A stretch of 63,384 nucleotides of DNA, the filler included, from Parasitella parasitica NRRL 2501 (taxonomy: Eukaryota; Fungi; Mucoromycota), in NCBI GenBank assembly GCA_025201805.1. It is 7 parts of 7 records of this genome, joined end to end, with 100 filler letters (N's around TTAATTAATTAA, not from the genome) between each part and the next. Parts side by side here need not be neighbours in the genome. Positions count along the whole stretch, not along the records: positions 36,389 to 63,384 come from MU619372.1; 6 more parts are not named here. One strand, 5' to 3'. Of the stretch, positions 1-63,384 are shown piece after piece (positions within the stretch are counted from its first letter, which is position 1; each line of letters begins with the position of its first letter). Under the pieces are notes generated by a model. That model was not told the DNA's origin. It saw nothing but the letters and a program-made list of their open reading frames with translations, and made no database searches. The translations under genes and the position numbers were made by a program.

Positions 1-302
1 TGACTAATCAGTTGTGACTGTTTTGGTAAAGAAATCCATGAGATTCCATGAGCTTCTATTTACGTTTGAGTACCCTGAAAAATGGTCCGGATGCACACAT
101 GAATTTTAGTTCCAAATTATTTCGATCTCAGTTGACCAATTAAAATAAAACTTTTTTCATTTTATTAAATTTCACTTGCTCTCTTTAATGACGTTGGTTT
201 CATGTTGATCGGATAACTTGTTCATAATCTACATCTGGTTTTAGCGAATTTTGCAAAACATCCGGACCATTAATCCACCTACTGTAACAATTTATACCGA
301 TT

Positions 303-621
303 CCACAATACTATTGACTTATTGATCCACGATATCCTATTTACCTAATTGATTCACGTTATAGTAAATAGTCTAGTTCACATTTCAGTGAACTAGACAG
401 CTCGTAAAAAAGTATAAATAGAGGCCATTTTGACCAGCAAAGAAGAGTTTTCTTCGTCAGATCTCCTCATCGAATTCCCTTATTAAATATCCCTAGCAAT
501 CTTCTTATCTTTCTCCACCTTTCTCTTATTAAATCATAGCCTCCTTATTTGAAATAAACTTCTGCATATCTTCTTTTAGTACTCTGTCCCTGATTATCTA
601 ATAAGGCCGTAGATCCCTGAT
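303..621 (+). repeat. LTR-like dispersed repeat, copy 1 (~320 bp; second copy at 36426-36748)
   Basis: Near-identical to 36426-36748 by direct reading. Contains an 11-bp-stem hairpin (371-398), TATAAATA and downstream AATAAA. Truncates the LINE ORF, which reads into it. Confidence 0.75.
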
Positions 622-1265
622 AAAAAGAATCTGGGGGGAGTGGCAGAGAAGAAATCAAATCAGATGGCAGTGTAGAGCATTCATGTAGGTGACGGCGGGA
701 TGTTCGATCTCGATTACATGCACAGGGTCTTGGTTTACCAGGCAGCCAACCCATTCTATAACGAACAAGACGACTACGACAGGGTCTACTAGCAGGGACG
801 AACATGACGGGATCGATACCAATTGTTGGGCGACAAGCACGAATCAGTACCTTGTCAGTCTTGGACAGAAATTCATCATGCCATTGCTGGCGTCGGTCAA
901 AAAACCACTTTTTCAAGTGACGTTTGTTGACGGAGGGAACTTCGACTAGAGCACGAGCAGCTAATTTTTGTTTTTTCAATTTGGACAAAGAAGAACTTGG
1001 TAACGAAGTGGACAACAAAGAGATCAGACCGTCTTCCGGTAGAAACAGTGAGCGCAAACAAAACTGGGCAACTAAAATTGCAGCGCGTTGTTTCATCAAA
1101 GGAAGATTTGTCACGTGTCGAAATACCATGGTTGAAGCAGCACGATGACCACCAAAAATCATCCGAAGACACGTATCCTGGACCTTTTCCAAAGCCTTGA
1201 AATCAGCCTCACGAAGACAAGCAACACCCAATCCATATTCGAGTTTTGGACGAACAAAAGCCTGT
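622..1265 (-). mobile_element. Non-LTR (LINE-like) retrotransposon fragment: C-terminal part of reverse transcriptase ORF
   Basis: Minus strand reads FVRPKLEY.. then (ORF 545-1231) LEKVQDTCLRMIFGG..TNLP..CRPTIGIDP..RSRLVRYRMGWLPGKPRPCAC..HLHEC, the post-RT thumb/Cys-His region typical of fungal non-LTR elements. The 5' part is missing. Confidence 0.7.
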
Positions 1266-2188
1266 TTGGCTCAGGCGAAAATTTATGTTTATTGAATACA
1301 ATGATATACAAAGTAAAATAAAAGGCTATAATGCATGCGATCTTTTGATCATTGTTGCGACATACAAAAGAGAGGTAAAAAAAACAGTTGCAGATCAAGT
1401 TTTGATTTCGATTTAGGAACATGAAACATGTCCTAAAACAGAAAAAGGGTCTATACTTGAAAAGCAGCTGTCAAAAAAAAAATATAATGTATAGACAAGA
1501 AAAGGGGGGAAAACAGATGAGAAGGAAGGGAGTTCAAGAAGATGTGGTGTATGAACTGTGCAATTGAGGAAACCTCGACAGACATACAGCAGCACAAACG
1601 AAATGAAATCACACAACCAGTGATGAACACAAAAAAAGCGGGAAAAAAAGGAGAGACAGGACATTTGCAAAAAAGCAAAAAAGGAAAACGGCAGCACAGA
1701 CCAAAAGAAAAGGAAACAAAAAAAAGAAGAGGGAAGAAAAAGGAGACAAATACAAACCACAGAAGGGCAATAGTACAAGAGACAGCAGAGAGAGACGAGG
1801 AGCAGTAGCAGAGAAAAAAGATAGATTATAGATATCAAACACCAGAAAACTCTGGCATTGGCGTATCTACAGCAGCAGACGAAAGAGGAGAGAGAACAGG
1901 CGATTCAGCATAGGCCAAAAGCTTGGCAGAACTAGCATCATGATGCAAGAGGAAACCAAGATAACGCAAGCGTTGTTTCTTGGCAAGACGCTCTTGATCA
2001 GAGGATGGGGAGGCAGAAGGAGGAGAGGCAGCAGGACGCAGAGACAATTCTTCAGCTAAAATAGCATCGAATTGTCGCTGGGTAATTTGCTCGTAGTGCA
2101 AAAACGAGTGAGCAACAGAAAGACGAACAGAACGACGAACAAACGAAAGCGCACGGAGACAACGACGGTTTTCTATCTCAATGGCCTT

Positions 2189-2288
2189 NNNNNNNNNNNN
2201 NNNNNNNNNNNNNNNNNNNNNNNNNNNNNNNNTTAATTAATTAANNNNNNNNNNNNNNNNNNNNNNNNNNNNNNNNNNNNNNNNNNNN
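2189..2288. other. Assembly gap with artificial TTAATTAATTAA six-frame-stop linker
   Basis: 100-bp N run with identical central linker; same structure at 3747-3846, 8874-8973, 10837-10936, 14022-14121 and 36289-36388. Confidence 0.97.
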
Positions 2289-3315
2289 GGTTTATCACCA
2301 GTCATCCAGTAATACACCTAATCACTAGTCATTAAAACTGATGATAAATGTGAAAAAAAATAGCACTGAAGTTAGCCATGGTGATATCGCTATACAGTAC
2401 CTATTAATTTTTCAATCACTGCTTCATTTCTCAAACCGCTGAATTAACGACAAATATTATTGTATCACTTCATTGATGGCTAGATGTTTTTGCTAGTGCC
2501 GAATCTGGTGCTGATATTAGCCATAATTGTAGCTTCCAGTGTTTCATGCTTATTGTCACTGAGGACCCCATAATTTACCTCCAAAGTTAGCACCCGGGAA
2601 AGGCGTTTTATCCAGCGCCATCAAGTTTTATATAGGGTCAAAGCAGTTAAAAGGTATCAGCCTTTAGTTTCTGTAAGAGTTTTCTCTTAGATTTTTTGAG
2701 GATGCAGATATACTCAAGGTAATAAATCAAAAGGATGCTCTGAGCATGCAAAAGGTCTACTGCATAACGCATCAATTTGGTAAATGTACGAGATGTCAGA
2801 CTCAACCGAAAAGCTGAGGAATATTGGTATACTATAACTCTGTTTTCCAGCGTTAAATGTCTTTGTGAATTTGGATCGAGTCAATACTGCTACGTAAGCA
2901 TCCCCCTGAGGTCCACTTTGACGATATAATCATCTGCTTCCACTAAATCCCCTCCGTTTTAAATTTGTAGCACTTGTAAGTGTTGGCTCAAATTGGTACA
3001 GTTGAGGATTGGACGACGTTTTGTGGGTTCTTGGCTCGTGAAGAAATCGGAGAGATAGCTTCGGCTCTGAGCTGAAGAACGGTAAATAATACCCGCTTTT
3101 ATAAACTTGGCCATCGCTATATCTATGTACTGCTAGTTGCTCTGATAATGAGTGATGCATCTTCTTGAATTTCCAAGGATATGGTTTGCTGACGAATTGC
3201 AGTCGATAGCCATCCCGAATTACTGAAATTGACCAAAATTGGGAGGTAATCTTCTTCCAGCTGTCGACAAATTGCGACAGGCGCCCGCCTAAAAGGATCC
3301 CATCCTCGGTGTTGC

Positions 3316-3526
3316 GCCAGTGTCAAAGGGCGCAGCGTAATGTTATGTAAATAAGATTTGTATAAAGTAATAAAGACTTTCTGAATAAAACCAGATACAA
3401 AACTGAAGACTTTTATTGACATAAGATATGATCTCTATCTATACTAAAATATATCCTAATCAATGTTTATCCACATAACATCTGATGTTTGACAAGAAGT
3501 GTCAAACCTTATTAAATCACAGCATT
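3316..3526 (+). repeat. Dispersed non-coding repeat family A, copy 1
   Basis: Aligns by eye with 35968-36176 (gccag..aaagggc.cagcg..gaataaaaccagata..gaagacttttatt..acataaga..attaaatcacagcatt) and in reverse complement with ~37080-37246. Confidence 0.75.
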
Positions 3527-4229
3527 TCCAGGACAGACCTATCTTTCTATTCTACATTAAAGAGAAGATTGGGTAGGATGTCTTCCCGACATCCCGCGAT
3601 CCGATCTAGATGTATTCTTTGAATAAGCTTGGAACCTTGCAAGAGGTCCAATTACAACTTGTAGCTTATTCCTTATTTGTAAAAGAATTACCAACAATTA
3701 ATATCATGATCCGTGCATTATGACTAAGTTAGATATGACATATGTANNNNNNNNNNNNNNNNNNNNNNNNNNNNNNNNNNNNNNNNNNNNTTAATTAATT
3801 AANNNNNNNNNNNNNNNNNNNNNNNNNNNNNNNNNNNNNNNNNNNNTTATGCGAACTCGAATGGCATGAATTGACTATGCGTGACATTTGAGTCTTATTT
3901 TCTTTTAGTTACTTGCTTTTAGTTATACCATTCCATTGCAGCAGGGTATTGCTTTTAGACTTGTTGTGAGCGCAATTAGTCTATGTCCAATCTTGTGGAT
4001 GTTTTTGTCTACAAAGAGTCCTCTTAACCAATTGGAAAAGTATTGGCAATTATTTTGAATATAAAAACTTCAAGATAAAAGGATGCAATTGATATGCAGC
4101 CAATGGAGCGTTCATTGTTAGTAAATCTCTTAAGACGAGCAAGCACCGGAATTTTAGAGTAATCTCAAAGAATTCTTCAACAATATTCATTGATTTCTTG
4201 CACTGTATCATTGACTAATTATTTCTTCA

Positions 4230-4778
4230 ATCTCATTCTTTTTTTTTATTTTATTTTATTTAAATCTTCATTATATTTAAGCATCTGCCGTCCAGGTTGC
4301 AGCATTTTCTAGTTAATCGTTTTACTATAAATTTCTCTTTTCATTGCAAATTCTAATAAAGACAACTTTCTATTCTTATTGTTTGATCAAAAAAAAAAAA
4401 AAAATAATAATAAAACTAAAGGTTAACGAGATAGGAAAACTTAATAAAGATACTTATTAAAGATCGAAATTGCATCTGCTATTTATACGTTTTACGGCTA
4501 CATAAATTTATGATGACTTACTGTATTTAGATTACTAATTGACAAGACTAATTCACAGTGACAATCTACTTGACAGTGTACAAAGTAAGGTTATACAACA
4601 AAGGCTACACGTCTTTGATCTATCTGTGTTACTTACAGGAATAACCTTCTTGATTTGAAACAGAGACTTTATTCTCCAACTTACACAAGCGTATCACATC
4701 ACATCATTGGAAAATTTTCAATATCTTCAATTGAAGTATATTGCCATGATCTCCTGTCTATAATTATGGCAGACCAGA
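4230..4778 (+). repeat. Dispersed non-coding repeat family B (composite)
   Basis: 4230-4380 matches 12350-12510; 4386-4778 matches 7222-7638; a reverse-complement copy lies at ~36750-37064. Confidence 0.8.
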
Positions 4779-5309
4779 ATCCTTTTGGGTCTGGAAAGGG
4801 GTCAAGCGTTGTATCTCACAGCCCGAACAACTGATTCCTCTTCTCAAAAAGCTTTTTCAAGACTATGGTCCTATCATCTGTGATGATGTTAGGAAATTAT
4901 TGTTTGATAGAGAGGCAAAGAGAACTGCCAAAAATATACTGGAAACGGTTAGGTTAGGACATGTATCTGAACCTAAAGATACTCGCTGTATACTTTTTAT
5001 CAGCTTATCAAAAGAGTGGTCTCGCTCTGAACTCATATAATTCACTTAACTGTCAATACTTTTCTTTTTTTCTAATCCCTATTTATATTTCCATTCTTTC
5101 TTTAACTATTTATTTTATTTTATTATTGTCCTTGTTGAGCACAGCTTGATTCGGCCTTACACAACCCGTTTCTACGTGCAACAAATAAAACTCATTTTTT
5201 AGAAAAAAAGAGTGGTCTTGCTAAAATTGATGATATAAAAATATATATTAGTAGTAGTACTTTAAGATAAATAATTTGATGCAGAATTAAACGCTTGACA
5301 TAGATCACC

Positions 5310-5765
5310 TAATGCGCATATTGGTTATACCTATTGTATTACTTTTTTGAGATATTTAGCAATAAAGTTCCGAAGCACGATTTGAAAATGAATGGCAACA
5401 TACTGCTGATCTGCTTCAATTTATGCACTGCAAATATAGGCCTCTAGCAGTAAAACATCTACTTTCAATCGAGAAGTAAAGCATACCCCTAATAGGTAAC
5501 TTGGTTATGTCTCAATACGAATCGATAGCTGAGACACAGTATCAAATGGCATCAAAAGTTGATTATATGTAGCTTCATTTTTGGTTAAAATAAAGACCAC
5601 TTAATCATGATCATTGCCTTTTCCCCCGCTTAAAGCCACAGTCTACAATCTCCAATATCTTTGCAAACTACTAAGCAATAGAGATATAACTTTTAGGGGA
5701 AATACTTTTTTTTTGCACTATTCTACAACATATCCGAGTCTCATTCACCTCTGACCATGTTTCAA
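5310..5765 (+). repeat. Direct repeat family C, copy 1
   Basis: Aligns with 6788-7210 (tgcgcatatt..tatacctattg..gagatat.tagcaataaa..ccccgcttaaag..ttctacaacatatccgagtctc). Confidence 0.75.
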
Positions 5766-6787
5766 ATTATGCTATGCTTGGACCCCAAACCTCAGATTCG
5801 ATTTTCAGTTTTCAACTTTGAGGGTCAACCTTCAGGGTCATTTTTAGGTACGGATTTGAGGTCCAAACTAAGAATACAGGCTAGTACTAGTATCATAACT
5901 GTACCTCACTACGTCTTCCGATTCTAGATATCTATCTTTGTTGTCGAGATATTGCCAAAACTAAATTTTGCAGATTTTGCAGATTTTTCAGCATATGTTC
6001 CTATAACAAGCACCATATTTTGCAATTAGACCCTGTTTAAGTTCCTAAGTAAAGTAATAAAGTACGTTTTGGTACACCTACTGGTATTATATATGTTGTA
6101 GTAAGGCTCAAATTCGACAAACATGAGCCAATTTAATGTTTTTACGCTAAACTTTGTCTCCCTGTTTCTCAACAAACTACTAAAACATTTCGGCTTGATT
6201 AATTATTAAAATCTATTTGAAACTTAACTCTCTACTAGCTGTGTTAGTTTTAGATAGATAGGTTGAAAAAAAATATTTTCCTATGTTTTTAGCAGAGGCT
6301 TGGTTTATTTTCATAACTTTCAAAGTGAAAGATAGTAATTAAAAATACATGATATAGCAATGAAAACATAGAGCTACAAAATAGCTACCAAATTATTTTT
6401 GTTTGGTTGAAAAATACAGATTTTTGAGCGAGATAATGGCAAAAAACAGTTTGGTTTTCCACCCTTTTGAACAACTCCATTTCGGCCCTGTAAGTCTAGG
6501 GACGAGAATTCGTAGTTTCATTTTGGTCGAGACAAGATTTTGATTTTTGGCAGAAATAGTAATGCTACAGCTGTGAATAAGATATTAATATGTTGGTATT
6601 GATATGATGATTTGTTTGGTCAGGTTTATAGAGCTAAAACTGCTCAAAATATGCTTAATTTTACTCAAAAACTATCAAAAACGGCGTTTTTTGAATATTT
6701 GAAAATGGGTAATAAGAAAAAATATTTCTATAGCCTTATAATCTATATGGTTGAATGCAGAATTTATTTTTTGTCATAAAACACTTA

Positions 6788-7210
6788 GTGCGCATATTCG
6801 ATATACCTATTGCATTCATGAGATATCTAGCAATAAACTATTCAAAAAAAAGCTCGAAACTGGTTTGGGTCAAATGAAAACATAGTGCTGAGATTCAATC
6901 TACAGCCTATTTTTTTTTTCGCTGTAAATGAGTGCACCACCCATTTTCAATTGAAGAGCAAAGCATGATTCTAATACGTACCTTGCGTATGTCTCTATAT
7001 AAATTGAAAGCTGAGATACTGTATAATATAGTAGGCTCAAAAACTATTTTTGTATGCCATCATTTTTGGATGAAATAAATACCACGAAATCCGAAATATT
7101 ACTTTTTTCCCCGCTTAAAGGCTTAATTTACATTTTCTAATAAATATTTTTCTTTTGCACCATTCTACAACATATCCGAGTCTCTCTCATGTATCTTTGA
7201 CCATTTTTCA
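6788..7210 (+). repeat. Direct repeat family C, copy 2
   Basis: Diverged duplicate of 5310-5765. Confidence 0.75.
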
Positions 7211-7221
7211 GATTTTTTTTG

Positions 7222-7638
7222 GATCAAAAAAAAGATAATAAAACCAAATGTTAACGAGATACGAAAACTTAAAGATACTTTAGTTAAGATCGAAATTGCC
7301 TCTGCTATTTATACTTTTTACAGCTACATAATAAATTTATGGTGACTTATTCAGATTACTAATTGACAAAACTAATTCATTCACAGTGACAATCTACTTG
7401 ACAGTGTACGATATATGAGGTTATACAACAAAGGCTACACGTCTTTGATCTGACAGTGCCTTAACCTTCATCCTGGTGCTCAGATCTGTGTTACTTACAG
7501 GAATAACCTTCTTGATTCGAAACAGAGACTTTATTCTCCAACTTACACAAGCGTATCACATCACATCATTGGACAATCTTCAATCTTCAATTGAAGTACA
7601 TTGCCATGATCTCCTGTCTATAGTTACGGCAGATCAGA
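7222..7638 (+). repeat. Repeat family B, copy 2
   Basis: Highly similar to 4386-4778, with an extra ~30 bp around 7452-7483. Confidence 0.8.
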
Positions 7639-10600
7639 TCTTCCATATTATTTAAAGAGAGCACATTCCAAATTATACGGAAAGATGTTCCCTTAAATAA
7701 AAATATAAATAATTGCAGCAATCAGTTTGTTATTAAATTCAAATTCAGGAACAACTCGATCTGTGTTATTAGGACCAGAGAGTGTTTGATATGCAGTATA
7801 CTCAACATAACACCTGTTATTACTAGAGATATATTTTTCGTTGTATTTGCTCCACTCGATCAATGAACTGAAAAAATATATTCAGTTAGAGTGTAAAGAA
7901 GACACTGTGAAAAACCTAGAAAATACTGCAAATTACCTATTAGTATAGCTTTCGAAATATGTCATCCACAATCTGCGTCCATGCATTAAAGTATGAGAAA
8001 TCGGACATTTTGGCCTAAAAAACAAAGTTTCGGTTTTTCTATTTAATCCATATTAATGTTTCAATAAAATTCACTTTAATCTTTGCATCATATTTAATTA
8101 GAACACCAACTCTTGTATCAATGTGTTGTTGTATTATTCTTGGAGACTTTGTGTTGGATTTAGCATCAAATATGCAATCAAAGTGTTTTGAAATGGGTTT
8201 TTTGGCAAACTGAATCATTCAGAACAGAGAAATGCGCTTGCTTTTTTAAATTCAGCTGCGTGCTCAATCAAAGGCTCTTGAGGTATAGCTGGTAACTTCA
8301 CCGTGATAAATCAGCATGGAATCATCTCTCTTTTGAGAAATAAGAACTGAAAGATAGATCAGAATCTGTATATTTGAATACAATACCAATAAAAAGCACA
8401 ACATACGTTATAACCGTAATATTTTTAAAATGATACTGCTGCTGTATGTCACAGATTTCTCAATCCCGCTTGTTTGTATCGAGCAGTGTAGAGACAAGAG
8501 AAACAACCCACATGTCAATTACAATAGACCATTCGAATGCTACAATGCATTCAAACTTGGCTGTCATAATTAGAAGTCTAGAGAAGAACTATGAGACTTG
8601 AAATAGCTGTGTTTCTCATTTTCTCCTCTTTTCGTGAAGATTTTAAATTGAAATAACTTTTCATCCAAGCAACCAATTTTTAAAAGATAAAAAGTATCAT
8701 ATTCCACAACATCTAGTCTATCTTGCCATTTAGCCTTGGTCCACCGGATTATAGTTTTTCACTTACTTTTCTCACTTAATAATGTTTACTGTATTGCATG
8801 CATTTACTGTTTACGCAAAAATACGGTCACTGGCGTATTAAAAAATTGGCTACGCCTTTTTTTTTTTTTTTTTNNNNNNNNNNNNNNNNNNNNNNNNNNN
8901 NNNNNNNNNNNNNNNNNTTAATTAATTAANNNNNNNNNNNNNNNNNNNNNNNNNNNNNNNNNNNNNNNNNNNNCAAAGCCGTCTCATTTGAGCGCATACA
9001 CCGTCTCATGCGCGCATAAGCCGTCTCACATGAGCCCGAAGCTGCTCTCTGAGAACACCCATAGGGCCATAGTGTAATAGAAACAGCTCCAACACTCGTC
9101 AAATCCGCCATTGGTTATCTCTTTATCAATCCTTGCTGCCAAAACGTCCTGGATGAATAATCCAATATAATTTAGGTTCATATCCATAATCATTTACCCT
9201 TGGAAAACTAGTATGAAAAGATAGTTTTTAATTGACATTTTGATGAGCTTCATCTAAAAAATAAATAACAGTTTTAAAAAGTATTTTTTTTACATATTTT
9301 TTACTAGTAATTTTACAGCTATAGACACTTACTCTGGTTGGTGTGGATCCTTAGTTGTTGCACAATGTGATGGGGCAGTGGTTGGATTTCATTCACATGG
9401 GGGAGGAAGAGAAGGAACTGAGAACTATTGTCAACCAGTAACTGATAAGATGAAGGAAACAGTCATGAATTTAAATAAGAAGACTTTTTTATCTAACGAT
9501 TTGTTGGTGGCAATTCCAAGAAAATATGAAGATCTTCCTTTAAGATATTCTGGTGTCGACAAGAGACCACAACAAAACATTGAAGAGAAAGGGGGAAATC
9601 AAGCAGTATATTCTTCTAAGTTACCAGGAGATTTCTTTGGCATATGTTGCACGAGACCTCCAATTGATACTCCGCGGTGCGGGTTTGTGAAATTTGTAGC
9701 GATGTGTTGGAAAGTTCTTGCAGTAAACAGTGATGTGTCAATTTCCCAACCGGAAGTCAAACTCAAGTAAACTCAATCCTGAACACAATTCAGGAACATA
9801 TCCCAATGGATCATGTTCCTTATTTATAACTCAACATGACATGTTCATGGATAATAGATACGATCTATTGTTCCATTCTCTAAATCATACCATGTCTCAC
9901 ACTTGTATCTTATCTTCCCATCAGTCCACTTAGATTCACTAGTATATAAACCATCATTTTTTCCATGTAATAAACGAGATCTTTCCCTGATTAATTCACA
10001 ACTGTTTTATTTAAATAATTTCTCATTCTGATAAATCAAACAGGTCAATGCCGAGACTAATTAGACTGTTTTGCTGTTGTTTAAGTGTATATTATGTCGA
10101 ATAACTAGGATGGTATAGTATCTCAGCGATAGAATAGCAAATAATTATATATGACAGAATTTTAAACGTAAGAAAGTTCGATTTCACTATGGCCTCCTGG
10201 ATGTTCTCGGTGAACATAAATGTGCTCAAATGGGAACATTATTAGGGTCATGGGAGTATTCATGTGCTTGTGAGAACTTAAATAATTTTGCCACAGAATG
10301 TGCGTTTATAAAAAAAAAAGTTGAGATTGCTCATTTTTAATGATATAATATTATTTCTGACACATTTCGGTTTTTTTTTGTGCTGGTAGTAGTAACATTT
10401 GCTACCAAATATTCGTTGAAGTATCGCATTCCAAAGATCACATCTGTTTTGAGTAAAAGTTTATTTATGCTCGCACGATCATACAAATGTTCATCTGAAA
10501 GCAAAAAGTGACTAAGAAATACCTGTTTCTAACCAAAGTGTTGTTCAAGATGTTGAAGAAGACGCTGGTGGTAATAATGCTAGCACCAGTAGCAATATAC

Positions 10601-11859
10601 TTGAATAAAGTATATATTTTGTTTGTACATGTTTGCTTTCAAATGTTGGGATGACCTCTTGTAGCGATGTTTTTCCATTAGCTTCTTTCTGCATGCTTAG
10701 CCCAAAACATTGCATATTGTGATGACCGAATGCATATTTCAGCTTCTTTGTTAGCTCTCCTTGGCCTTTTTCTTTTGTTTTATCTATCTTCTTACAACTT
10801 TATGAACTGGTATTTTAACTTAAAAAACATACAACGNNNNNNNNNNNNNNNNNNNNNNNNNNNNNNNNNNNNNNNNNNNNTTAATTAATTAANNNNNNNN
10901 NNNNNNNNNNNNNNNNNNNNNNNNNNNNNNNNNNNNTAATGTATACGCGAGAACAATTTATGAGAGATAAATACGATACCAATATAGTGATTCTATTTTC
11001 TATGTTGTGCACAAATGAGCATAATGGTGTACACGTGAGCATTTCACATAGTATGCACTTTTGAGCATAGTATTAAGCATACGGGCAGATTATATGAAGA
11101 GCACATATGAGCTTAACAATAAGCACATGTGCTGTTTTGTCTATTATGCACATTGTGCATATTAATGTATTATTAACAATATTCACTGTGCATAATAGCT
11201 TAGGCTTTAGTGGTATGCCCATTTGGGCATAATAAGGTGATAATGTGCATACTACTTCGGCCGTAGTGCTTGGGGCACTGATTGCGGAAATGACCAGTTT
11301 CACAACAGTAGTAGCACGCTTTTGTAATTTGGCGAAGTTCTCGTTCTTCCTTGGTGGTTTAGTATCAACAACCATAGCTGGAGTAGTAGAAATTGTTGTA
11401 GCAGTATTGTCATAGAACAGGATTTGTATGTTGGTTTACCCGCGGAATTGTACAACTTTAGTGTCAATTTCGTGATATAAACTTTAATAAACATTTCAGT
11501 TACCTAAAAGTATATTCATAAAGATCTTGCCTATAAACAAGTCCATAATTTTTTTATATCTACAATACACCAATTAATGTTGTAGTTGTCAATTTCTATT
11601 TTCAACATCTACTTTCAATCTTTCTATCAGGTTTATTGGTCAATCATACATCACACCATCATGGTATATTCCTTTATCTTTAAATTCCACATTTAGTATA
11701 AAGAGCAATAGTTTATTCATAGTCATGAGAAGTTCCTCATCCTAACATAAAATAAAACAACATCTTAAAAAGTATTTTATTTTAGTGTTTCTTCTGATTT
11801 TCACAAGTAGGCAAAACCAGTCGACGTTTACGTGGGCCTTGAACCAACTTGTTATCTAT

Positions 11860-12110
11860 GCCGATTGCTTCAAGAATCAAATTATCCAGAGTATCGCAAT
11901 TACCTCCACGTGCCAATTCGTTTTGAACGTATGATTTCTAATTTACCTTGAATTGCGACATCAGTGCAGCATCATTCCACTTGACAGCCTGGGCAAACAT
12001 GCGGAACTTTGTGGCATATAAATCAACGGTTGAATCTTGACGAAGACGACGTAGTTGCATGTCAGTGGTAACTATGGGTCAGAATCCCCGAGCGCGGCAG
12101 CAGTAACATT
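11860..12110 (-). pseudogene. Degenerate Ty3/Gypsy gag (Retrotrans_gag-like) relic
   Basis: Minus strand reads MQLRRLRQDSTVDLYATKFRMFAQAVKWNDAALMSQFKVN*KSYVQNELAR. This matches the gag major-homology-like pattern LxxLRQxxxVxxYxxxFxxxAxxxxWNDxAL and contains a stop codon. Confidence 0.7.
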
Positions 12111-12869
12111 AGACTTTGAAATGAAAGAGATAATGCTTGTAACTTATTTCTTTTTTATTTTGGAGCTCACGAAGATATTGATAGTTGATGCTTATTTTTT
12201 TAATGTTATTACGGTTGAGTTGGTAGAAAGGGGTCAAAATATGGAACGAAAGGCTCCCAATTTGATTTTCGTCTAATTAACAATAGCAACAACAACGTAT
12301 ATATTTTCCTTGCAACAAAAACAACAAGAATAATGTCAACAAAAATTATTTCTCAATCACATTCTTTTTTTTATTTTATTTAATTTAATTTTTTATCATA
12401 TTGAAGCGTCCGCCGTACAGATTGCAACATCTTCTAGTTAATTGTTTTAGTATAAATACTGTATCTCTTTCAATTTCAAATTTTAATGAAAATAGCATTC
12501 TATTCTTATTTCGCTTATTGGTTTCATTTGACAAGACAACGTTAGACGTTAAATTCAGTGTTGCTTCATTGTTTGTAAGTTACATGATGATACAAAGAGT
12601 ATCAACTGGATTGCAGTAAATTTGAAAGATTTACAAAATAAAAAAAAAGGTAAAAAATAAAAGCGATATGAAATTACAATAATAATCAAGTTTGGGGTTC
12701 TTTATTATAAAAGTATACTGAGGTTTTATCTAGAGAAAAACATCTTAGTATTTATAGAATTTGAATTGTTGTATATCAGTTCTCATGAATGAAGCATTGA
12801 TCCTAGAGTCAATGCGTTAATTTGTCGTTGTTTAATTTTATAGTGTATTTGTATATGAAAAAAGAGATG

Positions 12870-14021
12870 GTGCTGAGACATTGACATTACCGGAATTTTT
12901 TTGCTCATAAATCCGTAAATCTCAAGTCGACAATACAGATGATGAGGCAACTTTGCAACGACGGGAATTCATGAATAGGCAATATTACAGTCAACACTTG
13001 CTGTTATATCAATAACATGGCAAGGTCTCACATCAGCATCTCAGATCAGTCCCAGGGTCTTACAGTTAATCATGGGTAGTCATGATTTACATTATGCAGC
13101 TAGACAGTAGAACCCTAGTGTAATGAATGTGTATATAATACATCGAGAGATGTATTATGAATAAAGGTGTAATTCTTTGGCAGATTTATTTTATCAGACT
13201 TTTGACATAACACTTGCCCAAAAATGTCACAAGTGGAAAAACCAATTTTGTATTGCGTGCTCGTGGCAAGAGAGCGCTTTGGCGAACATTTAATCAAAGC
13301 GAAATGAATGGCGATAGTTTCTATTACCAGCAGATTGTAACAAAAAAAATCTTGTTCGAGACTACATTTCAAGAAGCAAAAGGCGCACATCAAACTTGGA
13401 AGGACTATTACGAATATTTACAAATAAGTATTCGATTGGAGGAGGGCGGTATTGAGCCATCTACAACAAGAACAAATGTTTCCAATATCAATGATATTCT
13501 TGACCTAGATAGAGGTGAAAGAGTTACGAAAAGAGAGTCGAAGCTTATGTCGCGGAATGTAAATGAAGACCAGAAAAATATCTACAACCATGTCAAAAAT
13601 GAACTGGAGACTAATTCTGCTGTATTTATTTCTGGGGCTGCTGGCACAGGCAAATCATCGTATATACTCAGAATATTTGAGAGATACTACTGCCTAAAAG
13701 GGTTTAAGGTATGTGCAAATCGGTATATATTTTTGATAATTAATAACTTGCTTTTCTAGGTCTTTAAATTAGCACCTACAGGCGTAGCTGCTCACAACAT
13801 TACCGGACAAACTCTTCATCGGTTTTTTTGGAATGGGAAATCAATCCGAGATTCCAAACTTTCAAAACTTAGATGAATACATCAAGCTATATCCCAAAAT
13901 AATTCTTCTTATTGACGAATATTCAATGATTGGTGCTTCACTGTTAAACTCGATGAACGACTCACTTATTAAAACCACAAACAAACCCTCTATTATGGGT
14001 GGCGTCAGAACGATATTGCAC
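12870..14021 (+). mobile_element. Helitron-like element fragment: N-terminal half of PIF1-family helicase, with intron 13709-13759; runs into gap
   Basis: FISGAAGTGKS (Walker A), LAPTGVAAHNITGQTLHRFFG, LLIDEYSMI (Walker B) and IMGGVRTIL; GT..AG intron; frameshift near 13830. Confidence 0.75.
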
Positions 14022-14208
14022 NNNNNNNNNNNNNNNNNNNNNNNNNNNNNNNNNNNNNNNNNNNNTTAATTAATTAANNNNNNNNNNNNNNNNNNNNNNN
14101 NNNNNNNNNNNNNNNNNNNNNATTCGTATCTGATACAATCATATAATATATTTGCAGTAAATCAGCAAGCGTAGTACTTGTAGGAATTGATATAGTGCAG
14201 ATGTAGCA

Positions 14209-15110
14209 GTGCGTATACATCATATACATCATTCCACACCATGTGTTGGCGCTCATCAACACGACACACGACTTTCTGGGCCTACTCAAACATCTCACCC
14301 AACGCCCTCCAACATCCGGGACAGATTAAATCAGCCGAATGATGATTTTGTTGACATGCCAGTCCTTATCAATGACATTGATAATCTAGTCCAGCCAAGT
14401 CTCCACCGCGATAATGATGAATTTTTACCTGAGGAAACCTCAGTTATCGATGAAGATGCGTCTGTACATGGCAGTAGCGTAATGGATGAACGAGAGGATG
14501 TTAATTCACCTGTGTTTGACCACATCCTAGACGGATACGCTTATATGTCGTCTGACAGTGATATCAACATTATGGATCAAGCACCTGAAGATTTTACCTC
14601 ATTGCTTGCAATGTCTTCAGCAACATCAGAGAATCCTAACAATTTTATAAATGAACAGATCATTGTCGATTCTGACAGCCCTAATGTTGAACCTGTTGTA
14701 TCCGAATCTGAAGCCGAGGAGATCCTACTCGAGGCAAGGACCAATGTCGATCAAACTGATGCTAATGTCAATGTCCAAGTCGTCACTCCACCACCTCCAG
14801 AAATTGATTCCTTGCCTCACACCTCACCATCTACTAACAATGATGTTGTGAATGCTCAGACTGCTGCTGTTCCATCTCAAGTTTTTCCATCAAGTGTTTT
14901 TTCTTTCACCCCTCCAACTCCAGTACCACTTCCTCGAGTTCCTTCTATCCCGTCGAGACTCAAATCAGTTGATTTTTCATCTACATTACGCGCCATACTA
15001 CCTCCTCCTCCAACTTTACAAGCTGAGTCGCCTACTTCATCATCATCTGCTGCTGCTGTCGTTACGCCTAGAGATGTTCAGGGTCGAACATTTAGCTCGA
15101 AGGGGGGTGA
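14209..15110 (+). mobile_element. 3' internal region of an LTR retrotransposon (acidic/Pro-Ser-rich ORF tail ending at the polypurine tract)
   Basis: Open frame 14209-15273 without ATG start, low-complexity. It passes through the purine tract GAAGGGGGG(TGA) at ~15099-15110, immediately before TGTCAG. Confidence 0.6.
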
Positions 15111-15434
15111 TGTCAGTGTAGATATAGAGCCAGAGAGCGATTATGAACTGCAGGATATCATAGAGTCAATAAAGTCAAACCGAAATAAGAAACGTAAGTT
15201 TAAACCCACGATACCGAAAGCCAAGAGAAACATTAGACAAAGGTTACACGCTATATTACACAAACTTATCTAGTTTATATTCTTCCCACTAGTAAAAGAT
15301 AATAAAGACCTTTTTTTCATCTCGCCACAACTAAAACTATAATATTATCTATCGTATTACATCTTAAAACCTACTATTTCTATCCAAGCATATCACATCT
15401 TTCAGATACTGAATGTACATATTCGTATCTGACA
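15111..15434 (+). mobile_element. LTR (324 bp), TGTCAG...CTGACA
   Basis: Follows the PPT; perfect 6-bp terminal inverted repeat with TG..CA ends; internal AATAAA at 15301. The last 12-14 bp are echoed at 14122-14135 (attcgtatctga). Confidence 0.7.
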
Positions 15435-15445
15435 AATTACTACAG

Positions 15446-15517
15446 AGCATCTTGGCGCAGTGGCAGCGCGTTGGGCTCATAACCCAAAGGTCGCCTGATC
15501 GAAACGGGCAGATGCTA
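15446..15517 (+). tRNA. Initiator tRNA-Met (CAT)
   Basis: 72 nt. Acceptor stem AGCATCT/AGATGCT with A1:U72, A-box TGGCGCAGTGG, anticodon arm TTGGG-CTCATAA-CCCAA with three G:C pairs, T-loop GATCGAAA (A54/A60 of eukaryotic iMet), followed by a TTTT terminator. Confidence 0.97.
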
Positions 15518-16805
15518 CTTTTACTCAAATTTCAAGATACTAGTGTGTGTAGTCATGTTTATCTATTTTCAATTAAATCATTTCAGAAATATTGCGCAAG
15601 TGTTATTATATTTTGAATTATTGGTAGAGTATTTATTATTTTTTAATTTTTAAGACAGCTAGTAAGCATGAAGGTTTTTTATAATTGCCTATCTTTAAAG
15701 TATAATAATTAAAGATAAACACGATGATATGTAATGATGTATACATACTGCTATATTTTCAATATATCATTTGCTACAAGTACTACGCTTCTCCTGGTTT
15801 ACTGCGAATATATTATATGATTGTATCAAATACAAAAATTATTAATATTGATTATTATACGTGTATATCATTTCCCGTATAGTTCTATTTAGTCAATTGT
15901 ATTCTGCAATCAATTTTTCAACTTTGCATGTCTCTTCAATGGTATGTTATGAGCCATATTGTGATATTTCGCAGCAAAATCACTCAAAATTACAGCTTAT
16001 TGCTGAGTACTCTGGATAAAAACATCGCACTTACACGAAACTGTACAGAGGAGTAGGGGCAAGTACTGCATAGAAGTTTGGTGGTATATGGACTTGACAT
16101 ATGGTATGACACTTAATGTACTTTGCTATACTTTGCTACACTCAAAATCACAGCTTTTTACTGAGTACTCTGGATAGAGCCTAATACTTCACACAACTTT
16201 GTCCGTGGCAAAAGTTTTAGATAATCGAAGGTTAAAAATTTGATAGAAATTGAAATTTGCAATTGTTCATATAGCAGATATAGCAGCGTGTAACTTATAC
16301 AGCAATATTAGGAATAACTGAAAATTTTTGAGAATATAATCTGGGCTTTCCAAAATCAAAACCGATTAAAGAGGTTCATTGACAATAGTATATCTGCCCT
16401 AATTTTTTATAACGGCTATACGATATCCTTTAAAAGAATTTGATAAGACTATACAGTGCAGTCTTTTAAAAGGAGGTCAGTAACATTTTATCAAAAGTTT
16501 TTATTTAGTGGAGTAGAACTATAATGTCTCAATGTCCATCAAACACGCGCTTTCTAAGAAATTATATAATATGTTAAAGAACTCAACTCTCTGATTTTAT
16601 ATATGCCAACGTGTATCCGGAGGGAATAAACTGAAAACATAAAACAGAATCACTTGTGGAAAAACTTCTTCAAAACATAAGTATCACGAACTCTACATAT
16701 TTGTGTATTGCAAGAAACTTTCTTATTTTCCTAATTATTATTAATTATTTTTTATTATTTGGTATGAGTAAAGTTTCTAAGTTATAGTTTTTTAGACAGC
16801 CTTGT

Positions 16806-18085
16806 TCAAAAGGCAGAGACAAACACAAGTTCTTGATAACATCTTCCAGAACAGTCAAACGTCTCATCGCCAACAGTGATTTTAGCAGTAGCATCATCTA
16901 TCCATTGGTAAATATAAGGCTTGACAACGAAGGTTTGGACAAGCTTTCTGATGAACCATGGAATTTCAGATAAAATATCAATCTTATCAATCAGCTTTTC
17001 AAGCTTAACAATCATGACAACTGAAACATCCTTGACCTGATCATCTTTATCTTTCTTAATAGTTTTACCTTTCCATGTTAATTTGACACGTTGAGGAATA
17101 TTATATCCAGTGTCATCATCCTTTTTAAGGTCCATTAGTTCCACATTGTTTTCAACGCAAACACTAATCAGTTTATCATGGAGAACGATAGAGCCCTGAT
17201 TTACTTCGATGCCACCATATTGTTTAGTTGTAGTAAATTGCATTATAGATAAAGCAGCATCTTCAGATTGAAAATCGACAAAATTCCATTTAGAAGCAAT
17301 CAGCTGGGGCTGCATACCTTGGATAGCATGGATAAACATGCCATGTGCATCCACTTCATGGAATTGCTTTTCAATAATGAATGTACCTTTGGCGGTGCAA
17401 CGGGGCCAGAATTTATGTGATACAATACCAGCAGCAGATGCTTGATCCTTTCCACCCAAGTAAGTTCTGCCGTCGCCTACTTTAAAGCCATTGTCTATAC
17501 GAACGTAATCCAGATCAACAACCAAGTCCGGATGGGTTATGGAAATTTTGAATTTAGACATAGTAGGATCCAGCGTGATATTAAAAAATTCGGTTTTCAC
17601 AGAGCGGCGATCTCCTGAGAGTGTGAATTGAGAAGACTGATTAAAATTTTTGAACTTGTTGGTATTCGAGGTAGGATCATAGAAACGACAAGTAAATGAT
17701 ACAGTAGGCTTAAGGAGACTATGAAAGCTATGAGTGAAATGTATACCTTTAATATTTTGGCAAATGAACTTACCCAATGGCAGAGTAAATTAACTGAACA
17801 AAGATAAACCCACCAGTTTTGGTTGTCATGTAGAAGATCTGGTTCTCTGTAGCTGAACCGGAAGCAAGAGCCCATTCGTAATCCTTTCCAACCAGTTCGC
17901 CGTAGTATTGACCGTCTTTCGCAGTGTCACCTGGAGTTGTAACAGATCCTTCTTTAGTGAGGCCAGCAACATTTGATACAGTGCTGGAAATTTGAGAAAC
18001 TATAAAATGAAAGAGGGAGTAGATAAGTGAATCGTGCCATTAATTTATATCTTTTTAATAATATGAAATTACACCAAGATGCCAT
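16806..18085 (-). CDS. SVF1: Survival factor 1 (Svf1-family, oxidative stress/ceramide-binding protein), 3 exons
   Basis: Spliced MASWFSQISSTVSNVAG..YEWALASGSATENQIFY..FIFVQLIYS, then HKFWPR..GMFIHAIQGMQPQLIASKWNFVDFQS..MQFTTTKQYG..DKIDILSEIP..KPYIYQW; these are Svf1 motifs. Confidence 0.88.
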
Positions 18086-18573
18086 TATTTTATGATTTTG
18101 TGTAATGAAAGAAAAAAAAAAGTGTAAAGCAAAAGAGAGAAACAAAGAAAGAAACCAGGTAGGTTTTTAATCCCAAAAAAGAAAGGCCTGATCATTCATG
18201 CCGCCTTTCATTGGAGGAAAGGAATATGCCCGAGCAAAGTAGACTGCACGTGATAGAAGTTTAAAAGAAGGAAAGAGTTTCTGGCAAAGAGATAACATCT
18301 CAGAGAGAAAAAAAGAAACCCAAACATTGCACGGTATAAATCTTTAGATCAGGACATAGAAATTATCGAAACAAAAAAAAAATACATATTAAATTGTGGA
18401 TCAAAGATTTCGTTGCCATAGTAATAACCTCTTTGGATTTCGGTATCTGGTTCCTGCTGCCCATTCGCAATCATAAATCAAAGAGTGGCTTGGATCAAAG
18501 GAAAAAAGCTTTAAAGCATATGCTAACAGATGAAAATAATTTTTTATTCTAATCACTTTCAACACCAAACTTT

Positions 18574-20152
18574 ATGCCAGCATTTTTAATTCAGTTTGCT
18601 CAGGTAATCATAAATATAGATAACTGGATATGGTCAGGTCATTAAGTACATTTATAGTTTCACGATGAGTTTAGACTTCCCGAGTTTTTATCGCTTGCGA
18701 AGTTGGAAAAAGTCAATATCAATTACAACAATGAAGATTACAGATCAGATGTAATGTAAAAGAAAATGTCAGTCTATTAATGCTTGCTGATCTTCCTTAT
18801 AGAACCCCTTTTTAAAAGTCGAATTAGATTCTACGGTAGATGCACAAAAACTCATTAAAAGAGCCATCTTGATCAAGTATGTAGGCTGTATGCTGGACCG
18901 TATTTATTGCTAACAATGAAAAAAGAAATATCTATGAGCTTTGGGGAGATGGAGACACATACGAAGAGCTGCACGAACAAGTGAAAAAGACGTCTGATAA
19001 ATGGAGTGAATACATGACATGCTCATTCAAATTTGTTGTATCAGCCTTTGGATCGACAATTTCGTACAAAGAGCAACTCGCCACCATCAATTCATTTTCC
19101 TATCTTGGGTTTCAAGGCTCTATTGATATGAAAAACCCTCAAGTGCAGTTTCATGTTTTAGCTGATTATGGATTTGACAACGGAACAAAAAGACTTGAAC
19201 CTCTTCATGTTTATATGGGCAAATTGATAGCTACGGGTAGTCGTGAATTGGTCAATTTATACAACTTGAAAAAGAGAAAGTATCTGGGCACAACTTCTAT
19301 GGATGCTGAATTATCACTAGTCATGGCAAATCAAGCGTTGGCTGCACCTGGAAAAATTGTATACGATCCGTTTGTTGGAACAGGCAGCTTTTTGTTCACA
19401 TGTGCTCATTTTGGTTCCTTCACACTGGGCTCAGATATTGATGGCAGACAAATTCGTGGAAGAGGAAAATCAGGAGTACAATCAAACATTGAGCAATACA
19501 ATTTACAAGGCCGCGTACTAGATGCTCTTGTTTTCGACATCTGCCATAACCCTTGGAGATCTCAGCAATGGTTGGATGCTATTGTCACTGATCCACCATA
19601 TGGTGTTCGCGCTGGTGCAAAGAAATTGGGCAGAAATGACGGCAAAGAACTTGAAATGCGCTCTTATGATGGTATTCCAATGCATACTCGCGACGACTAT
19701 TACCCACCTACAAAGCCTTACGAGATGTCTGAAGTGCTTGTTGATTTATTGAACTTTGCTGCTGAGAATTTAGTGCTGGGTGGGAGATTAGTTTACTGGC
19801 TACCTACAATTGCGGACGAATATTCAAATACTGATGTGCCTCAGCATCCTTGCATGACTTTAATCTCAAATAGCGAACAAAATTTTGGCCAATGGTCTCG
19901 TCGTTTGATCACTATGGAAAAAATGAGAGACTGGAACAAGGAGGAAAAAGCTTCCGTTGAGCAAACAGTTGTATCAGAGACTGACAAGGCTGAAATTATG
20001 GAAAAAGGTACCGAAGATCCCAAGAGACCAGGCCACTTTTTGTTTCGTGAAAAGGTAAACCACAACTATTAGTATGTAAATTTTACATAGCTTCCTTACT
20101 AATACTACTTATGCCACACTAGTATTTTCACATTGTTAGAAGAAAAATATAG
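18574..20152 (+). CDS. TRM11: tRNA (guanine(10)-N2)-methyltransferase Trm11, multi-exon
   Basis: MPAFLIQFAQ/FHDEFRLPEF..; LKKRKYLGTTSMDAELSLVMANQ, YDPFVGTGS, GSDIDGR, DAIVTDPPYGVRAG, WSRRLIT, FREK/YF. Confidence 0.93.
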
Positions 20153-20186
20153 ACGACTTTGTAATGTAAAAAATTAAGATGTATTT

Positions 20187-21265
20187 TTATCTCTCAATAA
20201 CCTCTTTCAAACAAGAAACATATTAGTTCATGCTTAATAAAAAAAAATATGAGATATAGACACTACCTCCTAAATCTTCAAAATCCATAGTTTCTTGGCC
20301 AATATCTTCTAGATCACTAAAATTGTTGATTTCGTGTTCTTTTTGTATGGTGTTAATTTTATCCACGACAGATTGATTCGCAAGATAGGTTTCTAAATGC
20401 ACTTTGTGTTGAACAGATGATTTCAATTTCAACGTGTTTTGCGCAAATTCTATTCTAGCTGACTTGAGTGTATCTGAGCTGCATTGGAGGTTATGTTGAT
20501 CATTGAATGTTTTCTGTTCCTTATTCTTCAATCCACTAGGAAAGCAGGTAGACCAAATGTACAGCATGTGATAGCATTCTTCAATCTGGTTGACCCAAAT
20601 GTGACATAGTTTATACAATCTACTGCATATACCCATATAAACAATCGCAAGTGATACAAAATGCTCCAGTTTCAACAGTGTTGAATTAGCTCTGTACGTT
20701 TCTATCAGAGCAATTTTTATCTTGAGATCGGATCAGTCCTCACATTAAATACATAAGACCTGGATATTATGTACTCACTTTATCCAGCAACAGTGCTGCT
20801 CCAATCAGCCGGTGCATAGTGTATTGGATAGATTCTTTACTAGGTATGAAGTTCCACCTTGTTGTGCACTTGTCCAAACTAAACAAACTCTACATATTTA
20901 ATACTGTATCTACATTTGATATAATATATCAACCTTTTAACGTCCCAAAATGAAATGTACAACCGCTGTAATTCTTTATCAATCTGCAGAGCCTTTAATC
21001 GCTTTAATAAACGTCGAAGCTCCATAGAACGTTTGAACCGATGAAAGGGTCGTTGTTGATTCATATTTTTATAATGAAGTCGGTCTAATACAGCAACTTC
21101 AATCCAAAAAGTTTTGCGATCTTGAAACAGCTCTACAAAGCTCTTCAGTGTCTTTAATTGGCTATCGTGGTTGATATCTATTTTCTTATTGATTCGTACA
21201 TTGGAAAGAACAGCGTTAGGTGGTAATGGAGGTTTAAGGATAGTATAATAAGGTGCTGTCGACAT
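20187..21265 (-). CDS. RNase MRP subunit Rmp1/NEPRO-like protein, multi-exon
   Basis: EVAVLDRLHYKNMNQQRPFHRFKRSMELRRLLKRL resembles the Rmp1/Nepro N-terminal signature. Later exon EHFVSLAIVYMGICSRL; spliced C-terminus EDLGEVIER*. Confidence 0.65.
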
Positions 21266-21968
21266 GTTTTCAATGTATACAAAAAAAAAAGAAAAAAAAA
21301 AGAAAGTGTCTGCGGAGACTTGCAAAAAATATCAACACAACCTGCACTGCCGCAAGATTCATAGAGTTGTACGAAGTAAATTTTTTTTTACAATACTTGT
21401 AATGGTATATCAATCCCAATTTGCATATCAACCTTCCAATCAGCTCAACAAACGCATACAGCAATAGAGGCGCGCCTCCAAGAACAAAAACACTAGAAAA
21501 TGCTTGAACATTTATGAAACAAATCAACACAAGTTTGATAAGAAAAATGTCAATTTGATCGAGATAATATTCTTAAAAGTGTTGATATATAGCGTAAAAA
21601 GCTAAATAAGGATGACGGTACCATTAAAGAAGGAATTTTCCAAGTTGCTATATTCTGTATTATCGACAAATTGAAAACGTCTACTGTGCACAATGACAAG
21701 GTTTAGATATTTCAGAAATCAATCAACAGGTTATATGCACGCAAATCAAATCAAGGCTTGACAAAAGGTGCACCAAATGTGTACAATATCAGAATTTACC
21801 CAATAAATGGTTAGTATAGAGTCATGCGTGATTTCATGTATTATCTAATTTGTATCAATGTATCAAGGACATTACAAGTCTGATTGATGATTTGTTTAAG
21901 ATCGCCTCCTTTGTTTATCTTTTCTCTTTTCTACATCTCAATTGTCCATTTCTTTCTATAATATAAGC

Positions 21969-22409
21969 ATGTCTACTAATAACACAGCGCCTGCTCAGAA
22001 TCAACAACAAGAAGTGAAATTGCCTCCAATCCAATTACCACCACCGCCTATTGTACATTTCTACATTGCACCTCCATCAGTGCCACCATCCTATCCACAG
22101 GCATTGCCCTTCACACCAAGCTCTAGCAAAGCAAATATGAAAGAAAACAGCAGAAGATTATCGCATAGTGCAGTAGAAAAGAAAAGAAGAGAGAAAATGA
22201 ATGATAAAATTGAGAGACTTAAGATATTGATCCCGTCATGTAAAGCTCAATTTCCTACATCTGTGCAACAACCAATCCACAAACTAAGCGTTCTTCAAGC
22301 AGCAATTGATTATATACATGAGCTGCATAACCTACTGGAAACTAACCTACCACAAGATGATCCCATTTTAAAGAATCTCTCTGTAGTTACCATGAAGAGA
22401 ACGAAATAA
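21969..22409 (+). CDS. Small bHLH transcription factor
   Basis: RRLSHSAVEKKRREKMNDKIERLKILIP..KLSVLQAAIDYIHELH is a canonical group-B bHLH; Pro-rich N-terminus; single exon. Confidence 0.9.
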   Translation: MSTNNTAPAQNQQQEVKLPPIQLPPPPIVHFYIAPPSVPPSYPQALPFTPSSSKANMKENSRRLSHSAVEKKRREKMNDKIERLKILIPSCKAQFPTSVQQPIHKLSVLQAAIDYIHELHNLLETNLPQDDPILKNLSVVTMKRTK

Positions 22410-22537
22410 ATGTGTCCTATTTAAACATATTGCCCCGGTTCCAAAGTCAGCATCGTGTGTTTTGAATATTTACTGCTTCACAGTTGATAATTCTTTATTC
22501 GTCTCTCTTAGTTTCATCTATTTATATATACACAGAC

Positions 22538-23937
22538 ATGAGTTCTTTTGCTGTACCTCATTCTTCATCATCTACTCGTCGATTATCGAAAAGAAAAAGG
22601 CAAATAGAAGCAGATGAGAATAATTCTGATGGTCCAGACGATCAGCCCACTTCTCGTGATGCTTCTGGTATGATATGAATGTATATGATATATACAGGGA
22701 TACAGGCCTATTTATACACATCAAATTTCAGATGAGGACAATACAGAATCTTTGCTACCACCACCCCCTACTTTGCACAGCTTATTAAAAGAGGAAATCA
22801 TGCCAACTGCGAAAAGACAACGCTATTCAGGTCCTTTCGTTTTATCCACAAGCGAAGAAGAGTCTGATGCAAATGCTGTAGTTGCTTTGCCCGAAGGAAT
22901 TGAGGAACAATATGGATTCAAGATCAATCCAGTAAGTCATCTCTTTCGTCATTTCCATGGGAACCAACATTTTATGTAACTGATATAATGATTAGCCTCC
23001 CATTGGCAGACCGGTTCGAATCTATTGCGATGGTAAGCTATATAAAGAGCAGCAAACATTATAACAGTAATTTCTAAATGCATGGAATACTAGGCATTTA
23101 CGATTTGTTTCATTTTGGTCACGCAAAGGCTTTAGAACAAGCTAAAAAAGCCTTTCCAAATGTTTACCTGTTGGTTGGAGGTATGTATTTTTTTTTGTCC
23201 ATTGCACCTTTCCTGAAATCAACATTACACTTGCTCAATTCCAAAAAGTTTGTAATGATACAGAAACTCATAAACGCAAGGGTAAAACCGTCATGACAGA
23301 TTTGGAGAGGTATGAAGCAGTTCGACATTGTAAATGGGTTGATGAAGTCGTTCCAGATGCTCCTTGGTTTGTTGATCAAGAATTCCTCGATAGTCATCAA
23401 ATTGATTATGTGGCTCATGATGCTGAGCCATATCAAAGTAAAGAATCAGGCGATGTATATGCATTTGTTAAAGACCAGGGCCGCTTCTTTCCAACAGAGC
23501 GCACAGACGGCATTTCCACATCAGACCTCATTACTCGCATTGTTCGTGATTATGACGCTTATTTGCGTAGAAATTTAGAAAGAGGTGTTACAGCTAAAGA
23601 GCTGAATATCTCGTTCCTGAAAGAAAGAAAGATCAAGACCAAGAAATCCATTCAGGATCTGAGAAAGACCATCAAGACAGCTATTAATGATACCATGTTG
23701 TTGTGGGAGGACAAAAGCCACGAGTTTATTCGTGGATTCAGTGGTGTTTTTGGTGCTGAAGATGTCGTGGATAAACTTTGGAAATACCGTAACCGTAATA
23801 GATTAATGTCTGATAATAGCGTAGAAAGCAGCCGTGCTAGCAGCAGAATACAGTCAGAGGAAGAAGACGAAGACGACAATGAAACTGAGTCTAGGACGAA
23901 TGATTTGCCTACTTCTACTTTGGCCTCTGCTAAATAA
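22538..23937 (+). CDS. PCT1: Choline-phosphate cytidylyltransferase, multi-exon
   Basis: [37 protein letters not shown] (HxGH), [56 protein letters not shown]. Confidence 0.93.
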
Positions 23938-24104
23938 ACAGCTGTTTTGTTTCAACTTAATATTTATAAAGATTCTATGCTAAAAAATTAACCTACTGAT
24001 GTATATACATGATAGAACTCTTGCTTTTTATATGCACATAGTCCCAATGACACATCTAACCAAATTTGAATGCGTCAAAATACGAAAGGAAAGGGTATAT
24101 TTAT

Positions 24105-25369
24105 TTAAAAAACATGGCTACGGCACACAAGAACAACAATAAATGAAATCAAACCTGCAATTAAAGCATCCAACCATATAGGAGATCCCACGTTTCGAGA
24201 AGTAGCACTATTAGAGGCGTTCGAGGATACGGTGTTGGCAGTGTCATTGATAGGCAGGATTCGAGCCTGAACTATCTGGGGACTTTCAGCTGCAGCAACA
24301 AGAGTTTCTGAATCTGCAATTCGAGATTTTTCGTCGGGCGCCACATAAGTAGTAGTTGCTGATGGTTGAGCATCGTTGTGAGATGTGCTCTTACTGGATT
24401 CAGCAACAATTATTGCATTATCTGGCTCCCTTTTCTCTTCATTGTCAGGCTTATAAGTTATCTTGAATTCTGGCAAATATTCCTTTCTACTTGGCAAGTC
24501 TGGAAGTGTATCGCTCAATGCATCTTTTGTGTTTATGTTGCAAACAGGGCAAATCCATCCAACAGATCTGACTGAACTTTAGTTTCTTTCTACGTCCACA
24601 AGTTTATTCATGCTTACTTTTTGGCTAATCGATGTCGCTCGTCTTTTGTATAATCCAATCCACCTATTGCTCCTCTTGCTTCGGTCGGAAAGAACCCTAT
24701 CACTGCCAATAACACAGTACGAACTATAATATCAGATTGTCGATATTAGTCGTTTTTTGTTGTTTGTTGCTTCCCAATAATGTAGTCCGACTTACTGCCC
24801 CAAGCTGGCTGCCAAAACTCTGGATGAAATCCTGTAATACTAAGGCATATCTTTGTATTCAATTCAAATCTACCATTTGGCTATAAATATAGATGAATAT
24901 TTGTCAAAATCAATTGATTTATAGCAAAAACAAAATACCGTTAAGAAAACTAATTCAGGAGGTTTGAAAGGGTATTCATTTGGCAAAATGATACGACCGT
25001 GATATCTAAACATTGGTGTCGGTTTCAAGTTGGTTGTATTGCGGATTGTTCACTAACCTTCCCTCCTCAAAATCTGTATCTTGGGGTCCACGTACTGTAA
25101 AATGCCATTCAAAAATATTATCCTTTATCCAAAAAATCAGTACCGAAATGTAAATATCTTATCAATTATTTTTGCTACCAACCTCTAATGGATGAGCACT
25201 GTATTCATAAGTGCTTTCATTAGCCAACTCTTTCGCCTCTTGCATGATTCGTTTTACGCCTAAATATCTTTGCATGTGAATAGAGTACAGTATATGTCTG
25301 CATTTAATTTTAAAGTAGTGTAGATTAGTTACCTGGATTCTTTAAATTATACTTCATTGTTGCACTCAT
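24105..25369 (-). CDS. UBC6: ER-anchored ubiquitin-conjugating enzyme E2 J1/Ubc6, multi-exon
   Basis: Exons read MKYNLKNP/GVKRIMQEAKEL..AHPLE/DNIFEWHFTVRGP..YHGRIILPNEYPFKPP/PNGRFELNTKICLSITGFHPEFWQPAWG; C-terminal TM helix IWLDALIAGLISFIVVLVC. Confidence 0.88.
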
Positions 25370-26744
25370 AGTATATCTTCTAGAGTGAATATTTTTCAGA
25401 AGAAAGCACATTTTATGTTGCTTGGCAATGTCTTGTTGTTCACACCGTTCGTGACTCGTCGTGCGCCCCTGAATGTAGCTGTGTTCATTGGCAGTAATAT
25501 GTTGCTTGAAAGGCATAAGTATTGCTTGAAGGCAGCATTTTGCTTTTTAAATCTCGAGATAATGTATATTTATATAGCGGCTAAGAATTTGCGGATTGTT
25601 ACATTGTTGTCATGTTGCTTTTTGGTTGATTATAGGGTCTCTGAATGAGTCTGCACACGTCGCATAGCTATTCATCGTACTAATTAGGGCCATTCTACCT
25701 AGAAGCAAACTCTAATACAATCACTGCAACTTGGATAAACAGCAAATTTATTAAAATACGGTTGCTCACCCGTAACTATTGTTTCTGGAGTATTTCTTCG
25801 GCTTTAAAGATAAAATTTGTATCGAACGACTTTGATTTTGAGCTCTTTACTAAAACTTTTCCAAGAGCGTAAGCATAAAGTCCAACGAATTTTTAGTGAA
25901 AAATATTTCTACTCAAAAAACTTCTCGATGCATCGTGGATATGGTTTTCTGCCTCATCTTTCTCTTGTGTTGTAATGATAACTCGTAGTTTAGCGAGATT
26001 AAACAACCAAGCAAAAAATTAGTTTCTTCTTGGTTAATCCTTGTTGCTATTAGAAAGAAAACCTTGTAAAATCTGCTTCAAATCTACATTTTTCCAACAA
26101 ATCTTTTTACCATTATGACAGGGTAGTTGTCTTGACGCAAATCTGTAACTGAAAAGTTGCTGCGGCTGGCTAACGTATTTCAATGATATTAATGGCATAT
26201 TTAACGGAAGCATTTTCTACAGTTCGTAGAGCTGACTGTGTTAAGGTAGGGAATGTCAGGTCACCGAAACTAGTATCTCCTTAAAGGTCAGTACCATTAT
26301 ACAATTTATCGCTATCAGCTCCACTTCCAAGACCTTGTTTCGTAGGAGTGTCGAGAACATCCAAGGGGATTTTTTGGACAGGCAACTTTTGAATATTTGT
26401 AGGGTTAGGAGTGAGTGCTTTCACAAACTTGGGTTCGGGGCGTACAGCAACAGTGATCCTTTTTACCGTTTCATGAAACACAAAAGATCTGCAATCCAGA
26501 AATGTGCAAATCTCCTTACTCTATAATCAAACCCCTATTGATGCTTCTAATTATTGATTGATGACCAATATCAACATTTGTAGCTACTGTGAATTATTTT
26601 ATTAATTAATTAATAAATAAATTCTATCCGTTGAAATAGCGTCTTATAAATATATAATAAAACGGCCTTTTTTTTATTTTGTTTTTATTGGATTAGAATT
26701 CTAATTTATAGAGTAATGTGTTTTTATTAATTTTAAATTTGTTT

Positions 26745-29700
26745 CTACTCAAAGCGGTGTAATGGAGATGATGGGTTATATGCAAATTGCGGATTGTGAA
26801 GGCCACTCGTCATTGAGTAATGAGGATTCGGGTTGGAATACATGAAAGAGGCATGTGGGTTCTGTACAGGCAGAGCCGAGTAAGATTGACTGGAGTTCAT
26901 GTTGTGAGAGTACTGGCTAGCAGCATAGTTGACAGGTGACGTTTGTTGTGGCAGATTCTGCCTGCTGTTATTGCCACTATAGCTTACATAGCTGCCATGA
27001 GAATAGCTCGAGCCCTTGGATCCCACAGAAGCAGTGTCGTTTTGGTTGTAATCCTCTGTATACAATTCCTCTTCGTACTTGTCCCAGGACATGGTGGGAA
27101 TGGAGCTTGGATCGAACTTGCCTTCATCGGCACCAACCACCAATTTTTTTCCTTTATCACCGAGCACAACACGAGTGTTGCCCCAAGAAAAGTCATCGAA
27201 ATGCCAATACGCGTAAATGGGGATATACAATGAAAATACAGGAATAGCAAAGATAGAGACGATCATCCAGATGATATGTTCCCACTTTTTGTGAAGGATA
27301 AAGATGATAGCCTGTAGGCCATAAACGCCCGCAATAGTAATAATTGACATGACAGGAACACTGCTAGTAGATGTGGCGAGCGTATAAATCAAAAATGCCA
27401 AATAGCCAACGATGGCGGGTTGAACCAAGGTACTGATCAGATCAAGCATAACCACAAACCTCATGGAAAAACAGCAGAAGCCGCACAATTGAGGCAAGAA
27501 GACTAGCTCACCCAGGTTGTGGATGGTGGAATTGATCCATCTTCGACGTTGGGATAAGAGTACAGACCATTGATCAGGGGCATTAGTGGCACACTTGGCA
27601 TCGGGCACAAATTTAGTCTTGTAAGTGGGGAAGTGCTTTAATATGAGTGTCGTTAGATAACGGTCTTCACCCAGGTGCAACAGATTCTTCTTATGGAGCG
27701 TGTCTACCCGATTGACTTGATAATCTTCGATAACCTGATTGGATACCAGCAAGGGCTGATTTTTGCTGGGTGAGCGAATCCGATACATACAGAAACATCC
27801 AGGTAAACATGTGACAGATCCAAACAAAGATTCAAAAGCCTTGATCATGTAGTGAGAAATAAAGTACTCGTACACTTGAATCATAGTAACCCACGAATCC
27901 TTTTCATTTGACAGTTTTGTCTCTCCACACAAACCAACAATCCTTGCATCATGCACAAATGAAGATACCAAACGATTTAGCCCTTCCGGCTCGACTTCTG
28001 TATCGGCATCCACCATCAAAACAAACTCATAAAAGCTTGGGTTAACGCCAATGACATTTTTGATTTGGTGATAGACTTCCAGCTCCATAGGCGTCATGGG
28101 CGCATTGAAATGAATCTTGTTGAGGAATCGCATCAGAATCAGTTGTGAATCTCTCTTTCCTCGATTTCCTGGCTTTTGACGTTCACTTAGCTTACCCACT
28201 TTGGACACTACAATGTAAGGCACAACATGTCCTTGGCACTCGTACAAACCAGAATAGACCTTGGCCATGTTATGTTGCTTCTGCCCTTCGCCAACAGACA
28301 AGAACGACAAGGCTTCAGGGTCCACATGGGGGTCTACGCCGAGAATATCCAGCACGATACGAGGTGTGGGTCTGTCATTACCACCACCTACAATCATACC
28401 ATCACAGATAATAAATAACAGCTTTCTTTTATCATCGTATTTCAAAGCTGCAATGGAATCGATCGTCTTTTTCAGCTCTTCTTCTCCTTCAGTGTAGCAC
28501 GGCACTTGACAAATGACAAACTTTTCGTGGTTTTGAGGGTCCCGTTTTGTAGTAAACTGCAGAGCAGCCAGGAACTTGAAAACAATAACAAGACAAAGAA
28601 AGACAGTGACGATAAGCAGCAGGTATTCAGAAAAGATGCATCTTGCAGAGTTTCGCTGATCCAAGGATCCAACATAGAACAAGTTCTTTAGGCACACTTC
28701 TTGACGACGACGCACCTCCGGATCCAAGGGCAAAGCATTCCAATAGGCAGTGATATCCTCGCCCGACTTTTGTCTAAACAGATTGACCACCACATCAGCC
28801 ATGTAGTTTGTGTCAACATCTGCAGGCACTTGCATACCGACTGGCACTTGTACTCTTCTCCCACCGCTGGCATAGTACGTAAGATCATAGATGCTTTCAT
28901 TCAAAATACCCCACACCCGTGTGCTTTGTATACCTCCCATATCCACTGGATTATTTGCCTGCTTACGAACATCAGTGTCTGTGTACCCCATAGTGCCCAC
29001 TTTGTAGTTTTTGCGAAGATACACCAATTTCTCAAAATACCAATCTGGACGAGGGTCATCTGTCCAAGACCGGAAATCATGATAGTTCGAATTGGTGTCT
29101 GACAAGTTGAAGTGGTAATCGAGCGAGACATAGTCGGACACCGTTCCATTTACGCCCTGACAAAGAGCCGATACTTGTACAGGAAATAGATCACTCACGT
29201 CTTTACCACCATACTGCGTAATTGATTCGGTGGGGATGACTTGGTTGGCCCAATGATGAGGAGCAAACCGAGTTAGATCAAACACTTCGCCACGGATAGC
29301 TACATAAGCATTATCTTCACTGCTATGCGCTTGCAGCTCGGATTGAGAAAACACATCCTGGTGAGGACATATCAGTTTTCCGAAAAACACTAAAAACCAA
29401 ATGATAAAGCCGGACATGAGGAATATAATCATACACAATGCAAGTTTCTCTCGCCATGCAATCTGTATGTCTTTTCTTTTCATGCGACCGCACCAAACCA
29501 TGAACGGCGTGGGGATCCACCAGGTCATTGCCCACACAAAGAATAGCCACCGCTTGCGTACAGATGTCACTGTGTGCTCCTCTTCTTGGTGCGTAGTTGC
29601 TGTCTCTGCTGCGACTGGCATTGTCTTCATCTCAAGATACGCAGATGCATTGGAATCAAAGTTGTCTGATACTGTCTGCGAATCTGTCTCGGTGAAATTT

Positions 29701-32346
29701 TGGTGATGAAGATGCTGGTGGATGTCTTCAGAGGCAAACGAGCGTTGGTCCTCGGAATAGAGACTGTACGAGGAGGCGCGCGTATTCATGAAAGCGCGAG
29801 GTGCTGGCAATCCCGCAGCGGCGGCATGAGCAGCAGCCAAAGAGCGACGGTCATGATGAGCAGTGGAGTCCGAGTTGCCAGTTGATGTAAGTACATCTGC
29901 ATTTGAACCAGAAGAAGCATGCGAGCATTCATCCGGACTCAAATTGCGAGACATAAGGTTGTCAGCGCCATCTTTGGAAGCCAATGCAGCCTTTGATTCT
30001 CTCTGTTTCTTTTGGTCCTCTTTTTCTGATGCTCGCAATTTATCCTCCAACTCGCGCCAACTATCGTCGTTTAGAAATATCTACACAGAGGGTTTGTTGG
30101 TTTCATGCATAAATGATCGTCTAGAAATGTTTAAATACCTTGGTATTGCCAATCGCTGCATTCTGAGAAGCATTGGACCAACCAAATATGTCCAAGGCTG
30201 CTTGACATTTGGCCTTGGGGTGTCTATTTTGATCTACTCCTATTGCAGCAAGGATGTCTGCATAACGCTCACAAAATTCTTCGTGTTGGAATATGTTGTT
30301 GAAATAGCCTGACTGTAATCGTTTGGCAATGGAGTCTAATCCTAGTGCCTGTATTTGGCGCTGCACCAGTTGCGAGTCAAAGGGTGATGGGGATCCCAAC
30401 CCCGTCTTTTGGCTGGGACGTATACAATACACAAACCACGGCATAGTTTCGTCTATCGAAGAAAACAAATCATCCAGAGAAGATCTAAGCTGAGCTAGGA
30501 CAGTAGGCACCACTTCTTTGGCCTTTGAAGCAGGGTTGGTTGTTTTGTCTTCGTCTGGTTGCGTGTTCTGGTTTCGTTTAGTTGATTTAGAACGCCTCAT
30601 AGATGGCATACGGCTTGGCTTATTCATTTGCTGTGCATTCAATATAGCGTCTGCATCTTTAGGGTGCGATTCAATTGTGATTGATTCATCTTGGAACAGA
30701 TGCACCAAGAAGCTGTTGGTGGAACTTCTGAATAAAGACACGAAATCCGCGTTTAGTGCATCTCGATTTGCTTCTATGAACCCCTCTGGCTGGTACGCTT
30801 GGGGTCCTGCAAAATGTTGAATCACAAATAACGGCGCTCCAGTATCTGATTTCTTAGTAGTAAAGGACTCATTCCCTGTTTGGTATTTAGCGATCGTGTC
30901 CAGCATTGGTTGATCGTTTGAACGTCCCGTGGATTTGGGTGTAGTTTTCTTTGAAAAGGTATTCACTATATCAATGATGCCGTACCGAGGCTGGTCAAAC
31001 AAATCGATACATGATGCATTAACTGGTGATCCGACCACCGAGTAATCCATGCCGTCTGCACTGTATTCTGCACCGCTGCTTTCAAAAATGTACTTTGAGA
31101 TGTAGTTGTTTAAGCGCTCATTGCTGTAGCTCACGCAAAGGTGACCCAATCCCAACGGCTCTTGCCTGTTTGTTTCTATTGCTGGCAGGTCCAAGATACC
31201 GATGAAATTACGGACGTTGTCGTTGCACAACTTGCTGTTGATGTATTCGATCAGCCAAGTAAATAATAGTGAATACAGTGCAGTAACAAGTTCATCACGT
31301 TGAGCTGCTGCCTGCTCTGCGTCCAAAATGAGAGTTGTAATGTCCTTTTTAATCAACTGCGTCTTATAAGTCAGTACATTTTCGAGTGCCCGAGGCTCAA
31401 TACCTAGGAAATCAGACACCAGCTCTAAGGTCTCTACGTTTTTCACGTACGCAGCTTCCTGCATTGTCCTGTCATCCACAAACGAGAGCTGACCTAGGTG
31501 CAATAAGGAAGCAATAAATTGCATAATGCGTGTTTGGTATCGTTTTCCAAGTCCAATGTGTCTCAACGATGCCAACAGCGCTTTGTAGTCTTCATTGCTT
31601 TGGTCATTAGAGAAGGGTGGTGATAACGCCTTTGTATATTTGTATGCAGTAAAATCGGTCAAGGATAATGCAGCCTTATCTTCTACAGTTGCGCCGCATA
31701 AGAGCGTGTAGAATATATGAAAATTGTACCCATTTCGCTTCTGCTGTCCAGAAACCACTCTTTGCTTGTCCAACATGTAGTTTAGCACTTTGCATCCAAT
31801 CATTCGACCTCTTTCATTGAATTGAATCTCCATGTACTTTCCAAATCTGGATGCGTTTTGGTTTAGGGACGTCTTTGCGTGTCCGAATGCGTTCAATATT
31901 GATTGTACATGCAGCATCTGCGTCTGTAGCTTGGATTCCTTCTTGTGAGCACTAAGCAATATTAAATGCGACACGACTAGGCTACATATTTCAGATTTCC
32001 CACTTCCTGTATCACCACTGTTATTTTAAAGGCCAGTTAATGAATGGGTATCTACGTTACAGACATTTGCAATAAAGAACCTTAAGAGAATAAACTGATC
32101 TATGGCTGTTCTTCTCATGTGAAGATAGCATTGGTTCACCATTTGAAATAAATGGAAGGGCAGCTTCTCAGTGAGTGCTGTGTTTTTGTACTCGTTAACA
32201 TATTTCAACGATTGCTGATTTTCATTGTGTTGGTTGTGATTCGAGTTTACGGCTAGAATGACATTATCGCCTAGTTGCGAATATAGGATATTTGAATCAA
32301 ATAAGGATCTTATATCATGTAAAATTGAATCTTTCTGCTTCCCCAT
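26745..32346 (-). CDS. Chitin synthase with N-terminal myosin motor-like domain (class V-type); introns 32018-32080 and 30081-30138
   Basis: Spliced P-loop SGDTGSGKS, AFGHAKT..NASRFGKY, FIGILD; cytochrome-b5-like segment; CQVPCYTEGE, NRGKRDSQ, MVDADT, SVTCLPGCF, LGEDRYLT, SQRRRWINST, WHFDDFSWGNTR. Confidence 0.95.
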
Positions 32347-32680
32347 TGTCGAAAAAAAATTAAAGAAGAGAAACAAAGAAAAGAGAGAAAACCAGTTTAT
32401 AACGTTTTATGTATCCTGTAATTTTCTATGCTCGCACAAGGTGGATTGACATCAAATCAGATCCTTTTTACTCCCTTCTTTGTACAAGCACAAAAAAAGG
32501 GATTTATAAAAGAAATTTCTTTATTTAAGGATCACTGTGGTCTTCTCTCCCCCTTTATTTTTCACTACAAACAAAAGCGCATGTTTGTTTGTCCAAACAC
32601 ATTTTTGAAAATGTCATTTAAATTGTAAGGTTTGACGTATGTTCTCTCTCTTCCAGTTCTTTATACCCATTCCCTTAAAT

Positions 32681-35011
32681 ATGAAACTGACTACGATTGT
32701 AACAGGTCTAATACTATTGAATCCAGTTGTGATGTTTTGCCAGGATACTCCAGGGCTGCTGAGACGTGCTGCAAGTGCTGGCAGCATCCTACTTGACGGC
32801 AATGGTGGTATCTCCACAAATCCGAGCGTAGACCAGGATTGCTTGACAGATTTACCAGAAAACGTCATGGCTTGGGTAAAATTTAAACTATTTTCTTGGA
32901 ATACTTATAATGACCTTAATCATTATGCACGTTTAGTTTCAGCATTTTAATGCCATAGTGTTGGAAAGTTTTGTTGTCGCTAATGGCCATGCTATATCAG
33001 GGCCACTATATGTCTATGGGCAATATATTGGCTACTTGTACTCTATCAATGGAAAAAGTATTGTCGACTGCAGTACCAACAATACTGATATCTATTCAAA
33101 GATTGGTCTTGTCATTAATTTTGACACTGGTGCCTATGTCAATATTGCTCTGAATGGCCACGCTCTGCTTCCGTCTGGATCTTCTTCCACAATATTACAG
33201 CAATCAGACTTTTGTCAAACATACAAGAACGATTACTTTGGCCCTGTATCTTTTGCAACCATGGTAGCGGCATTATCAACCATCGAAAAGGCATTGCTGG
33301 CTCTACCCACCACACTGCAGATCAGAAGGGACGGTTCTTTGCACGACGTTGGCAATCGCGCTGACCCAAGGTTCGATAAAATTCAATTTGGACCTTGCTT
33401 GTATCAAACATGTACCCCAGCAACCGATACTGATTCGAATGCGGGCGTAATTCTATTCAACTCTATCAAATGGAACGGACCAACGAATAGACCTTATCCA
33501 AACGACACAATTATCATATTCAGTGTAAATATTTGATAAATATACATCTGTTTACACATTCATTAAACGCTGCCTATCTGCTATAGATCCCAATATGGGC
33601 AAATTTTTTCATCTACCTGAACAGGGATTATATTAGCGCTGGGTTACAGCCATGCAGAGCAATTTTTCACTTTTATCCTGTTACTGGTGACACCAATGTA
33701 CCATATAGTGGGGTATATAATGAAAACTCTCAAGCAGAATTAGTGCGCGATACGAAAGATTATTTGGCAGGCCTTACATTTGCACCAAAAGGTAAATTGG
33801 GAAATAGATTGCTTCTGTACAGTATAGTGACCATGTTGGTATTGAATGTAATAGTTGTCGCTTCGGATGGCGATTTGGGTGGATTTGCAGGGCAATTGAT
33901 CGCAAGAGCATACCAATGGCGAAACCCTGCAGGTGGTACGGATATATTGAATTACGACGATACAGATGATACATGTCAAGGAAAGTTTGTTTGTTTTCCA
34001 CCTACCAATTACACACGTCCACCTTTTACTACTCACAGTGTAACAAAAACAACAACAACGACAAAAGCAGAGACGTCAACAGCCTTGGATACGTATACTG
34101 TAACCTTACCAACGGAAACACAAACAACGGCATATGTCGAATCTACTCACACCGTAACTGTCTATGAAACTGTGCTAGACATTTCCACAGTACATACAGC
34201 AGCATTCCGTAATACTAGAACGTTAACCCACGATACGACTACATCCACAGCAACAACTACAACATTTATAAACATTGTAACTGAGGTGCAAATCAACAAT
34301 ATCTTTATTGAAGAGACTTCCACAAGTACAGAGTATGATGCGTCAACAACCACTACAACAAACACAAACACAGTACATTTTTTGAATCCATCAACAACAA
34401 CCACTACGGAGTATCCAACAGAATATATCACTATTTACGAAACTATTACATCATTTGTCACAGAAACAGGTTCGTAAGTTTTTCTTTTTGTAAGCCATTT
34501 GTATTAACATTATATCAATCAAGTACATACCGGTAGCAAATCTAACTCGCAATTAGAATCAGAGTCGCAATCAGAGTCGCAGTCAGAGTCGCAATCAGAA
34601 TCAGACTCTCATTCTGAATCAGAGTCGCAATCAGACTCTCTATCAGAATCAGACTCCCAATCAGAATCAGACTCCCAATCAGACTCCCAATCAGACTCCC
34701 AATTAGAATCAGATACCAACTCTCAATCAGAATCAGATTCGGGCTCGGCTAACTCATCGTCCTTTAGTTCAGATTCCACTTTGAGCATTACAACTGAAGA
34801 TTGCACTGAACCGGGAGATCATAAAACACATCACCATCACCATCATCATCACCATCATCAGAATGATGGAAATTGTCAAGCTGAATTACACCATAGCCAT
34901 CGTGAAGACGAAAATGATTGTGAGGATGAATCACATCATCATAAAGACAAAAATGAAGATTGGGATTCTGACGAAGATGAGTATAATGATGATGATGAGG
35001 AGGAAGATTAA
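32681..35011 (+). CDS. Secreted/cell-surface protein: signal peptide, putative choice-of-anchor A (adhesin-like) domain, Thr-rich stalk, SQSES/D repeats, His/acidic tail; ~5 exons
   Basis: MKLTTIVTGLILLNPVVMFC signal. Exons join to ..GPLYVYG..WNGP..YPNDTIIIFS/IPI..GLQPCRAIFHFYP..FAPK..GGFAGQLIARAYQW, then a T-rich region, and a last exon ending HHHHHHHHHH..DDDEEED*. Domain name is from recall of similar Mucorales proteins. Confidence 0.7.
34545..34740 (+). repeat. Coding tandem repeat of 6/12/18-bp units (tcagagtcgcaa / tcagaatcagactcccaa) encoding SQSES(D)
   Basis: Directly visible repeats in the last exon of the secreted protein. Confidence 0.9.
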
Positions 35012-35967
35012 AATTAGCTCAAGTATAAAACATGTATCAACGCTTTAGGTCATTTAAAATGTGCTTCTTACAGAATTAAACATATGTAATTCCTGATATT
35101 TGTAAGTACTTCAATAAAAAAAAAACTATCATACTTTAATCGATTTTCGGTATTTTACTGTGTTAAAAGGCTCAAATATTTAGTCTATGCTTTCATTTCA
35201 CAAAATAGTTGTATATTCTTATACGAGAATCCCGACTGAATTTAATGAATGGAATAATCATAAAATTCGAAAATATTGTGGTTCAAAGACATTCAAACTT
35301 CTCTCCTCTTCCTCGATTTTTATCCCATTCGATATAGTTAAAAGCCCCAGGCCCTTTCTCATCTCATAGTTCTTCTCACGATGGCTAATATTTGGAAGGC
35401 TCACTATCGCTTGGCTTTCAACCAACAACTCTTTCTGCCCTCCTCCATACTGAGCTCTATCCGACTTGACGTCCAAAAGATGATTGATGAATATCAGGTT
35501 CATGGTAGGTTGCAGATTGCCTTATATATATTTTTTTAAAAAAAAAACTTTAGTATTAGCACCACTTGATTTTTGTACCAATTGTTCATAATAATTGCGC
35601 CCGCCGCTTGGTTATAGTCTCTTGATTGTAATTTACGCGGAGCAAGTAGTAAAAACCTTCAAAAAAAGTATTGTGGTGGATAATAGACAACTAGTAGAGG
35701 ATTGACTTATTTAAGTACGTCATTGAGTAACACTTGTCTTGGTAGCGAATGAAAGGTAATTGAGCTAAATAATATATATTAAAAAAACAGTGGATCATAA
35801 CTATACTCTATGATGGTTTCTGGATCTTTAAGTTTAATAGCATTACCACCCTTAACAGGATTCTAGAGCCAAATGCTAAATAATTATAAGGGAGATATAA
35901 AAACTGATTTTACACATAGCTATCGATGCACTCATGTCGCCCAGTGAAAATCAATCAGATGCGTTGT

Positions 35968-36176
35968 GCCAGAGTAAAGGGCTCAGCGAAATCTTATAAA
36001 TATTATGAAAAGTAAATAAAACTTTTATTGAATAAAACCAGATAAAAAACCGAAGACTTTTATTATCAACATAAGAAATGATCTTTAGTTATGCTTCTAT
36101 ATATCCTAACCAATATTTATCTGTATAACATTTGATGATTGACGAGAAGTGTTAAGCATTATTAAATCACAGCATT
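35968..36176 (+). repeat. Repeat family A, copy 2
   Basis: Matches 3316-3526. Confidence 0.75.
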
Positions 36177-36425
36177 ATTCGGTTCTACAGTAATTTTAGC
36201 AGAAGTTATCTGCAAAAACAGTTTTATTTTTCAATATTTATCATAAATATCAGATATTTGCTCATAACTTGTGCTAAAATGACCGTAGNNNNNNNNNNNN
36301 NNNNNNNNNNNNNNNNNNNNNNNNNNNNNNNNTTAATTAATTAANNNNNNNNNNNNNNNNNNNNNNNNNNNNNNNNNNNNNNNNNNNNCCTCTCTGATCT
36401 ACGCTGTCATTCTTGTCATACTCAT

Positions 36426-36748
36426 CCACATTATACTATTGACTTATTGATCCACAATATTCTATTTACCTAATTAAACCACATTATAGGAATAGTCTAG
36501 TTCACATTTCAGTGAACTAGACAGCTCGCAAAAAAGTATAAATAGAGGCCATTTTGACCAGCAAAGAAGTTTTTTCTTCGTCAGATCTCCTCATCGAATT
36601 CCCTTATTAAATATCCCTAGCAATCTTCTTATCTTTCTCCACCACCTTTCCTTTATTAAATCATAGCCTCCTTGTTTGAAATAAACTTCTGCATATCTTC
36701 TCTTAGTACTCTGTCCCTGATTATCTAATAAGGCCGTAGATCCCTGAT
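36426..36748 (+). repeat. LTR-like dispersed repeat, copy 2
   Basis: Near-identical to 303-621, with the same right boundary (gtagatccctgat); here it abuts an inverted family B copy. Confidence 0.75.
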
Positions 36749-36749
36749 T

Positions 36750-37246
36750 AAAGTCTTTGTTGCAAATCAAGAAGGTTATCTGTAACACAAATCTGTATGA
36801 TTGACAAACAATAAGGTACTGTCAGATCAAAGATCAATAGCCGTGTAGTATAATAATGCATCGTACGCTGTTAAGGATATGATATTGCTTTCAAATTATT
36901 CTTATCGATTAGTATCGACTAGTATTTTAAATAAGTCACCAAAAATTTATGTAGTTGTAAAAAGTATGAATAGCAGATGCAAAGTTGAATCTTTAATAAA
37001 GTAATCTCAAGTTTTCGTATCTCGTTAATTCAACATTTTATTTTATACTTTTCTTATTTTGATCTTGCAGATCTCAACATTAATAATGTTTGGCACGTCT
37101 TGTCAAACATCAGAAAATGTTATTATGTGAACCAACATTGTTTAGAGCATATTTAGTTAAATAGTGCCCATATCTTATGTCAATAAAAGTCTTTTCTCTT
37201 ATTACTTTTCACATAACATTTACACAAGATTTTGCTGCGCCATTTA
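36750..37246 (-). repeat. Inverted copies of repeat family B (~36750-37064) and family A (~37080-37246)
   Basis: Reverse complements of 4386-4672 and 3330-3515 motifs (aatcaagaaggtta, aatttatgtag, gtatctcgttaa; cttgtcaaacatcag, catatcttatgtcaataaaagtc). Confidence 0.7.
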
Positions 37247-37299
37247 CACCGGGAAAAAAAACGCCAGAGCTATATGAAATCATTACAATAAATATAATG

Positions 37300-39480
37300 C
37301 ATAGAACATGTGGTAAAGACATCAACAAAATCTGCTTTGCAGCCCAATGGGTGTGCGTGAATGCTCAAAAAAATTTCCAAAGGAGTGTTAGCCAGTTACT
37401 GCTATCAAAAATGATAAATATCCACTGTCTCGCAGGAGGTTGAATAGTCGCTCTCATGCGGTAAGACAACCATCAGCTCCGGATCAGGAGTTTCATCTTA
37501 AAAATCAGTGGATTGCACCTTATAATCCATACCTGTCAAAAAATACATTGCCCACATCAATGTTGAGGTATGTGGTAGCGTAAAGGCTACACAATGCCTC
37601 AACAAATACATATAAAAAGGTTCAGTTAAAACTATCGTGGAGGTAAAATCCGCTCGATAAGGTTGAAAAATACCTAAATGGAAGGTTATATAAGTCTTGT
37701 TGAAGCAGTCTGGAAAATACTCGAGTTCCCTATGCATGAAGAGAGCCCTTCTATTATTTTTTGCAGTTTATTCTGAAAATGATGAGGCCCTATATTTCGA
37801 TCCAGAATGGGAACAAAGTTGAATCCAAGAGACACTCCCCAAAAACCATTCAACATTAATGGAATACTTTCTGTACAATGAAAAGAATCAAGGCAAACCT
37901 GGCCTTCGTGAATACCTATTTCAAGAGTTTTCAGAACGTTCTGTTTGGCAAAGAGACAAGAAGCTCTGGAAATCTCGAGGAAACAGCAGGTTTTCAATTG
38001 GGCGCATGTATTATTGGGATCCTTCTTCCGGAGAACGGTATTATCTGCGTTTTCTTTTAACTGTTGTATGTGCCCCAACTTTGTTTGCTAATTTACACAC
38101 TGTCAATGGCGTTCTGTGTGATTCGTAGAAAGAAGCATGTATGTTGATGCATTTGATTGAAGATGACCAAGAATGGTGAAGGGGCTTTCATGATGCTATT
38201 ACTTTCACCTCAGGCTCTTTCCTGCGTTCTTTGCTTGATTCTTTAGTTTTGTCATCTGACATGTGGAATAACTGTTGCCTCCATTTTTGCGACAATCTTG
38301 AGCATCCTTTACATCAAAATGGTTAGTCTGTGTTACTCGACACAAATCCTGATGCTCAATTATATAACAACAATCGTCCTTTGGATTATGGCTTGCATCT
38401 CTTGGATAACTTTTTAAAAGTTCAAGACAAATCTTCAAATGAATATCATTCACTTTTGCCCCTGTTTGACTGGAATGGCCTCAAAGACCAAATGGGTGGA
38501 ATCCAGCGCAATTCATTAATACTTGTTGAAACTTCGTATCAGCAGGAGCAAGGACCTGCAGGAACTGCCAAAATCTTTGATTATAACACTCTCTGCAATG
38601 ATTATAGAAGTCAGGCAAAAATCTTTCATGTGTCGCCTCTTTTGGTATCAGTGCTTTGCTTTTGCCTCTGGGTTGAACATCTCACATCCGCTTTGGCATC
38701 CCTCTGGAAATATTTCAAACCTCAATTTGGAATATCAGCAAAAAAAAAAGCGATTTCGCTGAGCTTGTTTAAAATATAATGCTGATTATCTGGAATGAAG
38801 TTCCTATAGAGCATCGCAATTGCTTTGAAGCTGTTGATATAACATTTCGAGACATTTACGATTGCAATTACGACAATTATACTTTTTGTCGGTGTACCAG
38901 TTGTTCTTGGTGGGGGGCTTTGCCCAGATCCCCCTGTGGTCAGAAATGGCAACAGACCTGGCACTGTTGATGCTTTCTTGATATCTTTTAATGGCAAAAC
39001 TTCCAAAACTTACTTTGACCGAAAACATGAGATTAAATAACTCTGGTCAAGCTGAAGAGAGAGATTTGCTAATTGGATTGCAAGGATGTCTTACGAAATC
39101 TCACTAACTGGAACAATCTCCTTACCTGATACATTGAAACGCACATTAGACTTACTACAAGTCGTCGAAGATGTTTATCCAAGAGCTGTCTTACAACGCC
39201 CCCCTAGAAAATAGTCTCTTTTTTAAAGAAGGAGCTATTCGAAAAACATAAATGTTGAAGCCATCAGCAAGCAAATTATCAATTTTGTAGTCGAAGGAAA
39301 GATCTATCTTCCTGCTACTGATACCATTCAATCTAACCTCACAGATCCAGCGTTGGAGAGCTCGCCAACAGAATATTCTCAAACCCTTTCAACTTCAGGA
39401 ATTCCCGGTAATGTTATTACGAAACCTAAATCCTGAAAGGGGTCTATGCAACGGTACAAGGGTGATAATACTTGAAAATA
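37300..39480 (+). pseudogene. Degenerate Helitron Rep-helicase
   Basis: Fragmented frames: NQWIAPYNPYLSKKYIAHINVEVCGSVKA..KYIYKG, EAVWKILEFPMHEE, IGRMYY..SGERYYLRFLL..TVNG, LIIWNEVP..NCFEAVD.TFRDI, LTENMRL, RNLNPERGLCNGTR. Many stops and frameshifts. Confidence 0.85.
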
Positions 39481-40994
39481 AAAGAGTGTAGGATATATAA
39501 TTAACACTTGAAACCTTTGACATGGTCTAAAGCTTTATTATACTACAGTTTTATATTGAATAATAATTAGACTATTAAACTTCCAAAAAAAAAACTTCTT
39601 AATATCATTTTAAATCAGAAGATTTTATAAGCGAAAACAAACAGCAGATTAAATATCAGCAAAGGATATTTACCGTAAAGGCAAATGAAAGATCCTCGTT
39701 TAAATTCTTAAACGAATAAATGGTGAGCCGTTTCAAAGCTTAGGCCAAAACGATATAGTATACACAGCTTTAGTTTGATAGCCACAGTCAAATATGTATA
39801 ATTTAACATCAAATCGATATCTTAATGTCTCCTCTTTATGTCATTCATCTATACAACTGTTACATTTTCCCCTGTCCTGAATTTTATATTACGAAGCTCC
39901 TCTTGATTTGCGTCTATATTTCTAAGTTGCAGCCCTCTCCCACTCTCCTTTCCTAAAATCTATAACTTTACTATTCAATGGAGTCAAGCTGAATGTCTCA
40001 TATTGACACAATCTTCATATATACCTTCGGAGAAGACAAGCTGCAATGCCTGAAAATGTTAATTGTTTCAAACAGCTTGGGTGAAACGAGCTTTGACCTC
40101 TAGGTATGTAAGACGCATCTAAAACAAACTGAATGTAGAAAAAAATTAGCATTTATTCAAAATATAAAAGTTTATGTTTAGCTGACAGGCAAGCATAAAA
40201 AATTAGGATTGTGTATTTTTTATATAAAGCTTGATTATTTACTTTCGTTTGTGCATGAGCCCTGCGATATGCAAGTAAGGGTATTGCTGCTCTATTACTT
40301 CCGAGACAGATACAGTATCCATAGCAACCAAATAAGGAGCGCCGATTCTTGTTTTTTTTTGTTGCCACAATAAAAAGAGAGGCCCAAGCATGTTACTTGC
40401 TGAATGCCTATTACCAATAGCTGCTGTTCATGTTGGAGAGAGAGCAGTTGGTGGTGGGTTGGGTGTCGGTGGAGGGCGGGGGTTATTTGGTCTTGGCCGC
40501 CTACATTCTACTTTATGCAAGAAAGAATGTTTGCCAATGCTCGCCATCATTAAAGGATGGTAGTTAATTTTCAAGCAATTGGTTATGCTTTGTGCTAATG
40601 ATTTCTAATTTCAATGATAGGCCAAATCAATCGTAAGTATGCTGTGTGTATTGATAGTGTTTCTTCTTTTCTTTGAATGCAATCATAATACAAATAAACT
40701 GGTATCCCAAAATTTATATCTATAAATGTCCAATGTTGGTATAAATTTTCATGCAAATGAACTATTATCATATGTTTTACCTTTTTGAAAAAATCACTGT
40801 GTTTTGTTTCTTTCTTCCTTATGTCAAATCAAAATGGGATTGACCTACTAAAGAAAAGAAGAAATTGTGTTCTTTTTTTTTTGTATTTAAATACCTAAAA
40901 TCCATTGTTTTCTCAGCAAGAAAGAGCGTTAGAATACAGTGTGACAATGCTCTCTTTCAACTGAAAAGTAATGATGGACACGTATGTCAAACAG

Positions 40995-41026
<32 letters not shown>

Positions 41027-42941
41027 TTGTTCATGTCATTCAATGATTGTCCTACTTACAGCAATAAAAGCCAAAAATAAACAGAGTTTTACATTCCCGA
41101 ATCTGCACCATATTTGAATAAACATTTCCAGAAGACACTTGTTGACAAAGATTGTCCCGGATCAAAAATTTCAGGCACATCAACCAACTGATTAAATCTT
41201 GCAGCAGATTCTATTGATTTTTTTTTCTATACAAATATACTTGAAACACACAAGTTTACCTTCTCAACAAAATAGACAAATGGGACATTGACCACCATCG
41301 TATGATCAGTGGATTACCCCTTGTTGCACTTTGCCCTACCATAATTTAAAAAAAACCGCATTAGCGGGCCAAGAAAGTGAGTATTTAGGTGGTCATAGCT
41401 TCTCTGTTACTCCATCAATACTAAACAAACAAAATCTGGATTGATTCTGGAAAAAATTTGGAATATGTATAGCTTCATCAAAAAAGATAAGTATCTCTGT
41501 TTAATCTGTGCTACTTGAAAGAACAGCTAACTTTCTTGATTATTTTGTAGCCAATTGATTTTTTCTTTGGTAATAAACTTTGCTTGTTTTGAGAACTCAA
41601 ATGATGCTCTCAAAATCACAAATATAACGGCAATGCACAAAAATTTTTACATTGACGTAAGCCTATTAGTATGATGCCAGAATTTATCTATTCCGTTGAG
41701 TTATCGCTTCTTTTTTATTCCTAGAAACTCGAAATAACGGTTTACTTTATAGCGATCTAACTCGAATAAATCTAAGATGGTCTTAAAATTCAGATTATTT
41801 CATATCAAAATATTCAAGATCGTTACGAACTATTTTGTAACAATTCCGTCTTATTACTTATTAATTGTATTCATAAGCACTTGATAATGCTCTTGAAATG
41901 CTTTAGTGTGAGAAAATTTGTAGGGCGTATACTTTTCATTCTGGTTACATACTATTTATCATATCAATCATGAATTAAAATATCCCGCTGGTTTTATAGG
42001 GTGCATAGGCCACTATCTTTGTTTATTACAAAATAATTTGCATGTCAAATTATTCACAAATGGTCATCAAACATCGCTTTTTTTCTATTCTCTCGAAGGT
42101 AACTAGATGAACACATATATAAATAACTTGAGGGTGATTAAAATAGGGTTTAGGATTATATATGATAAATATGTTGTACAGATTGATGCGACCAAATAAA
42201 ATATACATTGAAATTTGACAGCCAGTGCTTATACCAATACCCCACTGCTTAGTTGCATAATAGTGCTTCAATTACTTAGACATCGCCACCATCACAATCA
42301 ACGAATTTTATATATATATGTATATATCAATAACGCATTTTATTCGTGTACACTCATCTTTAACATCTGGCCGTAGTAATGGGTGCAACGGTGCATGATG
42401 ATTACATTTACGGTGTCTCTAACACGCTTCTTTTGCAAGTAAATAATAAAATTGGCTATATCGATTAGTGTAAGATTAACTTGTAATCCTCATCGATGGA
42501 TATATATTAACAATTAGCCGATTGTCATCATGTTGTACATGAACTCCCATTTGCAGTATAAATGCCTAGGGCATGATATTCCCTTAAAAGATTTACCGAT
42601 GATACATCGGGCATCCAACTCCACATTCGCCCTTGTCTCTCCGCGGTTGCATTGATGAAACTATTAAAATCTTTCTAATGCATTTCACATGGTGCACTGT
42701 ACTTTTTTGCAGATTTGACTCATCTTTTGGGGAAGTGTGGTACAAACACCTGCATTTCTTTGTTCCCAATTTACGATTCAGCGGATATTCAACGTTGTGA
42801 ATGTATAAAGCACATGTTAAAAATGAGTTACTATCCTGCTGCTTCTATGATTTCTCGCATAAACTGTTATATTATGTGAAAATTACATGTTTATTAAGAA
42901 TTAATTTATGTACAAAATCAGGCAGAATGAAGAAGGACAAG

Positions 42942-45900
42942 TTAAAAGTTATTCAAATTGGTGGGATGAGTGTGGGCATTGTAAGCATTGATCTTTTCTT
43001 TCCCAGAGACTTGAGATAACATGCCTTTGTCTTGCATATTCTCGTTGCCAAGTATCTTTCCTATAGTGTTCTACTATATAGGCTTAGTGTCATATACCAA
43101 CTACACATTAACACCTGTATATTACCTGAATTGATCCACGTCGGTGTTCACTTCTACCATTCGACAACGTGCTTTTAGTGGGAGCATCTGCATGAGGTTG
43201 TTCGTTTAATTTAATAAAGTTAACTTCACCGTTATCAGCAACATTAACAGTTCCAACAGGCTTCAATGTATGCACGTCAGGGACTCGAGCGTAATCTTGT
43301 CTTGCAGAACCAGTAGCTGCCGGATTCCCATTATTAGTGATTATGAAACCTCCATTTGGATGCTGCAGTTGCTGGACTTGGTGGCTAGGTACAGCAGAAA
43401 CATTATTGGAACCAGTAGTGGAATTATTGGCAGTACCGGCTGTGGTGGCAGGCATGGAGCTATTATTTTTCTCAGTAGCCGTTAATGTTTGGTTCTTAAA
43501 AGCTTCGGCGGCAGACATGCGACGTCCATCCTTTGATTTCTTGTCGGACCTGACACTCAAACGGCGGAAAGCAGACTTGATTCCTTCGGTCAAACTTGAT
43601 TTATGCTTGAGTTCGGGGTTTTGAAAATCACGAGCGCTATCTTTTACTTCATTTGGTCGAGAAGCAATTGCAATTCCAGAGCCAACAGCAGCAGCGCCGC
43701 CAGAAGCAGCGGCACCGCTAGCAGCAGTATTGTTACCAGTACCAACGGCAGGAGACGGTACAATGCTGCCATTTATGGCACGAGTGCTACTAAAGCTATC
43801 CTTGGAACGAGCCATGTTGCCAGGGACTGGGGTGCCTGTGGAACCTGCAATGATGGGAGAAGCAAGGCCTTCAGTATCAAGGTTTTGCCTCTGGTTAGGC
43901 ACAAATCCAGCAACAACAGGAGCAGGACCAGTACTACCAGATTGAGGATGCAGAGTATCATTGGCACGATCCTTTGGAGTTTGTTGAAGGTTTTCAGGAA
44001 GATCAGCCGTTTCGGTGTTGCCGGCAATGATGGGAGCAGGACCAATACTACCAGTTTGAGGATGCAATGCGTCATTAGCCGGATTCTTCGGAACTTGACC
44101 ATCAAGAGTATGCATCTGCTGAGGATGAGCGTTATTATCGTTAGCAGCACCAGCTAAAGGTTTTTGATCTACAGTATGATCTAAAGGTAACGGATCGATA
44201 TGTAAAGAATTATCCTGATTGTTACGAACGGCAGAATCATTAGATGTATGTTTGCTACGATCATGTTGTTGAGAGCCCAAGATTCCACCGACAGCAGCAG
44301 CAGTGCCTGCAACAGCGGGAATGCTTTTATGAGTATCAGATGGACCAAGTCTGGGCGATTCTGCATAACGAGGAGTGCTGTTTTCAGGCGTCATACTACG
44401 AGGAGTAGTGCGATACACATCGCAAATATCATTCGTACGATAATTAATTGTTGGGTTACCAGAGCTGATCATATTTTGTGTAGCTCCTTGGGCATTAGTA
44501 CGATAAACATCTCGAATATCATTTTCATAAACTGCAGTTGTAGGAGAGTAATTTTTATCAGAAATTTCATCAGAATTTACGCCTTGCGCGTTGGTACGGT
44601 ACACGTCTTGAATATCATTCGGTGAAAGAGAACGTTCAGGAGTGACACCTTGAGCATTAGTCTGATAAACAGCATTGATGTTGTTTGATTCTGGGGTGGT
44701 GATTTGACTTCTGCGGCCAGTACTAGTACTATTATGAGAACTTGTGGATTTGTTAGATCGAGCACTACTCTTGCGGTTAAGGCCAAAAAGTCCACCTGTA
44801 GCAGTACCAACCCCAGCGCCAACAGCAGCATCACTGAGGGCATTGTTGGTAGAGGAAGCATCCATGGGCGTGTGCCGATTTTGGGGAGCTACTGGAGCAG
44901 GGGCTGCGGTCTTGGGAACTTGACCCTCTTCCAAAGTTGAATCGCCCAAATCGGCTCTCTTGATAGGTTCAGTCAGTTCAATCGCTGGGACAGCGTTTGA
45001 GCCTTCAGAATGTCCAAGACCATCAGACCTAGCACCAGTGTGATCCTCGTCAATGGGTTTCTTGTCAAGCGAGTGACGACGAATAGCATCTGCATCAATA
45101 GGTTCGCGGTTGAAGGCTGCAATACCAGCACCTGTTCCAATTGCACTGGCAGCGCCAATTGCAGCACCATCAGTGACGCGGTGAGAACCAGCTGGGCAAG
45201 AGCCAGCAGTGATAGCATCTGAATCTATTCCCTCGGAATCATGAATGCCGCTGAAGTTCGACCCTTGATCAGTGCTGACAGGATGAGGATTGATTGAATC
45301 AGCTCGAGTTAAATCGTTGTCCATTATAGCACAAGATTTGATGGCGTTTCTAGCATCAGAACAAGACCCTTGTTTATCGCAGTAGAAGCTAGGATTCTGA
45401 CCGTGAATTGACGGCTCTTGGACATGAGCACAATGAGAGTTAGTATCATCTTCCTTTTCCTCGCAGATACAATCTTTTGTATAGAAGCAGGGATTCTGAC
45501 CATGGATAGAGGGCTCGTGGGTGCAATTAGTGGCATCCTTCTTTACAGGGTTCTGGGGAAGAATATAGCCAGCATTTTGTGTGCTTGAGACATTTTTTTG
45601 AGAAGCATCAGGCCAGGCACTTGGCATCTTAGTGTCATTTAGCTCAGATGGATCAGACTGATGTTGACCGTTGGTGCCCAGTAAAACAGCTGCAGCGCCT
45701 GAAGCAACAGCTGCGGCTCCAGAGGCAACGGCAGATGCCATGCCGGACAAGCCGTTCATTCCAGTTGCATAATCATCTGTTTGCTTGTTGGTTTGATCGA
45801 GAGAACTTATCTTGCTAGAAGGCAAAGATGCTGAAATTTTTTTATCAGTGGAAAGTGCACTTCCACTAATCGGTACATTGACATTAGCAGCAGTAGACGT

Positions 45901-46524
45901 GGCGGATTCCGGAGAGTGTACACCTCCCAAACCAGAGACAGAAACGCCATTCTGAACACCAGAGCCGCTCCCCTCATTGTTCAATGACTCACGTCTTTTC
46001 GTAGAACCTCTTCTTTGATTACCAGCAGATGGCAAAGTAGTGATAGAACCTCGGTGCAGTCCTGCTTGATCCAAAGTAGAGCGAGATGTGGCAAAGGGTT
46101 CGGTAGTATTTGAATCCCCAAAGAAAGCGACGTCTTCCTCATGGGTTGACTGGGATTTAGTTGCATACCCAGGAGGAGGAACAGCGCCAGTTGCAGTACG
46201 ATCTTTGTGAGCTATCATATCGTCAGAACCACTGACAAGATCAGAGCTTTGGTTGGATCTGCCCTCTGGATTAAGAATATAGCCGCCAAAATCACTTGGG
46301 AAAACGTTGGTTGGTTCACGCTGAGGTTCAGCATGAGAAGTTTGGTCGATATGAGAAGACTCTTGCTCATGACTCTGATTGCTACTCAATGGAGCACTTT
46401 CGACATTATTCGATCTGGATGGTCATTATGATTAACCGATGCACATTACATGTACGCCATAATATAACTACCTGTTATTATCATCAATTTCAATATCTTG
46501 ATTGTTGTTACGATTGTTGAACAT
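42942..46524 (-). CDS. Large hydrophilic, low-complexity protein with internal repeats and C-terminal CsbD-like motif (3 exons; main exon ~43126-46414)
   Basis: 1093-codon open frame. An upstream exon MFNNRNNNQDIEIDDNN(R) joins in phase via the GT-AG intron 46415-46471. The last exon gives RRGSIQ/NTIGKILGNENMQDKGMLSQVSGKEKINAY..NNF*. Confidence 0.75.
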
Positions 46525-47160
46525 TGACGCAGGATTCCAATTTACCATTTTATAAAGAGAGAAAGAAGTATTTGCATCTGTGGATCAGATTTCGTTGATG
46601 ATATAATGAAAGTCTTGAAACCTAATTAGGGTAAGCATGGGTATTACAAAGCGAATTGGTTCTGTTTCAATGTTTTAGCATGAATTTAATTTTTTTTTTT
46701 CAAACATTGTCTGATCGAACGAACCTTACATGACAGGAGTTTCTTGTAATTAGCAATGAATATTTGTTTTGAGCTCTTTTTGCCACTAGATCAGACAAGT
46801 GCTGCTAGGAAAATCAAACCACGGTTGTATGAGCACATGATGACAAAATTTATGCAATAACTCAATGATAGCATTGTAGGCAATTGGACAAATAGTAGAA
46901 AGGCAAATTGCATTAACGCAGATAATGTGATCGCGTGCTATGAAACTTAAAGCAAGGCTCTTCTAAACTTGCAATTAAAATACTATCATCATTTGGTGTC
47001 TGCATGTACTTCAATTATAATCTTTGTCGCGTTTAGGATATCTAAAGATTGCCAGGCTTCAGTGTTCCATAGTGCCTCGGGCACGAGGTAACACCAATTT
47101 TTTAATACTGAAATTGAGAATGTTATACAATGAGATAGTTTTAGTTATCTAACGAAAAGC

Positions 47161-48361
47161 TTAGTTGATTTGCTTCAATAAAGCAGCCAACTCGGCAGAG
47201 ACCCTATCACCAACTTCAATAGTTGATTTGTCTCCCTTGAGGTCGCGGGTATGGAATCCGGAATCTAAAACTTTACGGACAGCTTCTTCGATGGCACGAG
47301 CCTCATTCTCGAACCCAAGCGAATATCTAAGCAGCATAGCAGCACTAAGAATAGTAGCGATGGGATTGGCGATACCTTGGCCAGCAATATCAGGAGCGGA
47401 GCCGTGGATAGGCTCATAAACACCGAGACATTTACCCTTACCGTCAGGAAGGCCACTAAGAGAAGCTGAGGGTAACAAACCGAGAGAACCGACAATGACA
47501 GACGCCTCATCTGAAAGGATGTCACCAAACATGTTTTCAGTTAAAACGACGCCATTGAGACTGCTGGGACGTTGAACCATAGCCATCGCACATGAATCTA
47601 CAAGTTGGTGGTCGTATTGAAGCTCGGGAAACTCCTTTTCCATGGTCTCGGTGACAGTTTTGCGCCAGAGACGAGATGTAGCCAAAACATTGGCTTTGTC
47701 AACAGAGTGAATCTTACCAGGAGGTGATTGCTTCTTAGCTAAAAGAGCGGCTAATCGAGTAACACGCTCAACCTCTTCTCTAGAGTAAGGAAGAGTATCG
47801 TAGGCTGTAGAGAAATCAATTTAGTAAGAATAAAGTTGATTCTCTTCTTTGCCTTCCATCCAAAACCGATTACTTACCTTTGCCATCTTCACCAGCTTCC
47901 TGTCGATCCCCAAAGTAGATACCACCGACCAATTCACGAACAAATACGAAATCAGTACCTTGAACAACATGATCTTTTAAAGGGGAAAGACCTGTAAGAC
48001 TTTCGGAGGCAAATGAAACAGGGCGCAAATTAGCATACAAATCCAAAGCTTTTCTGAGCTTCAAGAGACCTTGCTCAGGACGAGGACCACTACCAATCTG
48101 AGCACCAGGAAGACCGCCAACAGCACCCAAAAGAATAGCATCGGCTGTCTTGCAAGCATCAAGAGAGGAGTCGGGAAGAGGTTCACCAGTCTTTTCCATG
48201 GCATCTAAACCGATCAATTCATATTTAAAGTCGAATTCAGCATCGAGTGCTTGGGCTCTGTGTTCAGCTACAACCTTTAAGACTTTGACAGCTTCAGCTA
48301 CAATTTCGGGGCCCACACCATCACCGGGGAGACACACGATAGAAATTTTTCTGGGAGACAT
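47161..48361 (-). CDS. LEU2: 3-isopropylmalate dehydrogenase; intron 47805-47877
   Basis: [101 protein letters not shown]. Confidence 0.97.
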
Positions 48362-48454
48362 GGATTACGGTTAATTTTGTTTGAAACTTACGAAAACAAA
48401 AAGAAAAAAAATGCAACTGTTACTTAAAAATACGCTTTATAACTATCTAAAAAA

Positions 48455-48502
48455 ATGAATCATTGCCATTGTAGCCAATCATCTAGATGAGTCAATGATT
48501 GG
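48455..48502. promoter_or_regulatory. LEU2 promoter: Gcn4/CpcA-type site TGAGTCA (48488-48494) between inverted CCAAT boxes, plus variant TGAATCA (48456-48462)
   Basis: Sequence ccaatcat-ctagaTGAGTCA-atgattgg, 95-140 bp upstream of the ATG; the TGA(C/G)TCA consensus is established for Gcn4/CpcA. Confidence 0.6.
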
Positions 48503-49706
48503 GTGTCTATCAGAGTGACAAAGAGGAGTGCTCTTAAAAGACAGGTTGCCTGAGGTTTAATCTTATGAACAGCAATATTTGGGTTCATCTTCTTTGGTTT
48601 ATGCGAATTTGGCTGCTGATTGCGCGCTGCCTTTCATAAAAAACCTAGTTTGCACTTTCTGTATACTAATTTGCATTACAGATAGAGATTGGTAAGTTAA
48701 CTGAAATACTCAGAGGTGATCAAGATGTAATTGATATATCTGATGGACGAAAATCTTCTAGCCTGAGGAACTTTGCTTTAATAACAGCTCGATTATTTCG
48801 CAAGAGTGTATTTCTATTTTCTTCAAGGTCAACACGACTTAGTGTGTACGATTTTAGCCTATCAACAAAAGCTGTTCATCTCACGGGTTTAAATTTTCTA
48901 CATAATAAACATCTTCAACGCATTTTAAGCTCAAAATGTTCAAAAATACAAACCAGGTTTTTTTTTTTTTTGCCAAATTCAGATCAAAGATACTTTTTTT
49001 AAAAAAAAGCTACTATATAGAATTTTCTGCTCTATAAGATAGTGTGATAAAAAAAAGTAGTTTGCTAAAAATTTTTGGAGAAAATCATTTAATTAAATTG
49101 TTTCTAGCCCAGTATTTGATTTTTATACAGTTCTCTGTCAAATTTAGTTGATGCTTACAATTCATTAACTTTCTATCTTTGTTCTGACTCACAATGTTGT
49201 GTATTCCAAGGTCGTTTTTGGGACTAAAAATAAAAATCAATATTTTCCTGGATTTTCATGAGGGTATAGTTGGGATTTAGGGCAGTTCAAAAGTGCTGAC
49301 TAAAATATCCGAATTTTAAGATTTAATCAGCTTGAACCTAGGGAATTATCTCCTCTAGCCTAAAAACCTGGGGTATTCAATCACGAATCTCAGAAACTGT
49401 TCCCATAGAATAAGTTCTACGGTTTTATGTTAGTGATAGATTTTTTCATTAAGGTATGGATTCTAACAAATGTCCTTGCTAATGATGATTTTGCATGCTT
49501 TGTTGAGTTTGCACAACTTCCACAGTCTGACATGATGTACCATGTCTGGACGATACCGTGACAACAAATTTAATAATTTATAACAATTTTTATTCAAAGT
49601 GGATGAAACAATTTTTTTAAAAGGGTGAAGTGTATACAGAAAGGCGAAATTGGGTTATACATTACTAATAAATAGAAAAAAAAAATTTTTTTCATTTGTA
49701 AATGAT

Positions 49707-50955
49707 TTAGTTCTTGCCGGCGTTTTCAGGTCTAAGTTGGCGAACGGTCTTGCCAGTTCTCCAAATTTCTGATTCACGAATTTCTCTGAGTTCTTCTTCA
49801 AGCTTCTCACGGTAATCGGGTTGAGAGTTGCGATCAAGAGATCGAGCAGTTTCGGAACCATCCTTGACAGATCTGTAAAGATCTTCAAAGACAGGCTTGG
49901 AAGCATCATGGAAAGGCTTCCACCAATCAAGAGCACCACGCATAGCGGTTGTAGAGCAGTTAGAGTACATCCAGTCCATGCCACGTTCACCGATCAGAGG
50001 ATAAAGCGACTGAGTAGCTTCCTCAACAGTCTCATTGAAAGCTTCAGAAGGAGAGTGGCCATTGGCTCTTAAAACTTCATATTGAGCTTGGAACAAACCT
50101 TGAATAGCACCCATCAAGACACCACGCTCACCGAATAAATCAGAGTAAACTTCCTTTTCAAAGGTAGTTTCATACATATAACCTGAACCAATACCAATAC
50201 CTAAAGCAATGGTGCGCTCTTTGGCGTGGCCGCTAGCATCCTTGTAGACAGCGAAAGAGGAGTTTATACCACGGCCTTCCTGGAAAAGACGACGTACAGT
50301 GAAACCGGAGCCCTTGGGGGCAACGAGAATAACATCAACACCCTCGGGAGCCTCAATGTTGGTTTGATCCTTGTAAACGATAGAGAACCCATGGGAAAAG
50401 TAGAGAGTCTTGCCAGGAGTCAAAAGAGGCTTCATTTGGGGCCAGATTTCCTTTTGGAAAGCATCGGACAAGAGGTTCATGACAACAGTACCCTTTTCGA
50501 CGGCATCCAAGACAGGGAACAAGTTCTTTCCGGGAACCCAACCTTCTTCAATGGCTTGCTGATAAGTCTTACCTTCACGTTGGCCGATAATAACATTGAC
50601 ACCATTGTCGCGCAAGTTTAAAGCTTGACCACGACCTTGAGGGCCGTAACCGAGAACAGCAATAGTATCATTCTTGAAAGTTTCGAGCAGCTTTTCCTTA
50701 GGGACATCAGAGCGCTCGTAAACGGTCTCTTTTGATCCTCCAAAGTCAAGTGTCTTCATGCCACGAGATTGCATGATAGGAACAATCTGCTTTGGATTAA
50801 TACTTTGGATAATTGTGTTGACACTTTATAAAGTAACTTACGGTAGCAGCCTTAACAAAGGATTGCTTGATAGCAGGTCTGGCAGCGGCCACAACAGTGG
50901 GGCGGGCCATAGTGGCAGCTCTACGGAGAGCAGTAGCAAAGACGCGAGAGGACAT
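49707..50955 (-). CDS. ILV5: Ketol-acid reductoisomerase, mitochondrial; intron 50787-50841
   Basis: Exon 1 MSSRVFATALRRAATMARP.. (mitochondrial presequence); GYGPQGRGQALNLRDNG, LLSDA, YFSHGFS, VAPKGSG, EVYSDLFGERGVLMG, CSTTAMRGALDW, VRQLRPEN. Confidence 0.97.
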
Positions 50956-51699
50956 TTTTCAATTGATATAATTTGAAAAAAAGAAGAAAGAGAAAGAAAA
51001 AAAATAAAAAAAGCCTAAAGCGAAACTAAAAAGTGGTTTTATACACGAATTAGAGTAACTCTAAATGCCCATCTTTCATTCGTGTGTTCCATTTGCAATT
51101 AATGATTCACTGACAAATGCAACATTTGTCTTGGTTAAGGGTATTTGTTACTTGCAAGTTATGAACAGTCTGCCAATAAGGTTGGATGTGTGTAGAGTGT
51201 GATACATTTTGGATCTGTCTATCCGATTGGCTGGATTAAACTTCTTGTTGATCTAAAAGGTAAAATGTAGATGGTGCTTTTTTGGTAAGCCGCATGTACA
51301 AGCTAAAATAAGATGCGATATGTTCCCGATTTTGCATTGTGATTAGCACGGATCAGTATCTACCCAAGGGAAATACCTAAAAGCCAGTTACTACGTTAAA
51401 TGCCTCTAACTTTTTGCGCATCACAAACTCCCTGCATTGCAATTTGGCGCATGCAAAATTCATAGCAATTACAAGTTTTATACACTCTTCTGCATCAATA
51501 TTCAACAATCGACAATCGACAATCGTTTATATTGGATGTCAAATAAACATTTTATAAAAATTATGTCGCAGATCTTCTAATTGATGCAACAGAATTTACA
51601 CAAGATGACATTCATTTTCTTGCAAATATAATTCGGTTTGATCTCTGCGATACGCCAGTTTTTTTTTGTCAATTATTTAAATTTGCTTTAGGCTCATAC

Positions 51700-52480
51700 A
51701 ATTTTCGTATTTTTAATGAAGGTATCTTGCCTATTAGTCTTTCAAGTTTTCCGAGACATATCTCAAAATTGTTAACAGAGTGCTCAGCAATGTTAAAGAG
51801 ATTTTTACTGCCAACGGCTCCGCTTGCTTCGTGGATTCTAGCTTTACATCCTCTATATCAGCAAATAAACTTTTTTTAACTGCATTTTTGAGGAGTGACC
51901 AAAAGTTGTCAATTGGAATAAGTTCTGGAGAGTATAGAGGAAGTTATACTGCCCTGTAGCCTCTAGCTTTCGTTACTTTTGTTATCTCGTGTAAAGTGTG
52001 GAGTGGTGCGTTATCCGCTACAATATAAAATATGATTGTTTAAGGGAACTTGTAACAATTCATCTAATATTTTAGAAATGAATCTCATGTGGTGGCCAGT
52101 ATTTCTCTTGATATAGCCATCAACCTTCACTTTCTTGGGCTTCATAGGCTTCCTTATTTGTGGGTCGCTAATAAGACTCCCAGAGTAGTATTTGAGAGAA
52201 AACGAACAGTAGGTGCTTCAACAATTGCTAGTGTACCGCGAATTAAATGAGCATTGGGGCTCCCCATAAGAATACTGAAGCTGGCTTCGTCCGCAAAAAC
52301 GTAGTTATAGCGCTTTTCACGGTCTTTGCCCAAGGCTGTAATGAAATCCACTTCACAGCTAGATTGCAATTGTAAAAGATAAAATTTCCACAGCTTAGCT
52401 CTTTAATGTGATAGAAAACAGCCTTATGATTGTCGAAATGGACATTATATTTTCTACGAGCTACTACTTCGATAATTTCC
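51700..52480 (-). pseudogene. Degenerate Tc1/mariner (IS630-like DDE) transposase between ILV5 and ILV2
   Basis: Minus-strand fragments YVFADEASF, ADNAPLH and GYRAV*LPLYSPELIPIDNFWSLLK correspond to the D, D and YSPxLxPIE motifs; stops and frameshifts. Confidence 0.8.
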
Positions 52481-53212
52481 AACTACTTTCTCCATTTTGA
52501 TATCAAGCTCTTCTGTGGGCTTAGCCGGAAAGCCTCTCTGGTAAGATCGGTGCTAGGTTCATTGTCATTAAGGTTTCATTTCCCTGCTCTTCCACAACGT
52601 TTCCCTTAGCATAAACAAATCTTGGTATATTCTCGGTCTATCTCACTATTGGACCACGATTATCAAACGTGTGCTACGGTACTGAATAGTGGTAAACAGC
52701 TTTATAAAATTTATATCAAACCTGTCATTCTCCCTTTTTTCTTTTCTTTCAAGCAATTTTTATTTGTTGGACGCCGTTATCGCAGGCGCTCCCTGAAGCT
52801 CGGGTTTAGCAGGTCCAGGGCGTGATGTGCTTACAATCTACAGTCTGGGAATTTTATTTAACAAAGAGAACTATACTGTATTTATTGCTAAAACCATTTT
52901 AAGAGTTCGGGATAGCAAAATAGGTTTCCAAAACCATCATATTTAAATGAAGAATAGACCCAAGCTACCTAATATTACGCTTTAGTTAATAATTACATGA
53001 CAGTTGTTATTCGTCGCTTTATTGGCTCATAACAAAATGTTAGAGTCTGACCAGGTTCCCATTTGGCTGATAATGATAAGAAGGAGCTCCGATATGTACC
53101 CCACATTTGGTTTGGTGTGAGCAAGTGGGAATCATATTGATTATGAGCCAATCAAACAGATAATTTTGCGTTACCTTGGCATACTATGCAATTGACCAAA
53201 GAGCCTGATTTG

Positions 53213-53430
53213 ATTGGTTTGACTCACAATATATCCCTTAAGCAAAAGATATTGCCCATTTGCACATGTTGGTAAACAAGATGAAAGAATAAAAGCCATG
53301 GATTCTATGTGAAATGAGATCTAGTAATGTCAAGTGGAATTGCGGCAAGATAGAAGGATTTCCATCCAAATAGATGGGCGACCATAAAGCATCTATCAAA
53401 AACTGATGGTTCTGGTTTGTATTGACTCAT
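53213..53430 (+). promoter_or_regulatory. ILV2 promoter: Gcn4/CpcA-type TGACTCA at 53220-53226 and 53423-53429, with adjacent ATTGG (CCAAT box)
   Basis: Two perfect consensus heptamers within 500 bp of the ATG at 53706. Confidence 0.6.
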
Positions 53431-53705
53431 TGCTTTTGATTCGCCGGCATAAAAGATGATTCGTCCTACATACGAACGTTAATTTTTTCTTTGACTCTAG
53501 ATCTTTTTTGATTGATTTGTATATAATTGAGATAATCATATTCTTCCTTGCTTCTCTTTTCCTTTTTTCTTTTTGTTTTCCATTGAATTTCTCAAGTAGA
53601 AAATTTAACCGCACTTCTTTGATTTAGTCATCTCCATAGCGGCCCATCTTACATTTTACCCTTTCTCTTTTTTTTTTCCAACTTATAATAACTACACATT
53701 AAGAA

Positions 53706-55923
53706 ATGCTTGCGTCTTCAACAGCGAGAAATTCTGCAAAATTATTCAGCTCATCATATCCTAGAGCCAGTCTTGGTCTTTATCGCCACCGAGCTGTTAT
53801 TGCTTGTGCTGGTATCCACACTACACACAAATCAAAGAGTGCCGTTGCCTCACCGTAAGTTTGCCCAATGCAATCGTATAAATAGCCAATTAACTCGGAT
53901 ATTATAGAACCATCTCACATTCAGAGCGCTCTGCTGTCGCTCTAGAAAAATCACCCAAGACGGTCTCGCCTCTCAGCAATAAAAAGTCTCAAGCTGTTGA
54001 AATGGATGATTCGTTTGTTGGTATGTCTGGTGGTGAAATCTTTCACGAAATGATGTTGAGACATGACGTTAAGCATGTCTTTGGCTACCCTGGTGGTGCC
54101 ATTCTGCCCGTTTTTGATGCTATTCACGAATCAGAGTATTTCAAATTCATTCTCCCTAGACATGAACAAGGTGCTGGACATATGGCTGAAGGTTATGCCA
54201 AAGCAACGTATGTTGATCTTTTTTCTATGATAACAATATTTTTTTTTTTTTTTTACTAATTAAATGCTGGTAGTGGTAAGCCTGGTGTTGTCCTTGTAAC
54301 ATCTGGTCCTGGTGCTACAAATGTTGTCACTGCCATGGCCGATGCTTTAGCTGACGGCGTCCCTCTTGTCGTCTTTTCTGGTCAAGTTCCTACCTCTGCT
54401 ATTGGTACAGATGCTTTTCAAGAAGGTATTTACGATTGTACAGAGTAATTTTGATTGGATCCCTAATCGTTTTTATAGCTGATGTCGTTGGTATCACCCG
54501 TAGCTGTTCAAAATGGAATGTCATGGTAAAGGATATTGCAGAACTTCCTCGTCGTATCAATGAAGCTTTCACCATTGCTACCAGTGGTCGCCCTGGTCCT
54601 GTTCTCGTTGATCTCCCCAAGGATGTCACCGCTGGTGTTCTTAAACGTCCTATTCCTACTAACGCATTGATCCCTCAGCGTCCCTCTACCATTCCCAACA
54701 CTGCTGTAGGCGCTTTCACTGAAGAAGCACGCTCTAAACCTCACCCTGTTTTATCTCGTGCCGCCGATTTGATCAACAACGCTAAAAGACCCGTCATTTT
54801 TGCTGGTAATGGAATTTTTGGCCATCCTGACGGTCCCAAGCTTTTGAGACAACTTGCCAACCATGGTAACATCCCTGTAACTACAACTCTTCACGGACTT
54901 GGCGCATATGATGAAATGGACCCTAAATCTCTCCATATGTTGGGTATGCATGGTTCAGGTTATGCCAACTTGGCTATGCAAAATGCTGATGTTATCATTG
55001 CTCTTGGTGCTCGTTTCGATGATCGTGTTACTGGGTCTATTCCTACTTTTGCTCCCGAAGCCGTCAAAGCTGCCAAAGAAGGCCGTGGTGGTATTCTTCA
55101 CTTTGAAATCATGCCCAAGAACATCAACAAGGTTATTGATGCTACTGAAGCTATTGAAGGTGATGTCACAGAGAATTTGAAGAAACTCGTTCCTCATATC
55201 AAGAGCACCCCTCGCAAAGAATGGCTTGATCAGATCACTACCTGGAAGAATGCCTATCCATTTTACTACGAAAAAACGACCAAGGATGACGAAAAACTGA
55301 AGCCTCAACAATTAATCGAGGAACTTGACCGTCAAACGAGAGATATCAAGGATAAGGTCACTATCACCACTGGCGTTGGTCAGCATCAAATGTGGACAGC
55401 CCAAATGTTTAGGTGGAATACCCCTCGTTCTCTTATCACGTCTGGTGGTCTCGGTACAATGGGTTACGGTCTTCCTGCTGCCATTGGTGCCAAAGTTGCT
55501 AAACCTGATAACATTGTCGTCGACATTGACGGCGACGCCTCTTTCTCTATGACAGCTATGGAATTAGCTACTGCAGCTGAATTCAACATTGGAGTAAAGG
55601 TATTGCTGCTGAATAACTCATTCCAAGGTATGGTGAAACAATGGCAAGATCTCTTTTATAAGGAAAGATACTCTGGCACCATTATGAAGAACCCTGATTT
55701 TGTCAAGCTTGCTGAAGCCATGGGTGTCAAGGGTATTCGTGTTACCAAGGCTTCTGAAGTCGAAGCAAAGATGAAGGAGTTCTTGGAGCACGATGGTCCT
55801 GTTATAATGGATGCTGTTGTCTGTAAAAAAGAAGTTCTTTACCCAATGGTTCCCGGTGGAAAGCCTTTGCATGAATTTATGCTTCACCCTACCATTGCTG
55901 CTCGCAACAAAAAGAAGGATTAA
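53706..55923 (+). CDS. ILV2: Acetolactate synthase catalytic subunit, mitochondrial; introns 53855-53907, 54208-54273, 54426-54478
   Basis: Presequence [18 protein letters not shown]..; [93 protein letters not shown] (ThDP motif), GMVKQWQ. Confidence 0.97.
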
Positions 55924-56136
55924 ACGATATTAGAATTTCAGTTTTATATCCATTCTCTCTTTCCTATGCTCTTCTCTATTTATAATCCTCACTTGGCGAC
56001 AACTAAAAATCCTTATTTTAAATCATTCTTTTTTGCATTTTACTATTTTTCTAACTATATAAATATGCCCAAAAAAACTGTAATTATAAACCAAAAATAA
56101 AAAAAAGGCTGCTTGCTTTCTTTTCGATACACTCAT

Positions 56137-56763
56137 TTATTTATTATTATTCTGCTTCCATGCTTCCAGCCATTGCTTGACTCGATCTGCATTACTTTCC
56201 ATGTCACCCACTGTGTTGCTTGGAAGTTCAATGACAATTTCTGGATCATAGGAATCCCGAGCTGTTTCCAAAACAACTTGCATAATTTCACATTCCATGT
56301 TTTCCCCTATCTTGGCTTTGTTATATCCTCTGAAATAAAGATTAATATGCAAGTAGAAAATCCCATATCAAAATTCACCTTTTTTCCATACGATCGTACA
56401 AAGGCTCTGTGTCGGTACGAAGCACCAATACAAGATCAAACCATCTCTCAGGAAATATCTGGCAAGTGTGAAAATCTACAATTTTACCACCATTTTTTAG
56501 CATCTCTTCCAATTCATCCAAGAGCTACAGAGTTCATTAGATTTAGTGTCGACTGTAGAAGCTTTAGTCAAATGTACCTTGTCTTCATCTAATTCATAAG
56601 TATCATATTTTTCAATGTACTCTCCATGTAGCATCTTTGACTTCACGATTTCACCAACATCGATATGCTCTAATTCACAAATTTCTGCAATGGCTTGGGC
56701 GGTAGTTGTCTTACCAGTACCAGGAGTGCCGGTAACCAGGACATTGGGCAGAGAGCGTTCCAT
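56137..56763 (-). CDS. FAP7: Adenylate kinase 6 / Fap7 (hCINAP), 3 exons
   Basis: PNVLVTGTPGTGKTT, LDEDK/LLDELE, DFHTC..FPERWFDL.LVLR, ENMECEIMQVVLETARDSY. Confidence 0.92.
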
Positions 56764-57201
56764 TGTGGTATTTAAGTCAGAAAATGGAGATTGACAGAAA
56801 AAATTTTCATCTGCAAAGGACATCAGGAATGAATATTAAGGGTCCGAATTTGCCAACTCTTTGAGCAGCACAACAGCATCGCCCGTTATAGCTGTCTGCA
56901 GAGACATACAGTCATTTTGCAGTTTCTAAAAAAAAAAGTTCAATTAAATGATAAAGTTCATGGTGATCGTAATAATATATATTAGTGTTTCTGCTAAGAA
57001 ACCTTTTATCTCTGATAAAAGCTAAGAAGTTTCTGAGAGATGAGAAATGTCTTCCTGAAGATTTCAAGTGTCGATAGTTGAAATTAATGCGTTGTTGTTT
57101 TTGGTTTCGGAGGGCGTAATCTGATATAAAAGTTTATAAAAATCAGAAGATTGTTTGAACCTGTCAATTATTACAGTTTCCTTTTGATATTTTATTTTGA
57201 A

Positions 57202-58428
57202 TTAGACACTACGTTTATTATCCATTTTTTTCCAGCGATTGTATGTATTCTTGAGACTAAAATGGGTGGAGTAATTTTTGAAATAGCCTTTGCGGCGGCC
57301 ATCACGATAGCAAGTTTGCCAATTCATCCTATCGTCCCCAATTTGTTCCATGTAATCCTCAATATACCGCCAATTTTTGCTGCTCTCTTCGGCGGTTGCA
57401 GAATCGTTGATTGATGATGGCTGTTCAGATGGGATGGTTCGCAGGTGAGATGAAGTTTCTGGAATGCTGTTTGTTGGCGACGGGCTTCTTGATTCATGGG
57501 CAGATGAGGTGGTAGACAGTGGTATAGGTGATGATGATCCACTTGATACGAATTTGCGCTTGCATGTTCTTAAGAAAGTCATCCCCTCCTTCAAATAATC
57601 GATAGTTCGCTTCTTCGTGTTAGTATCCTGGACATCGTCGTCAAGCATGTCTATGGCCTTGTGATATCGCGATTCTGCATCTTCAATGACACGTAAAAGG
57701 CAACCTGCCACTGATTCATTCATCGTAATCTGATTTTGAAAAATGTGCTTTGCGTTGGAGTATAAATGCTGAATAAAGGGATCACGATGATGAGCGTGAT
57801 CGGCCAAGGATTGCCTCTGTTCGATGAAAAATGAGCCAAGAGCGACAATTGGATCCAATGGTGTGTTCTCCATATGCGAAGAGATTGATTCTTTGCACAG
57901 GATGTAACACTGATTTGCCCAAGGATAGCATGGCATCTTGAAAAAAAATGGCTTTGACTTGTTCTTGGTTGCTTTGTTCATAATCTGGCTACTGCATTCG
58001 TGTATGGCAACTACAAGAACGACAGGTGATACACCATATTCAGTGACAATTTCTTCACAGTATCGCACAACACGGTGCAGGAAATTGTTGTCAACAGCGT
58101 ATTGTATTTCGACGAGTACAGGTGGCATATCTTTTGAGTTATTAGTGGCATACAAGACATCAGACTTCGTTCCGTTTGCCCATTCAGTGAGTCTTGGCCT
58201 ATACTGGTCAATGGCCTTTCGACCTGATACAAAAAAATAGGAAGAGCAAGTTAGTGTACAATGAATGACTTCCAGTAGAGCAGGTAGGAACTTACCAATC
58301 ACTGCTTCAATGATGGCGCTTTTCACTTCATCGTTCTGTAAAATGTGTTTGTTCATTAGATCTGTTCCGGGACGGTTGGCAAACAAAGGCAAAGAGAAGA
58401 GCGCATCGGTTTCACCCTCTCTTGTCAT
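57202..58428 (-). CDS. Uncharacterised protein with PD-(D/E)XK / Rpn-like nuclease motif; in-frame 72-bp intron 58224-58295
   Basis: ATG at 58428 (MTREGETD); GTAAG..CTAAC..CAG intron; motif KSDVLY-x9-PVLVEIQ-x6-FLHRVVRY; Ser-rich linker; small Trp/Tyr-rich basic C-terminal domain. Confidence 0.65.
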   Translation of the reverse strand: MTREGETDALFSLPLFANRPGTDLMNKHILQNDEVKSAIIEAVIGKFLPALLEVIHCTLTCSSYFFVSGRKAIDQYRPRLTEWANGTKSDVLYATNNSKDMPPVLVEIQYAVDNNFLHRVVRYCEEIVTEYGVSPVVLVVAIHECSSQIMNKATKNKSKPFFFKMPCYPWANQCYILCKESISSHMENTPLDPIVALGSFFIEQRQSLADHAHHRDPFIQHLYSNAKHIFQNQITMNESVAGCLLRVIEDAESRYHKAIDMLDDDVQDTNTKKRTIDYLKEGMTFLRTCKRKFVSSGSSSPIPLSTTSSAHESRSPSPTNSIPETSSHLRTIPSEQPSSINDSATAEESSKNWRYIEDYMEQIGDDRMNWQTCYRDGRRKGYFKNYSTHFSLKNTYNRWKKMDNKRSV

Positions 58429-58804
58429 GACGAAAAAAACTGTTGTCGACAAGGTTAGAAAAATAAAGTTATCGACCACAACCCTTTGGGGGTTTTTTTA
58501 AAGAAGGCGGCTTCTCATTGGCTACCATATCTTGCCGACAACAGCGATATCGGCGATTGTTAAGAGTCCCTGGAAGAGAACTGTAGTTTATCTTCAACCT
58601 TACTCTCCGTTCCTGAATCCAATTAAAGGTTTTTGATCAAGTCAACAGACACACTTACACCCAGAATCACAGATGTTTGTCGATTGACAACCGTAACCTT
58701 TTTTAAAGACCACCTTGACCTGAAAAATATAATGTAGATGGCTTATTTCACAACACATTCTCTTAATATTTAAACAAAACATTTACTCTTTTTCTATAAA
58801 TATA

Positions 58805-59495
58805 GACCAGCAATCATGGGTGTGGTCAAGACGATTTTCTTTAGAAACATTGCCCAGCTCTTGCAAGTTAAGAAGAATAAATCCTGCATATGGGCCACGC
58901 ACGTTTACAACGCTATTGAATGCTATAGTTTGCTTTATCCTGTCAGAACAAAACGAGACAGAGTTTATAGAAATACTAAACAAAGTTTGTTTAGAGGTAT
59001 TTTGACGAAGATATCATTAAATTCATAAATCAAAGGACAGTTTACAAGAAAATCCTGCTGTTAAACTGCTTGCGCTTATACACAACACGAGAAAGGCTTA
59101 AAAATGCCAATGAAAGATATTTCAAAGACTTTCCAAGCAAAGAAGTAAAATCCAAGACTATTGATGCTTTTGTAGGTACTTCTGGCATTGCAAGAAAAGC
59201 GTTAAAAGAGAAACGTCTTCTAGAAGATTTATGTTTGAAAGTCGGTATACCTGCAATGCTATTACAAAATATGAGTATCAGGCTGAGCTGGGTGAATGGA
59301 ACCATTGTGTGTGTTGTAGAAGTAGATGAGGATAATATGCGTTTGATAAAGTTTTCTGACAATGATAAAGAGCATATTTGCATCCACAATACACAAAGCA
59401 CAAAGTGCAACTATCGATTGTGTTGGGATATTCCTCGACAGCATGTTAACCCACGGTCAGCTCTACGTTGCGATGTCAAGGGTCAAAAAGGCCTC
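58805..59495 (+). pseudogene. Degenerate C-terminal half of PIF1-family (Helitron-type) helicase
   Basis: PAIMGVVKTIFF..IAQLL, LYPVR, LRLYTTRE, LCLKVGIPAMLLQNM..WVNGT, FASTIHKAQSATID, HGQLYVAMSRVK; frameshifted. Confidence 0.8.
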
Positions 59496-61656
59496 TAACC
59501 TGTTAGAATTGCAAAACCCAAACAGAGACTTAATAAAGAAATATTCAATGTTTTTAATTTACACTTGCTAAATTCTTGTCCTTCTTACTTTTTGTAGTCT
59601 TTATTTTTTTTCCTTCCTTTTACAATTCAATCAAAATTACTTTCCTCAATTTATTCGATCTAAAAAAGCTAAACGCATTACATGAAAGAACATCCGTAAA
59701 AATGATATGAACAAGGCACAACAATCAATGCGGCCACAAAGTACTTCATAGAAGGTATTTATTGGATCCCTCTACCGGATATGTACGCTAATAAGTCTTA
59801 TTTATGTCTTTGGGACTTCATAAATTTCTATATAGATAATTTTTCATGAATGGGTGTGTTATCCTGGTGGCAGATTGTTTCATTTTCTCTGGCCTTTTTT
59901 TATACCCTCAGTTGATTTGGCGTTCTATATCCAGTTGCACATTAGAACAGCTAGCCAAACATGTGCCATTTTTTTATGATATTGGAATGGTTCAAAAGTG
60001 TGCGCCTTTGCAAAACCATATAAAATTTTAAGCGCCTAATTTTTTTTTTTTTTTTTTTTTTTTTTTGTCTGCGCAAACTTCATGTGTTATTGTCAGAAAA
60101 AAGACAAAAATTGTAACAAAACAATATTCAGCAATCTCAAACACAAAAACAAGTAATTCAAAGTGATGTATTAGACTATAAGGCACCTTTTGAGTGCATT
60201 TCTGCATAGCTTGGAGCAAGTGTTTTGTACTTTTTAAGTCGACATCAGATACAGGGAACGACTTTTCTGACTTTTTTTTTTTTTTTGGAAAAGTACTTTT
60301 CAAAATCGGAGCGTGTGATCGTCAGGCCAGGTACAGACATGCAAGTTCTACTATTATAGAGCCAAGAAGTACACCATTTACCAAAATAGGTTGCGATTGT
60401 TTTCTTCTTGAATTGGGTAAGCTATGGCTTCTCAAAGCTAATGCTTTCTTGGAAAATATACCATTTTTCTTTGATGGCGGAGATTAAACGCGTCCAAAAC
60501 CAGGAAAAAAAATTCTTTCAGAAACTCAATTTGGACATTTCGAAACCAAAATTACTCTTTTGAGGCAAGATATCATCTTCTGATACTATGCATACCACGG
60601 CTGTCAGTCTATGGTAATAGCTGTATTTTTGGGCCCTCTACACAATGGTGTCATTTTCATAATCCCCGTATGCTTGTGGAAGAAGTTCTGTCTAGAAAAC
60701 CTCAAGAACAGATCAAGAGGAAAAAGTCAATATTTTGCTTAAAGAGAGCGCATTTCCAGTCTTTCAGATCAAGAAATGACCTTTTACGATCATTTTCCTC
60801 TAATATATGATATAGTAAAAAGTTGCATTTTTGGGGTCAAAATCGAGGATAATGCGTAATCGACAATTTTGGATGTGTGGATACAAGGAAAAAATCGAAA
60901 AAATCCGTGATTTTGCATTGAAAAAAAAATCATGCTCAAATTGCACCAAAATCATATATAATATAGTCCTTTCCCAATGGATACTATTTCCGATGTTTCT
61001 AGGGCACTTTCGAATATGAAAATCAATCAAAAAATGGCACATAAAGCTAAAGTTCTTGCTTTTAAGCTGTAAAAAAACATCTATATGGAGATGATATCAC
61101 GTCAATATCAATTCTAGTACATACCACAGCTTTATAAAGAAAGTATTTTCGATGCTACAAGTATACCTTTCTTCATAGTAAAACGATAAAACAGGTGTGG
61201 CTCATCTTCTCTCAGCTTTTATCAGAAAAAGAAGGCTTGTTATCAGAAAACCTCATATATATTATGACATTTATCATTTACTTGAACTTTTTTTTTCAGA
61301 AACCATAAAACAACTGCGTATAAACAAGGTATCTCATTTAAAAACTTTGCAAAGTACTTTGCTCGTTTTCGAATGAAGTCAGCAGCGTTATCTGTAGAAA
61401 TGCGAGGGCCGCGACCTGCTTGACTTCCGAACCCGCCGAATGTTGATTCAGCGAACGTGGCTCGACGGTTTGAAGATGAAGCAGGAATTTCAATGCTCAC
61501 GCACACACAGACCGTGTCTTGGCCTGTTTGGCTGTGACATCATTTGCATTCATTTAAGGCGGGACTGAAACAGGTCTCTTTTCTTCTTTGCTTTTGGAAT
61601 TCCTCTTTTCCCTTCCTCTTTACTCTACGCACATAAAGCTTGAATTTTGACAAAAA

Positions 61657-63078
61657 ATGTCGATGGCTGTAAGGAAGAGAATAAGCAAAATGCTACATGA
61701 CGAAATTTACATGTAATTTTTTTTTGTCGTAGAGTCTCTTTGGTTTATCTACTCCAGTAGATATGGAAGTTATCTTTTCGAATGAAGAACAGAGAAAGCA
61801 TATGGAAGTCAAAGTCGAGAAAGACAAAAAGGAAAATTATCCCGTCTTTCTCGATGGGGAAACAGTTACTGGAAAGGTAATTAATCCTTATGTTAATCAC
61901 TTGTTGAAGGAATGAGTCATTCAATATGTTTTGTAGGTCAATATTAGCCTAAGAGATGGGAAAAAACTGGAGCATAATGGTATCAAAGTTGAATTCGTTG
62001 GTAGCATAGGTAAGCCTGATTATTGGGAGAGGTCAAAGGACAGTGAATTCATCAGAACATCTAGAGCTCTTTTACGACAAAGGAAAATCACACGAGTTTT
62101 TGACTTTATCTCAGGAACTTGCTGCTCCTGGTGAGTTGCGTCAAAATGCAGTCTTTGAATTTGAATTCAAGAATGTTGAAAAACAATATGAATGTTATAA
62201 CGGTATCAATGTAAAACTCAGGTAAGTTGCTGTGTTGGAGCATCTAGTTCAAAACTTTACTCAAAGATGTGGTTGATACAATACAACTCAGATATTTTGT
62301 TCGTGTCACTATTGCTCGCCGCTTAGCAGATTTAATTCGTGAAAGGGATATGTGGGTAAACTCTTATAGAATGCCTGTCGAAGTGAACAATTCGATCAAA
62401 ATGGAAGTCGGTATCGAAGATTGTCTTCACATTGAATTTGAATATAACAAATCAAAGCAAGTGTCATTTTTGTGTCTATAAGAACGATTTTTTTTTTCTA
62501 ATGTGCTCTCTTGTAGATATCATTTGAAGGATGTCATTGTTGGAAAGATTTATTTTCTGCTGGTTCGTATTAAAATTAAAACTATGGAACTCTCCATCAT
62601 TAGACGTGAAACAACTGGCGCTCGTAAGTTCATGCAGTAATTTTATGTCTAAAATGCGGAAACCTTATCCAATTCATGAAAATAGTACCCAATGTATATA
62701 ACGAAAGCGAAACCATAACCAAGTTTGAAATTATGGATGGAGCACCTGTTCGAGGTTGGTAGAACGATAAAAGGAGCTATTGATAATTAAGCGATTTACT
62801 GAAGCTTGGATTTTTTATTGTAGGCGAGACTATTCCAATTCGTCTTTTCCTTGGCGGTTTTGAACTAACACCTACATTCAGAGGTTTGTTTAAAATGCGA
62901 TTAATACACGGCTCAAGATATTGATCTTTCTCTGACAGATATAAACAAAAAATTCTCGACAAGATACTACCTGAATCTAGTTTTGATTGACGAAGAAAAC
63001 CGCCGTTACTTTAAACAACAAGAGATTACATTGTTTAGACGAAAGGGTAACGAACTGAACAATATGAACTACAATTGA
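61657..63078 (+). CDS. VPS26: Retromer subunit Vps26, many short introns
   Basis: DGETVTGK/..KDGKKLEHNGIKVEFVGSI/ELFYD..ELAAPGEL..FEFKNVEKQYECYNGINVKL/..NNSIKMEVGIEDCLHIEFEYNKSK/YHLKDVIVGKIYFLLVRIKIK..MELSIIRRE/FEIMDGAPVRG/ETIPIRLFL..LIDEENRRYFKQQEI. Confidence 0.95.
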
Positions 63079-63384
63079 AAATTCTCTAATGATTCTAAAT
63101 ATTTAGTTGACGATGGTTATCCTCCTGATGATGAAGAGTAGATTGGAAGACTATGACAAAAAGGATCATATGCCACTCAATCAGTAAAAAAAAAATGAAA
63201 CTGTTTTCAATGTACCCATACAGTAGTATATATCATCTCATTCCTATTATATTTAAACGTTTAAATTTCTGTCACTCCACTTTTAACAATTCTACTTGAT
63301 CTTACATCTTCATGGTGTTATTATTTTGCTTTGAACCTTCTCACTATTCCCTATATAAATGTATTTTTTTTTTTTTTTTTTTTT

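Follow-up and report, generated by a model that had tools for sequence, protein, structure and literature searches.

Three genes for the synthesis of branched-chain amino acids (BCAAs), LEU2, ILV5 and ILV2, lie side by side in the genome of the fungus Parasitella parasitica, which raises the question of what brought them together and what has kept them so. The window, meaning the whole stretch of DNA analysed, comprises 63,384 nucleotides of the NRRL 2501 assembly (GCA_025201805.1), and the genes fall in its part from MU619372.1. The locus probably represents an ancient fungal BCAA gene cluster built around a divergent ILV2/ILV5 promoter, in the form, devoid of ILV6, that it takes in Mucorales.

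Gene content and organization

The three genes occupy a stretch of 8.8 kb that includes no further gene (Table 1). LEU2 shows an Iso_dh match on each exon and scores 464 bits against the TIGR00169 leuB equivalog (cut-off 353), while falling under the respective cut-off of every other Iso_dh equivalog (isocitrate, homoisocitrate and tartrate dehydrogenases). ILV5 carries KARI_N and KARI_C, qualifies as a class I ketol-acid reductoisomerase (KARI) and reaches 340 bits against the TIGR00465 ilvC equivalog (cut-off 226). ILV2 contains TPP_enzyme_N/M/C and scores 758 bits against the TIGR00118 acolac_lg equivalog (cut-off 538), with catabolic AlsS models far lower. All introns are of the GT..AG type, and the reading frames of all three genes are undisrupted. 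At every residue, the LEU2, ILV5 and ILV2 models are identical to KAI8637510 (P0389), KAI8637511 (P0131) and KAI8637512 (P0381) of P. parasitica, respectively, and these accession numbers are consecutive.

Both ILV2 and ILV5 possess N-terminal extensions, rich in Arg/Ser/Ala (about 85 aa ahead of the TPP_N domain) in the former and in Arg/Ala/Ser in the latter, which are putative mitochondrial presequences. Their products would accordingly be mitochondrial and catalyse the first two steps of the common pathway. LEU2 bears no such extension, so its product, the third enzyme of the leucine branch, is presumably cytosolic. A preliminary description of this DNA had recognized three intact, adjacent, intron-containing genes of eukaryotic type, with ILV5 and ILV2 head-to-head and LEU2 in tandem behind ILV5, and the present models bear it out in each of these respects.

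The same description called the arrangement operon-like and co-regulated. A polycistronic unit is rejected because ILV2 lies on the strand opposite to ILV5 and LEU2; co-regulation is considered below from the shared promoter elements. A 1.35-kb spacer parts ILV5 from LEU2 and carries a promoter-like module at -127 of the latter; each of the three would be a separate, spliced, monocistronic gene. Three or more contiguous non-homologous genes of one pathway are one mark of a fungal metabolic gene cluster, and three are found here. For about 10^4 genes, the chance that a given triple is consecutive is estimated at roughly 10^-7; since the arrangement also recurs in many genomes, chance is negligible as an origin of the adjacency.

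Table 1. Features of the LEU2-ILV5-ILV2 locus (positions along the window)
Feature	Position	Strand	Details	Evidence
LEU2, 3-isopropylmalate dehydrogenase	47161..48361	-	375 aa	Pfam, splice model, protein identity, TIGR00169
LEU2 exons	48361-47878, 47804-47161		stop included	
LEU2 intron	47805-47877		single, 73 nt	
ILV5-to-LEU2 spacer	48362..49706	-	contains LEU2 promoter	motif scan
CCAAT-TGAGTCA-ATTGG palindromic module	48475-48502		127 bp upstream of LEU2 ATG	
Second TGACTCA of ILV5-to-LEU2 spacer	49185			
ILV5, ketol-acid reductoisomerase	49707..50955	-	397 aa; cluster copy, paralog A	Pfam, splice model, protein identity, TIGR00465
ILV5 exons	50955-50842, 50786-49707			
ILV5 intron	50787-50841		single, 55 nt	
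Divergent ILV5/ILV2 intergenic region	50956..53705	.		blastn against M. circinelloides, M. hiemalis and Rhizomucor loci; three-species alignment
ILV5-proximal conserved block	50956-51315		part of divergent region	
Lineage-specific insertion	51316..53083	.	1.77 kb; seen only in the window	blastn
ILV2-proximal conserved block	53084-53705		part of divergent region	
ATTGG-tt-TGACTCA composite (CCAAT box and Gcn4/CpcA-type site)	53213..53226	+	486 bp upstream of ILV2 ATG	
Second TGACTCA upstream of ILV2	53423..53429	+	283 bp upstream of ATG; within conserved island of ~60 bp	
ILV2, acetolactate synthase (ALS) catalytic subunit	53706..55923	+	681 aa	Pfam, splice model, protein identity, TIGR00118
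ILV2 exons	53706-53854, 53908-54207, 54274-54425, 54479-55923			
ILV2 introns (n=3)	53855-53907, 54208-54273, 54426-54478			

Intergenic regions and candidate regulatory elements

In the region from which ILV5 and ILV2 diverge, M. circinelloides lacks the insertion between the two conserved blocks and has 479 bp of spacer at that position. It had been described as a dead Tc1 relic. The insertion itself is real, but the Tc1 identity is not borne out: its ORFs are short and broken, a Pfam search of the pieces at E<=10 returned neither a transposase nor any other family, and a search for inverted repeats found weak AT-rich ones only, leaving a transposon origin unproven.

Sequence elements of the Gcn4/CpcA type, associated with cross-pathway control, accompany all three genes. 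The composite upstream of ILV2 is invariant in the three-species alignment of Parasitella, M. circinelloides and M. hiemalis, and both TGACTCA sites lie, equally invariant, inside footprint islands among these three Mucoraceae. A TGAGTCA-N2-5-CCAAT composite upstream of ILV2 is kept in Mucor, Rhizomucor and Absidia, and the palindromic module also occurs upstream of LEU2 in M. circinelloides (locus L003, 12043). Across the cluster spacers of eight lineages, TGASTCA was observed 15 times versus 2.4 expected (Poisson P ~4e-8), at a density about 9 times that outside clusters, and an unbiased k-mer survey returned it as the top non-low-complexity 7-mer, present in 7/8 lineages; in the Thamnocephalis spacers, zero sites were found.

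These elements point to a shared cis input, TGASTCA with CCAAT, in the ILV2/ILV5 region and at -127 of LEU2, through which amino acid starvation would raise the expression of all three genes. The factor involved may be of the Gcn4/CpcA type, and co-regulation of LEU2, ILV5 and ILV2 is suggested on the strength of these motifs. Because TGASTCA is expected upstream of amino acid biosynthetic genes whether clustered or not, it supports shared regulation and not a need for linkage. Moreover, the Parasitella insertion sits between ILV5 and the TGACTCA sites; this separation is evidently tolerated, which counts against the reading of an ancient, selected cluster.

Conservation across early-diverging fungi

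Approximately 15 genomes, all from outside Dikarya and the chytrids, were inspected directly. ILV2(-)/ILV5(+)->LEU2(+), in the order and orientation of the window, was read from the loci of three M. circinelloides assemblies, M. hiemalis and Rhizomucor pusillus; in the last, the surrounding genes are others, namely HIR3 on the upstream side and C2 and Methyltransf_16 on the downstream side. Protein accession order further suggests the same cluster in Fennellomyces (KAI8143912/13/14, consecutive) and M. ambiguus (GAN09344/46), a single gene separating ILV2 and LEU2 in Benjaminiella, and LEU2 adjoining ILV5 with ILV2 three accessions off in Mycotypha. Absidia repens and Phycomyces nitens have a reduced form, ILV2/LEU2, with ILV5 missing from the middle. 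Beyond Mucoromycotina, the block reads ILV2(-) ILV5(+) ILV6(-) LEU2::LEU1(+), with a LEU2::LEU1 fusion, in Actinomortierella wolfii; ILV2(-) ILV5(+) ILV6(+) LEU2(+) in Thamnocephalis; ILV2(-) ILV6 ILV6' ILV5(+) in Linderina; and LEU2(-)/ILV5(+) in Basidiobolus. The ILV2/ILV5 core is thus linked in four subphyla of two phyla (Mucorales, Mortierellomycotina, Zoopagomycotina and Kickxellomycotina). The linkage is not universal: ILV2 was not found within 10 kb of LEU2 in Umbelopsis isabellina, and five Glomeromycotina species, Entomophthora and Calcarisporiella have ILV2 and ILV5 on separate contigs. Mucor, Benjaminiella and Rhizopus possess a second ILV5 paralog, which is unclustered.

The KARI, ALS and LEU2 gene trees follow taxonomy, and Thamnocephalis, a mycoparasite of Mucorales, falls outside Mucorales in them, so that the cluster genes look vertically inherited. 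Both the mapping of the linkage and the trees had been proposed in the preliminary description, which would have abandoned its reading had the linkage been confined to this assembly or no better conserved than the unrelated neighbours FAP7 and VPS26, with co-expression lacking as well. The linkage extends well beyond this assembly and persists while flanking genes change, far better kept than those two, which by tblastx were matched only at Mucor, Absidia and Umbelopsis loci, a part of Mucoromycotina.

It is unlikely that the proximity is simply ancestral synteny not yet broken, unselected and without regulatory meaning. Such persistence does affect other genes, as Mucor and Absidia both keep VPS26 nearby, Rhizomucor and Absidia likewise share Methyltransf_16, and FAP7 adjoins LEU2 in Umbelopsis; the cluster has also decayed in several lineages. 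Furthermore, Mortierella alpina regulates these genes little at the transcript level: by qRT-PCR, BCAA genes, clustered or not, respond to BCAA supply by no more than about 4-fold (PMC8880518), which counts against strong cluster-specific co-regulation. Yet the flanks all differ between subphyla, sharing zero non-BCAA Pfam families, around a divergent ILV2/ILV5 pair that is constant in Mucorales, Mortierellomycotina and Zoopagomycotina and whose orientation Kickxellomycotina also keep, with ILV6 inserted between. The lasting neighbours are always pathway partners (ILV6, LEU2, LEU1) and never random genes, and transposon-sized insertions, which in the window have entered both the spacer and the flanks, left the genes together. 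Unrelated flanks around a constant core suggest linkage conserved beyond background synteny, and the same arrangement in two phyla with differing neighbours argues for an old primary-metabolism cluster, probably held by selection.

Origin of the cluster

In the proposed course of events, Mucoromycota and Zoopagomycota would descend from a common ancestor in which one intergenic region already served the divergently transcribed ILV2 and ILV5, and in which ILV6 and LEU2 lay beside ILV5, joined in some lineages by LEU1; loss of ILV6 from the block in Mucorales would have left the form seen in the window. The divergent promoter is probably the reason why the ILV2/ILV5 pair resists breakage, and selection presumably accounts for the persistence of the linkage.

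Alternatively, pathway genes might have been relocated under selection for co-regulation and assembled independently in Mucorales, Mortierellomycotina and Zoopagomycota, as could be read from the differences in composition and internal order: ILV6 varies in strand where it sits between ILV5 and LEU2, in Linderina it comes between ILV2 and ILV5, and Basidiobolus LEU2 is head-to-head with ILV5. Such convergence is nevertheless very improbable, given that the divergent ILV2(-)/ILV5(+) orientation is identical wherever ILV2 is linked, that the direction from ILV5 to LEU2 is common to Mucorales, Thamnocephalis and A. wolfii, and that parsimony favours one origin with local rearrangements thereafter.

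An early fungal or even earlier eukaryotic ancestor could also have taken up a whole bacterial operon, ilvB-ilvN-ilvC-leuB-leuCD, with introns, promoters and targeting acquired later. The gene content of A. wolfii (ILV2, ILV5, ILV6, LEU2::LEU1) equals that of Bacteroidota ilvB-(ilvN)-ilvC-leuC/D-leuB loci, leuA aside, and likewise matches B. subtilis ilvBHC-leuABCD except for leuA; ilvC of Bacteroidota and Planctomycetota also resembles fungal KARI to an unusual degree (63-68% identity). However, beside the closest ilvC genes found, identity drops to 37-41% between ilvB and ILV2 and to at best 44-48% between leuB and LEU2, against 60-70% for the fungal proteins compared across phyla; hence, the clustered genes do not share the history of KARI. 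For ilvN, no match emerged at 1e-10. Some Bacteroides loci gave lower leuB matches, which seem to represent a different Iso_dh gene. With gene order and strands also unlike an operon, ILV2 being divergent, descent from a bacterial operon appears improbable. The scan, which used two peptide patterns and the best 80 loci, is a partial test, and the earlier proposal of assembly by rearrangement instead of operon transfer is consistent with it but not proven by it.

A bolder form of the ancient-cluster reading is nearly as likely as not: the window may show one remnant of a five-gene 'supercluster', ILV2/ILV5-ILV6-LEU2-LEU1, that the ancestor shared by Mucoromycota and Zoopagomycota, or possibly that of all terrestrial fungi, already had, and that selection on the shared, TGASTCA/CCAAT-controlled divergent promoter has held for several hundred million years. 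If so, it would rank with the most ancient eukaryotic gene clusters of anabolic primary metabolism, and lineages that lost it (Dikarya, Glomeromycotina) could reveal what substitutes for linkage, such as Leu3.

Comparison with known systems

Bacterial ilv-leu operons, such as B. subtilis ilvBHC-leuABCD, C. glutamicum ilvBNC and the Bacteroidota loci (ilvB-(ilvN)-ilvC-leuCD-leuB), place the same enzymes side by side with the same pathway logic. They are polycistronic, intronless, on one strand and under leader/attenuation control, whereas each fungal gene is spliced and forms its own unit, two are divergent, and putative organelle targeting extensions are present; compared with the ilvB and leuB next to bacterial ilvC, the sequences show unremarkable similarity.

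In S. cerevisiae, ILV2, ILV5 and LEU2 reside on different chromosomes under Gcn4 control, to which Leu3 adds pathway-specific control. The enzymes and the Gcn4-type TGASTCA promoter elements are the same, but the yeast genes are dispersed and use Leu3, while the Parasitella genes are contiguous. Basal fungi are reported to lack both a Leu3 homologue and Leu3 sites in ilv/leu promoters (PMC8880518).

Closer in form are fungal primary-metabolism clusters, on which general reviews are available (PMC4347624, PMC4256263). They share with ILV2/ILV5-LEU2 adjacent non-homologous pathway genes, a bidirectional promoter core and a presumed benefit of co-regulation. Examples with divergent promoters are nitrate assimilation (niiA/niaD-crnA), GAL1/GAL10-GAL7, the DAL cluster and the BIO genes. 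Those provide for assimilation or catabolism that is needed under certain conditions, and for the most part they are limited to Dikarya lineages, unlike the present cluster, which belongs to an essential anabolic pathway with mitochondrial and cytosolic steps and spans two phyla of early-diverging fungi.

The nearest counterpart is M. alpina, another Mucoromycota fungus with orthologous ILV2, ILV5 and LEU2 (and ILV6) physically clustered, for which Sonnabend et al. 2022 noted ILV2-ILV6-ILV5 and ILV6-ILV5-LEU2 clusters in one sentence, without comparison across fungi (PMC8880518). That appears to be the only earlier mention, and conservation across phyla appears unreported. M. alpina has two partially duplicated clusters that include ILV6, whereas Parasitella has a single block without it.

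Gene content of the branched-chain amino acid (BCAA) cluster

The coding content of positions 47161-55923 consists of three genes only: LEU2, encoding 3-isopropylmalate dehydrogenase, ILV5, encoding KARI, and ILV2, encoding ALS. The identities, coordinates and orientations assigned to them in the preliminary description proved right by Pfam, NCBIfam, splice models and database identity. For the splice models, database orthologues were aligned to the DNA, and GT..AG introns that preserve the frame were chosen. The resulting LEU2, ILV5 and ILV2 proteins match KAI8637510, KAI8637511 and KAI8637512 at all residues, in agreement with the public annotation of Parasitella parasitica, where these accessions are consecutive. 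The NCBIfam equivalogs leuB, ilvC and biosynthetic acetolactate synthase large subunit score far above their curated cut-offs, and the models of related enzymes (isocitrate, homoisocitrate and tartrate dehydrogenases; catabolic AlsS) do not reach theirs. The cluster is not an operon, as ILV2 lies on the strand opposite to ILV5 and LEU2. Searches by tblastx with fungal ILV6 (ALS small subunit) and LEU1 regions detected neither gene on the 27-kb piece carrying the cluster.

Features of the cluster region and its flanks in the window
Feature	Position	Strand	Description
ORF beyond LEU2	43108-46389	-	1093 aa; Ser/Thr/Ala/Asn-rich; no Pfam domain
LEU2	48361 to 47161	-	Pfam Iso_dh on both exons; 375 aa; one 73-nt intron
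ILV5	50955 to 49707	-	KARI_N + KARI_C; 397 aa; one 55-nt intron
Spacer insertion	51316-53083		no counterpart in M. circinelloides (blastn)
Piece of spacer insertion	52154-52369	-	resembles DDE_3 motif, by eye only
ILV2	53706 to 55923	+	TPP_enzyme_N, M, C; 681 aa; three introns of 53, 66 and 53 nt
Stretch between FAP7 and VPS26	56900-60700		~4 kb, window-specific; gap ~0.6 kb in M. circinelloides
ORF in FAP7-VPS26 stretch	57202-58479	-	425 aa; no Pfam family
Fragment in FAP7-VPS26 stretch	59073-59498		Pif1 helicase 2B domain

In yeast, the first two enzymes of the pathway (ILV2 and ILV5) are mitochondrial and the LEU2 enzyme is cytosolic. The Parasitella ILV2 and ILV5 proteins carry Arg/Ser/Ala-rich N-terminal extensions ahead of the first domain and LEU2 has none, a pattern that fits the yeast locations and by which ILV2 and ILV5 would be mitochondrial and LEU2 cytosolic here as well.

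Linkage within Mucorales

The cluster is real and conserved, and its linkage is not confined to this assembly. Three M. circinelloides assemblies and M. hiemalis share the arrangement VPS26-FAP7-ILV2(-)-ILV5(+)-LEU2(+), in which ILV5 is the A copy. In Rhizomucor pusillus, a member of a distant Mucorales family, the order and orientation of ILV2, ILV5 and LEU2 are unchanged and the flanks differ, with HIR3 upstream and a C2-domain gene and Methyltransf_16 downstream. Accession order, which presumes that GenBank numbering equals gene order (as is true for Parasitella), indicates that Fennellomyces (KAI8143912/13/14), M. ambiguus and another Parasitella strain have the same triple, that a single gene separates ILV2 and LEU2 in Benjaminiella, and that two accessions separate ILV5 and ILV2 in Mycotypha. 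ALS and LEU2 genes share one contig in a dozen further Mucorales; in Absidia repens and Phycomyces nitens, ILV2 is head-to-head with LEU2, and ILV5 is missing from the middle.

A cluster restricted to Mucor was first suggested by ILV5 loci devoid of ILV2 and LEU2 in Benjaminiella, Rhizopus delemar and M. lusitanicus; these loci instead carry another ILV5 copy, paralog B, whose product is 400-401 aa long in Mucor and Benjaminiella. Both A and B are present in M. circinelloides, and the split between clustered A and B falls within the Mucoraceae-Rhizopodaceae clade of the KARI tree. A phosphoesterase gene adjoins paralog B in all three (retrieved loci L001, L002, L006 and L007), accompanied in Benjaminiella and M. 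lusitanicus by a Glyco_transf_49 gene. A Sulfate_transp/STAS gene occurs near both the Benjaminiella B locus and the Absidia cluster locus (L011), a shared neighbor hinting that the B locus is a duplicate of the cluster region minus ILV2 and LEU2. Separately, P0129, a genuine LEU2 protein of Helicostylum pulchrum, is placed in the 90%-identity cluster of the KARI protein P0001, a database artefact that presumably arises via a fused ILV5-LEU2 gene model and reflects their tandem adjacency.

Linkage in other subphyla

Beyond Mucorales, linked loci were found in Mortierellomycotina, Zoopagomycotina and Kickxellomycotina. Actinomortierella wolfii (Mortierellomycotina) contains ILV2(-), ILV5(+), ILV6(-) and a LEU2::LEU1 fusion (+); Thamnocephalis sphaerospora (Zoopagomycotina) contains ILV2(-), ILV5(+), ILV6(+) and LEU2(+) in a locus cut by the contig end; and Linderina pennispora (Kickxellomycotina) contains ILV2(-), ILV6(+), ILV6'(-) and ILV5(+). 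In addition, LEU2(-) and ILV5(+) are divergent neighbors in Basidiobolus ranarum. The gene identities at these loci are upheld by tblastn with the window exons.

The two ILV6 genes that separate ILV2 from ILV5 in Linderina (L015:7087-9064) are arranged tail-to-tail, and the second of them is shorter (214 aa). In A. wolfii, a stop-free 898-aa frame at L014:15403-18096 (+) comprises the C-terminal half of Iso_dh followed by Aconitase and Aconitase_C, and the called gene (1078 aa) covers LEU2 plus LEU1. Eleven gene models of Coemansia spp. (protein cluster P0309) combine Iso_dh with Aconitase. The domain composition of the A. wolfii and Coemansia genes suggests a fusion of LEU2 with LEU1 (IPM dehydrogenase-isomerase).

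Linkage has also been lost or is absent in places. ILV2 and ILV5 lie on separate contigs in five Glomeromycotina species, Entomophthora and Calcarisporiella. In Umbelopsis isabellina (L010), LEU2 adjoins FAP7, the gene flanking ILV2 in Mucor, and no ILV2 was detected within 10 kb of LEU2 by locus inspection and tblastn. Consecutive locus tags in two Umbelopsis annotations (INT43_007220/INT43_007219 and INT44_006049/INT44_006048) had pointed to ALS-LEU2 adjacency; since the two genes are not adjacent in U. isabellina despite these tags, the tags are not positional.

Flanking genes as a control

Among the genera compared, only Mucor keeps both FAP7 and VPS26 next to the cluster; Absidia retains VPS26 there, and in Umbelopsis FAP7 adjoins LEU2. 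No flanking Pfam family is common to different subphyla among the loci compared. Across subphyla, the divergent ILV2|ILV5 pair and its pathway partners stay while the flanks change. Because they outlast FAP7 and VPS26, the neighbors against which the preliminary description proposed to judge the linkage, the finding stands, and we strongly infer that the cluster has been kept by selection.

The ILV5|ILV2 spacer and other insertions

At 2750 bp, the divergent ILV5|ILV2 spacer of the window is longer than those of M. circinelloides (1465 bp), M. hiemalis (1389 bp) and Rhizomucor (656 bp). M. circinelloides has 479 bp in place of the spacer insertion, and both spacer ends are conserved (360 bp beside ILV5 and 620 bp beside ILV2; blastn), so this segment represents a lineage-specific insertion. 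It had been called a dead Tc1 relic; the insertion is real, but its Tc1 identity is unproven, given that no ORF piece within it has a Pfam match at E<=0.1 or even E<=10 and that no convincing terminal repeats were found.

Further window-specific insertions occur between FAP7 and VPS26, one of which includes the Pif1 helicase 2B domain fragment, which may be a Helitron-like relic. On the other side of the cluster, the ORF beyond LEU2 is part of a 1412-1465-aa gene that adjoins LEU2 in M. circinelloides (~70% identity); its counterpart is missing at that position in M. hiemalis.

Gene trees and origin of the cluster

In quick maximum-likelihood trees of KARI (56 sequences), ALS (26) and LEU2 (25), Mucorales, Umbelopsis and Mortierellomycotina each come out as a group, as do Kickxellomycotina wherever at least two of their members were included. 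The proteins of Thamnocephalis, a parasite of Mucorales, are 65-73% identical to those of the window and never nest within Mucorales; because of this low identity and the lack of nesting, host contamination and recent transfer are, as judged from protein sequence, excluded for its cluster.

An alternative origin is that the cluster is a relic of a bacterial operon co-transferred from a Bacteroidota/Planctomycetota-type source. A fungal KARI alignment was scanned against 185,579 bacterial and archaeal species genomes, a partial test limited to two peptide patterns. The best 80 loci (L016-L095) belong almost entirely to Bacteroidota and Planctomycetota, and their ilvC products are 60-68% identical to fungal KARI, as high as the identity between fungal phyla. 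These loci have ilvB upstream of ilvC, often with leuCD and leuB downstream, and no ilvN is detectable at 1e-10. However, the marked bacterial affinity of KARI is not common to the other clustered genes: across these 80 loci, the neighboring ilvB products show 32-41% identity to ILV2 (mostly 37-41%), and leuB products reach 44-48% at best with LEU2, which argues against co-transfer of an operon from those phyla. Assembly within a eukaryote rather than operon transfer, as originally proposed, is consistent with these low ilvB and leuB identities, although two peptide patterns make this a partial test. The contrast further suggests that the KARI gene has a separate, possibly horizontal, history relative to ILV2.

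Promoter motifs and proposed regulation

The ILV and LEU genes of Dikarya are known to be controlled through Gcn4/CpcA sites, and the corresponding motif TGASTCA was therefore counted. Cluster spacers of eight lineages, 15.6 kb in total, contain 15 copies where dinucleotide shuffles predict 2.4 (P about 4e-8); 111 kb of sequence outside the clusters contain 12. In an unbiased k-mer survey, TGACTCA is the top non-homopolymeric 7-mer (seven of eight lineages), and CCAATCAA(A) is among the top 8-mers. The Thamnocephalis cluster spacers have no TGASTCA. In the window, sites at -486 and -283 of ILV2 lie within two islands that do not vary among Parasitella, M. circinelloides and M. hiemalis, and the insertion sets 2.3 kb between ILV5 and these sites. 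The distal one belongs to a TGAGTCA-N2-CCAATCAAA composite that recurs in Rhizomucor and, spaced by N4, in Absidia. At -127 of LEU2 lies a CCAAT-TGAGTCA-ATTGG palindrome, which M. circinelloides shares.

Based on the TGASTCA enrichment, the invariant islands and the conserved composites, it is proposed that a cross-pathway-control-type bZIP factor and the CCAAT-binding complex would activate ILV2 and ILV5 through the divergent region between them, and LEU2 through a further copy of the module at that gene. Such a bidirectional promoter could be the constraint holding the ILV2|ILV5 core pair together; divergent pairs are reported as the best-conserved adjacencies in fungi. Co-regulation of the cluster genes is thus a prediction from promoter sequence. 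Three observations call for caution here: Thamnocephalis spacers contain no TGASTCA, the Parasitella insertion distances ILV5 from the sites, and in M. alpina BCAA supply alters the expression of clustered and unclustered BCAA genes alike by no more than about 4-fold (PMC8880518).

Significance and comparison with known clusters

Eukaryotic clusters for essential anabolic pathways are rare, and most known fungal clusters are young and serve secondary metabolism or conditional nutrient use. A BCAA cluster core kept in four subphyla amid reshuffling is a natural system for asking why genes remain linked in eukaryotes, with a shared bidirectional promoter, a chromatin domain and dosage balance as candidate reasons; its enzymes act in two compartments, and Mucor is genetically tractable. 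A phylum-spanning anabolic cluster is noteworthy and testable for fungal genome evolution, and the LEU2::LEU1 fusion and the bacterial-like fungal KARI pose questions on how the pathway was assembled in fungi. On the applied side, ILV2 and ILV5 serve as targets for antifungals and herbicides, mucormycosis is caused by Mucorales, and lipid and peptide production in oleaginous Mucoromycota is limited by BCAA flux.

This kind of cluster is not unprecedented, having been noticed once, in Mortierella alpina, where (in yeast names) ILV2-ILV6-ILV5 and ILV6-ILV5-LEU2 clusters were described, together with the lack of Leu3 in basal fungi (Sonnabend et al. 2022, PMC8880518). No other report was found in the full-text literature outside subscription journals, including Wisecaver et al. 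2014. Relative to that description, three points appear to be new: the persistence of the cluster in both Mucoromycota and Zoopagomycota while the flanks turn over, its inferred five-gene ancestral content, and the conserved promoter module.
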